A DNA stretch of 63,987 bases, counting the filler, from Folioceros fuciformis (taxonomy: Eukaryota), in assembly GCA_049999805.1 (NCBI GenBank). It is 7 parts of 7 records of this genome, joined end to end, with 100 filler letters (N's around TTAATTAATTAA, not from the genome) between each part and the next. Parts side by side here need not be neighbours in the genome. Positions count along the whole stretch, not along the records: positions 22,372 to 43,777 come from JBNGIO010005327.1; 6 more parts are not named here. One strand, 5' to 3'. How positions within the stretch are numbered: position 1 is the first letter of the stretch; each line of letters opens with the position of its first letter. A model generated the notes under the pieces. That model saw only the letters and a program-made list of their open reading frames with translations. It was not told the origin of the DNA and made no database searches. The translations under genes and the position numbers were made by a program. Positions 1-63,987 of the stretch are shown piece by piece.

Positions 1-570
1 TTCCTCATGTGTGTGCAGTGGTTGCTTACGAAGACACGGTAACTGTCAGGCAGAGATAGGAGAAGGGCCACAGCAGCCTGCATCTCCGTCGTGGTCGTCC
101 CGCTAGAGGTAAGCTTGGACCTTAGCATTCTGAATTTTATGACATGCTGTTCCACTGACTCGTGCTCTTTCATCTTGCAATTGTAGAAGGCACGGGTAGC
201 ACTCACCATCGATGAGCCATTTGACACTCTGTAGATCTGGTTTAGAGAGTCCCACACATCTTTTGTTGTTGCAGCATCTTGAGTATGATGCATCATCGAC
301 CCATCGAGGGCTGCCTGAATGATGCCTAGAGCTCGAAGATCTAATTTTGCCCATTTATCTACGTCTGCCTGGGCTGCTCCTTGCGGAGGTTTGGGCACTG
401 TGCCCGTCACGATCTCCCAAAGATCGTGTTCTCTCAAGATGGTCTGAACTCTGAGTGCCCAGATGTCAAATTGGGTACCACTGAACCTGTCCTTTTCCTT
501 GAAGTCTATCTTAAAGTTTGTAACAGTGGTTGTATTGTTTGTGACAGTCTGTGGTTGATTGGTTCCCATA
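1..570 (-). mobile_element. Ty1/copia gag N-terminal region, running off the left window edge (element A)
   Basis: Manual translation (absent from the ORF track) reads FKIDFKEKDRFSGTQFDIWALRVQTILREHDLWEIVTG...KWAKLDLRALGIIQAAL...VWDSLNQIY...RAFYNCKMKEHESVEQH...ALLLSLPDSYRVFV. This is a copia gag pattern and aligns by eye with the gag at 1997+. Confidence 0.85.
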
Positions 571-820
571 TTTCCAACCGTTTGATGTGCAAGAGATTGG
601 CCCGCTTGTGCTAATGTGTATGCCTCGACTAGCTGTGCAACCGATACAGTTGAAGGGCCTGTGTTTGACTGGGAGGAGGCAGCCTCTTGGTTCAGGCCTA
701 GTGGATCAACTAGGAATGGATCTGGATTTGTGTTTCCTCCCCTTCCTGCTCCACGACCTCTACGCCTGCCTCTTGGATTTCTAGTCCCCCTTCCTCGGTT
801 GCTGCTGGACATGAGCCAGG

Positions 821-1408
821 TTACAAAGATGCCTTATCATGAGTTGACCGAGAAATGGTTTCTCGTTCCCATGACTCAAAGGAGACTGGCTGGGATTCGT
901 CTATCTCAGGGTCTGAACTAGTCAGGTCAGGCTGCTTGGCAGATTTATGGAATGCAGGGTGTCTGGCCAGCAATTCTATCTGACGGGTGAGGGTCACTAT
1001 ATGCCTTTGAGAGTTTATAACTCTATCTGTCAGATCGGACACCTGCTGCCTGTGCCACTCTGATTCAGACCTGAAACTATTGTATAAATCCCGGAGGGTT
1101 AGATTAGGCTTGGGAGGATATGTACTCGCACAAATTTTACAGGTGGGTGTTTCTCTTGCTCTTTGTGCACTAATTGCAAGAGATTGATTTATTTCCTTGC
1201 AAATTTGCTGCCTAAGACCCGCTAGGGGATCAGGATTAGCCTGTCTCTGGTTCTGATTAGAATATGTGTGTGATGCAGGTCTGGGACACAGGTTAAAGAA
1301 GTGTTGAAGGTTCTTATGTTGTGCTTCTACACTCAGGCCAGAACTGCATGCAAACGGGTCTACGGGTAATTTACCCTTCCCTCGAGCTCTCGGCATAATG
1401 CTAGACAC
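821..1408 (-). CDS. 195-aa ORF of unknown function in the leader of copia element A, with a coiled-coil-like segment
   Basis: Open frame between the PBS and gag, on the element's sense strand. LRDLYNSFRSESEWHRQQVSDLTDRVINSQRHIVTLTRQIELL looks heptad-like. No recognised family. Confidence 0.35.
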   Translation of the reverse strand: MSSIMPRARGKGKLPVDPFACSSGLSVEAQHKNLQHFFNLCPRPASHTYSNQNQRQANPDPLAGLRQQICKEINQSLAISAQRARETPTCKICASTYPPKPNLTLRDLYNSFRSESEWHRQQVSDLTDRVINSQRHIVTLTRQIELLARHPAFHKSAKQPDLTSSDPEIDESQPVSFESWERETISRSTHDKASL

Positions 1409-1682
1409 TAACTGTAATAGTGTGCAACAGCTTCTGCAAGGAATGCATCCGACATCTCTCCAAAACTGCTAAGTGCTTGCTCTAATGCAGAAATTAGACT
1501 GCAGAATTGAGCATGCGGCAGGCTTTTAATACAGTTTGTGCTTTTGCAGACAGCGCAACTGCCAGGAGGAGATGCTGGATCCATTTTTTCCTTCTAATCA
1601 CTTGAAGATGTCCATCCTCGTTCTGTCCAGAAATGTGATGCTCTCGACAGAAGGCGGTGGACCACTTCAATGCCTTAACAAA

Positions 1683-1694
1683 GCTCTGATACCA
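1683..1694 (-). promoter_or_regulatory. Primer-binding site complementary to initiator tRNA-Met (TGGTATCAGAGC)
   Basis: Plus strand reads gctctgatacca, the canonical plant LTR-retrotransposon PBS, upstream of the minus-strand gag. Confidence 0.9.
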
Positions 1695-1966
1695 TAACAA
1701 ATTTGTGGTCTAGGATCGAATTACATGCACATCATTAGTAGAAAAGACAAGATTAAGATTAGGCGTGGCCAAAAGTGGCCTTAAGCCAAGAGAGAGAGTG
1801 CGTGCACCGGTTCGGTGGTGGCTGTTGGTTAGGGTTGCGACCCTTATGAAAAGCTATGACTCTATGAAACGCTCCCAGCGTTTCATACCCCGACTTTCGC
1901 CCTAATAAATAAATAATTAAGTCTGGCTATTAAATGTTAAACCTAACTATTCACGCATTTTCCACA
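1695..1966 (-). repeat. Probable 5' LTR of copia element A (TGTGG...TGTTA on the minus strand)
   Basis: Abuts the PBS. There is a candidate TG start at 1966 and a TA rather than CA end. No second copy in the window, so the outer boundary is tentative. Confidence 0.5.
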
Positions 1967-1996
1967 AAAATTAGAATCCCGCCTAAACCACCAGCC

Positions 1997-4900
1997 ATGG
2001 CTCAGACAACAGTGAACAACTTTCCTACGTTTGAGTTTAGGAAGAAAGACAGGTTTGCGGGTAAAGATTTTGAGATATGGTCGGCAAGGGTGAAGTCAAT
2101 TCTCTTGGACAAAGAGTTGTGGGGAAATGTTTCTGGGCAAGTTGTCACGCTAGTTCCAGTAAATGTTGGAGCACCAACAGCAGCAGAAACAATGGCCATT
2201 CAGAACTGGGAAAAGGATGATCGTAAAGCAAGGGCATTGCTAATGCAGAGTCTCGCCACTGAGACTATGCATCATATGCGAAAGAAGCTTGGGATCAAAT
2301 CCAAGACTCATATGCTGCAAAGGATACCCTAGCACTAGTATTGGCCACTCAACATTTCTATCAGCTACGAATGCTGGACCAAGACACAGTTGAGAAGCAT
2401 ATAACTCAGTTCAGAATCAATCGCTCCAGACTTGCAACTCTAGGAACGATCGTAAATGATGAACACGCTGGTGTGATTCTGCTAGCCTCTCTACCCACAT
2501 CTTGGTCAGCATTCGTAACTTCTCAGCAAGGCCGTGCAAATTTGACAGTGGCGATGGTCATCTCTGCTATGTATCAACACGAAAACACCAAGCGGATGGC
2601 ATCCTCTTCCCAAAATCAGGGTGATGGAGGAGTGTTGTTCGCACAGGGACGTTTTCAGAGGTCAGGGAAGCCCTGGCAGAACAAAGATCAAGGAAGTCAG
2701 GGGTTTCACAATACAAACCGAAAAAATGGTAAATGCTCCTACTGCAAGAAACCGGGGCACTTCTGGAAGGAGTGCAGGAAAAAGAAATTCGATGACCAAA
2801 AACGTGGGATCTCGTCGTCAAAAGGTACTAGCTCACAACTTGCTCCCCTGGGTGCTTTATTGCGACCTGTAATATAGCAACAAAGTTTGATAGCTCCTGT
2901 TGGTTCCTTGATTCCGGAGCTTCTCACCATTTTTGTTATGACGTTCACATTCTCAAGAATTTCACAAAGTATCATTGCCCAAGGAGAGTAGCCCTAGGGG
3001 ATGACAGGGTCTGCCCTATAATAGGTGAAGGGACAGTTGAGTTACAGCTGGCTTCAGGGGGACTGCTCTCCCTGCATCCAGTGTTATTTGTCCCAGCTTT
3101 AACCAAGAATCTACTCTCGACAATAGCGTTGGGTCAGCTAAAGCTGTACCGCATAGTGATGGAAGATGATGTGACGTTTATAACATTGAAAGTAGCACCA
3201 GATAAGGTGCTTATGACTGGACAGCCTGAAAAGGGCTTAAAACTCCTGGATGCAAGAGCTATTAATCAGAAGCAGCTGAAAGCGAAAGTTACAAGTATGG
3301 ACACCACACAGTTATGGCATCAACGACTCGGTCATCCATCTTTTCGCAAGCTGAAGCAACTTGTAACAAGAGAATTCGTAACAGGAATACCACAGTTTCC
3401 TGTGAATACTCAATGTTTTTGTGAGCCCTGTATTTTAGGAAAACAGGAGCGTCAGCCACACTCTAGAAGTTCAACTAGAGCTGGAGAACTATTAGCATTA
3501 GTCCATACAGACGTATGCGGGCCAATGGAAAATGCATCGTGCAGAGGGAGTCGTTATTTCGTCACATTTATAGACAATCTAAGCCATTTTACATGTATTT
3601 ATTTCATGCACAAGAGGTCAGAAGTATTTTTGAAGTTTAAGGATTACATCAGCTATGCTCAGAGACATACCTCAAAACAGTTGAAGGTTCTGCGGTCTGA
3701 TAACGGAGGGGAATACTCTTCATCCGAATTTGATCAGTTCTGCAGGAGGTATGGCATCCAACGGCATTTCTCTGTGGCATACACACCACAGCAAAACGGG
3801 ATAGCTGAGAAGCGAAATAAGGACCTCAACAACTCAGCAAGATGCATGTTGCAAGCTACAAAGCTTCCTAAGATGTATTGGGCAGAAGCAGTATCTATAG
3901 CAACACACGTACAGAACAGGCTGCCCACAAAGAAACTCATAGAACTAACACTCTTTGAGGCATGGACAAGACGCAAGCCAGATCTTAGGTATCTGAAGGT
4001 GTTTGGGTGCGTGGCGTATGCACATGTGCCTGCAGAGAGACGCCAAAAATGGGATCCGAAGGGAAGAAGACTCATGTTTGTTGGTTATGCCGATGGAATT
4101 CAGGGGCACAAGTTGATTGATCCCATTGTCAGAAAGGTCACATATGCCCGAAATGTGATCTTCAAAGAGGATTCAATGTGGTCAGCATTAAGAGGGAGCA
4201 ATGATCAACTAGAGCTGGGGAAGGATAAAGACGTATCTACTTATCCTGAAGAGGTTGAGACAACCATACCCTCATTCCCAACTAGCCAGCCAGACACCTT
4301 CTCTCCCAGAAGGCACCTACCACCACCATCAGCAGCTGCAAATCCTCCCGATCCAGGTGGTGGTGCCGATTCAAGTGAAGGTGATTTATTATCACCACGA
4401 GAAAATCAATAGCAACTAGACAATCAACAGCAATTAGATGATGTTCCAGCACCTACTACACCAGTTGAGCCAAGTTCTCCGCAACATGAGAATCAACCCA
4501 GACGTTCACAGCGGATCAGACAGCCACGTTATGGAAGGAGCCACCTCTCACCTATGACCATGCCCGCCAGTTGGCATTTGAAACAAGAGAAGCAGTTGAT
4601 GAAGCTCAGAGAGGTAGTGATCCGCAAAGTTATGATGAGGCATTATCAGGCTCCAATTCAGCAGGCTGGAAAGAAGCTATAAAGAAAGAGCTTGACTCGT
4701 TGTTGAAAAACGAGACGTGGGAGCTGGTGCCATTACCCTTAGGGAGGAAGCCGATTAATACAAAGTGGGTGTTTAAGACAAAATACNNNNNNNNNNNNNN
4801 NNNNNNNNNNNNNNNNNNNNNNNNNNNNNNNNNNNNNNNNNNNNNNNNNNNNNNNNNNNNNNNNNNNNNNNNNNNNNNNNNNNNNNAGGTGAGGACTATC

Positions 4901-6243
4901 TAGAAACGTTTTCACCAGTGGTTCGATTAGGCTCAGTTCGACATTTGATAGCTCTGGCTGCACAAGAAGACCTAGACATCCATCAAATGGATGTTCAGAG
5001 TGCGTTTCTGCATGGCACTATAGAGGAAAAAATATATATGGAACTTCCTCAAGGATATGATCCAGGACTGGGAAATGAGCATTTAGTCTGCAAGTTAAAG
5101 AAGGCTTTGTATGGTTTGAAACAAAGCCCTAATAAATGGTTTGAGTGTATCAGAGATTACCTGATTGCATGCAGATTTGAACAGAATCCGTCAGACACCA
5201 ATGTGTTTATCCTGCGAGACTCTCAGGGATTTGTACTACTTGCATTATATGTAGATGATACTATTTTAGTGTCAAATAGTCCAGATACGCTGCAGAAGGC
5301 CAAAGATATCTTGTCAACAAGGTTCTCCATGACAGATATGGGTGAACTTCATTCGTTTTTAGGGATGAGAATAACGAGAGATAGAACAGAAGGTACAATT
5401 ACCTTGTCCCAAGAGAAGTATGTGCAGCAAGTTTTGAGGAAGTTTCACATGGAATCTGCAAAGCCTATTGCTACACCAATGTCAACATCAGTAAGGTTAG
5501 TGCCAATGCCAGCACCTCTGTCAACGGAGGATATACAGCTCATGGAACGAATTCCATATAGAAATGCATGCGGATCGCTGCAGCACTTGCAAGTTTCGAC
5601 TCGTCCAGATATTAGTAAAGCTGTATCACAAGTATGCCAATGTTTTCAAGCATACGGGAATGAGCACTGGACTGCTGTGAAGAGAGTTCTGCGCTACCTT
5701 AAAGGCACAGCATCATATGGCTTGATCTATAAAGCAAACAGAAGTCCAGGACGCAATGTAGCTAAGTTACAACTCACAGCATATTCAGACAGTGATTGGG
5801 CTGGAGATTTGGAGAAGAGGCGTTCAACGGCTGGCTACGCAGTGGTTGCACCCTCAGCTGCAATTTCGTGGAGCAGCAAGCGCTTATAGACAATTTGTCT
5901 TTAATCTACAGAAGCTGAATATTCAGCGTGCACTGAAGCTGCAAAAGATGTAGTGTGCCATCGTTAGTTTGCGCAGGGGTTAGGGATGCAGTATGATCAA
6001 GCAACAAAGTTGCATTCAGACTTACAGTCCGCCATTGCCCTCAGCCAGAATCCGGTTTTCCATTCGAGAACGAAGCATGTGGAGCTGAGATTCCATTATA
6101 TACGTCAGCTGGTGGAAAGAGGCGATGTCGAATTACATTACATTCCAACAGAGGAGAATCCTGCAGACATCCTCACGAAGGCCTTGGCAAAAGCGAAACA
6201 TGAGAAGCATGTAGCGACACTCGGTTTGAAGAGTATTAATTAG
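1997..6243 (+). mobile_element. Degenerate Ty1/copia gag-pol (element B): gag, zinc knuckle, protease remnant, integrase, RT, RNase H
   Basis: Motifs CSYCKKPGHFWKEC, LWHQRLGH, HTDVCGP, LRSDNGGEY, TPQQNGIAE, HQMDVQSAFLHG, YGLKQSP, LYVDD, YSDSDWAGD and TKHVELRFHYIR occur in the copia order INT-RT-RH. Broken by stops and frameshifts (about 2330, 2875, 4410, 5887) and an N gap. Confidence 0.95.
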
Positions 6244-6303
6244 AGTGAATTCGTAGTAATCAAAGATTATTTTATCTAACCTAACGGCTAGAAACTGAGG
6301 GAG

Positions 6304-6493
6304 TGTAAGAAACCCGTAAGAAACCCCCAGGTATTTAATGAACGGGTTTAGTTTCGTCGCTCGTTAGGAGCAGAGTTAGTTACTTTCATAGGATTCAGTT
6401 GATAACTGAATAACTGATAAATCGCATGTATTTAAGAAACATAAGCCTGAATAAAGTGTGTGAGTATTCGTGCAAGCTCCGCCTTTGCTCACA
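6304..6493 (+). repeat. Probable 3' LTR of element B, preceded by a polypurine tract
   Basis: GAGGGAG at 6297-6303 is followed directly by TGTAAG. AATAAA lies at about 6450 and a candidate ...CTCACA end at 6493. Confidence 0.6.
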
Positions 6494-7139
6494 TGGCAGG
6501 CAGAGAACCTTCAGGTACCCCAGCAGGAGGGGGAGCAGGCAACCCGAGGTAGCCCAAGGGAGGACGGGGTAAGCACCTCTGTTATGACAGAAGGTCGGAT
6601 TGTGCTGCAGTATGAGAAGGAGGCCTCCTATGTGCCAGACCTGTATGTAGAAGGGGCCAGAGTTCTGAAGCTGTTTCTGTATGTTTGTATCGGCACAGGA
6701 GGGACGCGGGGCTACGTCCTACAACTGAGGACGCGCCTGGGACTTTACCACTACAGATGGTGGGTGACAGGGCTGCCCCACTGTTATGCAGAGGCAGTTC
6801 TGGAGGAACTGACGGAAGAGGAGGCCTAGCGCTGGTAGAACGGGAGCCTGTGGCTGTCCTCAGCAACCAGAGAAGGAGGAGGGGTGGTGGACCACAGCGG
6901 CGGGACCCACCTGCGCCGCCAGCTAGGCCCAGCAGTAGCAGCAGTGATGTGGAGATCCTCTGGAAGGATCTGCCGGACCAACGGAGAGGCAGAAGAGCGA
7001 GAGGAGGAGCAGCGAGGGGTGACGTGCGAAGGCCAGGAGGAAGCCGCCAGCGGTGTGGGACATGGCGATAGTAAATGCAGGCTAGATTAGGTTTTTTTTT
7101 TGTGCTTTATTTGGACCGAAGTCGCTCAGAATTTAAGAG

Positions 7140-7593
7140 CGCACCTCCCCTGCCTGACAGACTTTATGGCGGAAAAACCGCCATCACCGTGTACAAGAGG
7201 CTGGTTTGAAGGCCTAAGAAATGAGCAAGAACCAGCCGGACAGTCAACCCTGCAGGGACCTAGCGATGGCCGTTGCTGGACGGGAGGTCCAGGCAAGCGA
7301 GCGCACGTAGCAACTTGGGGTGCGGGTGTAGGTGGTGGGCGCTCCGTGATCAAGTCCGGGGACGAATCGGGAGGAGGCGCCTCGCCGAGTGGGAGAGAAG
7401 CTCCCCAGCTATCCTCGAAGTGGTCACGTGGTTGGTGTGGGTGACGGAGCCGAATCCACGAGTTCGGAGTGGAAGGGATTCCTCTTCCCCTAGCTCTGGT
7501 ACCTCACCATTCCTCAACGTTCATAGGAGCCCAGGAGGGGCATTGCTGAGAAAGAAGACGAAAGAACCGGAGAAAGAGGAAGCGCGAGGGTGC
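7140..7593 (+). repeat. Dispersed repeat of about 450 bp with an inverted second copy at about 55196-55649
   Basis: Near-identical sequence, and the same peptides appear in the ORF track (CWTGGPGKRAHVATWGAGVGGGRS; PCLTDFMAEK). Confidence 0.9.
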
Positions 7594-7637
7594 NNNNNNN
7601 NNNNNNNNNNNNNNNNNNNNNNNNNNNNNNNNNNNNN

Positions 7638-7649
7638 TTAATTAATTAA
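7638..7649. other. Artificial scaffold linker N44-TTAATTAATTAA-N44; also at 11889-11900, 22316-22327, 43822-43833, 58667-58678 and 62127-62138
   Basis: The identical 12-mer gives stops in all six frames and is centred in 100-bp N blocks six times. Confidence 0.97.
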
Positions 7650-7693
7650 NNNNNNNNNNNNNNNNNNNNNNNNNNNNNNNNNNNNNNNNNNNN

Positions 7694-10600
7694 ATCGAGT
7701 TCTCTTTTCGAATAGAGGCTCAAAAAGGCAGCCACCACGATAGGGATCACAGAACCAGAATGCTGGTGGCAGTGGGAGTTTCAAGCGCCGCCCAACATCA
7801 TCTGCTAACAAGAAAAAGGGCTCTTGCAACTGGTGCCTGATCCCAGGCCATTGGGAGGCGGAGTGTAGGAAAAAGAAGGCGGGTGAGCCTCGCCGTACAG
7901 TTCCACCTGAAGCCAACATGGCATCTAGAAAGCCTAGCACAGTTCTAGCAGTATATATGGTGTCCACACCACAATACAAACATGCATGGTACCTCGATTC
8001 AGGTGCGTCGTCACATATTTGCCATACTAGATCAGCATTCTCTGAGTACAGAAAGGTCCCAAATGGTCAGGTTGTGCTCCTTGGTGACGACCGAGGTTTG
8101 CCAATTAAAGGAATAGGCAAAGTTCCTGTCCAAACCACAACTGGTAGAGTTGAAATCTTGCTAGAGGTTCTGCATGTACCAACCTTGGTCAAGAATTTGG
8201 TGTCAGTTTACCTGTTAGATGTACAGCATAAATTGAGCACCATGTGTGAAAATGGTCAGTGCCATATTGTTGACCAGGCAAACAAGTCAGAAGTTTTTGC
8301 AATTGGGACACCAGAACACAATCTGTACAAGCTGGATATTCAGTATGGGCATGGGAGACTATTGGCGAACCTGACACAGGCACAGAAGGATGAGCAGGAT
8401 GCCAGGCTGTGGCATGCGCGATTGGGACATACTAACTTTGACAAATTGAATATGATGGTCAACAGTGAAACACTTTACCGGGAAAGGTTCTTGATGAAGC
8501 CTGCGGAGAAGCCTTTCTGCGAGGCGTGCGTGTTTGGCAAACACCACCGAGCTCCATACAAAGACAGTAATCCAACACGTGCTACCAAGCTCTTGGAGCT
8601 AGTACACTCAGATATATGTGGACCTATGTCCACAATGTCACTTGGTGGAGCCAGATATTTTCTGTCATTCATAGATGACTAGAGCCGATACACGGTAGTG
8701 TATCCCATCAAACAGAAGGGTCAAACTCTGGATTGTTTCATGGAGTTTGTTATGTTTGCACAGAGACAAACAGGTCAGCTGCTGAAAGTCTTGAGAAGTG
8801 ATAACGGAGGCGAGTACATCTCAGATGCCTTCACCAGCTTTTGCAAGAGACAAGGCATAGCCAGACAGCTGACGACTCCATACACGTCAACACAAAATCC
8901 CATAGCTGAAATTTCCAATCGGCATACACAGGAATCAGCAAAAGCAATGCTCCAGCAAGCACGACTTCCGAGAGGATACTGGGCTGAAGCAGTATGTACG
9001 GCAGTGTACATTAGGAACAGGGTTCCTACCAGTGTGTTCACAGGAGCAACTCCATATGAGCGCTGGACAAACCATAAGCCGAGAATCAATCATCTCAGAA
9101 TATTTGGTGCAACAGCATATGCTCATCTGTCTGAGGATCAGCGAGTCAAGCTCGACTACAAGGCACGCAAGTACGTGTTTGTAGGCTACACGGAAGGAAT
9201 CAAGGGGTACAAATTGATGGACCCGCTCACCAGAGGCATAACTCATTGCCGGAGTGTGGTATTCGACGAGTTGTCTCTGCTCGTACCTCAACCTGAGCTT
9301 CCAGAGCGGATCCCTACACAGATTGCATCCACAAGTGAGGCATCAGAAAGAGAAAGTAGTGAGGAGACCTTCCAGCACACAAGTACTACAACTCAGTACG
9401 CACACGTACGTGCAGTTGCAATCAACCAACCTGCAAGTATTTTTCCGGATGACGATGATGGAGAAGCTTCTAATGACACCCAAGCTGAGATAGTTGCTGG
9501 TAATCCAAATGAGGAGGATACAGGTGACAACCATACTGGCAGCCATGAGGAGGCTGTCGATACACAAACTGAACAGGGTTTTTCATCTGAAGTAGAGGTG
9601 GAATCAGCTCCAGAAGCTGTGGGTCCAAGACGAAGCAGCAGGAAGCACACTGCCTCACCCTACGAATGGGTAACACCACCTCTCTCATACAGTTCGTTTC
9701 TGGTGCAGGATTATAGTGCACCAGATAATCTGTATGAGCCACAGTCATACAAAGAAGCAGTCAGCGGTCCAGAAGCTGCAAAGTGGGCTGCTGCAATTGA
9801 ATCAGAGTACCAGTCTCTGATTGATAATAGGACGTGGGAACTGGTGGACTTACCTGCTGGCAGGAAACCTGTAACCTGCAAGTGGGTATTTAAAAAGAAG
9901 CTTGCTGCTGATGGCAGTATAGCGCGGTTTAAGGCTCGACTTGTGGCAAGAGGGTATAGCCAGGTGGAGGGCCTGGATTATACAGAAACCTTTTCACCTG
10001 TAGTCAGGGCAACCTCTGTTCGCACATTATTAGCAATTGCAGCACAAAGAGATTACGCCATGGAACACATGGACGTGAAGACTGCTTTCTTAAATGGAAC
10101 CCTGGAAGAAACGATTTTCATGAATCAGCCAGAAGGTTTTGTAGACACCAAGCAGCCAGGAAAGGTATGCAGGCTCATTAAGACAATCTACGGACTAAAA
10201 CAGTCCCCACGAGCCTGNNNNNNNNNNNNNNNNNNNNNNNNNNNNNNNNNNNNNNNNNNNNNNNNNNNNNNNNNNNNNNNNNNNNNNNNNNNNNNNNNNN
10301 NNNNNNNNNNNNNNNNNGATGCTGTCCTCATTGCCAGCAGCCCAAAGATTGTGGCCAAGGTCAAATCTATACTCACCTCTGAGTTTTCCATGACTGACTT
10401 GGGGAAGCTCACATGGTTCCTCGGCATAGAAATCTTGCAAGACATGGAACAGCACACAGTCTTCATACATCAGGCTCAGTACATCAACCAGGTGTTAGCT
10501 CGATACAGGATGTCTGATTGCAAACCTGCTGCAACGCCGATGGCCATTGGTGATAAGCTGAGTGTTGAGCAGGCACCTAAAACAGAGACAGAGAGGCAGC

Positions 10601-11301
10601 AAATGGAAAATATTCCATACAGGTCAGCTGTATGCTCACTAATTTACTGCAGAAATTGGACGAGACCTGACTTGTCCTACGCAGTGGGAGTAACCTCTCA
10701 GTTCTTAACATGTTATGGACCAGCACATTGGGCAGTTGTACAGAGGGTGATGAGATACCTGAAGGGCACGCCGAGACTTGGCCTGATGTACAGACAACGA
10801 CCAAAAGATCTGCTGCTGACATGTTTCTGCGACGCAGATTGGGCAGCAGATGCCGACACACGCAGGTCCATTTCTGCTAATTGCTTGCTACTGGGAGCCC
10901 ATGAATACGACTCCACTGTGATTTCTTGGCATTCCAAGAAACAGCAAGTGGTTGCGCTATCGTCTACAGAGGCAGAGTACGCTGCTACAGCTACTGCTGC
11001 CCAAGATATAGTCTACGCAAGGGAACTGCTCTCCTCACTAGGTGAAACCCAGACTTCACCCACACTTCTACTATGTGACAACCACTCTGCTATCGCATTA
11101 GCACAAAATCCTATCATGCATGCCAGAACTAAACATATAGAAGTGAAGCATCACTTCATTAGACAGGTGCTAATAAATGGGCAGGCAACCCTACAATATG
11201 TGCCTACAACCGACAATGTTTCAGACCTGCTAACCAAAGCCCTAGCTAAGGATAAACATGACAAATTCTGTAGGGCTCTGGGCCTGGCAGTAAGTAAGTA
11301 G
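7694..11301 (+). mobile_element. Ty1/copia gag-pol (element C), nearly intact, with an in-frame stop at 8680-8682
   Basis: Zinc knuckle CNWCLIPGHWEAEC, protease WYLDSGASSHIC, LWHARLGH, HSDICGP, LRSDNGGEY, RFKARLVARGYSQ, HMDVKTAFLNG, CDADWAAD and TKHIEVKHHFIR. Confidence 0.96.
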
Positions 11302-12338
11302 CACCGAGAAAACACCCCACGAAGGTCAGCACTTGCAAAGGTCTTCAGATCTTCAGAACTAGCTGCTCTTGAAGCGGCGAGTTGGTTTTTTTTTAGTGGA
11401 GCACATGTACCAGGGCTCTGCGCAAGGCAGAAGATGGTCAGAACAGCAAACGGGAGGAAAGCAGCAGCGAGCAACATCGCAGAAGCCTGTGGAGAGCTCA
11501 CCATACCTCAGGATGAGTCGCCCTTCGTCTGTGAAGTCTGAGCCAGCGTACAAGAAGCGGTCCATGCAATTTGGGAGCATTCTAAAAAAGGCGAATCTGG
11601 TACTAGTTGAGGAAATCCCTGCAGGCGCCTTACCGAGCTTGCGCTGCCAAGCCAGCCTCAGCACTCTGTGATCTGGCAAACTCGATGCATAAGGAGCAGG
11701 GGTTCCGCCGATGGAACGCAAGAAGGATCAACACGATGACCAGCAACAGCACGCAAGCGACCTGAACCTGGCCATCAGTGGAGGAATCCATGACGGCGGC
11801 CCTAAGCGGGAGCAAACCCTAGCTGCAGACTGAAGACGAAGAGTNNNNNNNNNNNNNNNNNNNNNNNNNNNNNNNNNNNNNNNNNNNNTTAATTAATTAA
11901 NNNNNNNNNNNNNNNNNNNNNNNNNNNNNNNNNNNNNNNNNNNNTTCAAGGGAGAACTCCGTAGGTATAGGAGAGAGGAGAGATGGAGAGCGGTAGGGTC
12001 ATGGCTCACCATGCCATGAAGGTGGCGGGCCCCGCGGCTGGCAGGGCTATCTTTAGCTTCAGCCATTTCATACAAATGTGCATACATCGTAAACCAGGAT
12101 GAAATTGATTCGTGCATGTTAAATAATTCTTCTTGTGTTTGTTCACCTTCGCGTGGCCTCGGAACCGTTAACTGTTGAGGTTTTAGACCGTGATTGCAAT
12201 GGTGTCATACCAGGCTGCTGCCGGGCGGGTCGGAACACCAGGCGAAGCAGCCCGCAATGTGCAGACCACACTAGACTGCGTGGCGTGAGCCGTAGGATCT
12301 GAGTGACCTACGCGATTGCATGCTTTCGTTGAGCGGAC

Positions 12339-14793
12339 ATGGCGTCGCCGGCGGCCCCGGCCAGCCCGGGTGCAGGAGCACCGGCGCCTGCTGCTCCAGC
12401 TGCCCCAGCTTCAGCCACGCCGAGCTCTCGCAGCCAGACTCCTGCCGCAGGGAAGCCCCCGCTTCCGCCTGTCAAGCCTGGGGCCGGCTCCGGAGGACCA
12501 GCCCCTGTCCCTTCTGCCGCCCCGGTGCCTGGCCGGGTCCCCAGCAGAAGCAGCGTCTCCACAGCCTCATCCAAATCGGACACCAAAACGGCTAAGAAAG
12601 ACCTGGCGGAACTGGACAAGACGCTCATGCGTCCCAGCGTCTTCTTCAGGCCGGCCCTGGTTGATCTATGCATCAAGGTGCTGGCGAAGTACTTTCTGGA
12701 TTTCCCGGTCTGGGGGAAGCTGCCTGCGGAGTTGAGGGCCAGGGTCGTAAGCCTGCTTTCGGAGGATCTGCCGTTACCGTTGTGTGCGCAGGTACGGTAG
12801 GGTATTGATGGATGCCCGCATGCTGTGCTTTTGGAGCCTGGTTTGGCTTGTATGCATGTCAGGGAATGGTGGGGTGGGTGTCTGCTCAGGCGGTTGTGGA
12901 GGAGGAGTTTTGGGAAAGGAAGGCCAGCAAGCAGGGTTGGAAATTGGTGGACCTTGCTCCTCATGGAGGTTCTTGGAAGCAACTTTATTTTGAGCGGACC
13001 ATAGCGGAGGCTTTGCAAAGGTTCCTGGCCGTGAATAGCTGCTTGAATGAATGAGCAGTGAAGGTTCAGGATGATGCACATTTTGACTGTGGATTTCGCG
13101 TCTCACGGCAGCTATGATGCTACGCTCACCGGCGAGAAAACGCTTAAACAGCTGCTGGAGCTGAGTGCACCTTACGTGCACAATCTGGATGTGGTGGAAT
13201 TACCGTCGCATTTGAGTCTCTCTATTATTACGGAGTGCCTTGCCAGGTTACCAGCTGTGGTTTTGTGTGCTGCTGCTGTTGTTGCGTGTTGTTGTCGCAT
13301 ACTTCGAGAGTGGTTGGTAAGCCCGCATGCTCGAGCAACTGCAGCTGTCGTACGCTGGGGTCCTCCCGATATGGTTCTGATACGAATCTGTGCACTTGCA
13401 GAAGCCTTGCGTCATTGAAACTCGAGTACGGGTGTCCTGACGTGGGGTTCTATGATTATGACATTTTCAATTTCGGCATGAAGATATCCGACTGCCACTC
13501 TCTGGCTGCAGCACTTGCTGATGCTCCTTGCCTGACTGAGCTCAACCTTTCAAGCAACCTTCTGAATGATGAAAAGGTAATAAGTGCAACCCTGGCAAGC
13601 GGAGCCCTCACCTCCTGTGTCATAGCCGTGGCCGTCGCAACCACCTTTCGATGTGCATGATCCCATGAGATGTTCTGTTCTGAAGCAGGTCAAGTTAATA
13701 TGCAAGGGGTTGCTACAAAATCCCACTGTCGTCAATCTGGATCTTTCTCATAATAAATTCTCGGATCCCGGAGTGATTGAAGTGATAAAGTTGTTAGCTG
13801 CTGACAACACAGTCCTTAGCATTCTAAACCTATGCAACAATCTTGTCACTACAGCTGGTAAACAGGCCAGGGCTATATGCTACAGTATGTGTGGAGGGGG
13901 CCATCTTGTTATTTAAATATGCCAGAAAAGGATGGTCCTGCGTGTACTTCTCAACATGACTTCTTCTGACAAATACTTTCAACATTTGTGCATGCTTCCA
14001 ATTACTGATGTCTCTTCGTCAATTTTGTCGTGTTGATTACATATCACTCTTTCAAAAGATCTGCTGTAACTGCTTCCGCTGACTCTGGTAAATGCTACAT
14101 ACAGGGGCAGTAGCACTTGCAGAACAGTTGAAGACAAATACCGTTGTGTACTCCTTGAACCTGCGATTGAATGCTATCGGAGATGCTGGTGGCTTTGCCC
14201 TGTTCGAAGCATTACAGACCAATGGAACCTTGATGGTATGCATCTTAATGCTTTCCTTCTGTTTCAGCCACTTCAGTGTTGTGCGTTGTGGGTGATTTGC
14301 CCCGTTTCACAGAAATTGAGTCTGGCATCGTGTGGGGTTGGAGAAGAGACAGCAGCCTCGCTTGGCAGACTCTTAAAAAATCCCGAGTCCCATCTTTTGT
14401 ATGTGGACCTCGCAGCAAATCATGGAATTGGCGTCAATGGCGGGTCAGCGATCAAGATGGGGCTGGTAAGTTGAGGTAACTTTGGTGCTACTTTCGTGAC
14501 TGCTGGTTGATACGCCCTTCTCAGGTGTGCAAGTGTCTGTCTGTTTGCAGGAGGGGGGGAATGCTGTGAAGCAATTAGATTTGCAGCTGTGTGGTTGCGG
14601 GAAGGAATTAGAACAAGCCATACAGAGCATTGTCATCAACTTCCACCACCCAAAGATCATCGTTGTATCGGACATTGTGGTGGAAGAAGTTGTGGCAGAA
14701 GTGGTAACTGAGAAGAAGAAAAGATCGGAAGAAGGTTCTGACGAGTCGGAAGAAGACGAGCCAGGCGGAGATGCACCTCTTGCTCAACAATGA
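12339..14793 (+). CDS. DRC5: Dynein regulatory complex subunit 5 (TCTE1-like LRR protein), about 8 exons
   Basis: Spliced peptides LVDLCIKVL...LSEDLPLPL, HGGSWKQLYFER, YDIFNFGMKISDCHSLAAAL, LDLSHNKFSD and SLNLRLNAIGDAGG follow TCTE1/DRC5 in order. Approximate GT-AG exons: 12339-12791, 12890-13020, 13111-13246, 13402-13576, 13689-13856, 14105-14234, 14313-14465, 14551-14793. Confidence 0.88.
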
Positions 14794-14968
14794 GTTAAGC
14801 ACTAATTCCTCCAAAAACATAAGCGACTTTCGTAATTATGGGACCAACGTCGAATGCGATGTTCTCGTGTGTGGGCTTAGAATCGTCTAGATTTCAATCG
14901 TCTAGAAGACAAACTGGCCATGACATGAGCCTTTGAATATTCTCGTTTTCTGCTAACAGCTACGCAAA

Positions 14969-17175
14969 TTAGTGCCGGCGGGTGACCCTGCGCTCATTTG
15001 GATTCCTTCTGCCGCTGAGAATGGCGAAAGTGTTTCTCAGGCTCGGTACTTGCCGTATATTGGACTTGCTACTCTTGGAGAACAAATCATCAGAATTGCA
15101 AGATTCCAATCCCTGCAAAAAACATGGACCGCTTAGAATTCGATGCATATACAAAATCTATCACCGCATAGCCATAATTTCCATCATAGCATCATAGAGC
15201 TTCACCTCGCTTAATGAAACTTTCTTGACCTTGGGCTTCATGAGCCTTTGAGGAAGCTGATCCTCACACAAAACAGGGTTTTGCAGAGCTCCCTCTCGTC
15301 CTCCCTTCGGTAGAGGCAAGGAAAACTGTGAAGGGACAACACATGTTAGTTTCCGTACTAATCACACAATGACAACCCTCAAACCTCATCGGCAACCAAC
15401 ATGCGTCTGCATGCCCTCAACTTACTCTAGTGCCTCGTATATTGACACGACGGGGCTTTCCTGAAAGAAGCATTCCATCTTCCCCCAACGTAACAGACGT
15501 CTTGTGTAAGGTCCCTCCATTCCCACATTTTGGACAGAACAATCGACCAGTGGCGGGTGTCACATGGCTACAAGCTTGGCACTTGAGTACCCATCTGCAT
15601 GAGCAATTATTCAATAAGCAAGCTCACCGGTCGAATAGCAATGGATAGGGGTTCGCTAAGCATCTATTAGTTCCGTTCTTGTCAAACGGAAGAAATCTTA
15701 CCTGTGGAGTTCACGCACTTGCAAGCCACCAGCAGAGAGAAGTCGCAAGCCCATCTGTAGAAGGACATTCTGAATGGCAAAATCTGCGGTCATACAAGCA
15801 ATGCTTGACCTAAAATGCGACTCCTCAGTGACGGTTTGCACGCTATCGTTGTCATCGCCAAGGTTGGACGCCGTCCCATCCTGGATTCTAGGTTCAAATC
15901 CAAGAACTTGGGAATCCAGTAACTGTCTACCATTTGCTTTCTCCTCCTCATCAAGAACCTGGTCTGTAGTTCCACCAGAAGAAGCATCAGCACCTTGACG
16001 CACAACCTGCCTCACGGCATCTCCAGGCCGTATCTCACTATCCTCCTCTTCCTCGAGGTCAATCATTTCCGGAAGATCTTCATCACCCTCCTCATAATCA
16101 TTAACTACAGCCGATTCAAAGAAAGTTGTGCCATTTGAAGGCTTTTCAGACTCGTCCGCAGCACTGGCACCCTGAGCACCTGACTGTGACAACGCCTGAT
16201 CCCTAGCTGCAGCTTTCGCTGCTCTCCTCAAATGTTTTCTCCTTGTGCTCCTGCTGCATGCCTTCTGCCACCCCCCAGAGTCATCCTCCCCCGTATTCGC
16301 ATCCCGCCCAGGCCAAACATTTCGTTTTCCTTCCAAATCAAGGGCTGCTGTGGAGCTNNNNNNNNNNNNNNNNNNNNNNNNNNNNNNNNNNNNNNNNNNN
16401 NNNNNNNNNNNNNNNNNNNNNNNNNNNNNNNNNNNNNNNNNNNNNNNNNNNNNNNNNCCTCAGGTCCATCATCCTGCCTTTCATCCAATTTTTCCTCACC
16501 AAGACTTTCCATAGCAAGACCAGAATCCAACGCCCTAACCGTTGCAGCATCAACCACAGCTGCTGACGCTCCTACCTCACCATCCTCCCACAAACTCAGA
16601 TCCTGCACCCCTAAAATTCGCGACCTGCCCCGATCATCCGCTACCTTATCAATCTCCTCCCACTCCTCAGGGTTGGAAACATTGTTGCCCCAGCCAGGAG
16701 GATCCTTAACCCTCAGCCTGGCGGCTGGGACCACCTTCAAAGGCGGAGGTGTCGTCCGCAGATGCGAGCTACCGTGGGCCTGAACTTCCAATGTGTAAGT
16801 CAGGGCCAACAATCTCAAGTCCACAGTCGACAGACTCTGCAGGTCCCCAGTGGCGCGTGCAAACTGCGCCACCTTCGTCAGTGCGTCCTGCGAGGGCTCA
16901 ACCGTGTGCAGCTTGAAAGGCAGAGTAGCCAGCTGCGCTCTGGCAGCGGAGTCTCGAATCTCTTTCAGGACCTCGGGCACCGTCACGAACTGATCCGCCA
17001 CTCCTGGCAGAGTGTAAACCACATTGCTGTTGATGAGCAGGCCTGTGTCCAGCACAACCGTGCTCAGCCCGGCCTTGGAGCCCGCCGATGCCAAGAGGTC
17101 AAATGGCGGCGTGGGCTTTGCATCCAGCCGCGCCACTGCAGCCCACGCCTGGGGCGCAGATTTTTCAGCCGCCAT
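14969..17175 (-). CDS. NOB1: 20S pre-rRNA D-site endonuclease NOB1 (PIN domain plus zinc ribbon), spliced, with an N gap in exon 1
   Basis: Motifs VVLDTG...TVPEVLKEIRD, FARATGDLQSLSTVDL, ACMTADFAIQNVLLQMGL, CQAC...FCPKCGNGGTL, FSLPLPKGGR and C-terminal SGRRNPNE. Confidence 0.95.
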
Positions 17176-17814
17176 GGACTCTTCTGATTCCTCCCCAAGG
17201 TTTCCCTAGCTCGAGTCAAACGGGCTTGAATAGAACTCCAAGCAAACAAGTCCTTCAATGTGCCTAATGCACCCTAGGACGCACATATATATATATGAGT
17301 ACAGTCGGCTCTCCCTAAATGGGAACCTTCCCATTTAGGGGATTCCCTAGAAGTTTGTAAGTAGTACGGTAATTTTTCTCGCTTTCTTTTTCAGCCTCGC
17401 CTCTTTCTTCTTTTTTGGGCTGGGAACCCTTTTAGAAAGTTTTTCCCATGTGAAGTTTGTTTTGGGCTGGGAAATCTTTTTAGAAAGTTTGTCTACAAAT
17501 GTTTGGATGAGTTACCGATACAAAGTATGGAATATCAATACGGTGAGGTGCCTTTCAACCAAACTTTACTTCAATAGTAGGGCACAAAGTAGGTGTCTTG
17601 GGACATCTACTATGTGCCTTATTTTATCTCTCACGTTCAGATCCATCTCTCTCCATTCACAATCATTCAATTTTTTTTAGTTAGGATTTAGCATCCACAA
17701 TTCAGCATCCATCCTCAAGACCTCAGCGTTCACTATGTTATATGTTGTGTACACATTTGTCACCTCCATGCATACCCCTAACCGTCTGAGTTTTGCCACT
17801 CCAATCTAGAATCA

Positions 17815-17915
17815 CCCACGATGATGTTAATCAAGAGCCCAACACGGCGATGTCAATTAAGGAGCCAAACACGGGCAATGTCAATCGGGAGCCCTCACGA
17901 TGATGTCAATCAGGA
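17815..17915 (+). repeat. Degenerate tandem repeat of about 27-30 bp (cacgatgatgtcaat...gagccc), about 4 copies
   Basis: Repeated units read directly from the sequence. Confidence 0.6.
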
Positions 17916-18714
17916 TGAATCTGAACCCAAATAAAAAACAAAGGACGTGTCCCTATAGGTCCATATGCTCGCTAGAGTGATAGAAAAAAAAGTCCTTATA
18001 TAGTATACAAGTAGGTCCCATAACGTGGCTAGGCTCAGTATGGGAATCTGCCCGAGATGCCATTGTATATTCCCATATAAAATATATATTAAAAAAACAT
18101 CAATGTGTAGGCCGTGTCCGAATAGTATTCCATGACAAAGAAAGGGCACATAGGTCAGGTTTTTCTTTTTCTTTTTTCTCAACATTGTACATGAATATTC
18201 CATGGCATCTACTTGTACACGGTTGTTAGAGTTCCACATCACCTCAAATACTCTTGCACTCTACAAACTTGTTTTTTTCTTTTCACACCTCAAAGGTTGT
18301 GGACCAATGGCTCATGTTCGTAATGTGGATTCCACGTGCTTTCCAAAGGCCAGGCCTGGCCGACATGGCAGATCCCGAGAGTGCATATAGTGATCCACAT
18401 GTGATTTATTCGTCCCAGCAGGAGGGAAGTGTAGGCAAATGACGGGGTGATGTGAGTTGCTTCCTCGTACACTATGCAGCAGTTACTGTTCTTCTGGCAG
18501 GACGAGAGCAAAGAGATGCAGGGCACAAATCTTGAGGTTCGTGTGTTGGACGCGAATGAGAGATTCCGATGAAGTGGGTAGTTTCCTGCTCTCTAAAATC
18601 ACAAGCGACAAACAAGTGCATTCCTGCTTTGAGTGACGTCCTGTGGCGACTGCATTCCTGAGCCACGAACGCAGACACTGGTGAGGAGACATTTGCTTGC
18701 ACGGATAAAGCAAT

Positions 18715-18830
18715 GCAAAACAAGGTGAGTAATGCAAGGTGAGTAACAACAAGGTGAGTAAACAAGGTGAGTAACAAGGTGAGTAGACAAGGTGAGTAAA
18801 CACGGTGAGAAACAAGGTGAGCAATGCAAA
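18715..18830 (+). repeat. Short tandem repeat (ACAAGGTGAGTA variants), about 8 copies
   Basis: Repeated caaggtgagta units, which give the LLTL repeats in the ORF track. Confidence 0.85.
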
Positions 18831-19486
18831 ACAAGAAAGAGTGTGGGACAGATTACACTGGAGGTGCGGGATGGATTCCGGACACGTGGAGAAGCACCTC
18901 ATGTCCGTCTGTAGCTCACCCTGATTTACACAGCTCACCCAGAACTCCCTGTTCGTGTGTATGCATGGGTCACAATCGAGGCACCATGCAGACGGTGGTG
19001 TATGCTTGAGAATTCGAAGCTGCAGGGTGCCCTGTCTCTCTCTGTAACGATGCTTGCCGATCATGCTTGTAGTGTAGAATCGTCAACACATCCACATGAT
19101 TCCGTTGTTTCACTGAGTCGTGACATGAGTCGTGAATGAGAAACCCCCTTGGGCGTGCATGCACAAGCCTCTCTGATGAACCACGTTGACTCTCCATGTT
19201 TTTGTCTGCACTGCGCTTCACGCAGGGCAGGAAGGTTGGCAACACTGCGGAAATGAGATGCATATGTATTGCATGCACTGACATAATTTGTCACAATGGT
19301 TCAGGCCACCATGTTGTGACGAGTTTCAAGGCGTGCTCCCGGAGGTCCACGACTCCTCCAGGCCGTGGTGTGGTCCTGTGTCTACAGCTCTTGCAATCAG
19401 TGCCAAACCTAGGGTGTCAGTCAGCTCGCTCCCACTCGTTGAATAGGATGAGTGTGATCCTGAATTTCTGTTCGTACTGACGGCTC

Positions 19487-20208
19487 TCAATCGTGGTCTC
19501 CACACGAACAAACGCCACCCTTGAAGTGACGAACTCGGTGGGCGTCTCTAATTATGATCTCCCTATTCTCCATCTTGGAGATGATCTTCGTGCCTCTGTG
19601 GCAATGGTCACACATCCGCAGATTTTTCGTTACCAGCAAGGTGGTGCCTTCGGGTGTGTTGAGGAGACCATAAGCTAATGCAAGCTTCTCAGCGTGTCCA
19701 CCAATGCACTCACCCACAAACCCATTCACCTCAAGGCAGCTGCCCACCAAATCAGCATGTACCAGTTTCCCTGATGCCAAATCACCGATGTCTGCACAGG
19801 CTTTCAACACTGACACAAACGTGTAGTCATTTGGTTTCACATTGGATCGCCGCATCTCCAAATACAGTTTTATGGCCTTCTCAGCTTCCCCATGTTCCGC
19901 GTATGCTGTAATCATTGAAGTCGAGACCAAAGCATTGGGTGCCGGAAGTGTCCTCAACACCTGGTTGGCCTCTGCTAGACTACCATGAGAGGCATACATG
20001 CGGATGATGTGGTTTCCTAGAAAAATGTTGCAGCTGTACCCACTTCTGTAGCCCAAGGGCATGCACATACCATCCCATGGCTAGGCTCTTGTGAGCCTAG
20101 CCACCTCTTCAACAAAGCATGCCAAATACCCACCGACACCTGGATTCCCTGCTTGCACATGAGGTCCAAAGCCCGCACTGCTTCGAACAGCTGGTCATCT
20201 TCGCACAC
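19487..20208 (-). pseudogene. Internally deleted PLS-PPR gene ending in the C-terminal half of a DYW:KP-like deaminase domain
   Basis: PPR motifs (NIFLGNHIIRMYASHGSLAEA; PNDYTFVSVLKACA) join directly to GHAEKLALAYGLLNTPEGTTLLVTKNLRMCDHCH...CSCGDHD*. There is a frameshift near 20070, and E1/E2 and the DYW N-terminal half are missing. Confidence 0.85.
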
Positions 20209-21469
20209 TTTGCTGCAAGTACCAGCAAAGCATCAGACCAAGCTAGCCATTATATGAAACCAGCAAGAAGCTTTGCCATATCCCAACGATGTATAAGGAT
20301 TCCATCTGTGAAAATAAGGATGCCTGACAAAATTCTCCTTGTCACTGTCGAACCCATGTTCCTCATCTACTAGGGAGGACGCTGCAAAAGTAGCAGAAAA
20401 CACTTCGTCCAACCCTGAGAAGTCCTCGACGAGCGCGCCTGTAGGGGCAAGGTGATCATGTGAGCCCGCTCTTCCATCGCTGTGCACCAAGTCCAGATAC
20501 TTGAAGGTTCTCTGTAGTGATCAGCAACTGTCAACTGCCACCAACCATGCCTCAATGTCCTGCTGAAGCCTTCGCACGACTGAAATTCATGGCAAATCCT
20601 GAATTGGTGAAAAGCCAAGCACACTGCAGGGTGTTCGACCTGGAATGCCCAGCATCGGTCAGATACCTTGCGTCCTGCAGATTGGGTTGCAACACTGAAT
20701 CGCCTGCACAATCGTAAGCTCCACAAAAGAAACCTACTGTGCCTAAGCGACTCTCACCCCTTGTGTTTTCAAGCTCTGAGGCCTTAAGTGCAGTGTTTGC
20801 GGGGTGGACGTGGGTTGGGGTTGACTCTCCTCCCCTTCAGAGACAGCAGGGTAATTTTCCCGTGAGGAGCGCTACATATTGTCATCTGTTCTGCTTCATA
20901 TGGTCTGCGGCACGCATACGTTCCCCGGACTTGCTTTCACCGAATGCCTTGTCGACGGGGCCTAAAACTTGCAGCCAAGAAGGTTGTTTGAACGATCCCT
21001 GCCACCCAGACGTGTGGTGCCATCAGAGCAACCATGAGCTGCAGCGAAACAGCTCCGAAACCTGCCCGACGCAAGTCTAGGCAGGCGATGTCTGCGGGAG
21101 CTATATGGTAACACTTCCTTCGCTTGTCCTTGGTTATGCAAAACTGTGCAAGCTGGAAATCTGCCTCTTCATACTTTAACGTGCAATAGTAGCTGTATTC
21201 GAAGAATTGACCCTGCGGATACGTCACTGACAGGCAGCATCAGAACTCTTCAACCTTTTGCAACACAGAGCAAAGGGGTGGCCATGGAATGGCAGAAAAG
21301 CAGTTAGAGGTCAGCAAAGGGCAGCATCAGGAGTTTCCCAAGGAGCAATTGGTTTGAGGCAAGTAACTCCACTTCCTTACATTCCTGGATGTGCATCTTC
21401 CTGTGTGCTCAGTTACTGACCAGGGCCCCACCTTCTGCATGCAATGGACTGCAGGATGGGCTGCAGGTC

Positions 21470-22020
21470 GAACATGAATTCCAGGCTGTGGAAGCTTTGC
21501 AACAGCAAGGCATTCGTCTTTCGACGAACATCCTGTACAGTCTCCTGCAAAGGTGCATTGAAAAGAAAGATTTGGATGTGGGCAGACGAGTTCACTCCGT
21601 TATCATCAGAAGTGGACTTCAGTCCCGCAGTGGAGACTGGCCTTGACACAGATGTGTCTGTGGGCAACACTCTGATTGACATGTATGGAAAATGTGGGAG
21701 TTAGGAAGATGCAAGAACCGTGTTCCAAGGACTTTCAGAGAAGGATCTGGTGTCCTGGAATGCGATGATGGGTGGATATGCCCAGTATGGAGATGGTGAG
21801 ATGCCCCTTCAGCTCTTCTATCAAATGCGGAGGGAGGGCGTACATCCCAACAAGGATGGAGCCGGATCCACACAAACTTGGACACAGGAAAACTGTCATT
21901 GAGGGCATCTTAAAGATAGACCCAACCATCGCTGCATCATATGTCATCATGGGAGACAACCATGGTGCTGCTGGCAGGCTGGACGACAAGGCAAGTATAA
22001 GGAAGATGAGTTTTGCAATG
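21470..22020 (+). pseudogene. Fragmentary PLS-class PPR pseudogene with an E-domain remnant
   Basis: LYSLLQRCIEKKDLDVGRRVH; VGNTLIDMYGKCGS*EDARTVF; DLVSWNAMMGGYAQYG; AASYVIM. Contains a stop, frameshifts and deletions. Confidence 0.85.
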
Positions 22021-22994
22021 GGCTTGCTTTCGGCATTCAGGTCATGCCATTGCAGCAACTCCTCCTGGAGTGTAGCCACGAGGCTGCCGTGAGCCGCACC
22101 GTTTGGACAGAGAATGTTTCAAGCTTCTCATGCATTATAGTTTGATCTGTCTTACCACTGCCCCTTAAGCGCCTGGCACACTGAAAAGTTCCGCATCACT
22201 TCGAGAATCACCACACACGAGGGGAATGTAATCCGTGGAGAAATTCCCTCCGCCTCGTACCTGCGCACAAGNNNNNNNNNNNNNNNNNNNNNNNNNNNNN
22301 NNNNNNNNNNNNNNNTTAATTAATTAANNNNNNNNNNNNNNNNNNNNNNNNNNNNNNNNNNNNNNNNNNNNGGAAGGAGGTGCTCCTTCCACTCCAGCAA
22401 CGGTGGATTCGTCCCCCTCACTTTCAGCTGTGGAGCAAAAATCCTCAACTACCCCTAGGAGCGTCTCACAATCACTGCCTCACCCAGACCTCTCTAGTCT
22501 CGCCATGGACAGCGCAGGGGATCTCAACCGGGAGGAGTCTCAAACATTTGCTAATCAGAGAGGCACCAACAAGCCCGTTTTGTACAAAGTTTCCAAGAAC
22601 GGGAGCCACAGCCCGTCATAAAGTCTAGCTGTAAAATAGTCAACTTTAAAAAAAAGTGCTCTTAATGGCAGGCGGCACCAGGTCAGAATAGCATCTTACC
22701 AAATCTTATCTAAATACTATTTTCACATGCAACCACTCCTGGCTTACCTCAACGCCACTCTCTCTCCTCCTATTTATTCTTCTGGCCCAACCTTCCCTTG
22801 CCACACAAAATCTTCAGGCTCTCCCTCCTTGCTGCTGATTGGGCAAATACTTCCTCACTCCTGCTGCTGGCTGACCCATCCTGGCTGTCCACTCTCTCTC
22901 CTCCCAGGATGCTAGTTGCCTCCTGTTACTCTGGCTGCAATTATTGCTATTCCAGGCCTCATAGTGCAGGTAGGGGTTTCTGTAACCATCGTCT

Positions 22995-23064
22995 CCCTTC
23001 GGCAACCGGGGTTGTCCCTTCGGCAACCGGCGTTGTCCCTTCGGCAACCGGCGTTGTCCCTTCA
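22995..23064 (+). repeat. 21-bp tandem repeat (CCCTTCGGCAACCGGCGTTGT), about 3 copies
   Basis: Read directly; gives the PSATGVV repeats in the ORF track. Confidence 0.9.
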
Positions 23065-24106
23065 GCTACTGGTAGCCGCTTCGGCTACTTGCTGTCGCCA
23101 CGTCACAGCATCCCTATTTTCCAGCCTAAGTCCACAAGTACCTACTCCCAGGCCCCNNNNNNNNNNNNNNNNNNNNNNNNNNNNNNNNNNNNNNNNNNNN
23201 NNNNNNNNNNNNNNNNNNNNNNNNNNNNNNNNNNNNNNNNNNNNNNNNNNNNNNNNACCCCCCTGTCCGCCAAAGGCCAAGGACGTCCAGCCACCCCCAG
23301 ACACTTGGTCTGGCCACTGATTCGCCCAAAGTACCTTGGTTCAAGGAGACCTTGGGTATAAATATCCCTGTCTTATTCACAAGCTAAGCCGTTTCACTCG
23401 CACTTCCACAAAAAAAATCAAAATCCACCAAATATGTCACTCAAAAAGGGGTTCGCGAATATGTTTTCCCTCTACAATATGCTATGCCTTCCTTCACGTC
23501 TCTTGNNNNNNNNNNNNNNNNNNNNNNNNNNNNNNNNNNNNNNNNNNNNNNNNNNNNNNNNNNNNNNNNNNNNNNNNNNNNNNNNNNNNNNNNNNNNNNN
23601 NNNNNATAGTCTGAGTACAGTCATGTCCCGACCGTGTGTTTGCAATTCTGGCAACTCTTTTGCAGCAATTGATCGACCCACGTCTCCATGACGCAAGGCT
23701 GTGGGTGCATGGCAGGGTGGCGGACAGTGGTGGGGGAATTTCCGGCGGTTGCAACCGCTCAATTAGCCTGTCCACAAGCAAACTTCTTTATTCTTTATTC
23801 AGGGTTGTCGTAATAGGGATTCTATAAAGTGGAGGCGGATCTATGTGGCGCCGACCTCTACTCTGCTCTGCTCTGCTCGGCTGTACTCATGGCATCACGA
23901 ACTACATATACAACTGCTCTTTCCTTTGAAAGAGAGCTGTTGGCGGAATGAAGGGGGAAAAAAAAAAAAAACAAAAAAATCTGAACTGAATGCAGGCTAG
24001 CATATAAGATTTCTCTGGAGGACAGTGCTTTGGCCTTCCGTGAGTGTTGCGTGACCATCGAAGGTGGTGTTACCGCAGCCTTCCTCCCCCCCCTGTGACA
24101 GAGGTT

Positions 24107-26527
24107 TCATCTCTGCTGCGTGCCACTGGCGTCACTTTCAGAACAGCAGAAAGCAGGCGGGATCTGCCCACAGACATAGTTCGTGAACAGCTTGTTCACG
24201 TCGAAGCCATTGAAGCAGCTCCCCGCTGACTTGGTGTAGGCACCCATTCTGGGAAATATCAGCCAGTCGCCACACTGCAACTGTGGCAGCCACACATTTC
24301 TCATGACAGTGTCCAAGCCATCACAGGTTGGACCGAAGACGGTGGACTGATAGAGCTGCTCATCCTCCCAGCACGAGTCGGTATCTGCGTCTTGTTGTGA
24401 ACGGAGGGGAAGAGACCGCACAGACAAGACTGCGTGGTCGTACACCAAACAATTCATGGATCCGTAGACACCGTCATTGATCCAGTACTCTGGAGTCTTG
24501 ATCCCTCCCTTCACCCGCACCCTGCTCCCGAAAATATGCGTGGCCAGAGTGAAGGCTTCTTCGGCAAAGAAGCGGCCGGGCTCTGCGATGACGGACACGC
24601 CCATAAAGTGAGGAAAGTGCCTGTCCAGAGCCTGATTGATTGCTGCAGCAGCCGCGTTGAAGCTGACACCGATGCCTCCATCCGAAACGAAGCCACCACC
24701 AATGTCGAGCACTTTGAGAGGAGGCATCCCCAAGTCTCCAGCGGCGTCGAACACCCGTCTTGCAGACTGGATTCCATCCGCAAACGAGCTAGCCTCCGAT
24801 GCACCGCTACCCACGTGGAACGCAACACCCACTACCGTGTTGCTAGCCACGTCAACTCCTGCACCCAGGCTGACTAGCAAGGACATAAGGCAAGGGTCCT
24901 GGTTGCACTTGACAGCATAGAAAGGCTGCACTCTGGGCAAGGCAGCCTGCCACTCCGACCACAGCCTCAAAACCACCGCAATATCAAGCACGTAGAAGGC
25001 ATCCTCCGCTGCCGAAGCCAAGACCTTCTTCCGGATGTACGAGTCCACATCAGAGGAGGAGTTGAGCATGCACGGGTTCACTGCAGACAAGAGCGTGCTC
25101 AGACGAGGAGGACGCTGCAGGCCGTGCACATGACTGTCCTGGTGCTGGACCATCTTCACACAGAGAGTCTCGTTACCACGATGACTGGTGGTATCCAGCT
25201 TCATAGCCTTGGCCTGCGCGCTCGAGGAATCGGTACCGGTGTTGGCTCCCACCACTTGCCCAAACAGGGGCAGCGGACACACAGCAGAGCTCCATAGGCC
25301 GGCAATCTTGTAAGTGTGGAAGATGATTGCACTGTTGCTCCTCAGCTCCTGCCTACTCGTGGACTCACATGCATAGCCCTGAGGACAAATGGGCTGGTTC
25401 CACGAACAGCTCGCCATATCCTGGGTGGTGCCCCCGGTGACAAAGAGGGCGACAGAGAATTCCTGTGGCTTGAAGACAGCCACAGCCTTAGCTACAAGGC
25501 TGTGCAAGTCCGTGGTGTTGGGGCCGTAGCCCATAGCCTCGTATGAGGCATAAGACCATCCCTCCTCAGGTGAGATGTGTATGGTTGAGTGCGCTCCTGG
25601 ACCCGAGCCAGCATGGGCACTGAAACTTTCCATCGCATTCATGCTATACCCCACAGGATCAAAAGCGAAGTCACAGATTGCAGCCCGTGGGTTGATATCC
25701 GCAATCCCCGACGCCCGGCTCATCTCGGCTGCCGTGGGATACACGGACTTTTGGAACTGCTCGGCGCAGCGCCTGTCGAGGTTGGTCATACAGCACTCCA
25801 AGGTGTAGACAGAGTCAGGTTGGCTGGCGGGAGGAGGTCCTGGATGAGGAGCGGAGACGTGGTCATCAAGGTGAGGTCGCGGCTGAGCCTGTGCGCAGTA
25901 GACATGCCAGTTGTGAGGCTTGCATGGATCTCCCATGACATAGGCCTGCCCCCCTGCACCCAGCCCCCCGAAGCACTTGTCCAGGAACGTCACCTCCTCC
26001 GCAAAACTTGTATGCGGAAACGGCTGCACCTCGGGGAAGAGGTAGGTGCCGCGAGTGTACTTGACCCGGTAAGTCTTCAATCCCAGGCGAGCTGCGTGGG
26101 CCAGCAGCAGCGGAATGGCCCGCAGCAGCTGCGTCGTCCCGCAGGTCTTGATCACCAGCCTGTGCGGGTAGACGAAGAGGGAACTTTCGCTGAGCACATA
26201 GCTGTCCACCCAGGTGGTGCTCAGGCCCGTGACAATTGTGCATTCCGCCGCTTTGAGCAGCTTGTTCAAATCGTCCCGGGAGAGCGCCCGCAGCCCCAGC
26301 CCTTGGGGATCGGAGAAGAGAGGGGCCGGAAGGAATTCCACCTCCAGCCTCTTTTCGAAGCCTTCGAAGCCTGGAAGCGGCGGGGGGGGCGGGGCCGGGG
26401 ATGGCGCTTCCGCTGGCGCTGTTGCTCGTCCTCCTCGGTCCGTTGCGTCTGCTGCTGCTCCCGCCGCCACCATACCCGCCGCCGTGCGCGTGTCATCGGG
26501 AGCTTCCGGCACAAAAGACACCCCCAT
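24107..26527 (-). CDS. SAMDC-ODC: S-adenosylmethionine decarboxylase fused to an internally deleted ornithine-decarboxylase-like domain, 806 aa, intronless
   Basis: SAMDC half: GFEGFEKRLE, YVLSESSLFV (self-cleavage site E114/S115), KTCGTT, GYSMN, TIHISPE, SYASYE. ODC half: FYVLD, PFYAVKCN (K540), FHVGSG, LDIGGGF, AEPGRFFAE, INDGVYGS, FGPTCDGLD (C735), MGAYT. Start context is gccgccATGG, and there are no Ns or stops in the ORF. Confidence 0.95.
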   Translation of the reverse strand: MGVSFVPEAPDDTRTAAGMVAAGAAADATDRGGRATAPAEAPSPAPPPPPLPGFEGFEKRLEVEFLPAPLFSDPQGLGLRALSRDDLNKLLKAAECTIVTGLSTTWVDSYVLSESSLFVYPHRLVIKTCGTTQLLRAIPLLLAHAARLGLKTYRVKYTRGTYLFPEVQPFPHTSFAEEVTFLDKCFGGLGAGGQAYVMGDPCKPHNWHVYCAQAQPRPHLDDHVSAPHPGPPPASQPDSVYTLECCMTNLDRRCAEQFQKSVYPTAAEMSRASGIADINPRAAICDFAFDPVGYSMNAMESFSAHAGSGPGAHSTIHISPEEGWSYASYEAMGYGPNTTDLHSLVAKAVAVFKPQEFSVALFVTGGTTQDMASCSWNQPICPQGYACESTSRQELRSNSAIIFHTYKIAGLWSSAVCPLPLFGQVVGANTGTDSSSAQAKAMKLDTTSHRGNETLCVKMVQHQDSHVHGLQRPPRLSTLLSAVNPCMLNSSSDVDSYIRKKVLASAAEDAFYVLDIAVVLRLWSEWQAALPRVQPFYAVKCNQDPCLMSLLVSLGAGVDVASNTVVGVAFHVGSGASEASSFADGIQSARRVFDAAGDLGMPPLKVLDIGGGFVSDGGIGVSFNAAAAAINQALDRHFPHFMGVSVIAEPGRFFAEEAFTLATHIFGSRVRVKGGIKTPEYWINDGVYGSMNCLVYDHAVLSVRSLPLRSQQDADTDSCWEDEQLYQSTVFGPTCDGLDTVMRNVWLPQLQCGDWLIFPRMGAYTKSAGSCFNGFDVNKLFTNYVCGQIPPAFCCSESDASGTQQR

Positions 26528-26647
26528 GGCGGCGGAGACCTATCCCTGCTACTCACACCAGTACCAACAACAACAACCCGGGAGTGTGGAGGCTGCCGGG
26601 CACCACCTAGACTGTAACACTAACTCCGGGGCCCTTCTTCAGCTCAA

Positions 26648-26683
<36 letters not shown>
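26648..26683 (+). repeat. (GACA)n microsatellite
   Basis: Read directly. Confidence 0.9.
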
Positions 26684-26783
26684 GAGACACAAAACGATGA
26701 CGGAATCCGGGGTTGTGCGGAGCGAGGATGGGACGAGGCCGCTTCCCAGGCAATGGAATTCAAGGAGCCGTCAGGTATAATAC

Positions 26784-26990
26784 GGCGAGGCGAGNNNNNN
26801 NNNNNNNNNNNNNNNNNNNNNNNNNNNNNNNNNNNNNNNNNNNNNNNNNNNNNNNNNNNNNNNNNNNNNNNNNNNNNNNNNNNNNNNNNNNNNNGGCGAG
26901 GCGAGGCGAGGCGAGGCCAGGCGAGGCGAGGCGAGGCGAGGCAAGGCAAGGCAAGGCAAGGCAAGGCAAGGCAAGGCAAGGCAAGGCAAG
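26784..26990 (+). repeat. Compound pentanucleotide microsatellite (GGCGA)n(GGCAA)n spanning an N gap, in the SAMDC-ODC 5' leader
   Basis: Read directly. Confidence 0.9.
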
Positions 26991-27068
26991 ACAAGTGAAG
27001 GGAAGGGAAGGCAGTAGGCCTGTAGAAATGGGCAGGTGACAGCTGGGGACGGTAAGCGATGTTGGATA

Positions 27069-27356
27069 TCAGGATGGCTTCCTCACGCACTGCGCACAAA
27101 AACAAACACGAGGGAACAAGTGTTAGAAGAGCGTTGCTTCCTTCCATGAGACAGCATGGCCGTGGAGTGAAAAGCTTTGGTCGCGATCTGGAGAGCGAAT
27201 CCCGCTCTGAAACTCCTCCTCCTCCCTCACCTTGCTGTAGGCTGCAGTCCGGAACTTGTCGACTCCCCCGTTGGGACGGACGTCCTCCGCGACGTAGCCA
27301 AGAGGAGTCTCGAATTGGCGCTTGCGTCCACGATTACCGCCTCTGCTCTCCCCCAT
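27069..27356 (-). CDS. Conserved SAMDC small uORF, 48 aa, two exons (27356-27231 and 27089-27069)
   Basis: Spliced product is MGESRGGNRGRKRQFETPLGYVAEDVRPNGGVDKFRTAAYSKCVRKPS*, using donor AAG/GTGAGG and acceptor TTTGTGCGCAG/. It matches the plant SAMDC leader peptide pattern EAPLGYxIEDVRPNGGIxKF...YSNCxxKPS. Confidence 0.95.
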
Positions 27357-27364
27357 TAGAACAT
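27356..27364 (-). promoter_or_regulatory. SAMDC tiny uORF (ATG TTC TAA) overlapping the small-uORF start by one base
   Basis: Minus strand reads ATGTTCTAATGGGG, the TAATG overlap typical of plant SAMDC leaders. Confidence 0.9.
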
Positions 27365-28635
27365 CCAGGCAGGACAGCTGGTACGCGGACATGGAGAGGT
27401 TGCAGCATGAGCACGACGATAGTCCGGGAGCGAGCAAGCCCTTGGTCTTGCCCTTGGGTAGCCTTGTGCTACGCTGTAGTATGCGCTATGCTTTGCTTTG
27501 CTTGGCGGTCCTTGGCGAGATGGCACGCGGGGCGGGCGGGCAGCAGGAAATGGGAGGTGGCGAGGCCAAGGCGATGCGGATAGCGATGCCGATGCCGGAG
27601 AAGGTGGAATTTTTAGGCGGAGAATGCGATCCGGTTTGCCCTAACGGCACGGGACGGGGTGGAGGGGCGGCAGGACACGGCAAGGCACTGGACGGCACGG
27701 GACGGGACGGTGTGAAGGGAAGGGAAGGGAAGGGAAGAGGCGAGGCGGTGAGGGGCGACACGACACGGCGTTGCGGGGACGGGAAGGAAGCGGCCAGTGG
27801 TGAGGGGCCCGGGAGAAGGGGAGGCGGGAGGGCGGGGCTGCGAGCGGCGAAAGAAAGTGTGCGAGCTGCCTAACACACCACACACCAACACACGACAGAC
27901 AGAGAGGAGAGGAGAGGAGAAATAAAGACGGAAGATGGCAGGCCCTATGGGATGTACAAGTAGTAGTGGCCCAGTGGCCGATTTGCTTTGCTTCGCTTCG
28001 CTTCAGCTGGCCTCCGCGCTCCCCCGTGGCTCGGATTCCAGAGCACCTTCCCAGGCCTGAGGTCCGGCAGCAGGACGCACGTCGGGCGCCACGTGAAGCC
28101 GGGTACTGAGGCATGGTCAACCGCATGATGGGGAGGCAGGACGGGGAGTGTGGTGGTGGTGGGCCCGCCTATGCCATCATCATGACTGGTAGTCATGATG
28201 GCACATGTTGGTGGTACACGTGCCCTGGGAAGCTGGGTCACCTGGGTCCCCTGAAACCGGGGGACCCATGCTTGCTGCTGCTGCTGATGCCCTCCTTCCA
28301 TCCCCCCCTCCCTCCCTCTCTCCCTCCCAGACTTGCTGCCTCCTGGACTCCTGGGGACACCACATCATGACGCGTCCGCCACGACTCGGGTGAGGCGGGC
28401 CCCACATCCCCCTGTTCCTCATTCGCCATTCGCCCATTTCTACCCGACGTACACACCACATACTTACTATATCTGCACTATGTACAGTAGATACTGGGCA
28501 TACTACAAATGGAAGGAAGGCACCCACCGGCTGGCGGACGCCGGTACTGGCTACCGGCTACCCGGATGCTCCCGGAGGCCCGACCAGCGCCGCGAATCTT
28601 CCTGTCATGATATGAGAGAAAGTTCGTTATAAACA

Positions 28636-28670
28636 CCAAGCCAAGCCAAGCCAAGCCAAGCCAAGCCAAG
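28636..28670 (+). repeat. (CCAAG)n microsatellite
   Basis: Read directly. Confidence 0.9.
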
Positions 28671-31600
28671 CAAAACATGCTGGCGCCACGCCCTTTGCCT
28701 TGGCTCCGCTCCTCCAGGCGCTCCAGGCCTCCAGGCCTCCGGGCCACCGGGCCTCCTGGCCTCCTGACCTCCGGGGCCCCAACCGCCATCCCACTTTCCC
28801 AACTTCTCCTTCCACTCTTCTTCTTACTTACCCTGCAGGCACTACACTTATACTACATTCCACTCGTATGTACAGTACAGTTTTTTCTACTCCCTATACC
28901 TGAATATACAAAAGAATATGTACATCATATATATTCTTTTTACATAACCTTTTCATTTTAAATTATATATAGAATATACAGTATATTCATATTATTTTAA
29001 TTAATAAAATCAATTATTCATAGAATAATATTTTATAATAATTTGATAATTATGGGTCTTAAGTTCCAAAAATCATATTAAAAAGAAAATTCTTCACAAT
29101 CCTAAGGGTTTAGGGTTTAGGATGTGTTTACTTTGTGTTTGTGAATATGCCATACCTATGGAATACCATATTATATATATATAATATGGTGGCGTGCAAC
29201 GTGGCCATGTGTGAGTGCTTGGGAGGGTGCGGGCCAGGGAGCCGGCGAGCAGGCGACTTTGCTGCGGGCCAAGTGAGCAAGGGAGCGGGCCTGTTTGATG
29301 CAGGCCAAGTGAGCAGGGGAGCGAGCACCCGAGGTCCAGAAAAAGGGAAAAGGCGGCGGCGGCAATGCGAAGGGGATTGCAAAATCCTGAAGCAGAGGAT
29401 GGCAGAGACTGCAACGGGAGGGGCAAGGAGCAATGTGAAGCCTATCAGCGGTGCTCCAGGTGTAAAACCCAAAATTGTGGGCGATGCTAACCACGCCGAC
29501 AACCTCGCCATTATGTTGTATGAGGGGAATGGCGGCACACCTGCACAGCTACCTGTACACCTGACCACGGGAGAGGCAATGGCGGAAGGAACCCTTCCCC
29601 CTTGCAAGAAGAGGCAGGTGTTGGTCCCGATTGCGAGTGACGTATTAACCGTAAACGAATCTTAAGACACTCTATCCAATGGGGACGAATCTTAAAAGAC
29701 ACTCTGTATGAACCGAAATGAAGAAAAGCGCTGTGTCCCTTTGGGTCCACAAAGAGGTTAAAGGTAGAGAAAAAAAATTGCTATACGGTGTGTAGGCAGG
29801 GTTGGTGATGTGGCGAGGTAGAGTAGAGGAATATTCCCTAGATATTACAGAATATTCACGTATAAAATATGTATTCCAACAAAAAAACATACATGAGTAT
29901 GTAGTCCTTGTTTGCATCGGTATTCCATACATACCATACCAGAAGGCATATATGTGTAGGTAACTTAGATTAGACTTTTGTTAGCTATCTCCCTAGTATG
30001 AACTTGTTATTCCTTGTTTGGCAACAATAAAGGCATCAAACTCACACCACACGTTGAATAGCTTTGGTGAGTACCTATCCAGGCAACTTGCAGTGGATTG
30101 GACATGGTAACACCTGGTGGGCGGAAGGTGGCTACCTATGGTATGTAGGACAAGTTGCATTAGATGTGGTACCTATGAATGCTTGCAGAGAACTAGAGCT
30201 TGGTGGTACTGGAGGAGCCAACTAAGACCCTATCCGGGAAGCAAATTGATAGGTATTTGATAGATTTTCTGAAACTACTGACTAAAGGCAGTCTTGTCCA
30301 TATGTGCCTTTAAATATGTAGATTCCCCAGCCAAGGAATGACAATACAATATCAATATTTTAAAGAGATGAATATTCTGGTGAGATTCAATACCTTGGGA
30401 CAAGGAGGGAGCTGGATGCTGGATGCATACTGACATGGATAAAAATAATGTTTGTCACACAAAGAAGCAGGAAGGAAGGAAGCAGGAAAGAGAGGAGGGC
30501 AGCTGTAACCAGATTAGATATTAGAGGCAGCTGCGAGGAATGGACAGAAGCGTCCAACAAAAAAGGTTTGGTGCGATCCATGGGATGTCCATGGATGAGA
30601 TACAAGACGTCACGGCACGTGAAACGAGAGCGCATGCACGGCCACGGCTACGGCTACGGCTACGGCGGCACGTCCCGAGGCGGAGGGTGTCCAGAGGGTC
30701 GGCAGGTTCGGGATCCGGGCCCGGCCCGGTCCGGTCCGATCCGGGGCCAGCGCAGGCCGGGCCAGGTCAGGCCAGGCCAGACCAGGCCAAGGCCAAGGCA
30801 GCGACTGCCGCGCTGGACTAGTGTAGGGCGGCCGGCGTGCTGGGCCGGCACGATTCTCCTTTTAATGGCAACAACTAACGGTACAGGTTGGGCACGTGCC
30901 GGCTGTACCCTCTGCGCCCTGCAGCGGATGATGATGCTCATGATGGATTGAGATGCCGCCATCCACGTGGTGCGGATACCCTACGACATTCAATGCTGGC
31001 GGGGGGCGGCCGTCAGCTGATCTGAACGCACGATCCCCACGCCATCAGGGAAACCCGGGAAACTCAGGCCCGACTCAGCCTCCTCCGTCCTCTGGCCACC
31101 TTGCATCGCACGATGTCCGGCTTCCAGGCGACGGGGATTTGAACCGTTGCACCATGCACACACAGTCACACAATACTCGCGCCTAGCACAGCCGTCCTTG
31201 GGCCACCTTGCTTCGCACGATGTCTGGCCTTCCAGCGAGGGGGACTTGATCGGTTGCACCACACACACACTCTACACATAACTCTAGCCTAGCACAGCAA
31301 AGCACCTCACAGCACACCACACAGCACACCACAGCACCACACAGCACAGCACAAACAGATACCACACCCGACCCCAGACAAGCCCTGTCACAGCCTACAG
31401 CACGCACACAACTGCAAGCACGCACTGTACAGCCTACAGCACGCCACAACTGCACAACACAACACAGGATCCTCACAGTCGCTGCCCACTGCCAGCGCCA
31501 ACGCTCGCGCCCCGCCAGAGCCCACATCTATTGCCATCTCTTTCTGTCAACCAATCCGGCAAGTCCTCTTGTCCACCAGTCTCCTGTTATGTCATGTAAT

Positions 31601-32542
31601 GCCCTTCATTTCCTGACCTCCTGCTCCGATTCCTGCTTCGGCAGCATCTGTCGTCTGCTACTTCACCCCGTCCTCTTCACCACAACCAGCAGCCTCTCAT
31701 CTTCTGATACTATCGTCAGTAATATCACAACTAACGTATGTACGTACTGTATGTACTTTTCCCCTCTGACAGGCTGCTTCTCTCGCCTCGCCTCGCCTCG
31801 CCTGCTAGCTGCCGGAAGGAAAAGCATTTTTACCCAGTCATGACTACATGACTCCCAGTCCCACCTCTGCTCTGAACATCTCCAGCTTCCACCCCGCGAT
31901 GCTCTGGTGCGCTAGCTACCATCTAACCCTCTTTCACACAGACTACAATGTGCAAGGTAATAAACGAGAGTTGATTTTCTTCTCCAGCTTATCCAGCAGT
32001 ACTTGCGTCTCTCGTAACACCATCGTGACACGCTACCTCTTTCTTCGTCCACGTCTTCACCACCCGTTCCCCGTCTGCCAGGCCCAGGGCACCCACCTGC
32101 TGGGCCACATTGCAGCCTATATTCAGTGCATATATATGAAGCGGGCCTTCTGTCTGCACCTTTTTGCCGAAGTCACTTGGTGGTGTATGTGTGCTTTCTG
32201 TACTGCGAGTGTGCGGCAGCAAGCATGGCCGCTCCAATCCCTGGTCCATCTCGTGACAACAGTACCACAGGGTTAAAGCCACGTGCAGTGCGGGCATATC
32301 AAATCCCGCAGCTATGACAAAAACAAGTTTTTCCATTTAATGCCAAGTGGAGGCCCAGCAAGGAGACAGAAGGTCCAAAAAGGACACAGCAAAAAGAAGG
32401 CAGGCACCCAGAAGAGCCCCGAGATACGCCCTAAGGACAGCAGACTAATTACAGTTCGGAGTCCCCTCTCACAAGTTTACTGCTCATCTATTTTACAGGC
32501 CCCGGAAGCAGTTACCGTGTATCTACAATCAAACATGCTGTC

Positions 32543-36790
<4,248 letters not shown>

Positions 36791-37541
36791 GCTGTGCAAA
36801 GCCCCGGGCTCGACCCCGGCGGGGATGGCAGGACGGACTTCAGCCCGGATTGGTTGGCAGCAGAGCGAGGATGCTCAGCGGAGCCTCATGGCGAGCCTCT
36901 GCTGCTCTTCTCCCTGGATCTGCCTTCCCTCCGCTGCTGAGTAGGAAAAATCCGTGGCTCCTTCTCCTGCTGCGATGCCAGATCTCCCGCTGCTCGCTCG
37001 AAATCCGTCGACGTGCGCGCGGGGGCCGTGTCAATCCTGGCGCACCCACGCGTAGGTCGGGGAGGGAAGCCGAGGTCGTGCTTCGGGGGGGCCGAGGCAG
37101 AAAAAGCATTAGATGAGCGTCCGGGTGATTATAAAGGATAAGGTGATGAAGGAGAATGAAGAGAGAAGCAGACCCAAAAGAATCGGATTAAAACGAACGT
37201 CGGAAGTGGCGGATGCCGTTCGTACCTCTTTTACAGCGTACAAAGCATGGGACACGAACTTGCCTCTTAAAACAAGAGCTTTCACGTCCCAATCATATAG
37301 CCACCGCCGAACAGGGTTCAACTTCCCTTTGTTCTCATCTCATGACTCAATCAGATGGAGATGGATACTTATGTACTTTAAAGTGTCTGTGCTCCCAAGC
37401 TCTTGGTTGGAGGATGGAGTGCAGTGGCAGGCACCTGGGCAGGAAGAGAGATGAGAGAGAAAGAGGGAGGGGGCAGAGAATGGAATCCAGGACGGCTATG
37501 GCGGCAGGTAGGAAGACGAAGGGATGGAGATGGTTGGGAGT

Positions 37542-38218
37542 TTAGGGAGCGGCAGGCGTGCACCAGAAGGCTAGGTGCTCGTCTCTACGAAGATTGCTGA
37601 CCAGCCCGCCACACTGGATGCATACAAAGCTGCTCCCATCCGCAGAAGCATCTTGGACCACCTGGAGTCTGCCGCTCTCTGCCAGAATCGGATGCTCCGA
37701 AGGAGGCACAGGCTGCGGATGAGCTTGAGGTGCTAGATCCATGGCCACGTCGNNNNNNNNNNNNNNNNNNNNNNNNNNNNNNNNNNNNNNNNNNNNNNNN
37801 NNNNNNNNNNNNNNNNNNNNNNNNNNNNNNNNNNNNNNNNNNNNNNNNNNNNCCCGGGCGCGGGCCAGGGCCTGCATCACTGCCTCCTCGCCACCTCTCG
37901 CTCGGAGGGCAGTGACAACCTGCACCAATGGCATGGCCCCGCGCACACAGTCAAATCAGCCCCGGGGATATTGCTTTGTTTGCTGCGTTCCTAATGAACA
38001 AAAAGAATTGGTGACTGCCGCTGCCGCAGCCGGAGCAGGATGCTGCTTCCTGGCCTGACCTAGGAAGCTGCGTGTGCCACAGTTGGCTCGGGATGTGGAA
38101 GACAACGTACGGCTTTGAGAGCAAGCGACGGCTTGCCTTCGTTAATCTGTTGTCGAGCCACGGCTAGCAGAGCCGCGATGCCTTCAGAGCTCACTGCATC
38201 TCCTCTCGGTTCCGCCAT
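37542..38218 (-). CDS. Conserved plant protein of unknown function with a C-terminal C2HC zinc finger; exons 38218-38111 and 37919-37542 (N gap inside)
   Basis: Spliced [43 protein letters not shown]...[43 protein letters not shown], with an in-phase GT-AG intron. The start codon is tentative. Confidence 0.75.
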
Positions 38219-39932
38219 TCGGCCGCCTGCAGAACTGCCGTCCGTTACGGAAACGCTTCCAAATTGAGTTCAGGATCTGCCTCCAACGAATCCTCCTTGC
38301 CTGGCAAGCATCACCATGCGTGTAAGGCCATCAGAGACCGCCAACGAGTGCATTCCACACACTCCTGGAGAAGAGAATGGTCTGTCGCGTCTTACACACG
38401 ACTCCGAAACTTGCGCCTGTTGCCACTCCCAGACTCCAACATAGCACGCTCATGAACTCTGCTACCGGTGTCACAGGTGCAGGAGGCTGGTCGGGGACAG
38501 CGTCACATGGCATAAACCTAATGCAGCATCCATCGTCCCTATGTAGTGTGCAGCACCCACAATTATTCCACTAGGGTTTCGCAAATTTAGTGTGCATTTC
38601 CGCCAATACCTCACTTGCAGGAGCTAATCTACTCCACACCAAGGAGCCAAAGCATGGAAGTTGTGCAGATCAACCACACAGCATGTGACTCAGCGGAGTC
38701 CGTGCAAAAGCAGCAAGTCAAATTCATCAACTCGACCATTGGTGAGTTTGCTTGTCTGAGGAAGCTTTACGGTTCGTTCTGAAAGGGAAGAATTGCGCTT
38801 TCCGCTAATCTTTGCTCTCCTCCAGCACAAATTTTTGGTGTCTGTTAAGAATATCTTGGGTGGATGGTGCCCCCTTGACCACTGTGATTGGATTCACCAC
38901 TGCCTGAGCAAGATCACAAACAATTTGAGCATGGAGAACGTTTTATCCATCAGCTGTTGGCTGCTGTCCCTACTATTTTAGACAGGGTGTGGTTAGTTCA
39001 CCAATGAACTGTGTGTCACCACAAAAGGTGTCAATTACCCTGGCAAGCTACTTAGGTCCTCAAGATGCTCAGGACAAGAATCATGCCATGTGATGTGGGA
39101 GGGGCTGTGTCGCAGATATCTTTGTTGCTGATCTCTATGTCCTGGTGTTCAATCACACAGTTGGAGTAGGGCCGTCTGGCTCTGCACAGTTGTATTTAAG
39201 TTTATTCTGAGGGTTACCGGATTCTGAAGCTCTTGACGAAGCCATGCCTCGTGTCCCCTTGGTTGCCAGACCTGTTTATTGGAGGAAAGATCTCCCGCAG
39301 CTGGTAGATATCACAATGACGCAGGCCCTTGAAAGTTTCACTTTCTTCTGCTTTTTGACCATCTGCTCTGGGTTCTGTCCTCCCTGAGCATCATATGCTC
39401 GTTCCTCAGTTGGGGTGGAAAACGACAGACATGCACTGTGACATCAGGCACACGAAGACTTTGAGCTCGGCCTGCACAGAGGAGATTCTCTCGTTACTGT
39501 TCTTGAAATCTATCTTCGCACTTTGTTCTTGACTGCAGGCAGCAGCACAGTGGAGCGAACGTCACGGGAGGGCAGCCGGTAATGTTGAATATCGTATGGC
39601 GGTGTAGATTGGCGAATGGCAACGCCAAGGCTTAGATGCAAACGACGACGCTGAGACTCCAGCACACGCTTGGAGTGTGAGAGGTTACAGGTTAAGCTAT
39701 TCAACATCCCATCGTCTCTCAAACCGTGTACCCAATTTGTTGTAATAAGCAAATGTTTTCGTGAAGACGAAATTGTTGGTGATTTGAATGACCAAAAGGC
39801 TGGTTGGTAGTGACAATATCCCTGTGCTGAGTTTGGGAGCAAGGTGGTGATGGCGCTGCGTCGTGTCATGCAAATCCATCATCAATTCTGCTCGTAGCCC
39901 TTGTCGCCTTCTTGTGGCCCACAGGGCCCGCG

Positions 39933-42428
39933 ATGGCTGCCATGGCGGGCGTCGCATTTGAATTACGGCAGGGGCAGCAGGACACATTTTGGGGACAGCT
40001 TTCTGGGGCTCAGAAAAGTGGGGGGTTAGCGGTTCTTCGAGGACGAAGTCCTGCTTGTCTAGTGAACAAACAGTCGGCAAACAACGACGGCGCGAGCTGC
40101 AGCAGCTTTCGGCATGGGCTGTCCCGAAAGATTGTGTACAAGCCGTTTCGGGTGGATGCTCAGCTTGCTGCTCCGGCGACGGGTATGGGGATGGGTCGTC
40201 GGGGCTCCGAATCCAACTCCAGCTTTCTGAATGAATCTGACCTCGGCAGGACTGCAGGATGCCAAAGGGCCGTAACTGGTGAAATCGTGAGCAAGCTGTG
40301 TGATCAGGGCCATCTGAGTGAGGCTGTGGAGGCTTTGGGAGTCCTTGTCCAGATAGACTGCGGCATTGCGAAATCTCTCTTCTATACTGTTCTCAAGAAG
40401 TGCGCAGTCAAGAAGGATCTTGTTCTGGGTCGCCGCGTTCATGCATTCACGGTGTTTAAGGGTCATCAGTCAGACACGTTCCTGGGCAACCATATTCTGA
40501 GAATGTATACTTCTCATGGCAGGTTGCAAGAGGCGATGGATGTGTTCACCATGGTCCCGAAACCAGATAATTTCATGTGGTCTTCCATAATGTCTGCATA
40601 TGTTCAAAACGGACTAGACAAGGAGGCCGTAGAACTTTATCATCGGATACGCAGGTCAGGCCTGAAGCCAGATGGCCATGTGTTCGTTGCGGCCCTTCAG
40701 GCTTGCGCAAGGGGAGCAGACCTGAAAACTGGGCAAGAACTGCATGCTGATGTGGTGGCTAGTGGGGTGGAGCCGGATTTGTTTGTCTGTAATTGCTTGG
40801 TGGACATGTATGCAAAGTGTGGCAGCTTGGAAGACGCTCAGCGAGTGTTTGACGGACTGAGTAAGAAAGACGTGGTGACGTGGACTGCTATGATAGCAGG
40901 ACATTCGCAGCAGGGCTTGGGCCGGGAAGCCCTTAGTCTCTACAGTGCAATGCAAGATGAAGGCATCGCTGTACCCAATGCCGTGACATTTGTGTGCCTC
41001 CTCCAGGCCTGTGCGAGTGTGGGCACCCCAGCTTTGGAACAGGGGAAGCAGCTTCACGTGCAGATCAGGAAAAGTGGACATGAAGCTGATGCGTTTGTGG
41101 CTAGCGGTTTGGTGAATATGTATGCAAAGTGCGGCAGCCTAGAGGACGCTGAGAGTGTGTTCGAGGGACTCCTTTACAAAAACGTGGTGACATGGACTGC
41201 TATGATAGCAGGGTATTCCCAGCAGGGCAAGGGTCAAGAAGCCCTTCGTCTTCATAGTGCTATGCAACAAGAAGGCATGGCTGTACCGGACTCGGTCACA
41301 TTCGTGTGTCTTCTTCAGGCTTGTGCAAACGTGGGCCCCACTGCATTGGAGAAGGGCAAGCAGCTTCATGCACAACTCAGAGAGGAGGGGCATGAGGCTG
41401 ACGTGTTTGTAGCCAGCAGTTTGGTGAATATGTATGCAAAGTGTGGCAGCTTAGAGGATGCCCACAGAGTGTTTGATGGACTTGGGCAGAAAGATGTGGG
41501 GACATGGAATGCAATGATAGCAGGATACTCCCAGCAGGGCATGGACCAGGAAGCCCTTGGTCTTTACTCAGTTATGCAAGAACATGGCAAGACTGTGCCC
41601 AATATGGTGACATTTGTGTGCCTCCTCCAGGCATGTGCAAATGTGGCAGCGCTGCATGTGGGAAAGCAGCTACACTCACAGATTGAGGAACACGGGCTTC
41701 TTTCTGATGTTTGTGTGGCCCGTAGTCTGATTAACATGTATGGCAAGTGCGGGAGTATGGTTGATGCGCAGCAGGTGTTTGACGACATGCCTGAGAGAGA
41801 TGTGGTCGCCTGGAGCTCACTGATTGCAGGCTATACTTGTCAAGGGAACAGTGATGTGGTCTTCGTCTTGGTCCAGAGGATGAGAGAGGACGGCGTACAG
41901 CCCGACGCCATTACGTTCCTACATTTACTCACGGTATGCAATCATGCGGGTTTGGTAGACAAGGGGAGAGAGTACTTCGAGTCTATGAGCAGACAGTATC
42001 GCATTACTCCCACAGTGGAGCATTACACATGCATGGTGGATCTGTTGGGCCGAGCAGGCGAAATGGATGAGGCACTGTCTCTGGTAAGGGCAATGCCTGT
42101 ATTGCCTAATGCTGTGGTTTGGCACAACCTGTTAGGTGCTTGTCGAAAGTGGAGCAACGTAGAGGTAGGACGACGGGCCTTCGATGAAGCCGTGAAGCTA
42201 GATGAGAAAGATGCCGCCGCCTATGTGATGATGTCAAACATATACACAGATGCCCAAATGTGGGAGGAGGCACAGGAGATGCAGGCCAGGAGGATGAGAA
42301 AGGGTGCGTGGAAGGATCCAGGTCAGAGCTGGTGGATCGACATGGATGGATTGACTCATGCTTTCTTGGTGGGAGATCAGAAGGAGCCAAAGTGTCAAAG
42401 CAAGGTCGACACATCGCAATACGATTGA
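39933..42428 (+). CDS. PLS-class PPR protein (organellar RNA-editing factor type) with E1/E2 and a truncated DYW:WW-like start
   Basis: Intronless ORF with a transit-peptide-like N-terminus, repeated P-L-S triplets, HYTCMVDLLGRAG, VWHNLLGACR and AYVMMSNIY. These are followed by KDPGQSWWIDMDGLTHAFLVGD and a stop. Confidence 0.93.
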   Translation: MAAMAGVAFELRQGQQDTFWGQLSGAQKSGGLAVLRGRSPACLVNKQSANNDGASCSSFRHGLSRKIVYKPFRVDAQLAAPATGMGMGRRGSESNSSFLNESDLGRTAGCQRAVTGEIVSKLCDQGHLSEAVEALGVLVQIDCGIAKSLFYTVLKKCAVKKDLVLGRRVHAFTVFKGHQSDTFLGNHILRMYTSHGRLQEAMDVFTMVPKPDNFMWSSIMSAYVQNGLDKEAVELYHRIRRSGLKPDGHVFVAALQACARGADLKTGQELHADVVASGVEPDLFVCNCLVDMYAKCGSLEDAQRVFDGLSKKDVVTWTAMIAGHSQQGLGREALSLYSAMQDEGIAVPNAVTFVCLLQACASVGTPALEQGKQLHVQIRKSGHEADAFVASGLVNMYAKCGSLEDAESVFEGLLYKNVVTWTAMIAGYSQQGKGQEALRLHSAMQQEGMAVPDSVTFVCLLQACANVGPTALEKGKQLHAQLREEGHEADVFVASSLVNMYAKCGSLEDAHRVFDGLGQKDVGTWNAMIAGYSQQGMDQEALGLYSVMQEHGKTVPNMVTFVCLLQACANVAALHVGKQLHSQIEEHGLLSDVCVARSLINMYGKCGSMVDAQQVFDDMPERDVVAWSSLIAGYTCQGNSDVVFVLVQRMREDGVQPDAITFLHLLTVCNHAGLVDKGREYFESMSRQYRITPTVEHYTCMVDLLGRAGEMDEALSLVRAMPVLPNAVVWHNLLGACRKWSNVEVGRRAFDEAVKLDEKDAAAYVMMSNIYTDAQMWEEAQEMQARRMRKGAWKDPGQSWWIDMDGLTHAFLVGDQKEPKCQSKVDTSQYD

Positions 42429-42867
42429 AGAACACAAGTCACGCTCATCACCAGCGGAGACAACCTGAGCATGAAACAGGGAACACAGCGAAGTGCCGGC
42501 TATCGCATACTGTGGAGACATGCTACGCCCCAGCTCATGCATCAAGCTTTTCTGGGATTCCTTTCCAGAGTGCTTCACGGAGCAGGTCGATGCGAAGGCT
42601 ACTTACGGCTTCTCATTCTTGTGTCAGACTTGCCTGCCATCTATTTCCCGCAACCCGGCATCTGCCGTGATTGCGGGGATTTTAGAAAGGCAAGCCATTC
42701 CACAACGAAGCCACTGTTCCACAACACACACAGCCACGAGATGTTCTGCGCTTTGCTCTAGCGACATACGAACACAAAGAGGTGCAACTGGTAGGGCGGC
42801 CGTGGCACAGGCATCTGCAACGGGTCGCAGGCACGGAGCTCCGAAGACCCGGAGAAGTGCGGTCTCA

Positions 42868-42937
42868 GCACAGAGCCCGGAAGACCTGGAGAAATGGGGA
42901 GGCAGGCGCAGAGCCCAGAAGACCTGGAAAAATGGGG
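42868..42937 (+). repeat. Short direct repeat (CAGAGCCCRGAAGACCTGGARAAATGGGG), 2 copies
   Basis: AQSPEDLEKWG appears twice in the ORF track. Confidence 0.75.
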
Positions 42938-44102
42938 TTTCAGGCATGAAGTCTCGAAGAAGCGAAGAAGCCAGCCATCACGTGTGATCCGACAAGTTCT
43001 GTACATGGTGTTCGGGCAGTTATGGATCGGTTGCTCCTTGGGATGGCACACCCAACTTCAGCAACAAGAAATCTAGTTAAGAAAGTCCTAATCCTACTGC
43101 GTTTCAACACCTGTTCTCCAACAATGAGGCATTCTTTTATTTTACTGGGTAATAAACTAAGTGAAGGTCACTACCGTAGAATGTCATATTTTTGCTCATA
43201 TTTTGAAAAGTAATAGAAAGTTTTTAACTAACCTATCCAATTGAAATGGCCCTGGACAAAGGCCTGTGCAGGTGCAAGGACTGCCAAATTTGAAGGATCT
43301 GGGTTTGCCTTTTCAACTTTGTGCACTTTGTTCTCTTTTTTTTAACTGATAAATGTGTTTTAAAAAAGTGTACTTATAATAAATCAAAAATTAAAATACA
43401 CAAAGCATTGGCAAGATAGTGGTGACTTTTTTTTATTGAAGATTCTTTGTTAATTATTCAAGATATAACAACAACATGCTCTCTTTAAAATAAATTCTTC
43501 TAGACAATATGATACAATAAAACAAGTTCCATAAACAAATAATGGGGAATTCAAACAAATGCATAGAATAGAACAAGTATGATCAGAAAAATAATGAGAA
43601 ATTCAAACAAAACACATATTCTGTTATACCTATGATAAATAATAATAATAATGGGAGAGACAAACAAGTCAACATCTAGCTAGAGTAAAATGAGTATGAT
43701 AAACGAAACATCGGGAATGCAAAAATATGGACGTTTAATTAGGAAAAAAACAACAAGTTTGGAAAATGAATAATAGANNNNNNNNNNNNNNNNNNNNNNN
43801 NNNNNNNNNNNNNNNNNNNNNTTAATTAATTAANNNNNNNNNNNNNNNNNNNNNNNNNNNNNNNNNNNNNNNNNNNNCAGATCGGCCCTTGAACAGACTT
43901 GCAATTAATCGGTAAATAAAGCTGCTTGTCCTCGAGGTTCTCCTTCTACGTAAGTAAGTACATACGTGTTCTCACAAAGACACTCCTCCATGCATATTCC
44001 AACCAATAGCCCTAGTGTACACCCAAAGGAGCCTTCTCGTGTCTTGCTACCATGGGTCGAGTCCTCATCGCGACAACAGCACGAGCGCACGTACCATTTG
44101 CG

Positions 44103-44805
44103 ATGGGGTTCCTCACTCTCCTCTTACTGTTGGTCTTGGGAGCTGTAATTCCTGGAACATCAGCAAGTTCATCTTGGAGCGTCTGTGGTTGGTTACCCCT
44201 CTCGATGTATTCTGGATGTGTCACGGTTTTGTCAGGGCTCTCACCTCACGCTTGCTATTGCAGACTCGAGATCATACCCTGTCATCGTGAAGGGTGTGAC
44301 GGTGAATCCAGACCCTGTGGTAAGCGGGGATGTCGCCGAGTTCATAATTCCGGTATGTGTATTCAGATGCAGGTTTGCGGCAGTCTTCCCTCGCGTCCGA
44401 GAGGAGTGGAATGTTACCCTTGGTGTGGACCTGGTCTGTGTGCAGATGAGGAGATAACGGGCGGGACGGTATCGATCACCGTATACTTCCACAACATCCC
44501 TGTGCACAGCGAAAAGGACGACCTGTGCTCCAAGACACTGTGCCCGATCCAGCCTGGTGAATTCACGTTGAGCAATTCTGAAATCCTTCCGAAGATCACT
44601 CTTCCGGTATGTTTCTCTCTCCCTTTCCCTCCCTGTTTGCCTGCTGCTCTGAAGTCCTGGTCCTCAGCAGATGCCTTGTCTCACCACGGGTGGTTTGAAT
44701 TGTCAATTGGAGAAGGGCTCGTACAAAATCAAGCTGCAAGTTATGGATACTTCCGGAAACGTGCTGACATGCACGTATGTGAACTTTGAGATCACTTGGG
44801 CCTGA
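44103..44805 (+). CDS. MD-2-related lipid-recognition (ML / NPC2 / PG-PI transfer) protein, about 4 exons
   Basis: Signal peptide MGFLTLLLLLVLGAV; YPVIVKGVTVNPDPVVSG; DLCSKTLCPIQPGEF; GSYKIKLQVMDTSGNVLTC...FEI. The phase of the second intron could not be resolved by eye. Confidence 0.88.
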
Positions 44806-46989
44806 CCTTCTCAAGTAGACTCCCAGGCTACCGAGTTCCCATCCATCCTGCAGCACAAGGCGGGTGAGCAGCCTGCCATAAGCCGCATCGCCAGCAAGTA
44901 AACAGTGACGCTAGAGAGCGCGCGTGTACATAATACAAAGCCATACACATTCAGATATCATGTAGCTAGCCAAGCCTTTCATCCCAGAGTTTCAGGTGTT
45001 CCTTAACCCTCCGTTATTACGTGTCTTGACGCTGATCTTGCTCGTATGTAATTCCTGATTCTAATCGATCGACAATGTTGTGGTACAAAGATCTTCGTGT
45101 TTTCCACCTACCTTCGTTCAGCGTACATATCGTCATGGGTCACGACGTATCGGCATAAGTCATCCCAGTCCAAAGGAGGTTTAGAGTGGTGCAAGTGGTA
45201 CAACAGCATGGTGGAGGAGTTAGGACATGGAACATGTTGCTGTCGGTGGAAAATTGGGACGTGCGACGTGCAGCAGCTGCTAGTAGAGGAGTTGAAACTA
45301 GACCTTGAGGGTCATTGTCGTGGTGAGCTACTCTTGTGGGATAAGAACTAGCTTAATTGGAGTATGCCCTCCGTGGTGGAAGAAGAATATGGCATGCCAA
45401 ACCAGTCACGCTCTTTCCACATATTATTTTGATTCCTCTTGGGTATCTACCAGCCTCGTAGATACCCTGAGGATATTCTTCTTCATTGCTCATATTCTTT
45501 GTGTCCAGTTTGGCTATCCAACCAAGTAGTACATTGCACCAAATCGGACACAACACTAAATGTAGGGCTCCATAGTGTCAGCTGCAACATGTGTGAATGG
45601 CGATTCGCAACACCTCTAGATGGGCAATCCATTGTAGGCAAATGACAATTTAATAGGAGAGTGCACAATTTGGCTGGAGGACCCTAGCGGGACTCCTCAC
45701 TCTCGAGTGTGCTAAAGGCAAACTCGGGCAGTGTGATAGCGTAGTGATGGATCGTAGTTAGGCTTTCACAACGCCGTGTTCCATAGTTTCACCCACATAA
45801 GCCTACATTTTATGGTTAAGCGCCAAACTCGGGACGCTCGTCCCATCCCAGCCCAATATTGGTAGTATTGATATAATATTAATTCCCTCTCCATAATACG
45901 GCTTGGACCTAGATAAGGCCACCTTCCTGCACACATTTTTACTACCTTCCTACCTAGGGCGGAGCCGGAGCTGGAGCCGGTGTCACAAGGAGCGGGAGTG
46001 GCAAGCGGCGAGGAGTGGGAGCTGCAGGGGGGTGGTCAAAGCCCCGACGAGAGCTGGCTACGTCGGGGGCGTAGGGGCAAGGGATGCAAGGCCCTGCAAG
46101 TCCCCCACAGCTCACGGGTCCCAGTGGCCCTCTCTAGGGCTGATCCAGCGTGCCAGTTTGGGCGTGGCAACAGGGCCCATGTCGGACGGGGCCTAGGTCC
46201 GATAGACCCCAGGGGGTTCATCGCACTCTAGTTTGAGGCCCTTCGATCTGGCTGGAGGTGGGTTTGGCAAATCTTTCATCCTTTCATATTTTCCTTGTGT
46301 TATGGTTTCTTCTAATATTCGTAATTTCTGATTGGCCTTGAGATTTTTGGAGATCTTTGGTTCCACAGTATTTCTGCGTTTTGGCATTCAGGGCTGGAAG
46401 CTGGGATTATGCAAGCAGATCAAAGCTGTCGGGGTGTTTACTGTTGGTCTCTCTTCGGCCTTCTATTTTGTTCACTTATAGCACCTCATTCTTCCCCGTA
46501 TCCCATATGCAACAATTTATTCAAAGGGGTTATGGGGGTTAGGTGTCACGTGGTTAAAGTACACAAGGACTTTGATCGGACCCTTTGGGAGCTACATGTC
46601 AGGAGTGCTTCTTCCATTGCTGCTACTCTTTCAACTTCTCCTCTAGGTAGGCCCCTTGCTCCCTCGCAGGAATCAAGGTTTTGGCTACAAGCGTAGGCTC
46701 CTCATCTTCTAGCCGTTTATGAGACCTACCTTCCGGGGCCACGCATGTTTCGATGTTTCCCTAGGTGTTTGCATGACAATGTTCATCTTGCATACAAGCT
46801 GCCATTGGAGGGCCTTGCTTCGGACCCCCAAGATGAGTCAGCATAGACATTAATCCTTTCTCCCCACGTGTTGCCTTCATCGTTCTAGGGGTAGCCTTTC
46901 TAGTCATAGGGAAGGGAAGTGGCCTCTGGCCTTCGTCGGTTCTGAGCGGGGGATTGAGAGGCTTTATAGGTGGAGGCTGGCTGCGCTGT

Positions 46990-48560
46990 GAGATCCAAGT
47001 TGGAGTCCGCCAAGGCGGACCTAGTTTGTCAAGATCTCGCAAAGGCGCGTCTCAAGAGGTGTCTCTTACTTGGTCGGGAGGGGGAGTTTGCTAGGGCCAC
47101 CAGGGCCCTTCCGTTAGAGCTAGTGGTGTTGCCATCGTTGGAGACCATCGCCGCCCTCCATGCTTTGCATCTAGGCACAAGTGATCCCATCCCTCATAAG
47201 GTTCAGCATTTTGAGCCCGAGGAGCCTTTTTGCCTTGATCGGGTTGTATTTGGACGAGCTCTCATCACCGTGCCAAGACTTTCAACAAGGTCTACGCCTA
47301 ACGGTCGAATTTTGCAAAATCGGGCTTTGGAAGATTTTCTTCGTTTTTTTCGTGGCACATATCCACGATTCATGTTGTTTCACATAGAAGATGCCGAAAT
47401 AAACTGAACAACATTCACGACACACTTCGTATTCATCATGTTCACCAAGAAACCAGGTAAAATTGTGGGTTGGGAACAAAAAACTTCCTTGGTACTATCC
47501 AATTCCATGGTCGAACTGCTGTACCCAGCTACGACCACATGCGATGATAATTTCCGAAATCGACATTACTTAAAGTTGGTAAATGTGAGGGTCTTTTTGA
47601 ATTTCAATCATTTTCGCATGTGTGTGCTAGTTTGCCGGCGCACCCCCACAAACTCCTGCCTCAAACTCCCCCCGGACCCTATGTGGGTGTCCGTCGGCTG
47701 ATTGGCGCACTTCCTCAAGGAGTGCACTGGTCTACCAGCACATTGAAGTCTCGGATAGGCCATTTGAAGAAATTCTTCCAATGGCCTATTTAGGACAGTT
47801 TATGACTACCTTCGGAACTACTTTGCTCTGGAGAACCCTTCTAGTGGCTTCTCTGAGTTTTTTTCCTTGGTGGCTGCTATGGCACGGGGTGAGACTCCCC
47901 CTTGGATTGCTTTGGTTTGGGTGCCAGCAGGTTGCTGGCTTTGGAGAAACCCACACCGGGAGTGTGCGCCATCGCGGTGGGCAAGGCGTTCTTGCAGCTC
48001 ATTAGCCGCAGCACTACTCAGACTCCAACTCAGAGAGTAGCTTTAGGCCGACTTTAGCCCCCACCAATTGGGAATTACTCCTTCCAAGGGGCTATGAGGC
48101 GGTGGCCTTCGGGGTGAGAGCAGCCTTGGACCTGCATCCAGATTGGGTTTCCTTGCAGGTTGATGTGGAGAATGCCTTCAACACCGTCTCTAGGGTGGCT
48201 ATTTTCAACGAGCAGAAGGTTGATGGCGGTCGTTTGGAGTCTTTTATCCCCTTTGTCCGTTCCTTCTATGGTGCCTCGTCTAATCTCTACTTTCAACACG
48301 GGCCCACGGCGGAGGAGGTCTCAATGCTCGACTCGGCGACAAGTATCCACCGAGGGGATCCCTTGGGAGGGGCTCTATTTGCCATGGCTCACTTCAGAGC
48401 CCTTTCAATTACCTCTTCTGCGGTAGGGGATTATCTCTTCCCATCTGTGGCAGATGACACCCATCTCCAGGGTCCGAGGGATAAGGTTAGGGAGGTCTCC
48501 GAGCTTTTCTCAAAGGAGCTATTATGCTTGGGCCTAAAAGTCTAGATTTCGATGTGTAAG
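46990..48560 (+). mobile_element. Degenerate non-LTR retrotransposon reverse transcriptase, CRE-clade-like
   Basis: GEFARATRAL; ASRLLALEKPTPGVCAIAVG; HQLGI; LQVDVENAFNTVSR; GDPLGGALFAMA; SVADDTHL. Contains frameshifts and an insertion at 47295-47786. Confidence 0.75.
47295..47786. mobile_element. Non-coding insertion of about 490 bp flanked by TA, with a terminal palindrome
   Basis: Interrupts the RT region. TA occurs at 47293-47294 and 47787-47788, and TAGGCCATTTGAAGAAATTCTTCCAATGGCCTA lies at 47756-47788. Confidence 0.5.
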
Positions 48561-49699
48561 ATTTGGTCTTCGTTTGATTTCTGCGCTCGCACCAACCAAA
48601 GGAACAAGTCCGCCGTTGGGAAGTTGAAGAAAGATCGAGGGGTAGCCTTCTTGCACCTTGGACGCCTAGGCCACTTGTAGAGATATGGTTTGAAGGTTAG
48701 GGCCCAATTCTCGCCTAGTCAGAACCAGCATTGAACCTTTGCTTTGTCGGAGGTTTGTGGCCCAATTAGGCGTTCGCCTGGGCTACACCATCGCCCTACC
48801 CAAACAGACTTAGTGAGGACAGTGATAGCCCGCGATTCCCCTCCTCGGGCTTCCCCGTCATCACTGCCCTGGTCTTCCAAAAGTCCATCCGGCGACATGA
48901 CCTTGAACAACTTCAACGTCTCATTGCTATCCGATATCGCAAGCCAGACCACCCTATCTAGTTCTAAGGCTTCCACCTGATCATCTTCCTCCTCCGAGTC
49001 AGCTCCCCTACTATCCATGGAATATGCATACCACCCTTCCCCTCCTATGGTTGGTTGTTGCCTTAAGAACTATTGAACCTTTTCCTCCAGTCCCTCGTGC
49101 AACCACGAGAAAATGAGTCTGAAGTGCCGGGCCGCTAAACCAAACTCCCCTTTGACCTCCTCTATCTCCTTCCATCGAGCCTCTGATCTATTCCATAGAT
49201 GACCAAGTTGGATAATGCCTCTCTAAAAAGCCAACCCAAAAATTTGCGACCGATATACCCTTAACCTGAACTCCTGCGCCCACAACCTTGGAACCCTGCA
49301 AAGGAATACCAAGAACATCATCCGCTCAAGCAAAGTCACCCGGAATAACATATCGTTTAACCTCCAAGTAACTGTTCCAAATGGACTTGAAGAGTGGGGA
49401 GCATTTTGTAGTATCGAGTATCGGTTTGTCAGCCAGAATGTTGTCCATAGATCTTCTTCTCCTGGGTACAGCTTGGGTGCAGTCCAGATGTTGTGTTAGA
49501 AGGCTCTTCCAAGGATAGTGCGCCGGATCACCTGCCCTAACAACCTACTGAGCATCAACACTTTCATCTTGGCAACCGGGTCCACCACCCCAATGTAGAG
49601 TTATTAAAGCCCACATTAATGTGGGTTCCACATGCTGAACAGGTCTNNNNNNNNNNAGGATAAGGTAATGGGTTCCTCAGGATAAGGTAATGGGTGTGT

Positions 49700-52600
49700 G
49701 GGAGATAGACCCGGGCTCCAGTTCCTTAGGATAAGGTAATAAAGGACCAGGAACCCTATAATGGGCCATGGGAGGTGAGCCGGGGCTCTCTCCGGCCGAT
49801 GCTGGTGGAAGCGGGATACGGGGATAGAGGTGCCTGAGACCGAGGGTCTGAGAGTAGGATGTCACGGAGGGCCTAAGATTGTGGGAGCATCAGAGTCGGG
49901 AAAAGCTAGCCAGCCAAATGGCCAGGTCAGGGGAGCGTCAACTCAGGGTAAGTAGGCTGGAGGGTAGCCGGATGAGGAATGGGCCGGCTGTTCGGCTAGC
50001 CACACTGATCGGCTGACTTGACCTGGGCGAGACCGGGCAGTGGCGGCTGAGGCAGAAGGTATAGCAAACCGATTGGTTGATCTGGCCAGGCTAGTTGGTG
50101 GATTGACGGCAGGAGGGAAGCTAGATGGGTGCAGCCGGCCAGTAGGGAGCTTCGGCCAGCAAGGCAGTCAACCAGGTGAGTTGCTGGAGCACTGGCAGGA
50201 GTCGGGCTCGGCAGCCAGATTGGACGTGCTGATTGGCTGGGCCGATGGCCGGGTCTTGGCCTATAGGAACGAAAAGTGCTGGTAGCTGACCACAGGGAGC
50301 CTGACCGGATCGGTAGGCCGCTCAAGCTAGGCGGCCTGGGGGAAATCTATCGGGCTATACGCAGGTGGCCAGCAGCATAGGCAGGTGGCGATCAGATTGC
50401 GAGCACCAGCACATGCGGGCCGATCGGAAGGAGGATGGCTACCTGGTTTGATGGGCTCTCGGCAGGATCTAGCCAACCTGCTACATCTGGCCGGCTGGGC
50501 GGCCAGCAACAGCAGGGCGTCAGACCAGATGGATCGGGGGCCAGCAGCAACCTGACGAAGGGCTTGGAGTAGGATCAGAGCCGGGATGAGCTCCGGCTGC
50601 AGGGGGCGAGTTCTGCTGGGCGGTGTGGCTGGCCCTGGCTGGGCACAGTGGCATGGTTGGCCACCTTAGGTAGTCGATCGCCCAGCCCTCAAACGGCCAG
50701 GATGGGCCGGGATGGCAGGCAGCTGGGGCCAGAGGATCTAGAAGCCAGGCCAAACCACAAGAGCAAATTGGGCCGGAAGGCAGAAGAGAGGGCTGCTGAG
50801 GAGGATCGGCAAGCGGGGCTGGCCGGGCAAGTTTGCTGGCATCCCGGGCAGCCCGGTTGATCGAGACAGGAGACCGGTCAAGGCTAGCTCAGCAGGGGTT
50901 GGCTGCTCAGCAGCAGCCGGGATTAGCGAAGGCAGGTTTGCTAGAGCTAGATAGGCGGATGGCTGGTTGGGGCTGCCCGACCAGTTGGCCTAGTGAGCTG
51001 TAAGCAGGCCAGCCAAGGGCTGGGCCGAAGCACGTCGGCGCAGCCAGTTCGGCCTAGCTGCTCAGCTAGCCGGGCTGGCAGGATGCAAGCTCTAGGCAGC
51101 CAGGCTTACGGGCTGCCTGCAAGCCAGGGAGTAGCCTGGCTAGGTAGGCAATTGGGCTGATGGGAGGCGGTCTTGCAGGTCCATGCTTTAGGCCGGTTGG
51201 TGGATCCAGCCGGGCTGGCCAGAGCTAGATTAATTGGGAGTCCACAGAGGCAGAGCAGCCAAGCTAAGTCCGGGCAAAAGGCAAAAGAAAGGTGACGGGC
51301 TGCTGAGGAGTCTCAACAACCGTGAGCATGGGACGGATGCATGTGGGCTGGGTAGAATCCAGGCAACGGCCGCCTGGCTGTCATAACCAAGCAGTCACTG
51401 GCCTGCTAATGGCGTGGTAGGATTCGGAAGCCGGGCAGTGAGGTGCCTAGCTGGATTGAGAGGTTAGGGCCTCGGGCCTGTCGATCGGGCAGGGCTTGGT
51501 GACTAAGGATGTCCTTGCGGATATGACCACAGGTGGAGGGCCAGCAGACTTGGCTGCTAGTAGCCAGGGACCCTGGAGGGGGTCGATTGGTCGATCCGGA
51601 AGGCTGGCTGGTTGGCTGGCCAGGTGATAAACGGATTCGGCCGCCAACGCCAGGCTAGGACAGGTGATCGGGCGGCTTGGCTGGTCACAGTTGGGAGCAG
51701 AGCAGCGAGGTCGGGGCCAGAAGCAGGCCTGGTAGGCAGCTGACAGACGGGACTTGGTGGCACATACCGATGGGCAGGCCAGGCCAGAGGCAGCACCGAA
51801 GCCTGGCCGACGTGGATGAGGTTGGTTGCAAGGCCGGTGCGTCAGGATCAGCTTCGGGGCTATGGCAATCAGGATGCAAGGCAAGCCGGCTTGAAGGCAC
51901 CTGGACTGATCAGCAACAGGTCGGCGGGGCCAGCAAGTTGGCTGGATCATGGCCAGGCCAACCCGGCGGGGAACAAGGTGCTGCCTCGCGATATGAGGAG
52001 GCTGACGAAACCCAGCAGGCAGAAGAACGGTTGTCACGACTGGAGCCAGGCAGCCAGCCTTGGTGATGCACCCACAGCAAGGAGGCAGACTAGCTGGTTG
52101 ATCTAGCTGGCCGAGTTGGATCAGGTGGGCTATGGCCGGCCAAGCTGGATCTGCAGCAACAGGCGAAGCTGGGCGCTTCGAGTCGATCGGGGCCAGGTGG
52201 CACATACCGATGGGCAGACAGATGGGACCCAAGCAGGCAGGGCGCCTCGGGCTATGGAAGAATCCAGGGAGTCGTGGCTGGATGGATCGGGTCTAGCCAT
52301 GGGCTGGCAGACCTAGGCGCTGTCGGCATGGCAAGCATTGGAGACTGGTCAAGGTTTGGGCAAGATTGAAGCAGGCGCTGTCGGCATGGCAGGGACCCAT
52401 AGGTGTAGCAAGCTAAGTAGTGGCAGGTCGGCGGGTAGACCGGAGCCAGGAACAGGAGGTTAGCTGGCGGATGGCTGGGGGGGAGTTGGCCTGGCCAGTG
52501 GCACCAGCTCCTCGCCAGGAGGCCGGCTGGTCGCCTAGCCAGGCTGGTTGGCGGACTAGTGACAGACAGATCTGGCCAGGCAGTCAAGGACCGTCAGTTC

Positions 52601-53350
52601 CTGGACACGCCCGACGTCTATGGGCCACACACCAACGGGGGTTGGTTGGCAAGGCCATTAAGGGCATCTGGGATAGGGTGCAGCTGCCTACCAAGTTCAG
52701 CATCACGCGGGATCCTGCTGCGTAGAATTGTGGAATACACGGGGAGCTGGAGTATGTGTGGGCGGCACTGGAGGCAAGTTCGGAGTGGCTGGGTGTTGAC
52801 TACGTCGGTTCCTCCTGTCAGTACCACGTCGACACCATCGCGCTCATCGAAGCCATGGTAGGGGAGATGAAGAAGCTGGTGAAGTAGGGGGAAGACACCC
52901 GACCAGCTGGTGCTTGCGTGGGTCCATCACAAGGGAGATGATATGATGCCCAATCCAGGAACAACTAAGGTGCACAATTTTGAGGAGAACGTTTCCGCGG
53001 ACATCAAGCTTCCCGAGGATAGCAAGAAGGAGGCCCTAGCCGGGTTTAGCGGGAAGGATGGGCTGGCAGATCCAGCCGATCGGGAGGTCGGATTGGTAGA
53101 TTAGGCGGGTTGGGAAACGATGGATCCAGGTGGGTTAGCGATCACAGCCGCCAGGCGAGCAGGAGACTGGCTACGGGTGTACAGATCTGGGGTTGGTAGA
53201 ATGGAGGGGGAACCTGAAGGTAGAAGACTCTGAAGAATGCAGGATGGTCGGAGGGCAGGAGATGATCCCATCCCGGAGAGAAGGGGAAATGAGAAGCACC
53301 CCTGATTTGTGGTAGTTATTTTGGGGTAGAGGGCAGCTAACGGTGTCAAG
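49700..53350. other. GC-rich low-complexity, internally repetitive region, probably decayed transposon sequence
   Basis: Dense CCAG/CTGG/CCGG/CTAG words and internal repeats (ggtggcacataccgatgggcag at about 51756 and 52196). No recognisable protein. Confidence 0.45.
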
Positions 53351-53404
53351 GGGTAACGAGCAATTAGAAGTAGGGGTAGTTTAGAGTTAGGGTTCTTGGT
53401 TGGA

Positions 53405-53665
53405 GTTAGGTCTAGGTCAGACCTAGGTTAGGTCTAGGCCAAACCTAGGTTAGGTCTAAGCCAGACCTATGTTAGGTTTAGGTCAAACCTAGGTTAGGTC
53501 TAGGTCAGATCTAGGTTAAGGTTAGGTCTAGGTCAGATCCAGGTTAAGGTTAGGTCTAGATCAGACCTAGGTTAGGTCTAGGTCATAGGATGGACCTAAG
53601 TTAGGTTAGGTCTAGGTTAGACTTAGGTAAGGTTTAGGTCAGAACTGGATGTAGGATGGTTTAGG
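53405..53665 (+). repeat. Tandem array of a 22-bp unit TTAGGTCTAGGTCAGACCTAGG, about 10 degenerate copies
   Basis: Read directly. Confidence 0.85.
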
Positions 53666-54347
53666 TCGGAGAGAGAGATGGTTAGGTAGTTGACTCAGGT
53701 TAACCCTAGTAGACAGAGATGGAGGATAAGTGGGGAGACCTGCCATTGAGACAGGGCTATCTACGGTGCGATTTCCCTAAACCTTATGTGCAGAACTCCT
53801 GGCTTAGGGCGTTGAGACTGAATCAAGGTCCTGATTTTCCTTGCCACTAGGGGAACGTGGAGGATCCCAAGACTGCCAAGATCCGTGTGGCCGGATCCGC
53901 AAGGGCTGAATGATTCGCAGGTTGGCTGAAGAGAAGTGACAGGACCGTGAGCCAGGAGGGCTATCCAGTCCTAGTATCCACACTACGCTTGAAGGCTGCA
54001 AGGAGTGAAGCCGTTGTGTCCCAATTTCCAGGGAATAGCTGAAGCACAGAGAGGAAGAGTTGGAGTGAAGGGCTTAGAAGTGAAGAGTGAGTTGCTGAGG
54101 TGCAGGGGTGTATGCTGAAGTGATGGGTGAAGGGCTGAAGTGATGGGTGAAGGGCTGAAGTGGAGGAAGGACTGAAGTGGAAATCATGAAGGGCCAAAGG
54201 ACTGAAGATCTGGAGTGTGAGTTGTGTGAGCTGATTTAAAGAGAGGCAAGGTTTCTGGCCTCTTGTTGTGTGTGTGCGTTCAAGCTTATAGACTGGCTCA
54301 TAGGTAGAAGTGTGAGTAAATAGCTGTAGGTGTTCCTTGACCCTAGT

Positions 54348-54545
54348 TCACTCCCTTGGGAGCGAATTATGAGGCTGCAACGACAATAAGGGGGAGGTGT
54401 GGCCCTTTGGTGGTTCTTGGGTGCAAGAAATCACTCCACAGCGAATATGTAGTGTGGGGTTAAAATATGGTACCCGGGGGTACCGCGAGGTCCACACAAG
54501 CCCTCTATGTCGTTGTAGCTCTGGGATTCGATCCCAAGGGAATGA
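54348..54545. repeat. Imperfect inverted repeat with arms of about 75 bp
   Basis: tcactcccttgggagcgaat...gctgcaacgaca...gtgtgg pairs with ccacac...tgtcgttgtagc...attcgatcccaagggaatga. Confidence 0.75.
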
Positions 54546-55195
54546 TTCGTGTTAAACTACACAGGTTAGCTTCTAAAGTCAATTAGCACCTAAACTCGAC
54601 TGACCCACGCACACACGTCTAGTGCTCGGTCCTTACCTAGCCCCCTTACTTCTCCCACCAGACGACTCTCCTACCACCCAGTCGCACCAGGGACTACCTC
54701 CCCCTGGACTACTCTTGGTGGGCCACCGGACTACCCTCCGTTCCCCAATGGACTACTACCGTCGTCTTTCGGGCTACCACTCGTGGGCCCCACTCTCTCT
54801 CTCTTTCTCTGTCTAAGGTTTTCTCTCTCTCCGAGTCGTCCCTACCCAACTGTTTTCTCGCGCTTTCCCTTCTGCGCTTTCCTTCCTTGGTTCTCCACAA
54901 AATCACTTCTCACCCTCAGGATCAAACGCACACACATATGAACAGCAAGAATCTGCCGGTCGCCTTCCACCCATGTGATTTCACACTCTAGGTACACCCT
55001 CTGCAGTCTCAAATCAACTTCCTCACACTCTCTCCAGTCTCATCGCGGCTAGTCACTCATACACACCACGTCTCGTTACACGTTCGTTACTCACCTCGCT
55101 TCCAGGGTTTCTCCGGCTTCGTTCTCCACTCACCAGTTTTCAATATACGTTCTCCTCGTCTCTGGTTACTCGCTTCTCCTCTTTCTCACACACGC

Positions 55196-57600
55196 GCACC
55201 CTCGCGCTTCTTTTTTATCCAATCCTCCGTCTTCTTTCTCAGCAATGCCCCTCCTGGGCTTCCATGAACATTGAGGAACGGTGAGGTACCGGAGCTAAGG
55301 GAAGAGGGACCTCTTCCACTCCGAACTCGCGGATTCGGCTCCGACACCTACACCACCCACGTGACCACTCCGAGGATAGCTGGGGACCTCTCTCCCACTC
55401 GGCGAGGCTCCTCCTCCCGATTCGTCCCCGGACCTGATCTCGGAGCGCCCACCACCTACACCCGCACCCCAGGTTGCTACGTGTGCTCGCTTGCCAGGAC
55501 CTCCTGTCCAGCAACGGCCATCGCTAGGTTCCTGCAAGGTCGACTGCTCGGCTGGTGTTTTGCTACTTCCTTAGGCCTTCAAACCGGCCTCTTGTACACG
55601 ATGATGGCAGTTTTTCTGCCATAAAGTCTGTCAGGCAAGGAGGCTGCGCCCTCGGGCGCCCAGCCTTGCTCTTCCCCTTCACTCTCTCTCTGGCCTCATC
55701 TCGCTCCCGCTTGTATCTGTCAGCTAACTTCTGGGCCTGCTCCACAGCGGCTATCTCCATCTCCTGTGCCTTGGCCATTTCCTGTTGCAACTCCAGGTTA
55801 GTCTCGTGAGCCTCCCTCACCTGAGCTAGCAGGGCCCCCTGTTGCTCTTTCAACGCCTGCACTTCTGCCCTCGCCTTGCGCGCCTCTTCCTCGGCTTGAG
55901 CCTTCTCCCTGTCCAGAACCCGCTGATTCCCCTCCAGCAGTTGCCGCGCTGTCTCCGACTCCGCCAGTTGCCTTCTTACTTCAACCTCTCGCTCACGAGC
56001 CTCCTCTTCCTTCACCTAAGCCTCGGTTTCTGGCTTGGCTTGTACACTTAACCAGGTCAGGGCCCTAGCAGCCTGATCCAGGAGGTCTGCTTGGGCTTGT
56101 ACCATTGCAGCAGTCAGTCCGGGCAAGTCCACCTCCTGCACCCCTCTAGTGCCCATTCCTGTCGCCGTGATTTGTTTGTCCAAGAGTTCTCGCAACTTGT
56201 CCAGGTCCCCCACCTGCAACCTGTCTCTCTGAGGCCTGCACCTGAAAATGTCCTCCCACCCTGAAAAACCCTCCTGTGCTGTAACGCGCCCTAACTTATC
56301 CTCCTGTCTGGAGGAAACTGTGTGGGCTGCCATCACCTGATCCCGTGGCTCCTCGGGTCTTGTCTCACCCTGACCTTGTTCCTCCAACCTTCGGTCCTCG
56401 ATTCCCTGGACAGCTGGTTCTCGTTCTCCCTCCTGCTGGCCTGTCTGCTCCAGGGCTGTCCCCCCTTCCTCCTAATCAGCCCCCATGCTCACACTTGGTC
56501 CTCTGATCCTTTTCCTCCTGGTGGGAGCCTTCTTTTGTGGGGCCATCCTCTTCCTGGGCTTGGCTGGGGTTTCCTCCTGCGAGCCATCCCCACTGTCAGC
56601 TTCCCAACTGCTAGAGGCAGCCCTTACTGGCTCAGCGGCTTCCACTTCACATCACAAACTGGCTTCCACAGGTGCAGCGAGGTCAGCCTTTCTAGCTCAG
56701 TGACCACGTTAGCATAACTATACACGTGGATTAGAAACGGGGAAATCATAGAAGGTTCAGGGGTGGGTCGGATCAGGTTCTGCCTCTCCTCATCCATCCG
56801 GGTGTATAAAATCCTTCCCCAGTCGATCTTGGTGCCCTTCACTACTTCATGCACAAACAGGAGCATCTGATCGGACAGATAATCCTGTTTGCATACCCGG
56901 AAGAAGCTCAGGAACCACCTGGCCAATCCCCAACAGCTGGGGACTTGCCATGTCGCGCACCAGCCACCCGTTCGCTTCCTTTCTCGTGCCTGCCTTGAGC
57001 AGTGTTTCCGCCGCTCCCGTTCCGCCACGCCTCTTCAGGGACTCCAGCACCAGCCCCCCTTCCTGCTGTTGGTCGTGCCCGTAGACCCTCCTGACCAACT
57101 CCAAGTTCCATTCCTGGGGTCTACCTCTGATCCCCTCCTCGCATACGGGCTCTATCAGCCTCAGGGCGCACTCCCTGACCAGCTGAGGTGCTGCATGGTT
57201 CCACTTCTGGGTCATAAAAGTCAGACCCAGCTCTGCCACCAATTTTCTTGCCCTGACTCTCCAATGCTCCATGTTGGGCCACAGAAGTAGGTCGATTTGG
57301 GGGACAGGAGGTCCCCTCTCCTGTCTAGAGGCTGCTGCTCCAGGGATCAGTTCAGGCCGCAACCTCATCCTACCTGTCCCCCTCCTCTCGCGCTCGGACT
57401 CAGAACTCTTCTGTCCTGGTCGCGCTCTGGCCCTTCCTCTGTTCGTCCAGATCTCTCCACCGCTCACACCTTGGAGGTCTTCCACTCCCCTACGCCTGCT
57501 CGACCCTTACGCCCTGCGCCGTCTGTCCCGTCGTCCTGGCGCTTTCGCCTTCCTCAACCACTTTACGCTTCAAGTTACTCCCGCTCCCCATGCTTCCGGA
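55196..57600 (-). mobile_element. Degenerate long ORF (coiled-coil C-terminus) in a dispersed repeat; probable retrotransposon accessory gene
   Basis: Collinear broken frames at 56847-57485, 56624-57028, 56016-56387 and 55563-56015 (KIDWGRILY, ISPFLIHVY, E/K/A/R heptads). The 3' part is duplicated at 7140-7593. Confidence 0.5.
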
Positions 57601-58765
57601 TACTGGACAAAGCTCCCCTTCCTCTAGGGTTTTTATACCCTGCCTGCTTTCTCTTCTTATCGCCCATCGGGCTACCACCAGTCGTTCCTCCGGCGACGGT
57701 TGCCCTGCCGGCTACCGTCGCCCCGTCGTCTCGGCCCTTACTTTGGCCTACCTTAATGTTCTCAAGGACTCGAGGGTCAGGGAGGCACTCGCTGCTTCCT
57801 CCTTCCTCCTGGTCCCAATCTCCAGTACACCCCAAACCCCGAAGCCCAAGGTGGACTTTGGGTATAAACACCCTGGTCTTACTCGCTTACTAAGCCGATT
57901 CGCCTGTCCCTTCACAAAAAGAATCACAACCTGCTCATTCCGTCGCTCAAAATGGGGATTCCGAAAGTTTTTTTCGTTCACATGTAGGAAGCTTCTTGTG
58001 CAGCTTCCTGTGGGCTTCTTGTGAAGCTTCCTAGGGAGCTCTTCTAGAGGGTATAATAACCCCCTTGAGCTCCCTTGTATTGTGAGACTCAATGTGAGAG
58101 TGTGACCTCTCTTTCTCCTCTCCTCCTTGCCTCCTCCTCTCCTCTCTTTCACCATGCTCCTCTAACAATCTTTTCACCCAAGACCCCCCAAACCACGCGC
58201 CTGCATAATATTGTCATGAAATTGTCAGTGTGCATCCTATTCCTATAACAGGTGCACTGATCAGCAGCTCACACATTTCCTATTTGCGTACACACCAAGA
58301 CTGAGCGTTCAGCTCATCTTCGTAGCATCCTTAGATGTTGCCCACTGGCTGGCAGTGTCCTTAAAGCGTCCTCACAAATGCAGTGACAGTGAAGAAAAAT
58401 GGATTTATCCTAATTAAATTCAATGAAAGTTGAAAGGGTCCCGTAGATAGCACACAACACACATGTCATGCGAGTCACCCCGAGTCCCCCGCGTTCTAGC
58501 CTCAGCGTCCACCACAGTAGTCACGACGAACACCAATGGCCAATCCTCAGACTACTCGATACGCACACTAAGCGATTGGGTAGCACAAAAACATGAGCTG
58601 AAGTAAGTCATCCCCCTTTTGANNNNNNNNNNNNNNNNNNNNNNNNNNNNNNNNNNNNNNNNNNNNTTAATTAATTAANNNNNNNNNNNNNNNNNNNNNN
58701 NNNNNNNNNNNNNNNNNNNNNNTGAGCTCTTATGGTCTGTCCCTGCTTGGTTTAGGACCTGCAGT

Positions 58766-58929
58766 GTGTTGCCGGCTGTGCAACATCTGGTAGGATCGCA
58801 AGCCGCGTGTTGCTGGCTGTACAGTGTCTGGTAGGATCGCAGGCAGCGTGTTGCCGGCTGTATAATGTCTAGTGGGATCGCGGGCAGCATGTTGCCGCTT
58901 GTATAGTGTCTGGTAGGATCACAAGGTGT
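58766..58929 (+). repeat. 41-bp tandem repeat, 4 copies
   Basis: Units start at 58766, 58807, 58848 and 58889 (gtgttgccggctgt...tctggtaggatcgc). Confidence 0.9.
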
Positions 58930-59969
58930 AATAACCAGGGTGAAGGGGCTTGCCCCTAGCTCTTGATTGTAAAGGATGTGTCTTTCTCTCGATCTGTCTA
59001 CTCTTGTTCCTTGTTTGGACAAGTGCTGTAGGCCGGCCATGTTTCATGGCGTCTGGTAAGGTTGTGGGGAGGAGATACCCGAGAGGGGAGTGTGTTCCGT
59101 TCTTTCTTTTCTTTGGGGTTAGTCTAGTGACTCTTGCCAGGTAGCAGGAGTCAGGAGGGAAGTGTAGAAGGTAGTGGTGTCATTGTTAGTTGCCGGTGTT
59201 GGTGCTGGAGTGAGAGAGTGAGGGAAGCCGCAGATCTAAGAGATTAGGGTCGTTGTAGTGACTGGAGTGAGTTTGTGGGCACCGAGAGAGGTGCAGCTGA
59301 CCGCTGGACAGCGAGGCCTGTCCTATGCCTGATTGGAGCTAGAGGGGAGCCCTCGAATCCATCATCGAGTCGATCAAGTCCGACCCTCCATCCACAGCAG
59401 CAAGGAACCCCATGGCTCCTTCGTGGGAACGAAAGCCAATGTCTCAACGATAGTGGGATAAGTGTGGCCACTAAAGGTGGAACCCGTTGGCAATCAGTGC
59501 CCGGGGTTTTGCCTCCACATCCTCCCCAAGGATGCACCCCATCGCAAAGACGGGTGTGTCCCCATGCATCGGCGGGAAGGCTGCCATGGCAAAGCAATTA
59601 ATTGTCTCCGTGGTCCAGAGTGGCGATGGCTCACAGCCTGTAATCTAGAGCAAGCATGGCGGCGCTCAAGCCTCTGATTTCGAAGAAATTTGGTGCTTGC
59701 TCTCGGTGCCATCGCTATGAGCGAAGGGCTTGCCGCGACATGCTGTTTGACAGGAGAGAGGAAGGGGCTCTAAGCCTCTCCCCTCTTTGCCTCATTACTG
59801 ACTCTTTATATATGTAGGATTACAAATTGTTTTCATGTCACAAAGGGGGAGTTCAGGTGGCGATGCCTTTATCGACACTCCACAGTTAAGTGCTCCTGTC
59901 CCCGATCAGGACTGGGATGGCGGACCTGTGGGGTAGGCTTTTTTTTTTTTTTTTTAACATCTATACGAT

Positions 59970-60197
59970 GCTCTAATACCATGTAAAATTTCCAATTAAT
60001 AGGAAGCAAGATTATATCTTAAACTACATTCCATTTCTTATATTAAGCGTTATATTGAAGTACAAAGGTAAGTGTTTCTTTTATAGGTGCCTGAGGCACC
60101 TCTTCACTAGGGGTGTGATCATTTGGGGATTAACCTAACTTAAACTAACTGCTAACTGGGATTATGGATTACTTAATAGAAGAAACTATTCCTAACA
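59970..60197 (-). mobile_element. LTR remnant (about 59982-60197, TGTTAG...TTACA) with an adjacent tRNA-Met PBS variant TGGTATTAGAGC
   Basis: Plus strand gctctaatacca is followed by tgtaaaa, with a reverse TATA-like ttttatag at about 60080. The outer boundary is tentative. Confidence 0.55.
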
Positions 60198-60892
60198 TTG
60201 CAACATATGGCCTAGAAAGTGCAATAGAATGCCTCCATTTCTAGTGGTGCTAAGACATACCTAAGACTCTAACCCCTAAGTCTTTGCATCTTTGTCTTAA
60301 TGCTTTAGAGTGTTATAGTCCTTCTCAAGGACGTCGGCATGCTCACCCCTTTTTGAGGAGCCATACAGATAGAGGGGATAAGGAGGATTATGTCTGCTAG
60401 CACATTTGATGAAGTGTTGTGTCTATTTTGCGTTCTCCTTGCAGACTAGCACACTAGGTTTGGGCTAAAAAATTCCATGGTCGAAAGAGAATTCTAGCTC
60501 TCTTCTTTCTATCATCAACCAAGCTTGTTCCATTGTGCTTAAAAGTGGTTTGTAGCCTTGAATCCTAGCCTTCCAAGCCTAGATTTTGAGCCCGCCTTAC
60601 TGCTACCCTCCAGTGCCTAACCTCCTTCTACAATTTGAGTAATGCCTTTCCCTCATGCTCTACTTGTGGTGACTTACCCTCCCTCTTTTGTGCACAATAT
60701 AGCATTGTAATTAGCACCCTTGAGTGTAAATGAGAGGAGAGGCCTGTCAAGAGCCTAAGCATGTGGCTTTGTAGCCACGTCAACAAGTTCCTTCTTCTAA
60801 TCAATTCATGTGCTTATTTTTACAATGCATACTAGTTTCCCTTATATAAAACTTGCAATATAAAACTTGCAATACATAAAACCAACTATCTA

Positions 60893-62082
60893 TCAATCCC
60901 ACATACCATATGGCTTTGCTGGATCCAATACATGCTGTAGTTGGTTGATATTAGAGATGGTTTCAAAACACATAGGACATGATTTTTCAGACTCCATTAC
61001 TTTACAAAATTGTGAAAATAATGCTGGAAATTTGCAACATGGGCTTATACTCCATTCCTTTAGCATCATGTGTTTTCCAGAAGCAATGCAAAACTACACA
61101 AGATCTCAATAGTTAAGGATCTAACTATCACTACAGAAATCTCAATAAAGGGAAATATATATGACCATAGTACCGGAATATTGCTGTAGCAAGTAGGGCA
61201 TTCCAATTGTGTTTCTGGAATCTCCAAGTTGCACTCTGGACAAGGTGTACAAGCTTCTTCCTCCTCATTCGCCTCTTGTTTTCTTACTATGCCTTCTATT
61301 TTACGTCTATATGTTGTTGGAATTAAATGTCTATATAGAATCAANNNNNNNNNNNNNNNNNNNNNNNNNNNNNNNNNNNNNNNNNNNNNNNNNNNNNNNN
61401 NNNNNNNNNNNNNNNNNNNNNNNNNNNNNNNNNNNNNNNNNNNNTAAGGATGCATGCATGTTTCAAAGCACTTTTTTTTAGCCCCGAACGTTGGCATTCA
61501 ATGATGGTTGATATGAGAATTGGAATTGTATGAGATGGAAAATGAGATATATGCTTTGCTACTCGAATCAACAATCTAGCACTCGATCTAAGAGAACAAG
61601 ACTTTGTGTGTTAAAGCAAATATGTCAGAAAGCATAGTCAGTGTTGTTATAAGTACGTGAAAGGACAAAATACTCACTTATGGTCTCCAAGCTTTACAAG
61701 AATTTTAACTAGCAAGTATGAATGTAGTAGCATAAGTTGTTTGGAGAGCTCTAAGGGAACCTTCTTGTTATGGTTTTGTAGCACAATACAATAATCCAAA
61801 AGTTGTCTATGTGCTGTTTTATAGTTTCCCATTTCCTAGATTAAAAAACGTGAATCAATATCAATAAATTTAAAAGTAGGAAAGATTATTTTTAAACATA
61901 TTTTAATAAGTTTTATTGATATTGATTCATTTAAAAAAAAATCTCTATCAATCCTTGTTGATCAAACCCTTTTAAATGATGAATCAATGAATATCAATAA
62001 AAATTATTATTATTATTTTTAGAAATACCTGTTCTTGGTGGGCTATCAGGAGAGCGGCTTTTGTTGCTTGTTCATAATTACC
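60893..62082 (-). CDS. WDR19: Intraflagellar transport protein 144 (WDR19), 3' exons only; the rest lies beyond the scaffold end
   Basis: In-phase exons read GNYEQATKAALLIAHQEQ / EMGNYKTAH...LMLLHSYLLVKILVKLGDH / ARLLIRVAKHISHFPSH...IECQRSGLKKSA...RKIEGIVRK...TPCPEC...ECPTCYSNIP / FCIASGKHM...CKFPA...CPMC*. This is collinear with the WDR19 C-terminus. Confidence 0.92.
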
Positions 62083-62182
62083 NNNNNNNNNNNNNNNNNN
62101 NNNNNNNNNNNNNNNNNNNNNNNNNNTTAATTAATTAANNNNNNNNNNNNNNNNNNNNNNNNNNNNNNNNNNNNNNNNNNNN

Positions 62183-63987
62183 TCTTATATCCTCCCTTTC
62201 AATAAATACCTTATATCTTATATCCTCCCTTACGATTCTGGTTCTCCCTCTCAATAAATATCTCATATCTTATATCCTCCCTTTCAATAAATACCTTATA
62301 TCTTATATCCTCCCATACGATCTCCCTTTCAATAAATACCTCATATCTTATATCCTCCCTTACGATCCTCCCTTTCAATAAATATTTCATATCCTCGCTT
62401 ATGATGCTTCCTTACAATTCTCCCTCCCTTTCAATATCTCATATCGTCCCTTACAATCCTCCCTTTTGATATCTCATATTCTCCCTTCCCTTTAGATATC
62501 TCATATCCTCCCTTACGGTCTTCCCTTTTAATATCTCATATCCTCCCTTATTGTCCTCCCTTTCAATATCTCATATTTTATGGGAACCCTTTCAATATCC
62601 CATATTGTATGGGAAAAGGGTTCCTCCCATGAGGATGTCCATATACGGGATAATATTTAAATTATCTCTTAAAGTATAGCCATCCTCCCTCCTAGTGATC
62701 CTTCATCTCAAGAGCAATCCCTCCTTTCAATATCTCATATCATATGGCAATGTAAAGCTAGTATGGGAATCTAAAGCAATCCTTCAATATCTCATATCAT
62801 ATGGGAATGTAAAGCTAGCATGGGAATCTAAAGCAATCCTTCTTTTCAATATCTCATATCACATGAGAATGTAAAGCTAGTATGGGAATCTAAAGCAATC
62901 CTTCTTTTCAATATCCCATATCGTTTGGGAAAAACAATCCTCCCTTTCAAGATCTCATATCATATGGGAAAGTAAAGCCAGTACAAATGGGAATCTAAAG
63001 CAATCCTTCTTTTCAATATCCCATATCGTTTGGGAAAAGCAATTTTCCTGTTTAATATCCTATATCATATGGGAATGTAAGAAGCAATCCTCGCTTTCAA
63101 TATTCCATATTGTCTGAGAATGTAAAGCAAAATCTAAAGTGATCCTCCCTTTCAATATCCTAAGTGATCCTCCCAATATCCCATATCCCATATCGTTTGG
63201 GAATGAAAACCAATCCTCCCTTTCAATGTTTGGGAATGAACACCAATCCTCCCTTTCAATGTTTGGGAATGAACACCAATCCTCCCTTTCAATATTTGGG
63301 AATGAAAATCAATGCTCCTTTTCAATATTCCGTATCATTTGGGAATGAAAATTGATCCTCCAAAATTCATCCCCCCTTTCAATATCCCTTATCATTTGGA
63401 AATGTATTCCATGTCATTTGGAAATGTATCCCATATCATTTAGGAATGTAAAGCCATCATTTGGAAATGTATCCCATGTCATTTGGAAATCTATCCCATA
63501 TCATTTGGGAATGTAAAGCCATCATTTGGAAATGTATCCCATGTCATTTGGAAATGTATCCCATATCATTTGGGAATGTAAAGCCATCATTTGGTAATGT
63601 ATCCCATGTCATTTGAAATGTATCCCATATCATTTGGGAATGTAAAGCCATCATTTGGAAATGTATCCCATATCCTTCGGAAATGTATCCTATAGGATTT
63701 GGAAATGTATCCCATAGCATTTGGAAATGTATCCCATAGCATTTGGAAATGTATCCCATAGCATTTGGAAATGTATCCCATAGCATTTGGAAATGTATCC
63801 TATAGGATTTGGAAATGTATCCTATAGGATTTGGAAATGTATCCTATAGGATTTGGAAATGTATCCTATAGGATTTGGAAATGTATCCTATAGGATTTGG
63901 AAATGTATCCATAGCATTTGGAAATGTATCCCATAGCATTTGGAAATGTATCCCATAGCATTTGGAAATGTATCCCATAGCATTTGG
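62183..63987 (+). repeat. Complex satellite array of related units, ending in 65-bp higher-order repeats and homogeneous 22-bp units (CATTTGGAAATGTATCCCATAG)
   Basis: Periods read directly: about 60 bp at 62720-63130, 33 bp at 63190-63350, 65 bp at 63390-63660, and 22 bp to the window end. Confidence 0.92.

Follow-up and report, generated by a model that had tools for sequence, protein, structure and literature searches.

The window analysed here, a 63,987-nt stretch (filler included) joined from seven parts of the Folioceros fuciformis assembly GCA_049999805.1, carries on its minus strand a single open reading frame (ORF) in which an S-adenosylmethionine decarboxylase (SAMDC) is followed by an incomplete ornithine decarboxylase (ODC)-like module. 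Judged by its sequence, the gene is a land-plant orthologue of an ancient green SAMDC–ODC fusion with the SAMDC first, and we consider it probable that it encodes a SAMDC that is active and under uORF control, joined to an ODC module that no longer catalyses. The fusion architecture is already found in public databases; the truncated ODC half was seen in this copy only, among the 116 proteins compared for it.

Architecture of the main ORF

An ORF listing of the window returned the frame that a preliminary description had placed here, uninterrupted, with zero N and without introns, encoding a protein of 806 aa. Its features are:

24107..26527, minus strand: main ORF, 806 codons plus stop (stop at 24107-24109), encoding SAMDC, linker and truncated ODC-like module
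26372..26527, minus strand: N-terminal residues 1-52, of which ~33 form an Ala/Gly/Pro-rich stretch
25307..26371, minus strand: SAMDC (pyruvoyl AdoMetDC) domain, residues 53-407 (PF01536, E 5.4e-102)
26183..26188, minus strand: equivalent of the self-cleavage site, codons E114-S115 in YVLSESS, aligned to human E67/S68 in the proenzyme 1msv
25046..25306, minus strand: linker, residues 408-494 (~87), poorly conserved in the alignment
24839..25045, minus strand: ODC-like module part 1, residues 495-563, with the first two barrel strands, the PLP lysine K540 in AVKCN, and D559
24834..24839, minus strand: deletion junction, codons T563/V564, where ~96-98 residues that the relatives all keep are gone in frame
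24170..24838, minus strand: ODC-like module part 2, residues 564-786, with FHVGSG, DIGGGF and EPGR, then the C-terminal sheet domain with GPTCD, followed by GAY

The stop-to-stop frame spans 24107..26539, and an in-frame stop lies four codons 5' of the ATG, which stands in the context gccgccATGG. In the alignment, the N-terminus MGVSF... also occurs in the Selaginella and Marchantia orthologues. The Ala/Gly/Pro-rich stretch of the N-terminal region was not present in the aligned land-plant orthologues, and residues 1-41 were modelled as disordered by AlphaFold (pLDDT <50); the same low confidence was obtained for residues 426-471 of the linker.

With a continuous frame and Pfam domains of both enzymes, the fusion in a single ORF is real, as the preliminary description had claimed. 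Its estimate of a full pyruvoyl-type SAMDC at about residues 50-408 agrees with the Pfam match, in which residues 53-407 cover the whole SAM_decarbox profile (3-343 of 343), and the linker that it had put at about 80 aa measures ~87 residues. The fold-III ODC-like domain that it reported is indeed present, but it is incomplete: ~96-98 barrel residues (about a quarter) are gone, which had been missed.

The uORF leader

Upstream of the main ORF we found the pair of uORFs typical of plant SAMDC genes, as had been proposed before:

27356..27364, minus strand: tiny uORF ATG TTC TAA, from direct reading of the sequence
27231..27356, minus strand: small uORF, first 42 codons (SAMDC leader peptide), matched by PF08132
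26795..26894, no strand: run of 100 N marking a gap in the assembly, with the uORF exon on one side and the main ORF on the other

The last base of the tiny-uORF stop is the A of the small-uORF ATG at 27356, so that the two overlap by one base. The AdoMetDC_leader profile PF08132 matched the small uORF with E 2.6e-15 (residues 3-42 to profile positions 2-45 of 51). Directly after codon 42 follows GTGAGG, a possible intron donor at 27230, in which case the leader would be spliced; the unspliced frame continues to 27123. The assembly is fragmentary, with 100-N gaps flanking the gene on both sides, and Copia elements occur within the same window.

Plant SAMDC genes have an intronless main ORF, and seed-plant SAMDC genes share with the window the one-base-overlapping uORF pair, the PF08132 leader and the uninterrupted main ORF. 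By analogy, the uORFs would repress the main ORF in a polyamine-responsive manner, throttling its translation at high polyamine. The PF08132 leader is also recorded for the fusion gene models of Chlorokybus (P0033) and Closterium (P0037).

The SAMDC half

Going by its residues, the SAMDC half looks fully competent. Potato AdoMetDC (1mhm) matched it with E 1.3e-65. The AlphaFold model of the domain, which is alignment-driven, has pLDDT >90 over most of its length and gave target-normalised TM scores of 0.89-0.91 in Foldseek against human and potato AdoMetDC (1jl0, 1msv, 1mhm). When the protein was aligned to 1msv, human E8, E11, E67/S68, C82, S229 and H243 corresponded to window E55, E58, E114/S115, C129, S295 and H317, all of them invariant in 55 fusions by column conservation. 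We take human E67/S68 to be the self-cleavage site that gives the pyruvoyl group, and human C82, S229 and H243 to be catalytic AdoMetDC residues. As expected from the family, the window proenzyme would then self-cleave at E114/S115 to yield its pyruvoyl cofactor, and the large chain after cleavage would carry the C-terminal ODC-like module. All conserved SAMDC residues but one are kept; the equivalent of human C226 is Val in the window protein and Cys in at least 90% of the 55 fusions.

Relative to every SAMDC aligned, this half has a 17-residue insert, and a second segment exceeds its counterpart in the green orthologues by 9 residues and comes close to the length in the human enzyme. These two extras, together with the N-terminal low-complexity stretch and the Val for Cys, distinguish the window protein from the green fusions. 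The SAMDC half is the faster evolving of the two, with an end branch of 0.53 against a median of 0.20 in the SAMDC tree.

The in-frame deletion in the ODC-like module

Alignment to PDB sequences placed window residues 507-563 on Trypanosoma brucei ODC (TbODC) 36-93 and residues 564-786 on TbODC 190-409. The absent stretch thus equals TbODC 94-189, which presumably corresponds to three strand-helix units out of the eight that build the PLP-binding barrel, and appears as a 98-column gap in the orthologue alignment. Accordingly, Orn_Arg_deC_N (PF02784) matched in two stretches (E 5.1e-34, 118 bits), the best of them covering profile positions 153-246 only, while in the four orthologues tested the match ran over 1-246, 2-246 or 3-246 with ~250 bits. 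The C-terminal sheet domain was matched by Orn_DAP_Arg_deC (PF00278) with E 9.6e-19, and the alignment there reaches TbODC 409. Inside the gap lie about 30 columns with at least 90% conservation in the 55 fusions, and with them the motifs ANPCK, TFD, LRIRADD and KYGA of the orthologue consensus, which have no counterpart in the window protein. AlphaFold modelled strands at residues 533-538 and 557-559 of part 1 and only five barrel-type strands instead of a complete eight-stranded PLP barrel. With this stretch deleted, the module has very probably lost the ability to decarboxylate ornithine.

Green fusions otherwise have the full ODC barrel. Of 121 proteins examined, 116 had a match to the ODC half, and among these the deletion was unique to the window protein. 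A tblastn search of the rest of the window with the Marchantia segment gave chance matches only for the missing barrel segment (best E 0.16). An intron hidden at the deletion junction was considered and rejected, as the ORF is continuous and the contigs described below show no joint.

The remainder of the module is well conserved. K540, D559, H571, G610-612, E649/R652, D685, C735/D736 and Y764 are kept, in columns that are invariant or nearly so; we assume that their TbODC counterparts K69, D88, H197, GGG, E274/R277, D332, C360/D361 and Y389 are the PLP and substrate residues. The retained ~270 ODC residues are 64-67% identical to land-plant orthologues, which among themselves show 63-65% ODC identity, except for two liverworts (81%). 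In the careful ODC tree, the end branch of the window equals the median (both 0.27). The 243 codons 3' of the junction stay open, and pLDDT for the remaining module is mostly 86-97, a confidence that is alignment-driven. Such a lack of decay in the retained part would fit a very recent deletion and, equally, continued selection on the module. A close relative by which to date the deletion was not found: the best database identity was 47%, and the exact window protein was absent from a collection of 15 billion sequences.

Independent contigs over the locus

The preliminary description had asked for long reads or RNA-seq across 25000-25350; contigs of three runs from two studies proved to run through the linker. 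Record 2 of run X1 (2736 nt, 2017 study) covers 23986-26640 with zero differences, gaps or joints and bridges the deletion junction, which is also bridged by record 11 of run X3 (2025 study, 24757-24988). Runs X2 and X3 come from the same sample; X1 is labelled as RNA, but only by a guess of the tool. Record 6 of X2 fits 24838-26241 and then continues, from the exact deletion junction, with 28 unlike letters, and X2 has no contig that bridges 24819-24837. The sample of X2 and X3 may therefore hold a second form of the locus. The 28-letter end was absent from the window when searched for allowing up to 3 mismatches. We also considered that the divergent letters might be a missing exon and rejected this, as their in-frame reading is unlike ODC. 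Contig loose ends of 28-29 letters were seen at two unremarkable places as well, 24988 and 25936.

The contigs are interrupted by the simple repeats at 23945-23985 and 26641-26691. Neither 23610-23796 nor anything beyond ~26700 is covered by X1, while X2 and X3 reach 23610; we draw no inference from this.

The green-lineage fusion family

The search for relatives in databases covered lengths of 443-1411 aa, and PF01536, PF02784 and PF00278 occurred together in 90 of the 120 matches listed. Named sources of fusions among these matches were liverworts, ferns, the lycophyte Selaginella, streptophyte algae and chlorophytes. No seed plant was among them; the named seed-plant proteins in the matches listed were stand-alone, in line with the earlier statement that SAMDC and ODC are separate in flowering plants. 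The domain order and the three Pfam families of the window were found in the 859-aa 'S-adenosylmethionine decarboxylase' of Marchantia polymorpha (P0003), LOC9650684 of Selaginella moellendorffii (P0013) and the 'Ornithine decarboxylase-like protein' of Klebsormidium nitens (P0031), and streptophyte fusions were 52-56% identical to the window protein over the alignment. Many fusions of other species are single transcripts or contigs of ~3 kb. Most angiosperm SAMDCs among the matches listed were 46-50% identical to the window SAMDC; seed-plant and moss proteins end past the SAMDC (355-440 aa), whereas the window frame continues into the ODC-like module.

The bifunctional AdoMetDC/ODC of Plasmodium falciparum likewise has an N-terminal AdoMetDC, a hinge and a C-terminal ODC in one polypeptide, but is much longer, with parasite-specific inserts, and is not known to carry the plant uORF leader. 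The order is that of the window fusion.

Separate phylogenies of the two halves, as the preliminary description had suggested, placed each half among fusions. In the SAMDC tree, the branches below the land plants held fusions from chlorophytes, Chlorokybus, Klebsormidium and Zygnematophyceae. Forms with and without the ODC half were interleaved, which takes 8 state changes across the 64 rows, and uniting the 28 stand-alone rows in one clade was rejected (p-AU 8.7e-5). The SAMDC half of the window lay inside the land-plant clade (support 96), within which its precise position is poorly fixed (90, quick tree). The ODC half belonged to a land-plant fusion clade of 16 rows with a support of 100/99 in the careful ODC tree. 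Nearest among stand-alone proteins were plant SAMDCs and plant ODCs, and the earlier view of both halves as plant-type holds. Because both halves sit inside fusions in the trees, we interpret the window gene as an orthologue of the ancient green-lineage fusion.

No description of a plant or algal SAMDC–ODC fusion was found in the searchable literature, although subscription-only reviews may hold one; the portions available of PMC12803844, PMC11107197, PMC6934065, PMC11020214 and PMC6579911 make no mention of a plant fusion. The green fusion family thus appears to be annotated but uncharacterised.

Alternative explanations

We think it likely that a lineage-specific in-frame deletion of ~96-98 residues has crippled the ODC half and that what the gene would now supply is a SAMDC to which a disabled ODC piece is attached. 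The truncation may be recent and lead toward a SAMDC that stands alone, as in mosses and seed plants, or the module may have been kept for a non-catalytic role. That the truncated module has been selected for such a role, dimerising or regulating the attached SAMDC or binding a partner, is a reading that we consider possible but doubtful; it overlaps with the explanation we prefer and differs only in the purpose of the appendage. Precedents for dead paralogues in a regulatory role exist in the trypanosomatid AdoMetDC prozyme and in antizyme inhibitor, of which the latter (PDB 3btn, 4zgz) was among the sequence matches of the ODC module (E 1e-44). If kept for function, the module would resemble antizyme inhibitor as an ODC fold without ODC activity. 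In its construction it is the reverse: antizyme inhibitor keeps the whole barrel and has lost the PLP-binding residues, whereas the window module keeps the residues and lacks part of the barrel. Selection would also account for a retained part that is as conserved as in intact orthologues, for its median end branch, for the open codons after the junction and for the high, if alignment-driven, pLDDT. However, a young deletion predicts the same pattern, and at a best database identity of 47% there is no relative to date it. Moreover, the 116 proteins with an ODC-half match offer no other case, and a barrel without three strand-helix units may not fold.

Alternatively, the deletion might not represent the usual state in this plant but be an assembly artefact, or be confined to one allele or one copy, with an intact bifunctional gene existing as well. 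The divergence of X2 record 6 at the exact junction, the lack of a bridging contig in X2, the fragmentary assembly with gaps on both sides of the gene and the undecayed ODC remainder would all suit this. We nevertheless judge it improbable, since the junction is bridged without difference by X1 record 2 and X3 record 11, whose studies lie eight years apart, an in-frame reading of the 28 divergent letters does not give the ODC residues expected there, similar loose ends occur at unremarkable positions, and the deletion is in frame. A silent pseudogene or retrocopy, to which an intronless main ORF with an internal deletion and the Copia elements in the window might point, is very improbable given that the 806-codon frame is open and the conserved SAMDC residues are kept except one; the gene also has its own uORF leader with an apparent intron donor, for which a coding-region retrocopy would have no need. 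The preliminary description had favoured an independent fusion of separate SAMDC and ODC genes in this plant lineage, on the grounds that both halves look plant-type and that the plant SAMDC uORFs are present; seed plants do have separate genes. We now regard this origin as extremely improbable: the architecture is shared across the green lineage by 90 of the 120 matches listed, both halves nest among other fusions, and in streptophyte algae, too, the fusion comes with the uORF. A gene-model artefact in the other species is unlikely, as many of their fusions come from single transcripts or contigs.

Implications for polyamine synthesis

SAMDC and ODC are the rate-setting steps of polyamine synthesis. 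Our comparisons indicate that green algae, and land plants other than seed plants, commonly encode both enzymes in one protein behind the SAMDC uORF switch, and therefore one translational sensor could govern both steps. A broader scenario would take one uORF-controlled polypeptide as the ancestral green state, the SAMDC of mosses and seed plants as the remnant after repeated loss of ODC, and the window module as a non-catalytic SAMDC appendage under selection, with a regulatory or dimerising role. Taken as a whole, this scenario is rather unlikely; if true, the selected truncated module would represent a type of dead-enzyme regulator new to polyamine metabolism. With an ODC half that is cut down but not yet decayed, the window copy offers a natural test of the role of the module in SAMDC stability, dimerisation and regulation.

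The comparisons also indicate that the ODC half was shed or eroded several times, namely in mosses, in seed plants, in a liverwort paralogue and in the window gene. In this paralogue, Mapa_009017 of Marchantia paleacea (562 aa, P0086; also P0090), the SAMDC is followed by a non-functional-looking ODC piece with 31% identity over 148 residues that has lost FHVGSG and DIGGGF, whereas the window shows a clean deletion with a conserved remainder. Erosion of the ODC half has therefore happened more than once. The 562-aa protein also fits the mention, in the preliminary description, of degenerate AdoMetDC–ODC paralogues.

A Fusion Gene in a Land-Plant Nuclear Region

The ORF listing and Pfam confirmed the uninterrupted, N-free 806-codon ORF that the preliminary description had placed at 24107..26527; the stop-to-stop frame opens just four codons upstream of its ATG. 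SAM_decarbox is complete in the encoded protein (residues 53–407, profile 3–343 of 343, E 5.4e-102), and two domains of the ODC family are present as well: Orn_Arg_deC_N at E 5.1e-34 and, at E 9.6e-19, Orn_DAP_Arg_deC. This land-plant nuclear window also carries copia-type retroelement ORFs, a PIN_6 ORF, which is probably one exon of a gene, and one PPR protein, encoded in a single ORF and bearing an E motif; such proteins belong to a class associated with RNA editing in land-plant organelles. Two assembly gaps flank the fusion gene, and the simple repeats on either side of it are probably their cause.

Features of the window
3–833, minus: copia-type LTR retroelement gag ORF
2832–5889, plus: copia-type integrase and reverse-transcriptase frames, set 1
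7744–11301, plus: copia-type integrase and reverse-transcriptase frames, set 2
16228–17205, minus: PIN_6 ribonuclease-domain ORF, E 4.5e-27
23506–23605: assembly gap, 100 N
23945–23985: simple repeat, T-rich run, 3' region of the gene
24107–26527, minus: main ORF, 806 aa, no N
26641–26691: simple repeat, (CTGT)n, in the leader
26795–26894: assembly gap, 100 N
about 26895–26990: GCCTT/GCCTC-type repeats adjoining the 100-N gap
27364–27356, minus: tiny uORF, ATG TTC TAA
39831–42428, plus: PPR protein with E motif, uninterrupted 865-codon frame; PPR_2 E 4e-78, E_motif E 3e-13

Fusion Proteins Across the Green Lineage

In a whole-protein database search, PF01536, PF02784 and PF00278 occurred together in 90 of the 120 rows listed. 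Fusion rows named by source came from liverworts (Marchantia polymorpha, two Riccia species, Calypogeia fissa), from two Adiantum species, Ceratopteris richardii (two genes) and Selaginella moellendorffii, from Klebsormidium nitens and two Closterium strains, and from Trebouxia, Micractinium, Myrmecia bisecta and Cymbomonas tetramitiformis; identifier prefixes among the listed fusion rows presumably denote Mesotaenium, Spirogloea, Chlorokybus and a Nephroselmis. No seed plant or moss was found among the named fusion rows of the 120 listed. Stand-alone SAMDCs appeared among the listed database matches from mosses, lycophytes, ferns, gymnosperms and angiosperms. The stand-alone ODCs most similar to the ODC half were, among the matches listed, those of plants (Sphagnum, Ginkgo, Cryptomeria, angiosperms), at 42–55% identity in all listed rows but one. 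The closest things to the window gene are the green-lineage fusion proteins in the databases. As the top BLAST identity among the matches listed was 47%, and an exact look-up did not find the window protein in the sequence collection, the organism's own lineage is unsampled there. The Plasmodium bifunctional enzyme has the same domain order. The window gene adds to an already known fusion family; its internal deletion is unusual.

Database labels of the green fusions vary (S-adenosylmethionine decarboxylase, ornithine decarboxylase-like, uncharacterised and, wrongly, mitochondrial transporter). Two of these fusions, P0041 (Trebouxia) and P0050 (Cymbomonas), are named "Mitochondrial 2-oxoadipate and 2-oxoglutarate transporter" in public records, a name at odds with their Pfam content that appears to be a misannotation passed from record to record.

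Phylogeny of the Two Halves

In a quick tree of 64 SAMDC-domain rows, rooted by a chosen chlorophyte outgroup, the branching tracked the species tree, from chlorophyte fusions through Chlorokybus, Klebsormidium with Chara and Zygnematophyceae to land plants. Fused and stand-alone forms were intermixed, requiring at least eight changes of state, and a single clade of 28 stand-alone rows, a group chosen after the tree was seen and excluding two ODC-remnant rows, was rejected (p-AU 8.7e-5). Since the deepest branches are all fusions under this chosen root, repeated loss of the ODC half is the simpler reading. The window SAMDC fell within the land-plant clade (support 96) and outside the liverwort-plus-moss group, its exact placement being weakly supported (90); its end branch was 0.53, against a median of 0.20. 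The two Closterium fusion rows were placed, on a very long branch (0.89), beside a stand-alone SAMDC of Selaginella and well away from the other Zygnematophyceae, which is likely a long-branch artefact.

A careful ODC tree of 65 rows placed all green ODCs in one clade against opisthokont outgroup rows chosen by us; two unnamed database rows grouped with the outgroup. The window ODC half lay in a 16-row land-plant fusion clade (support 100/99), with an end branch equal to the median (0.27). An independent fusion had been thought probable beforehand, but in separate trees both halves group with other green fusions, and these placements indicate that the window gene is an orthologue of an old fusion, not a new one.

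An Internal Deletion in the ODC Half

In an alignment with ten fusion proteins and three stand-alone ODCs, a gap of 98 columns separates ...GAGVDVASNT from VVGVAFHVGSG... in the window protein. Alignment to solved structures matched residues 507–563 to T. brucei ODC 36–93 and residues 564–786 to 190–409, the equivalent of 94–189 being absent. In each of the four orthologues tested, the match to the Pfam barrel profile starts at position 1, 2 or 3, runs to 246 and scores about 250 bits; that of the window protein is split in two and scores 118 bits. An ODC-half match was present in 116 of the 121 proteins examined; of these, only the window protein carried the gap, into which fall about 30 columns at least 90% conserved among 55 fusions. 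The deleted segment is not encoded elsewhere within the window. In the AlphaFold model, five barrel-type strands (533–538, 557–559, 567–571, 606–610, 645–648) were seen; target-normalised TM reached just 0.59–0.66 for the ODC half against ODC structures and 0.89–0.91 for the SAMDC half against AdoMetDC structures. The lost stretch comprises barrel strands 3 to 5 as well as cofactor-contacting residues such as E94 and R154, and the protein has very probably lost its ornithine decarboxylase activity.

Outside the gap, all recognised ODC residues are kept (K540, D559, H571, G610-612, E649, R652, D685, C735, D736, Y764). Over the 270-odd retained positions, identity to the Marchantia, Riccia, Adiantum and Selaginella proteins is 64–67%, and these are mutually 63–65% identical (the two liverworts 81%). 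A recent deletion and continuing selection on the ODC remainder would explain this equally well. In the SAMDC half, equivalents of human E8, E11, E67/S68, C82, S229 and H243, invariant among the 55 fusions, are all present; the exception is Val at codon 292 (25654–25656), the human AdoMetDC C226 position, which is Cys in at least 90% of these fusions. This half also carries a single lineage-specific insert and, in another segment, extra length relative to the green orthologues.

Public Contigs Across the Locus

Three public sequencing runs include the locus: X1, X2 and X3, the latter two from the same sample. A 2736-nt contig of X1 (2017 study) covers 23986–26640 with zero differences, gaps or joints and spans both linker and deletion junction, and an X3 contig (2025 study, 24757–24988) also spans the junction. 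Two more contigs, record 6 of X2 and record 12 of X3, also span the linker. No X2 contig bridges the junction, though X3 from the same sample does: X2 record 6 fits 24838–26241 and then, exactly at the junction (24838), gives way to 28 letters that do not match the window and that show no resemblance to ODC when read in frame. Two other positions, 24988 and 25936, also have loose contig ends of 28–29 letters, which may be typical of contigs at such low depth. Even so, chance alone is unlikely to have placed this one at the junction; it may reflect an artefact, a second allele or a rearranged copy. Public contigs are broken at the simple repeats either side of the gene.

Erosion in Marchantia paleacea and the uORF Leader

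P0086, a 562-aa Marchantia paleacea protein, carries behind its SAMDC the decayed remains of an ODC (31% identity across 148 residues), in which the FHVGSG and DIGGGF motifs are lost; P0090 is likewise a SAMDC with a short decayed C-terminal ODC remnant. Here the ODC half of a liverwort paralogue has eroded independently, and the M. paleacea remnant shows that such erosion recurs. Degenerate paralogue fusions had been mentioned in the preliminary description, which fits P0086. The literature searched yielded no description of a plant SAMDC-ODC fusion.

The plant SAMDC uORFs attributed to the gene are indeed there. The small-uORF ATG shares the last A of the tiny-uORF stop codon (27356, minus strand), and residues 3–42 of its peptide match AdoMetDC_leader PF08132 (E 2.6e-15). 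GTGAGG directly after codon 42 is a plausible intron donor; splicing from it to the AG at 26644–26643, with a 100-N gap between the two, would give a 53-codon uORF. The uORF leader is common to this gene and seed-plant SAMDC genes.
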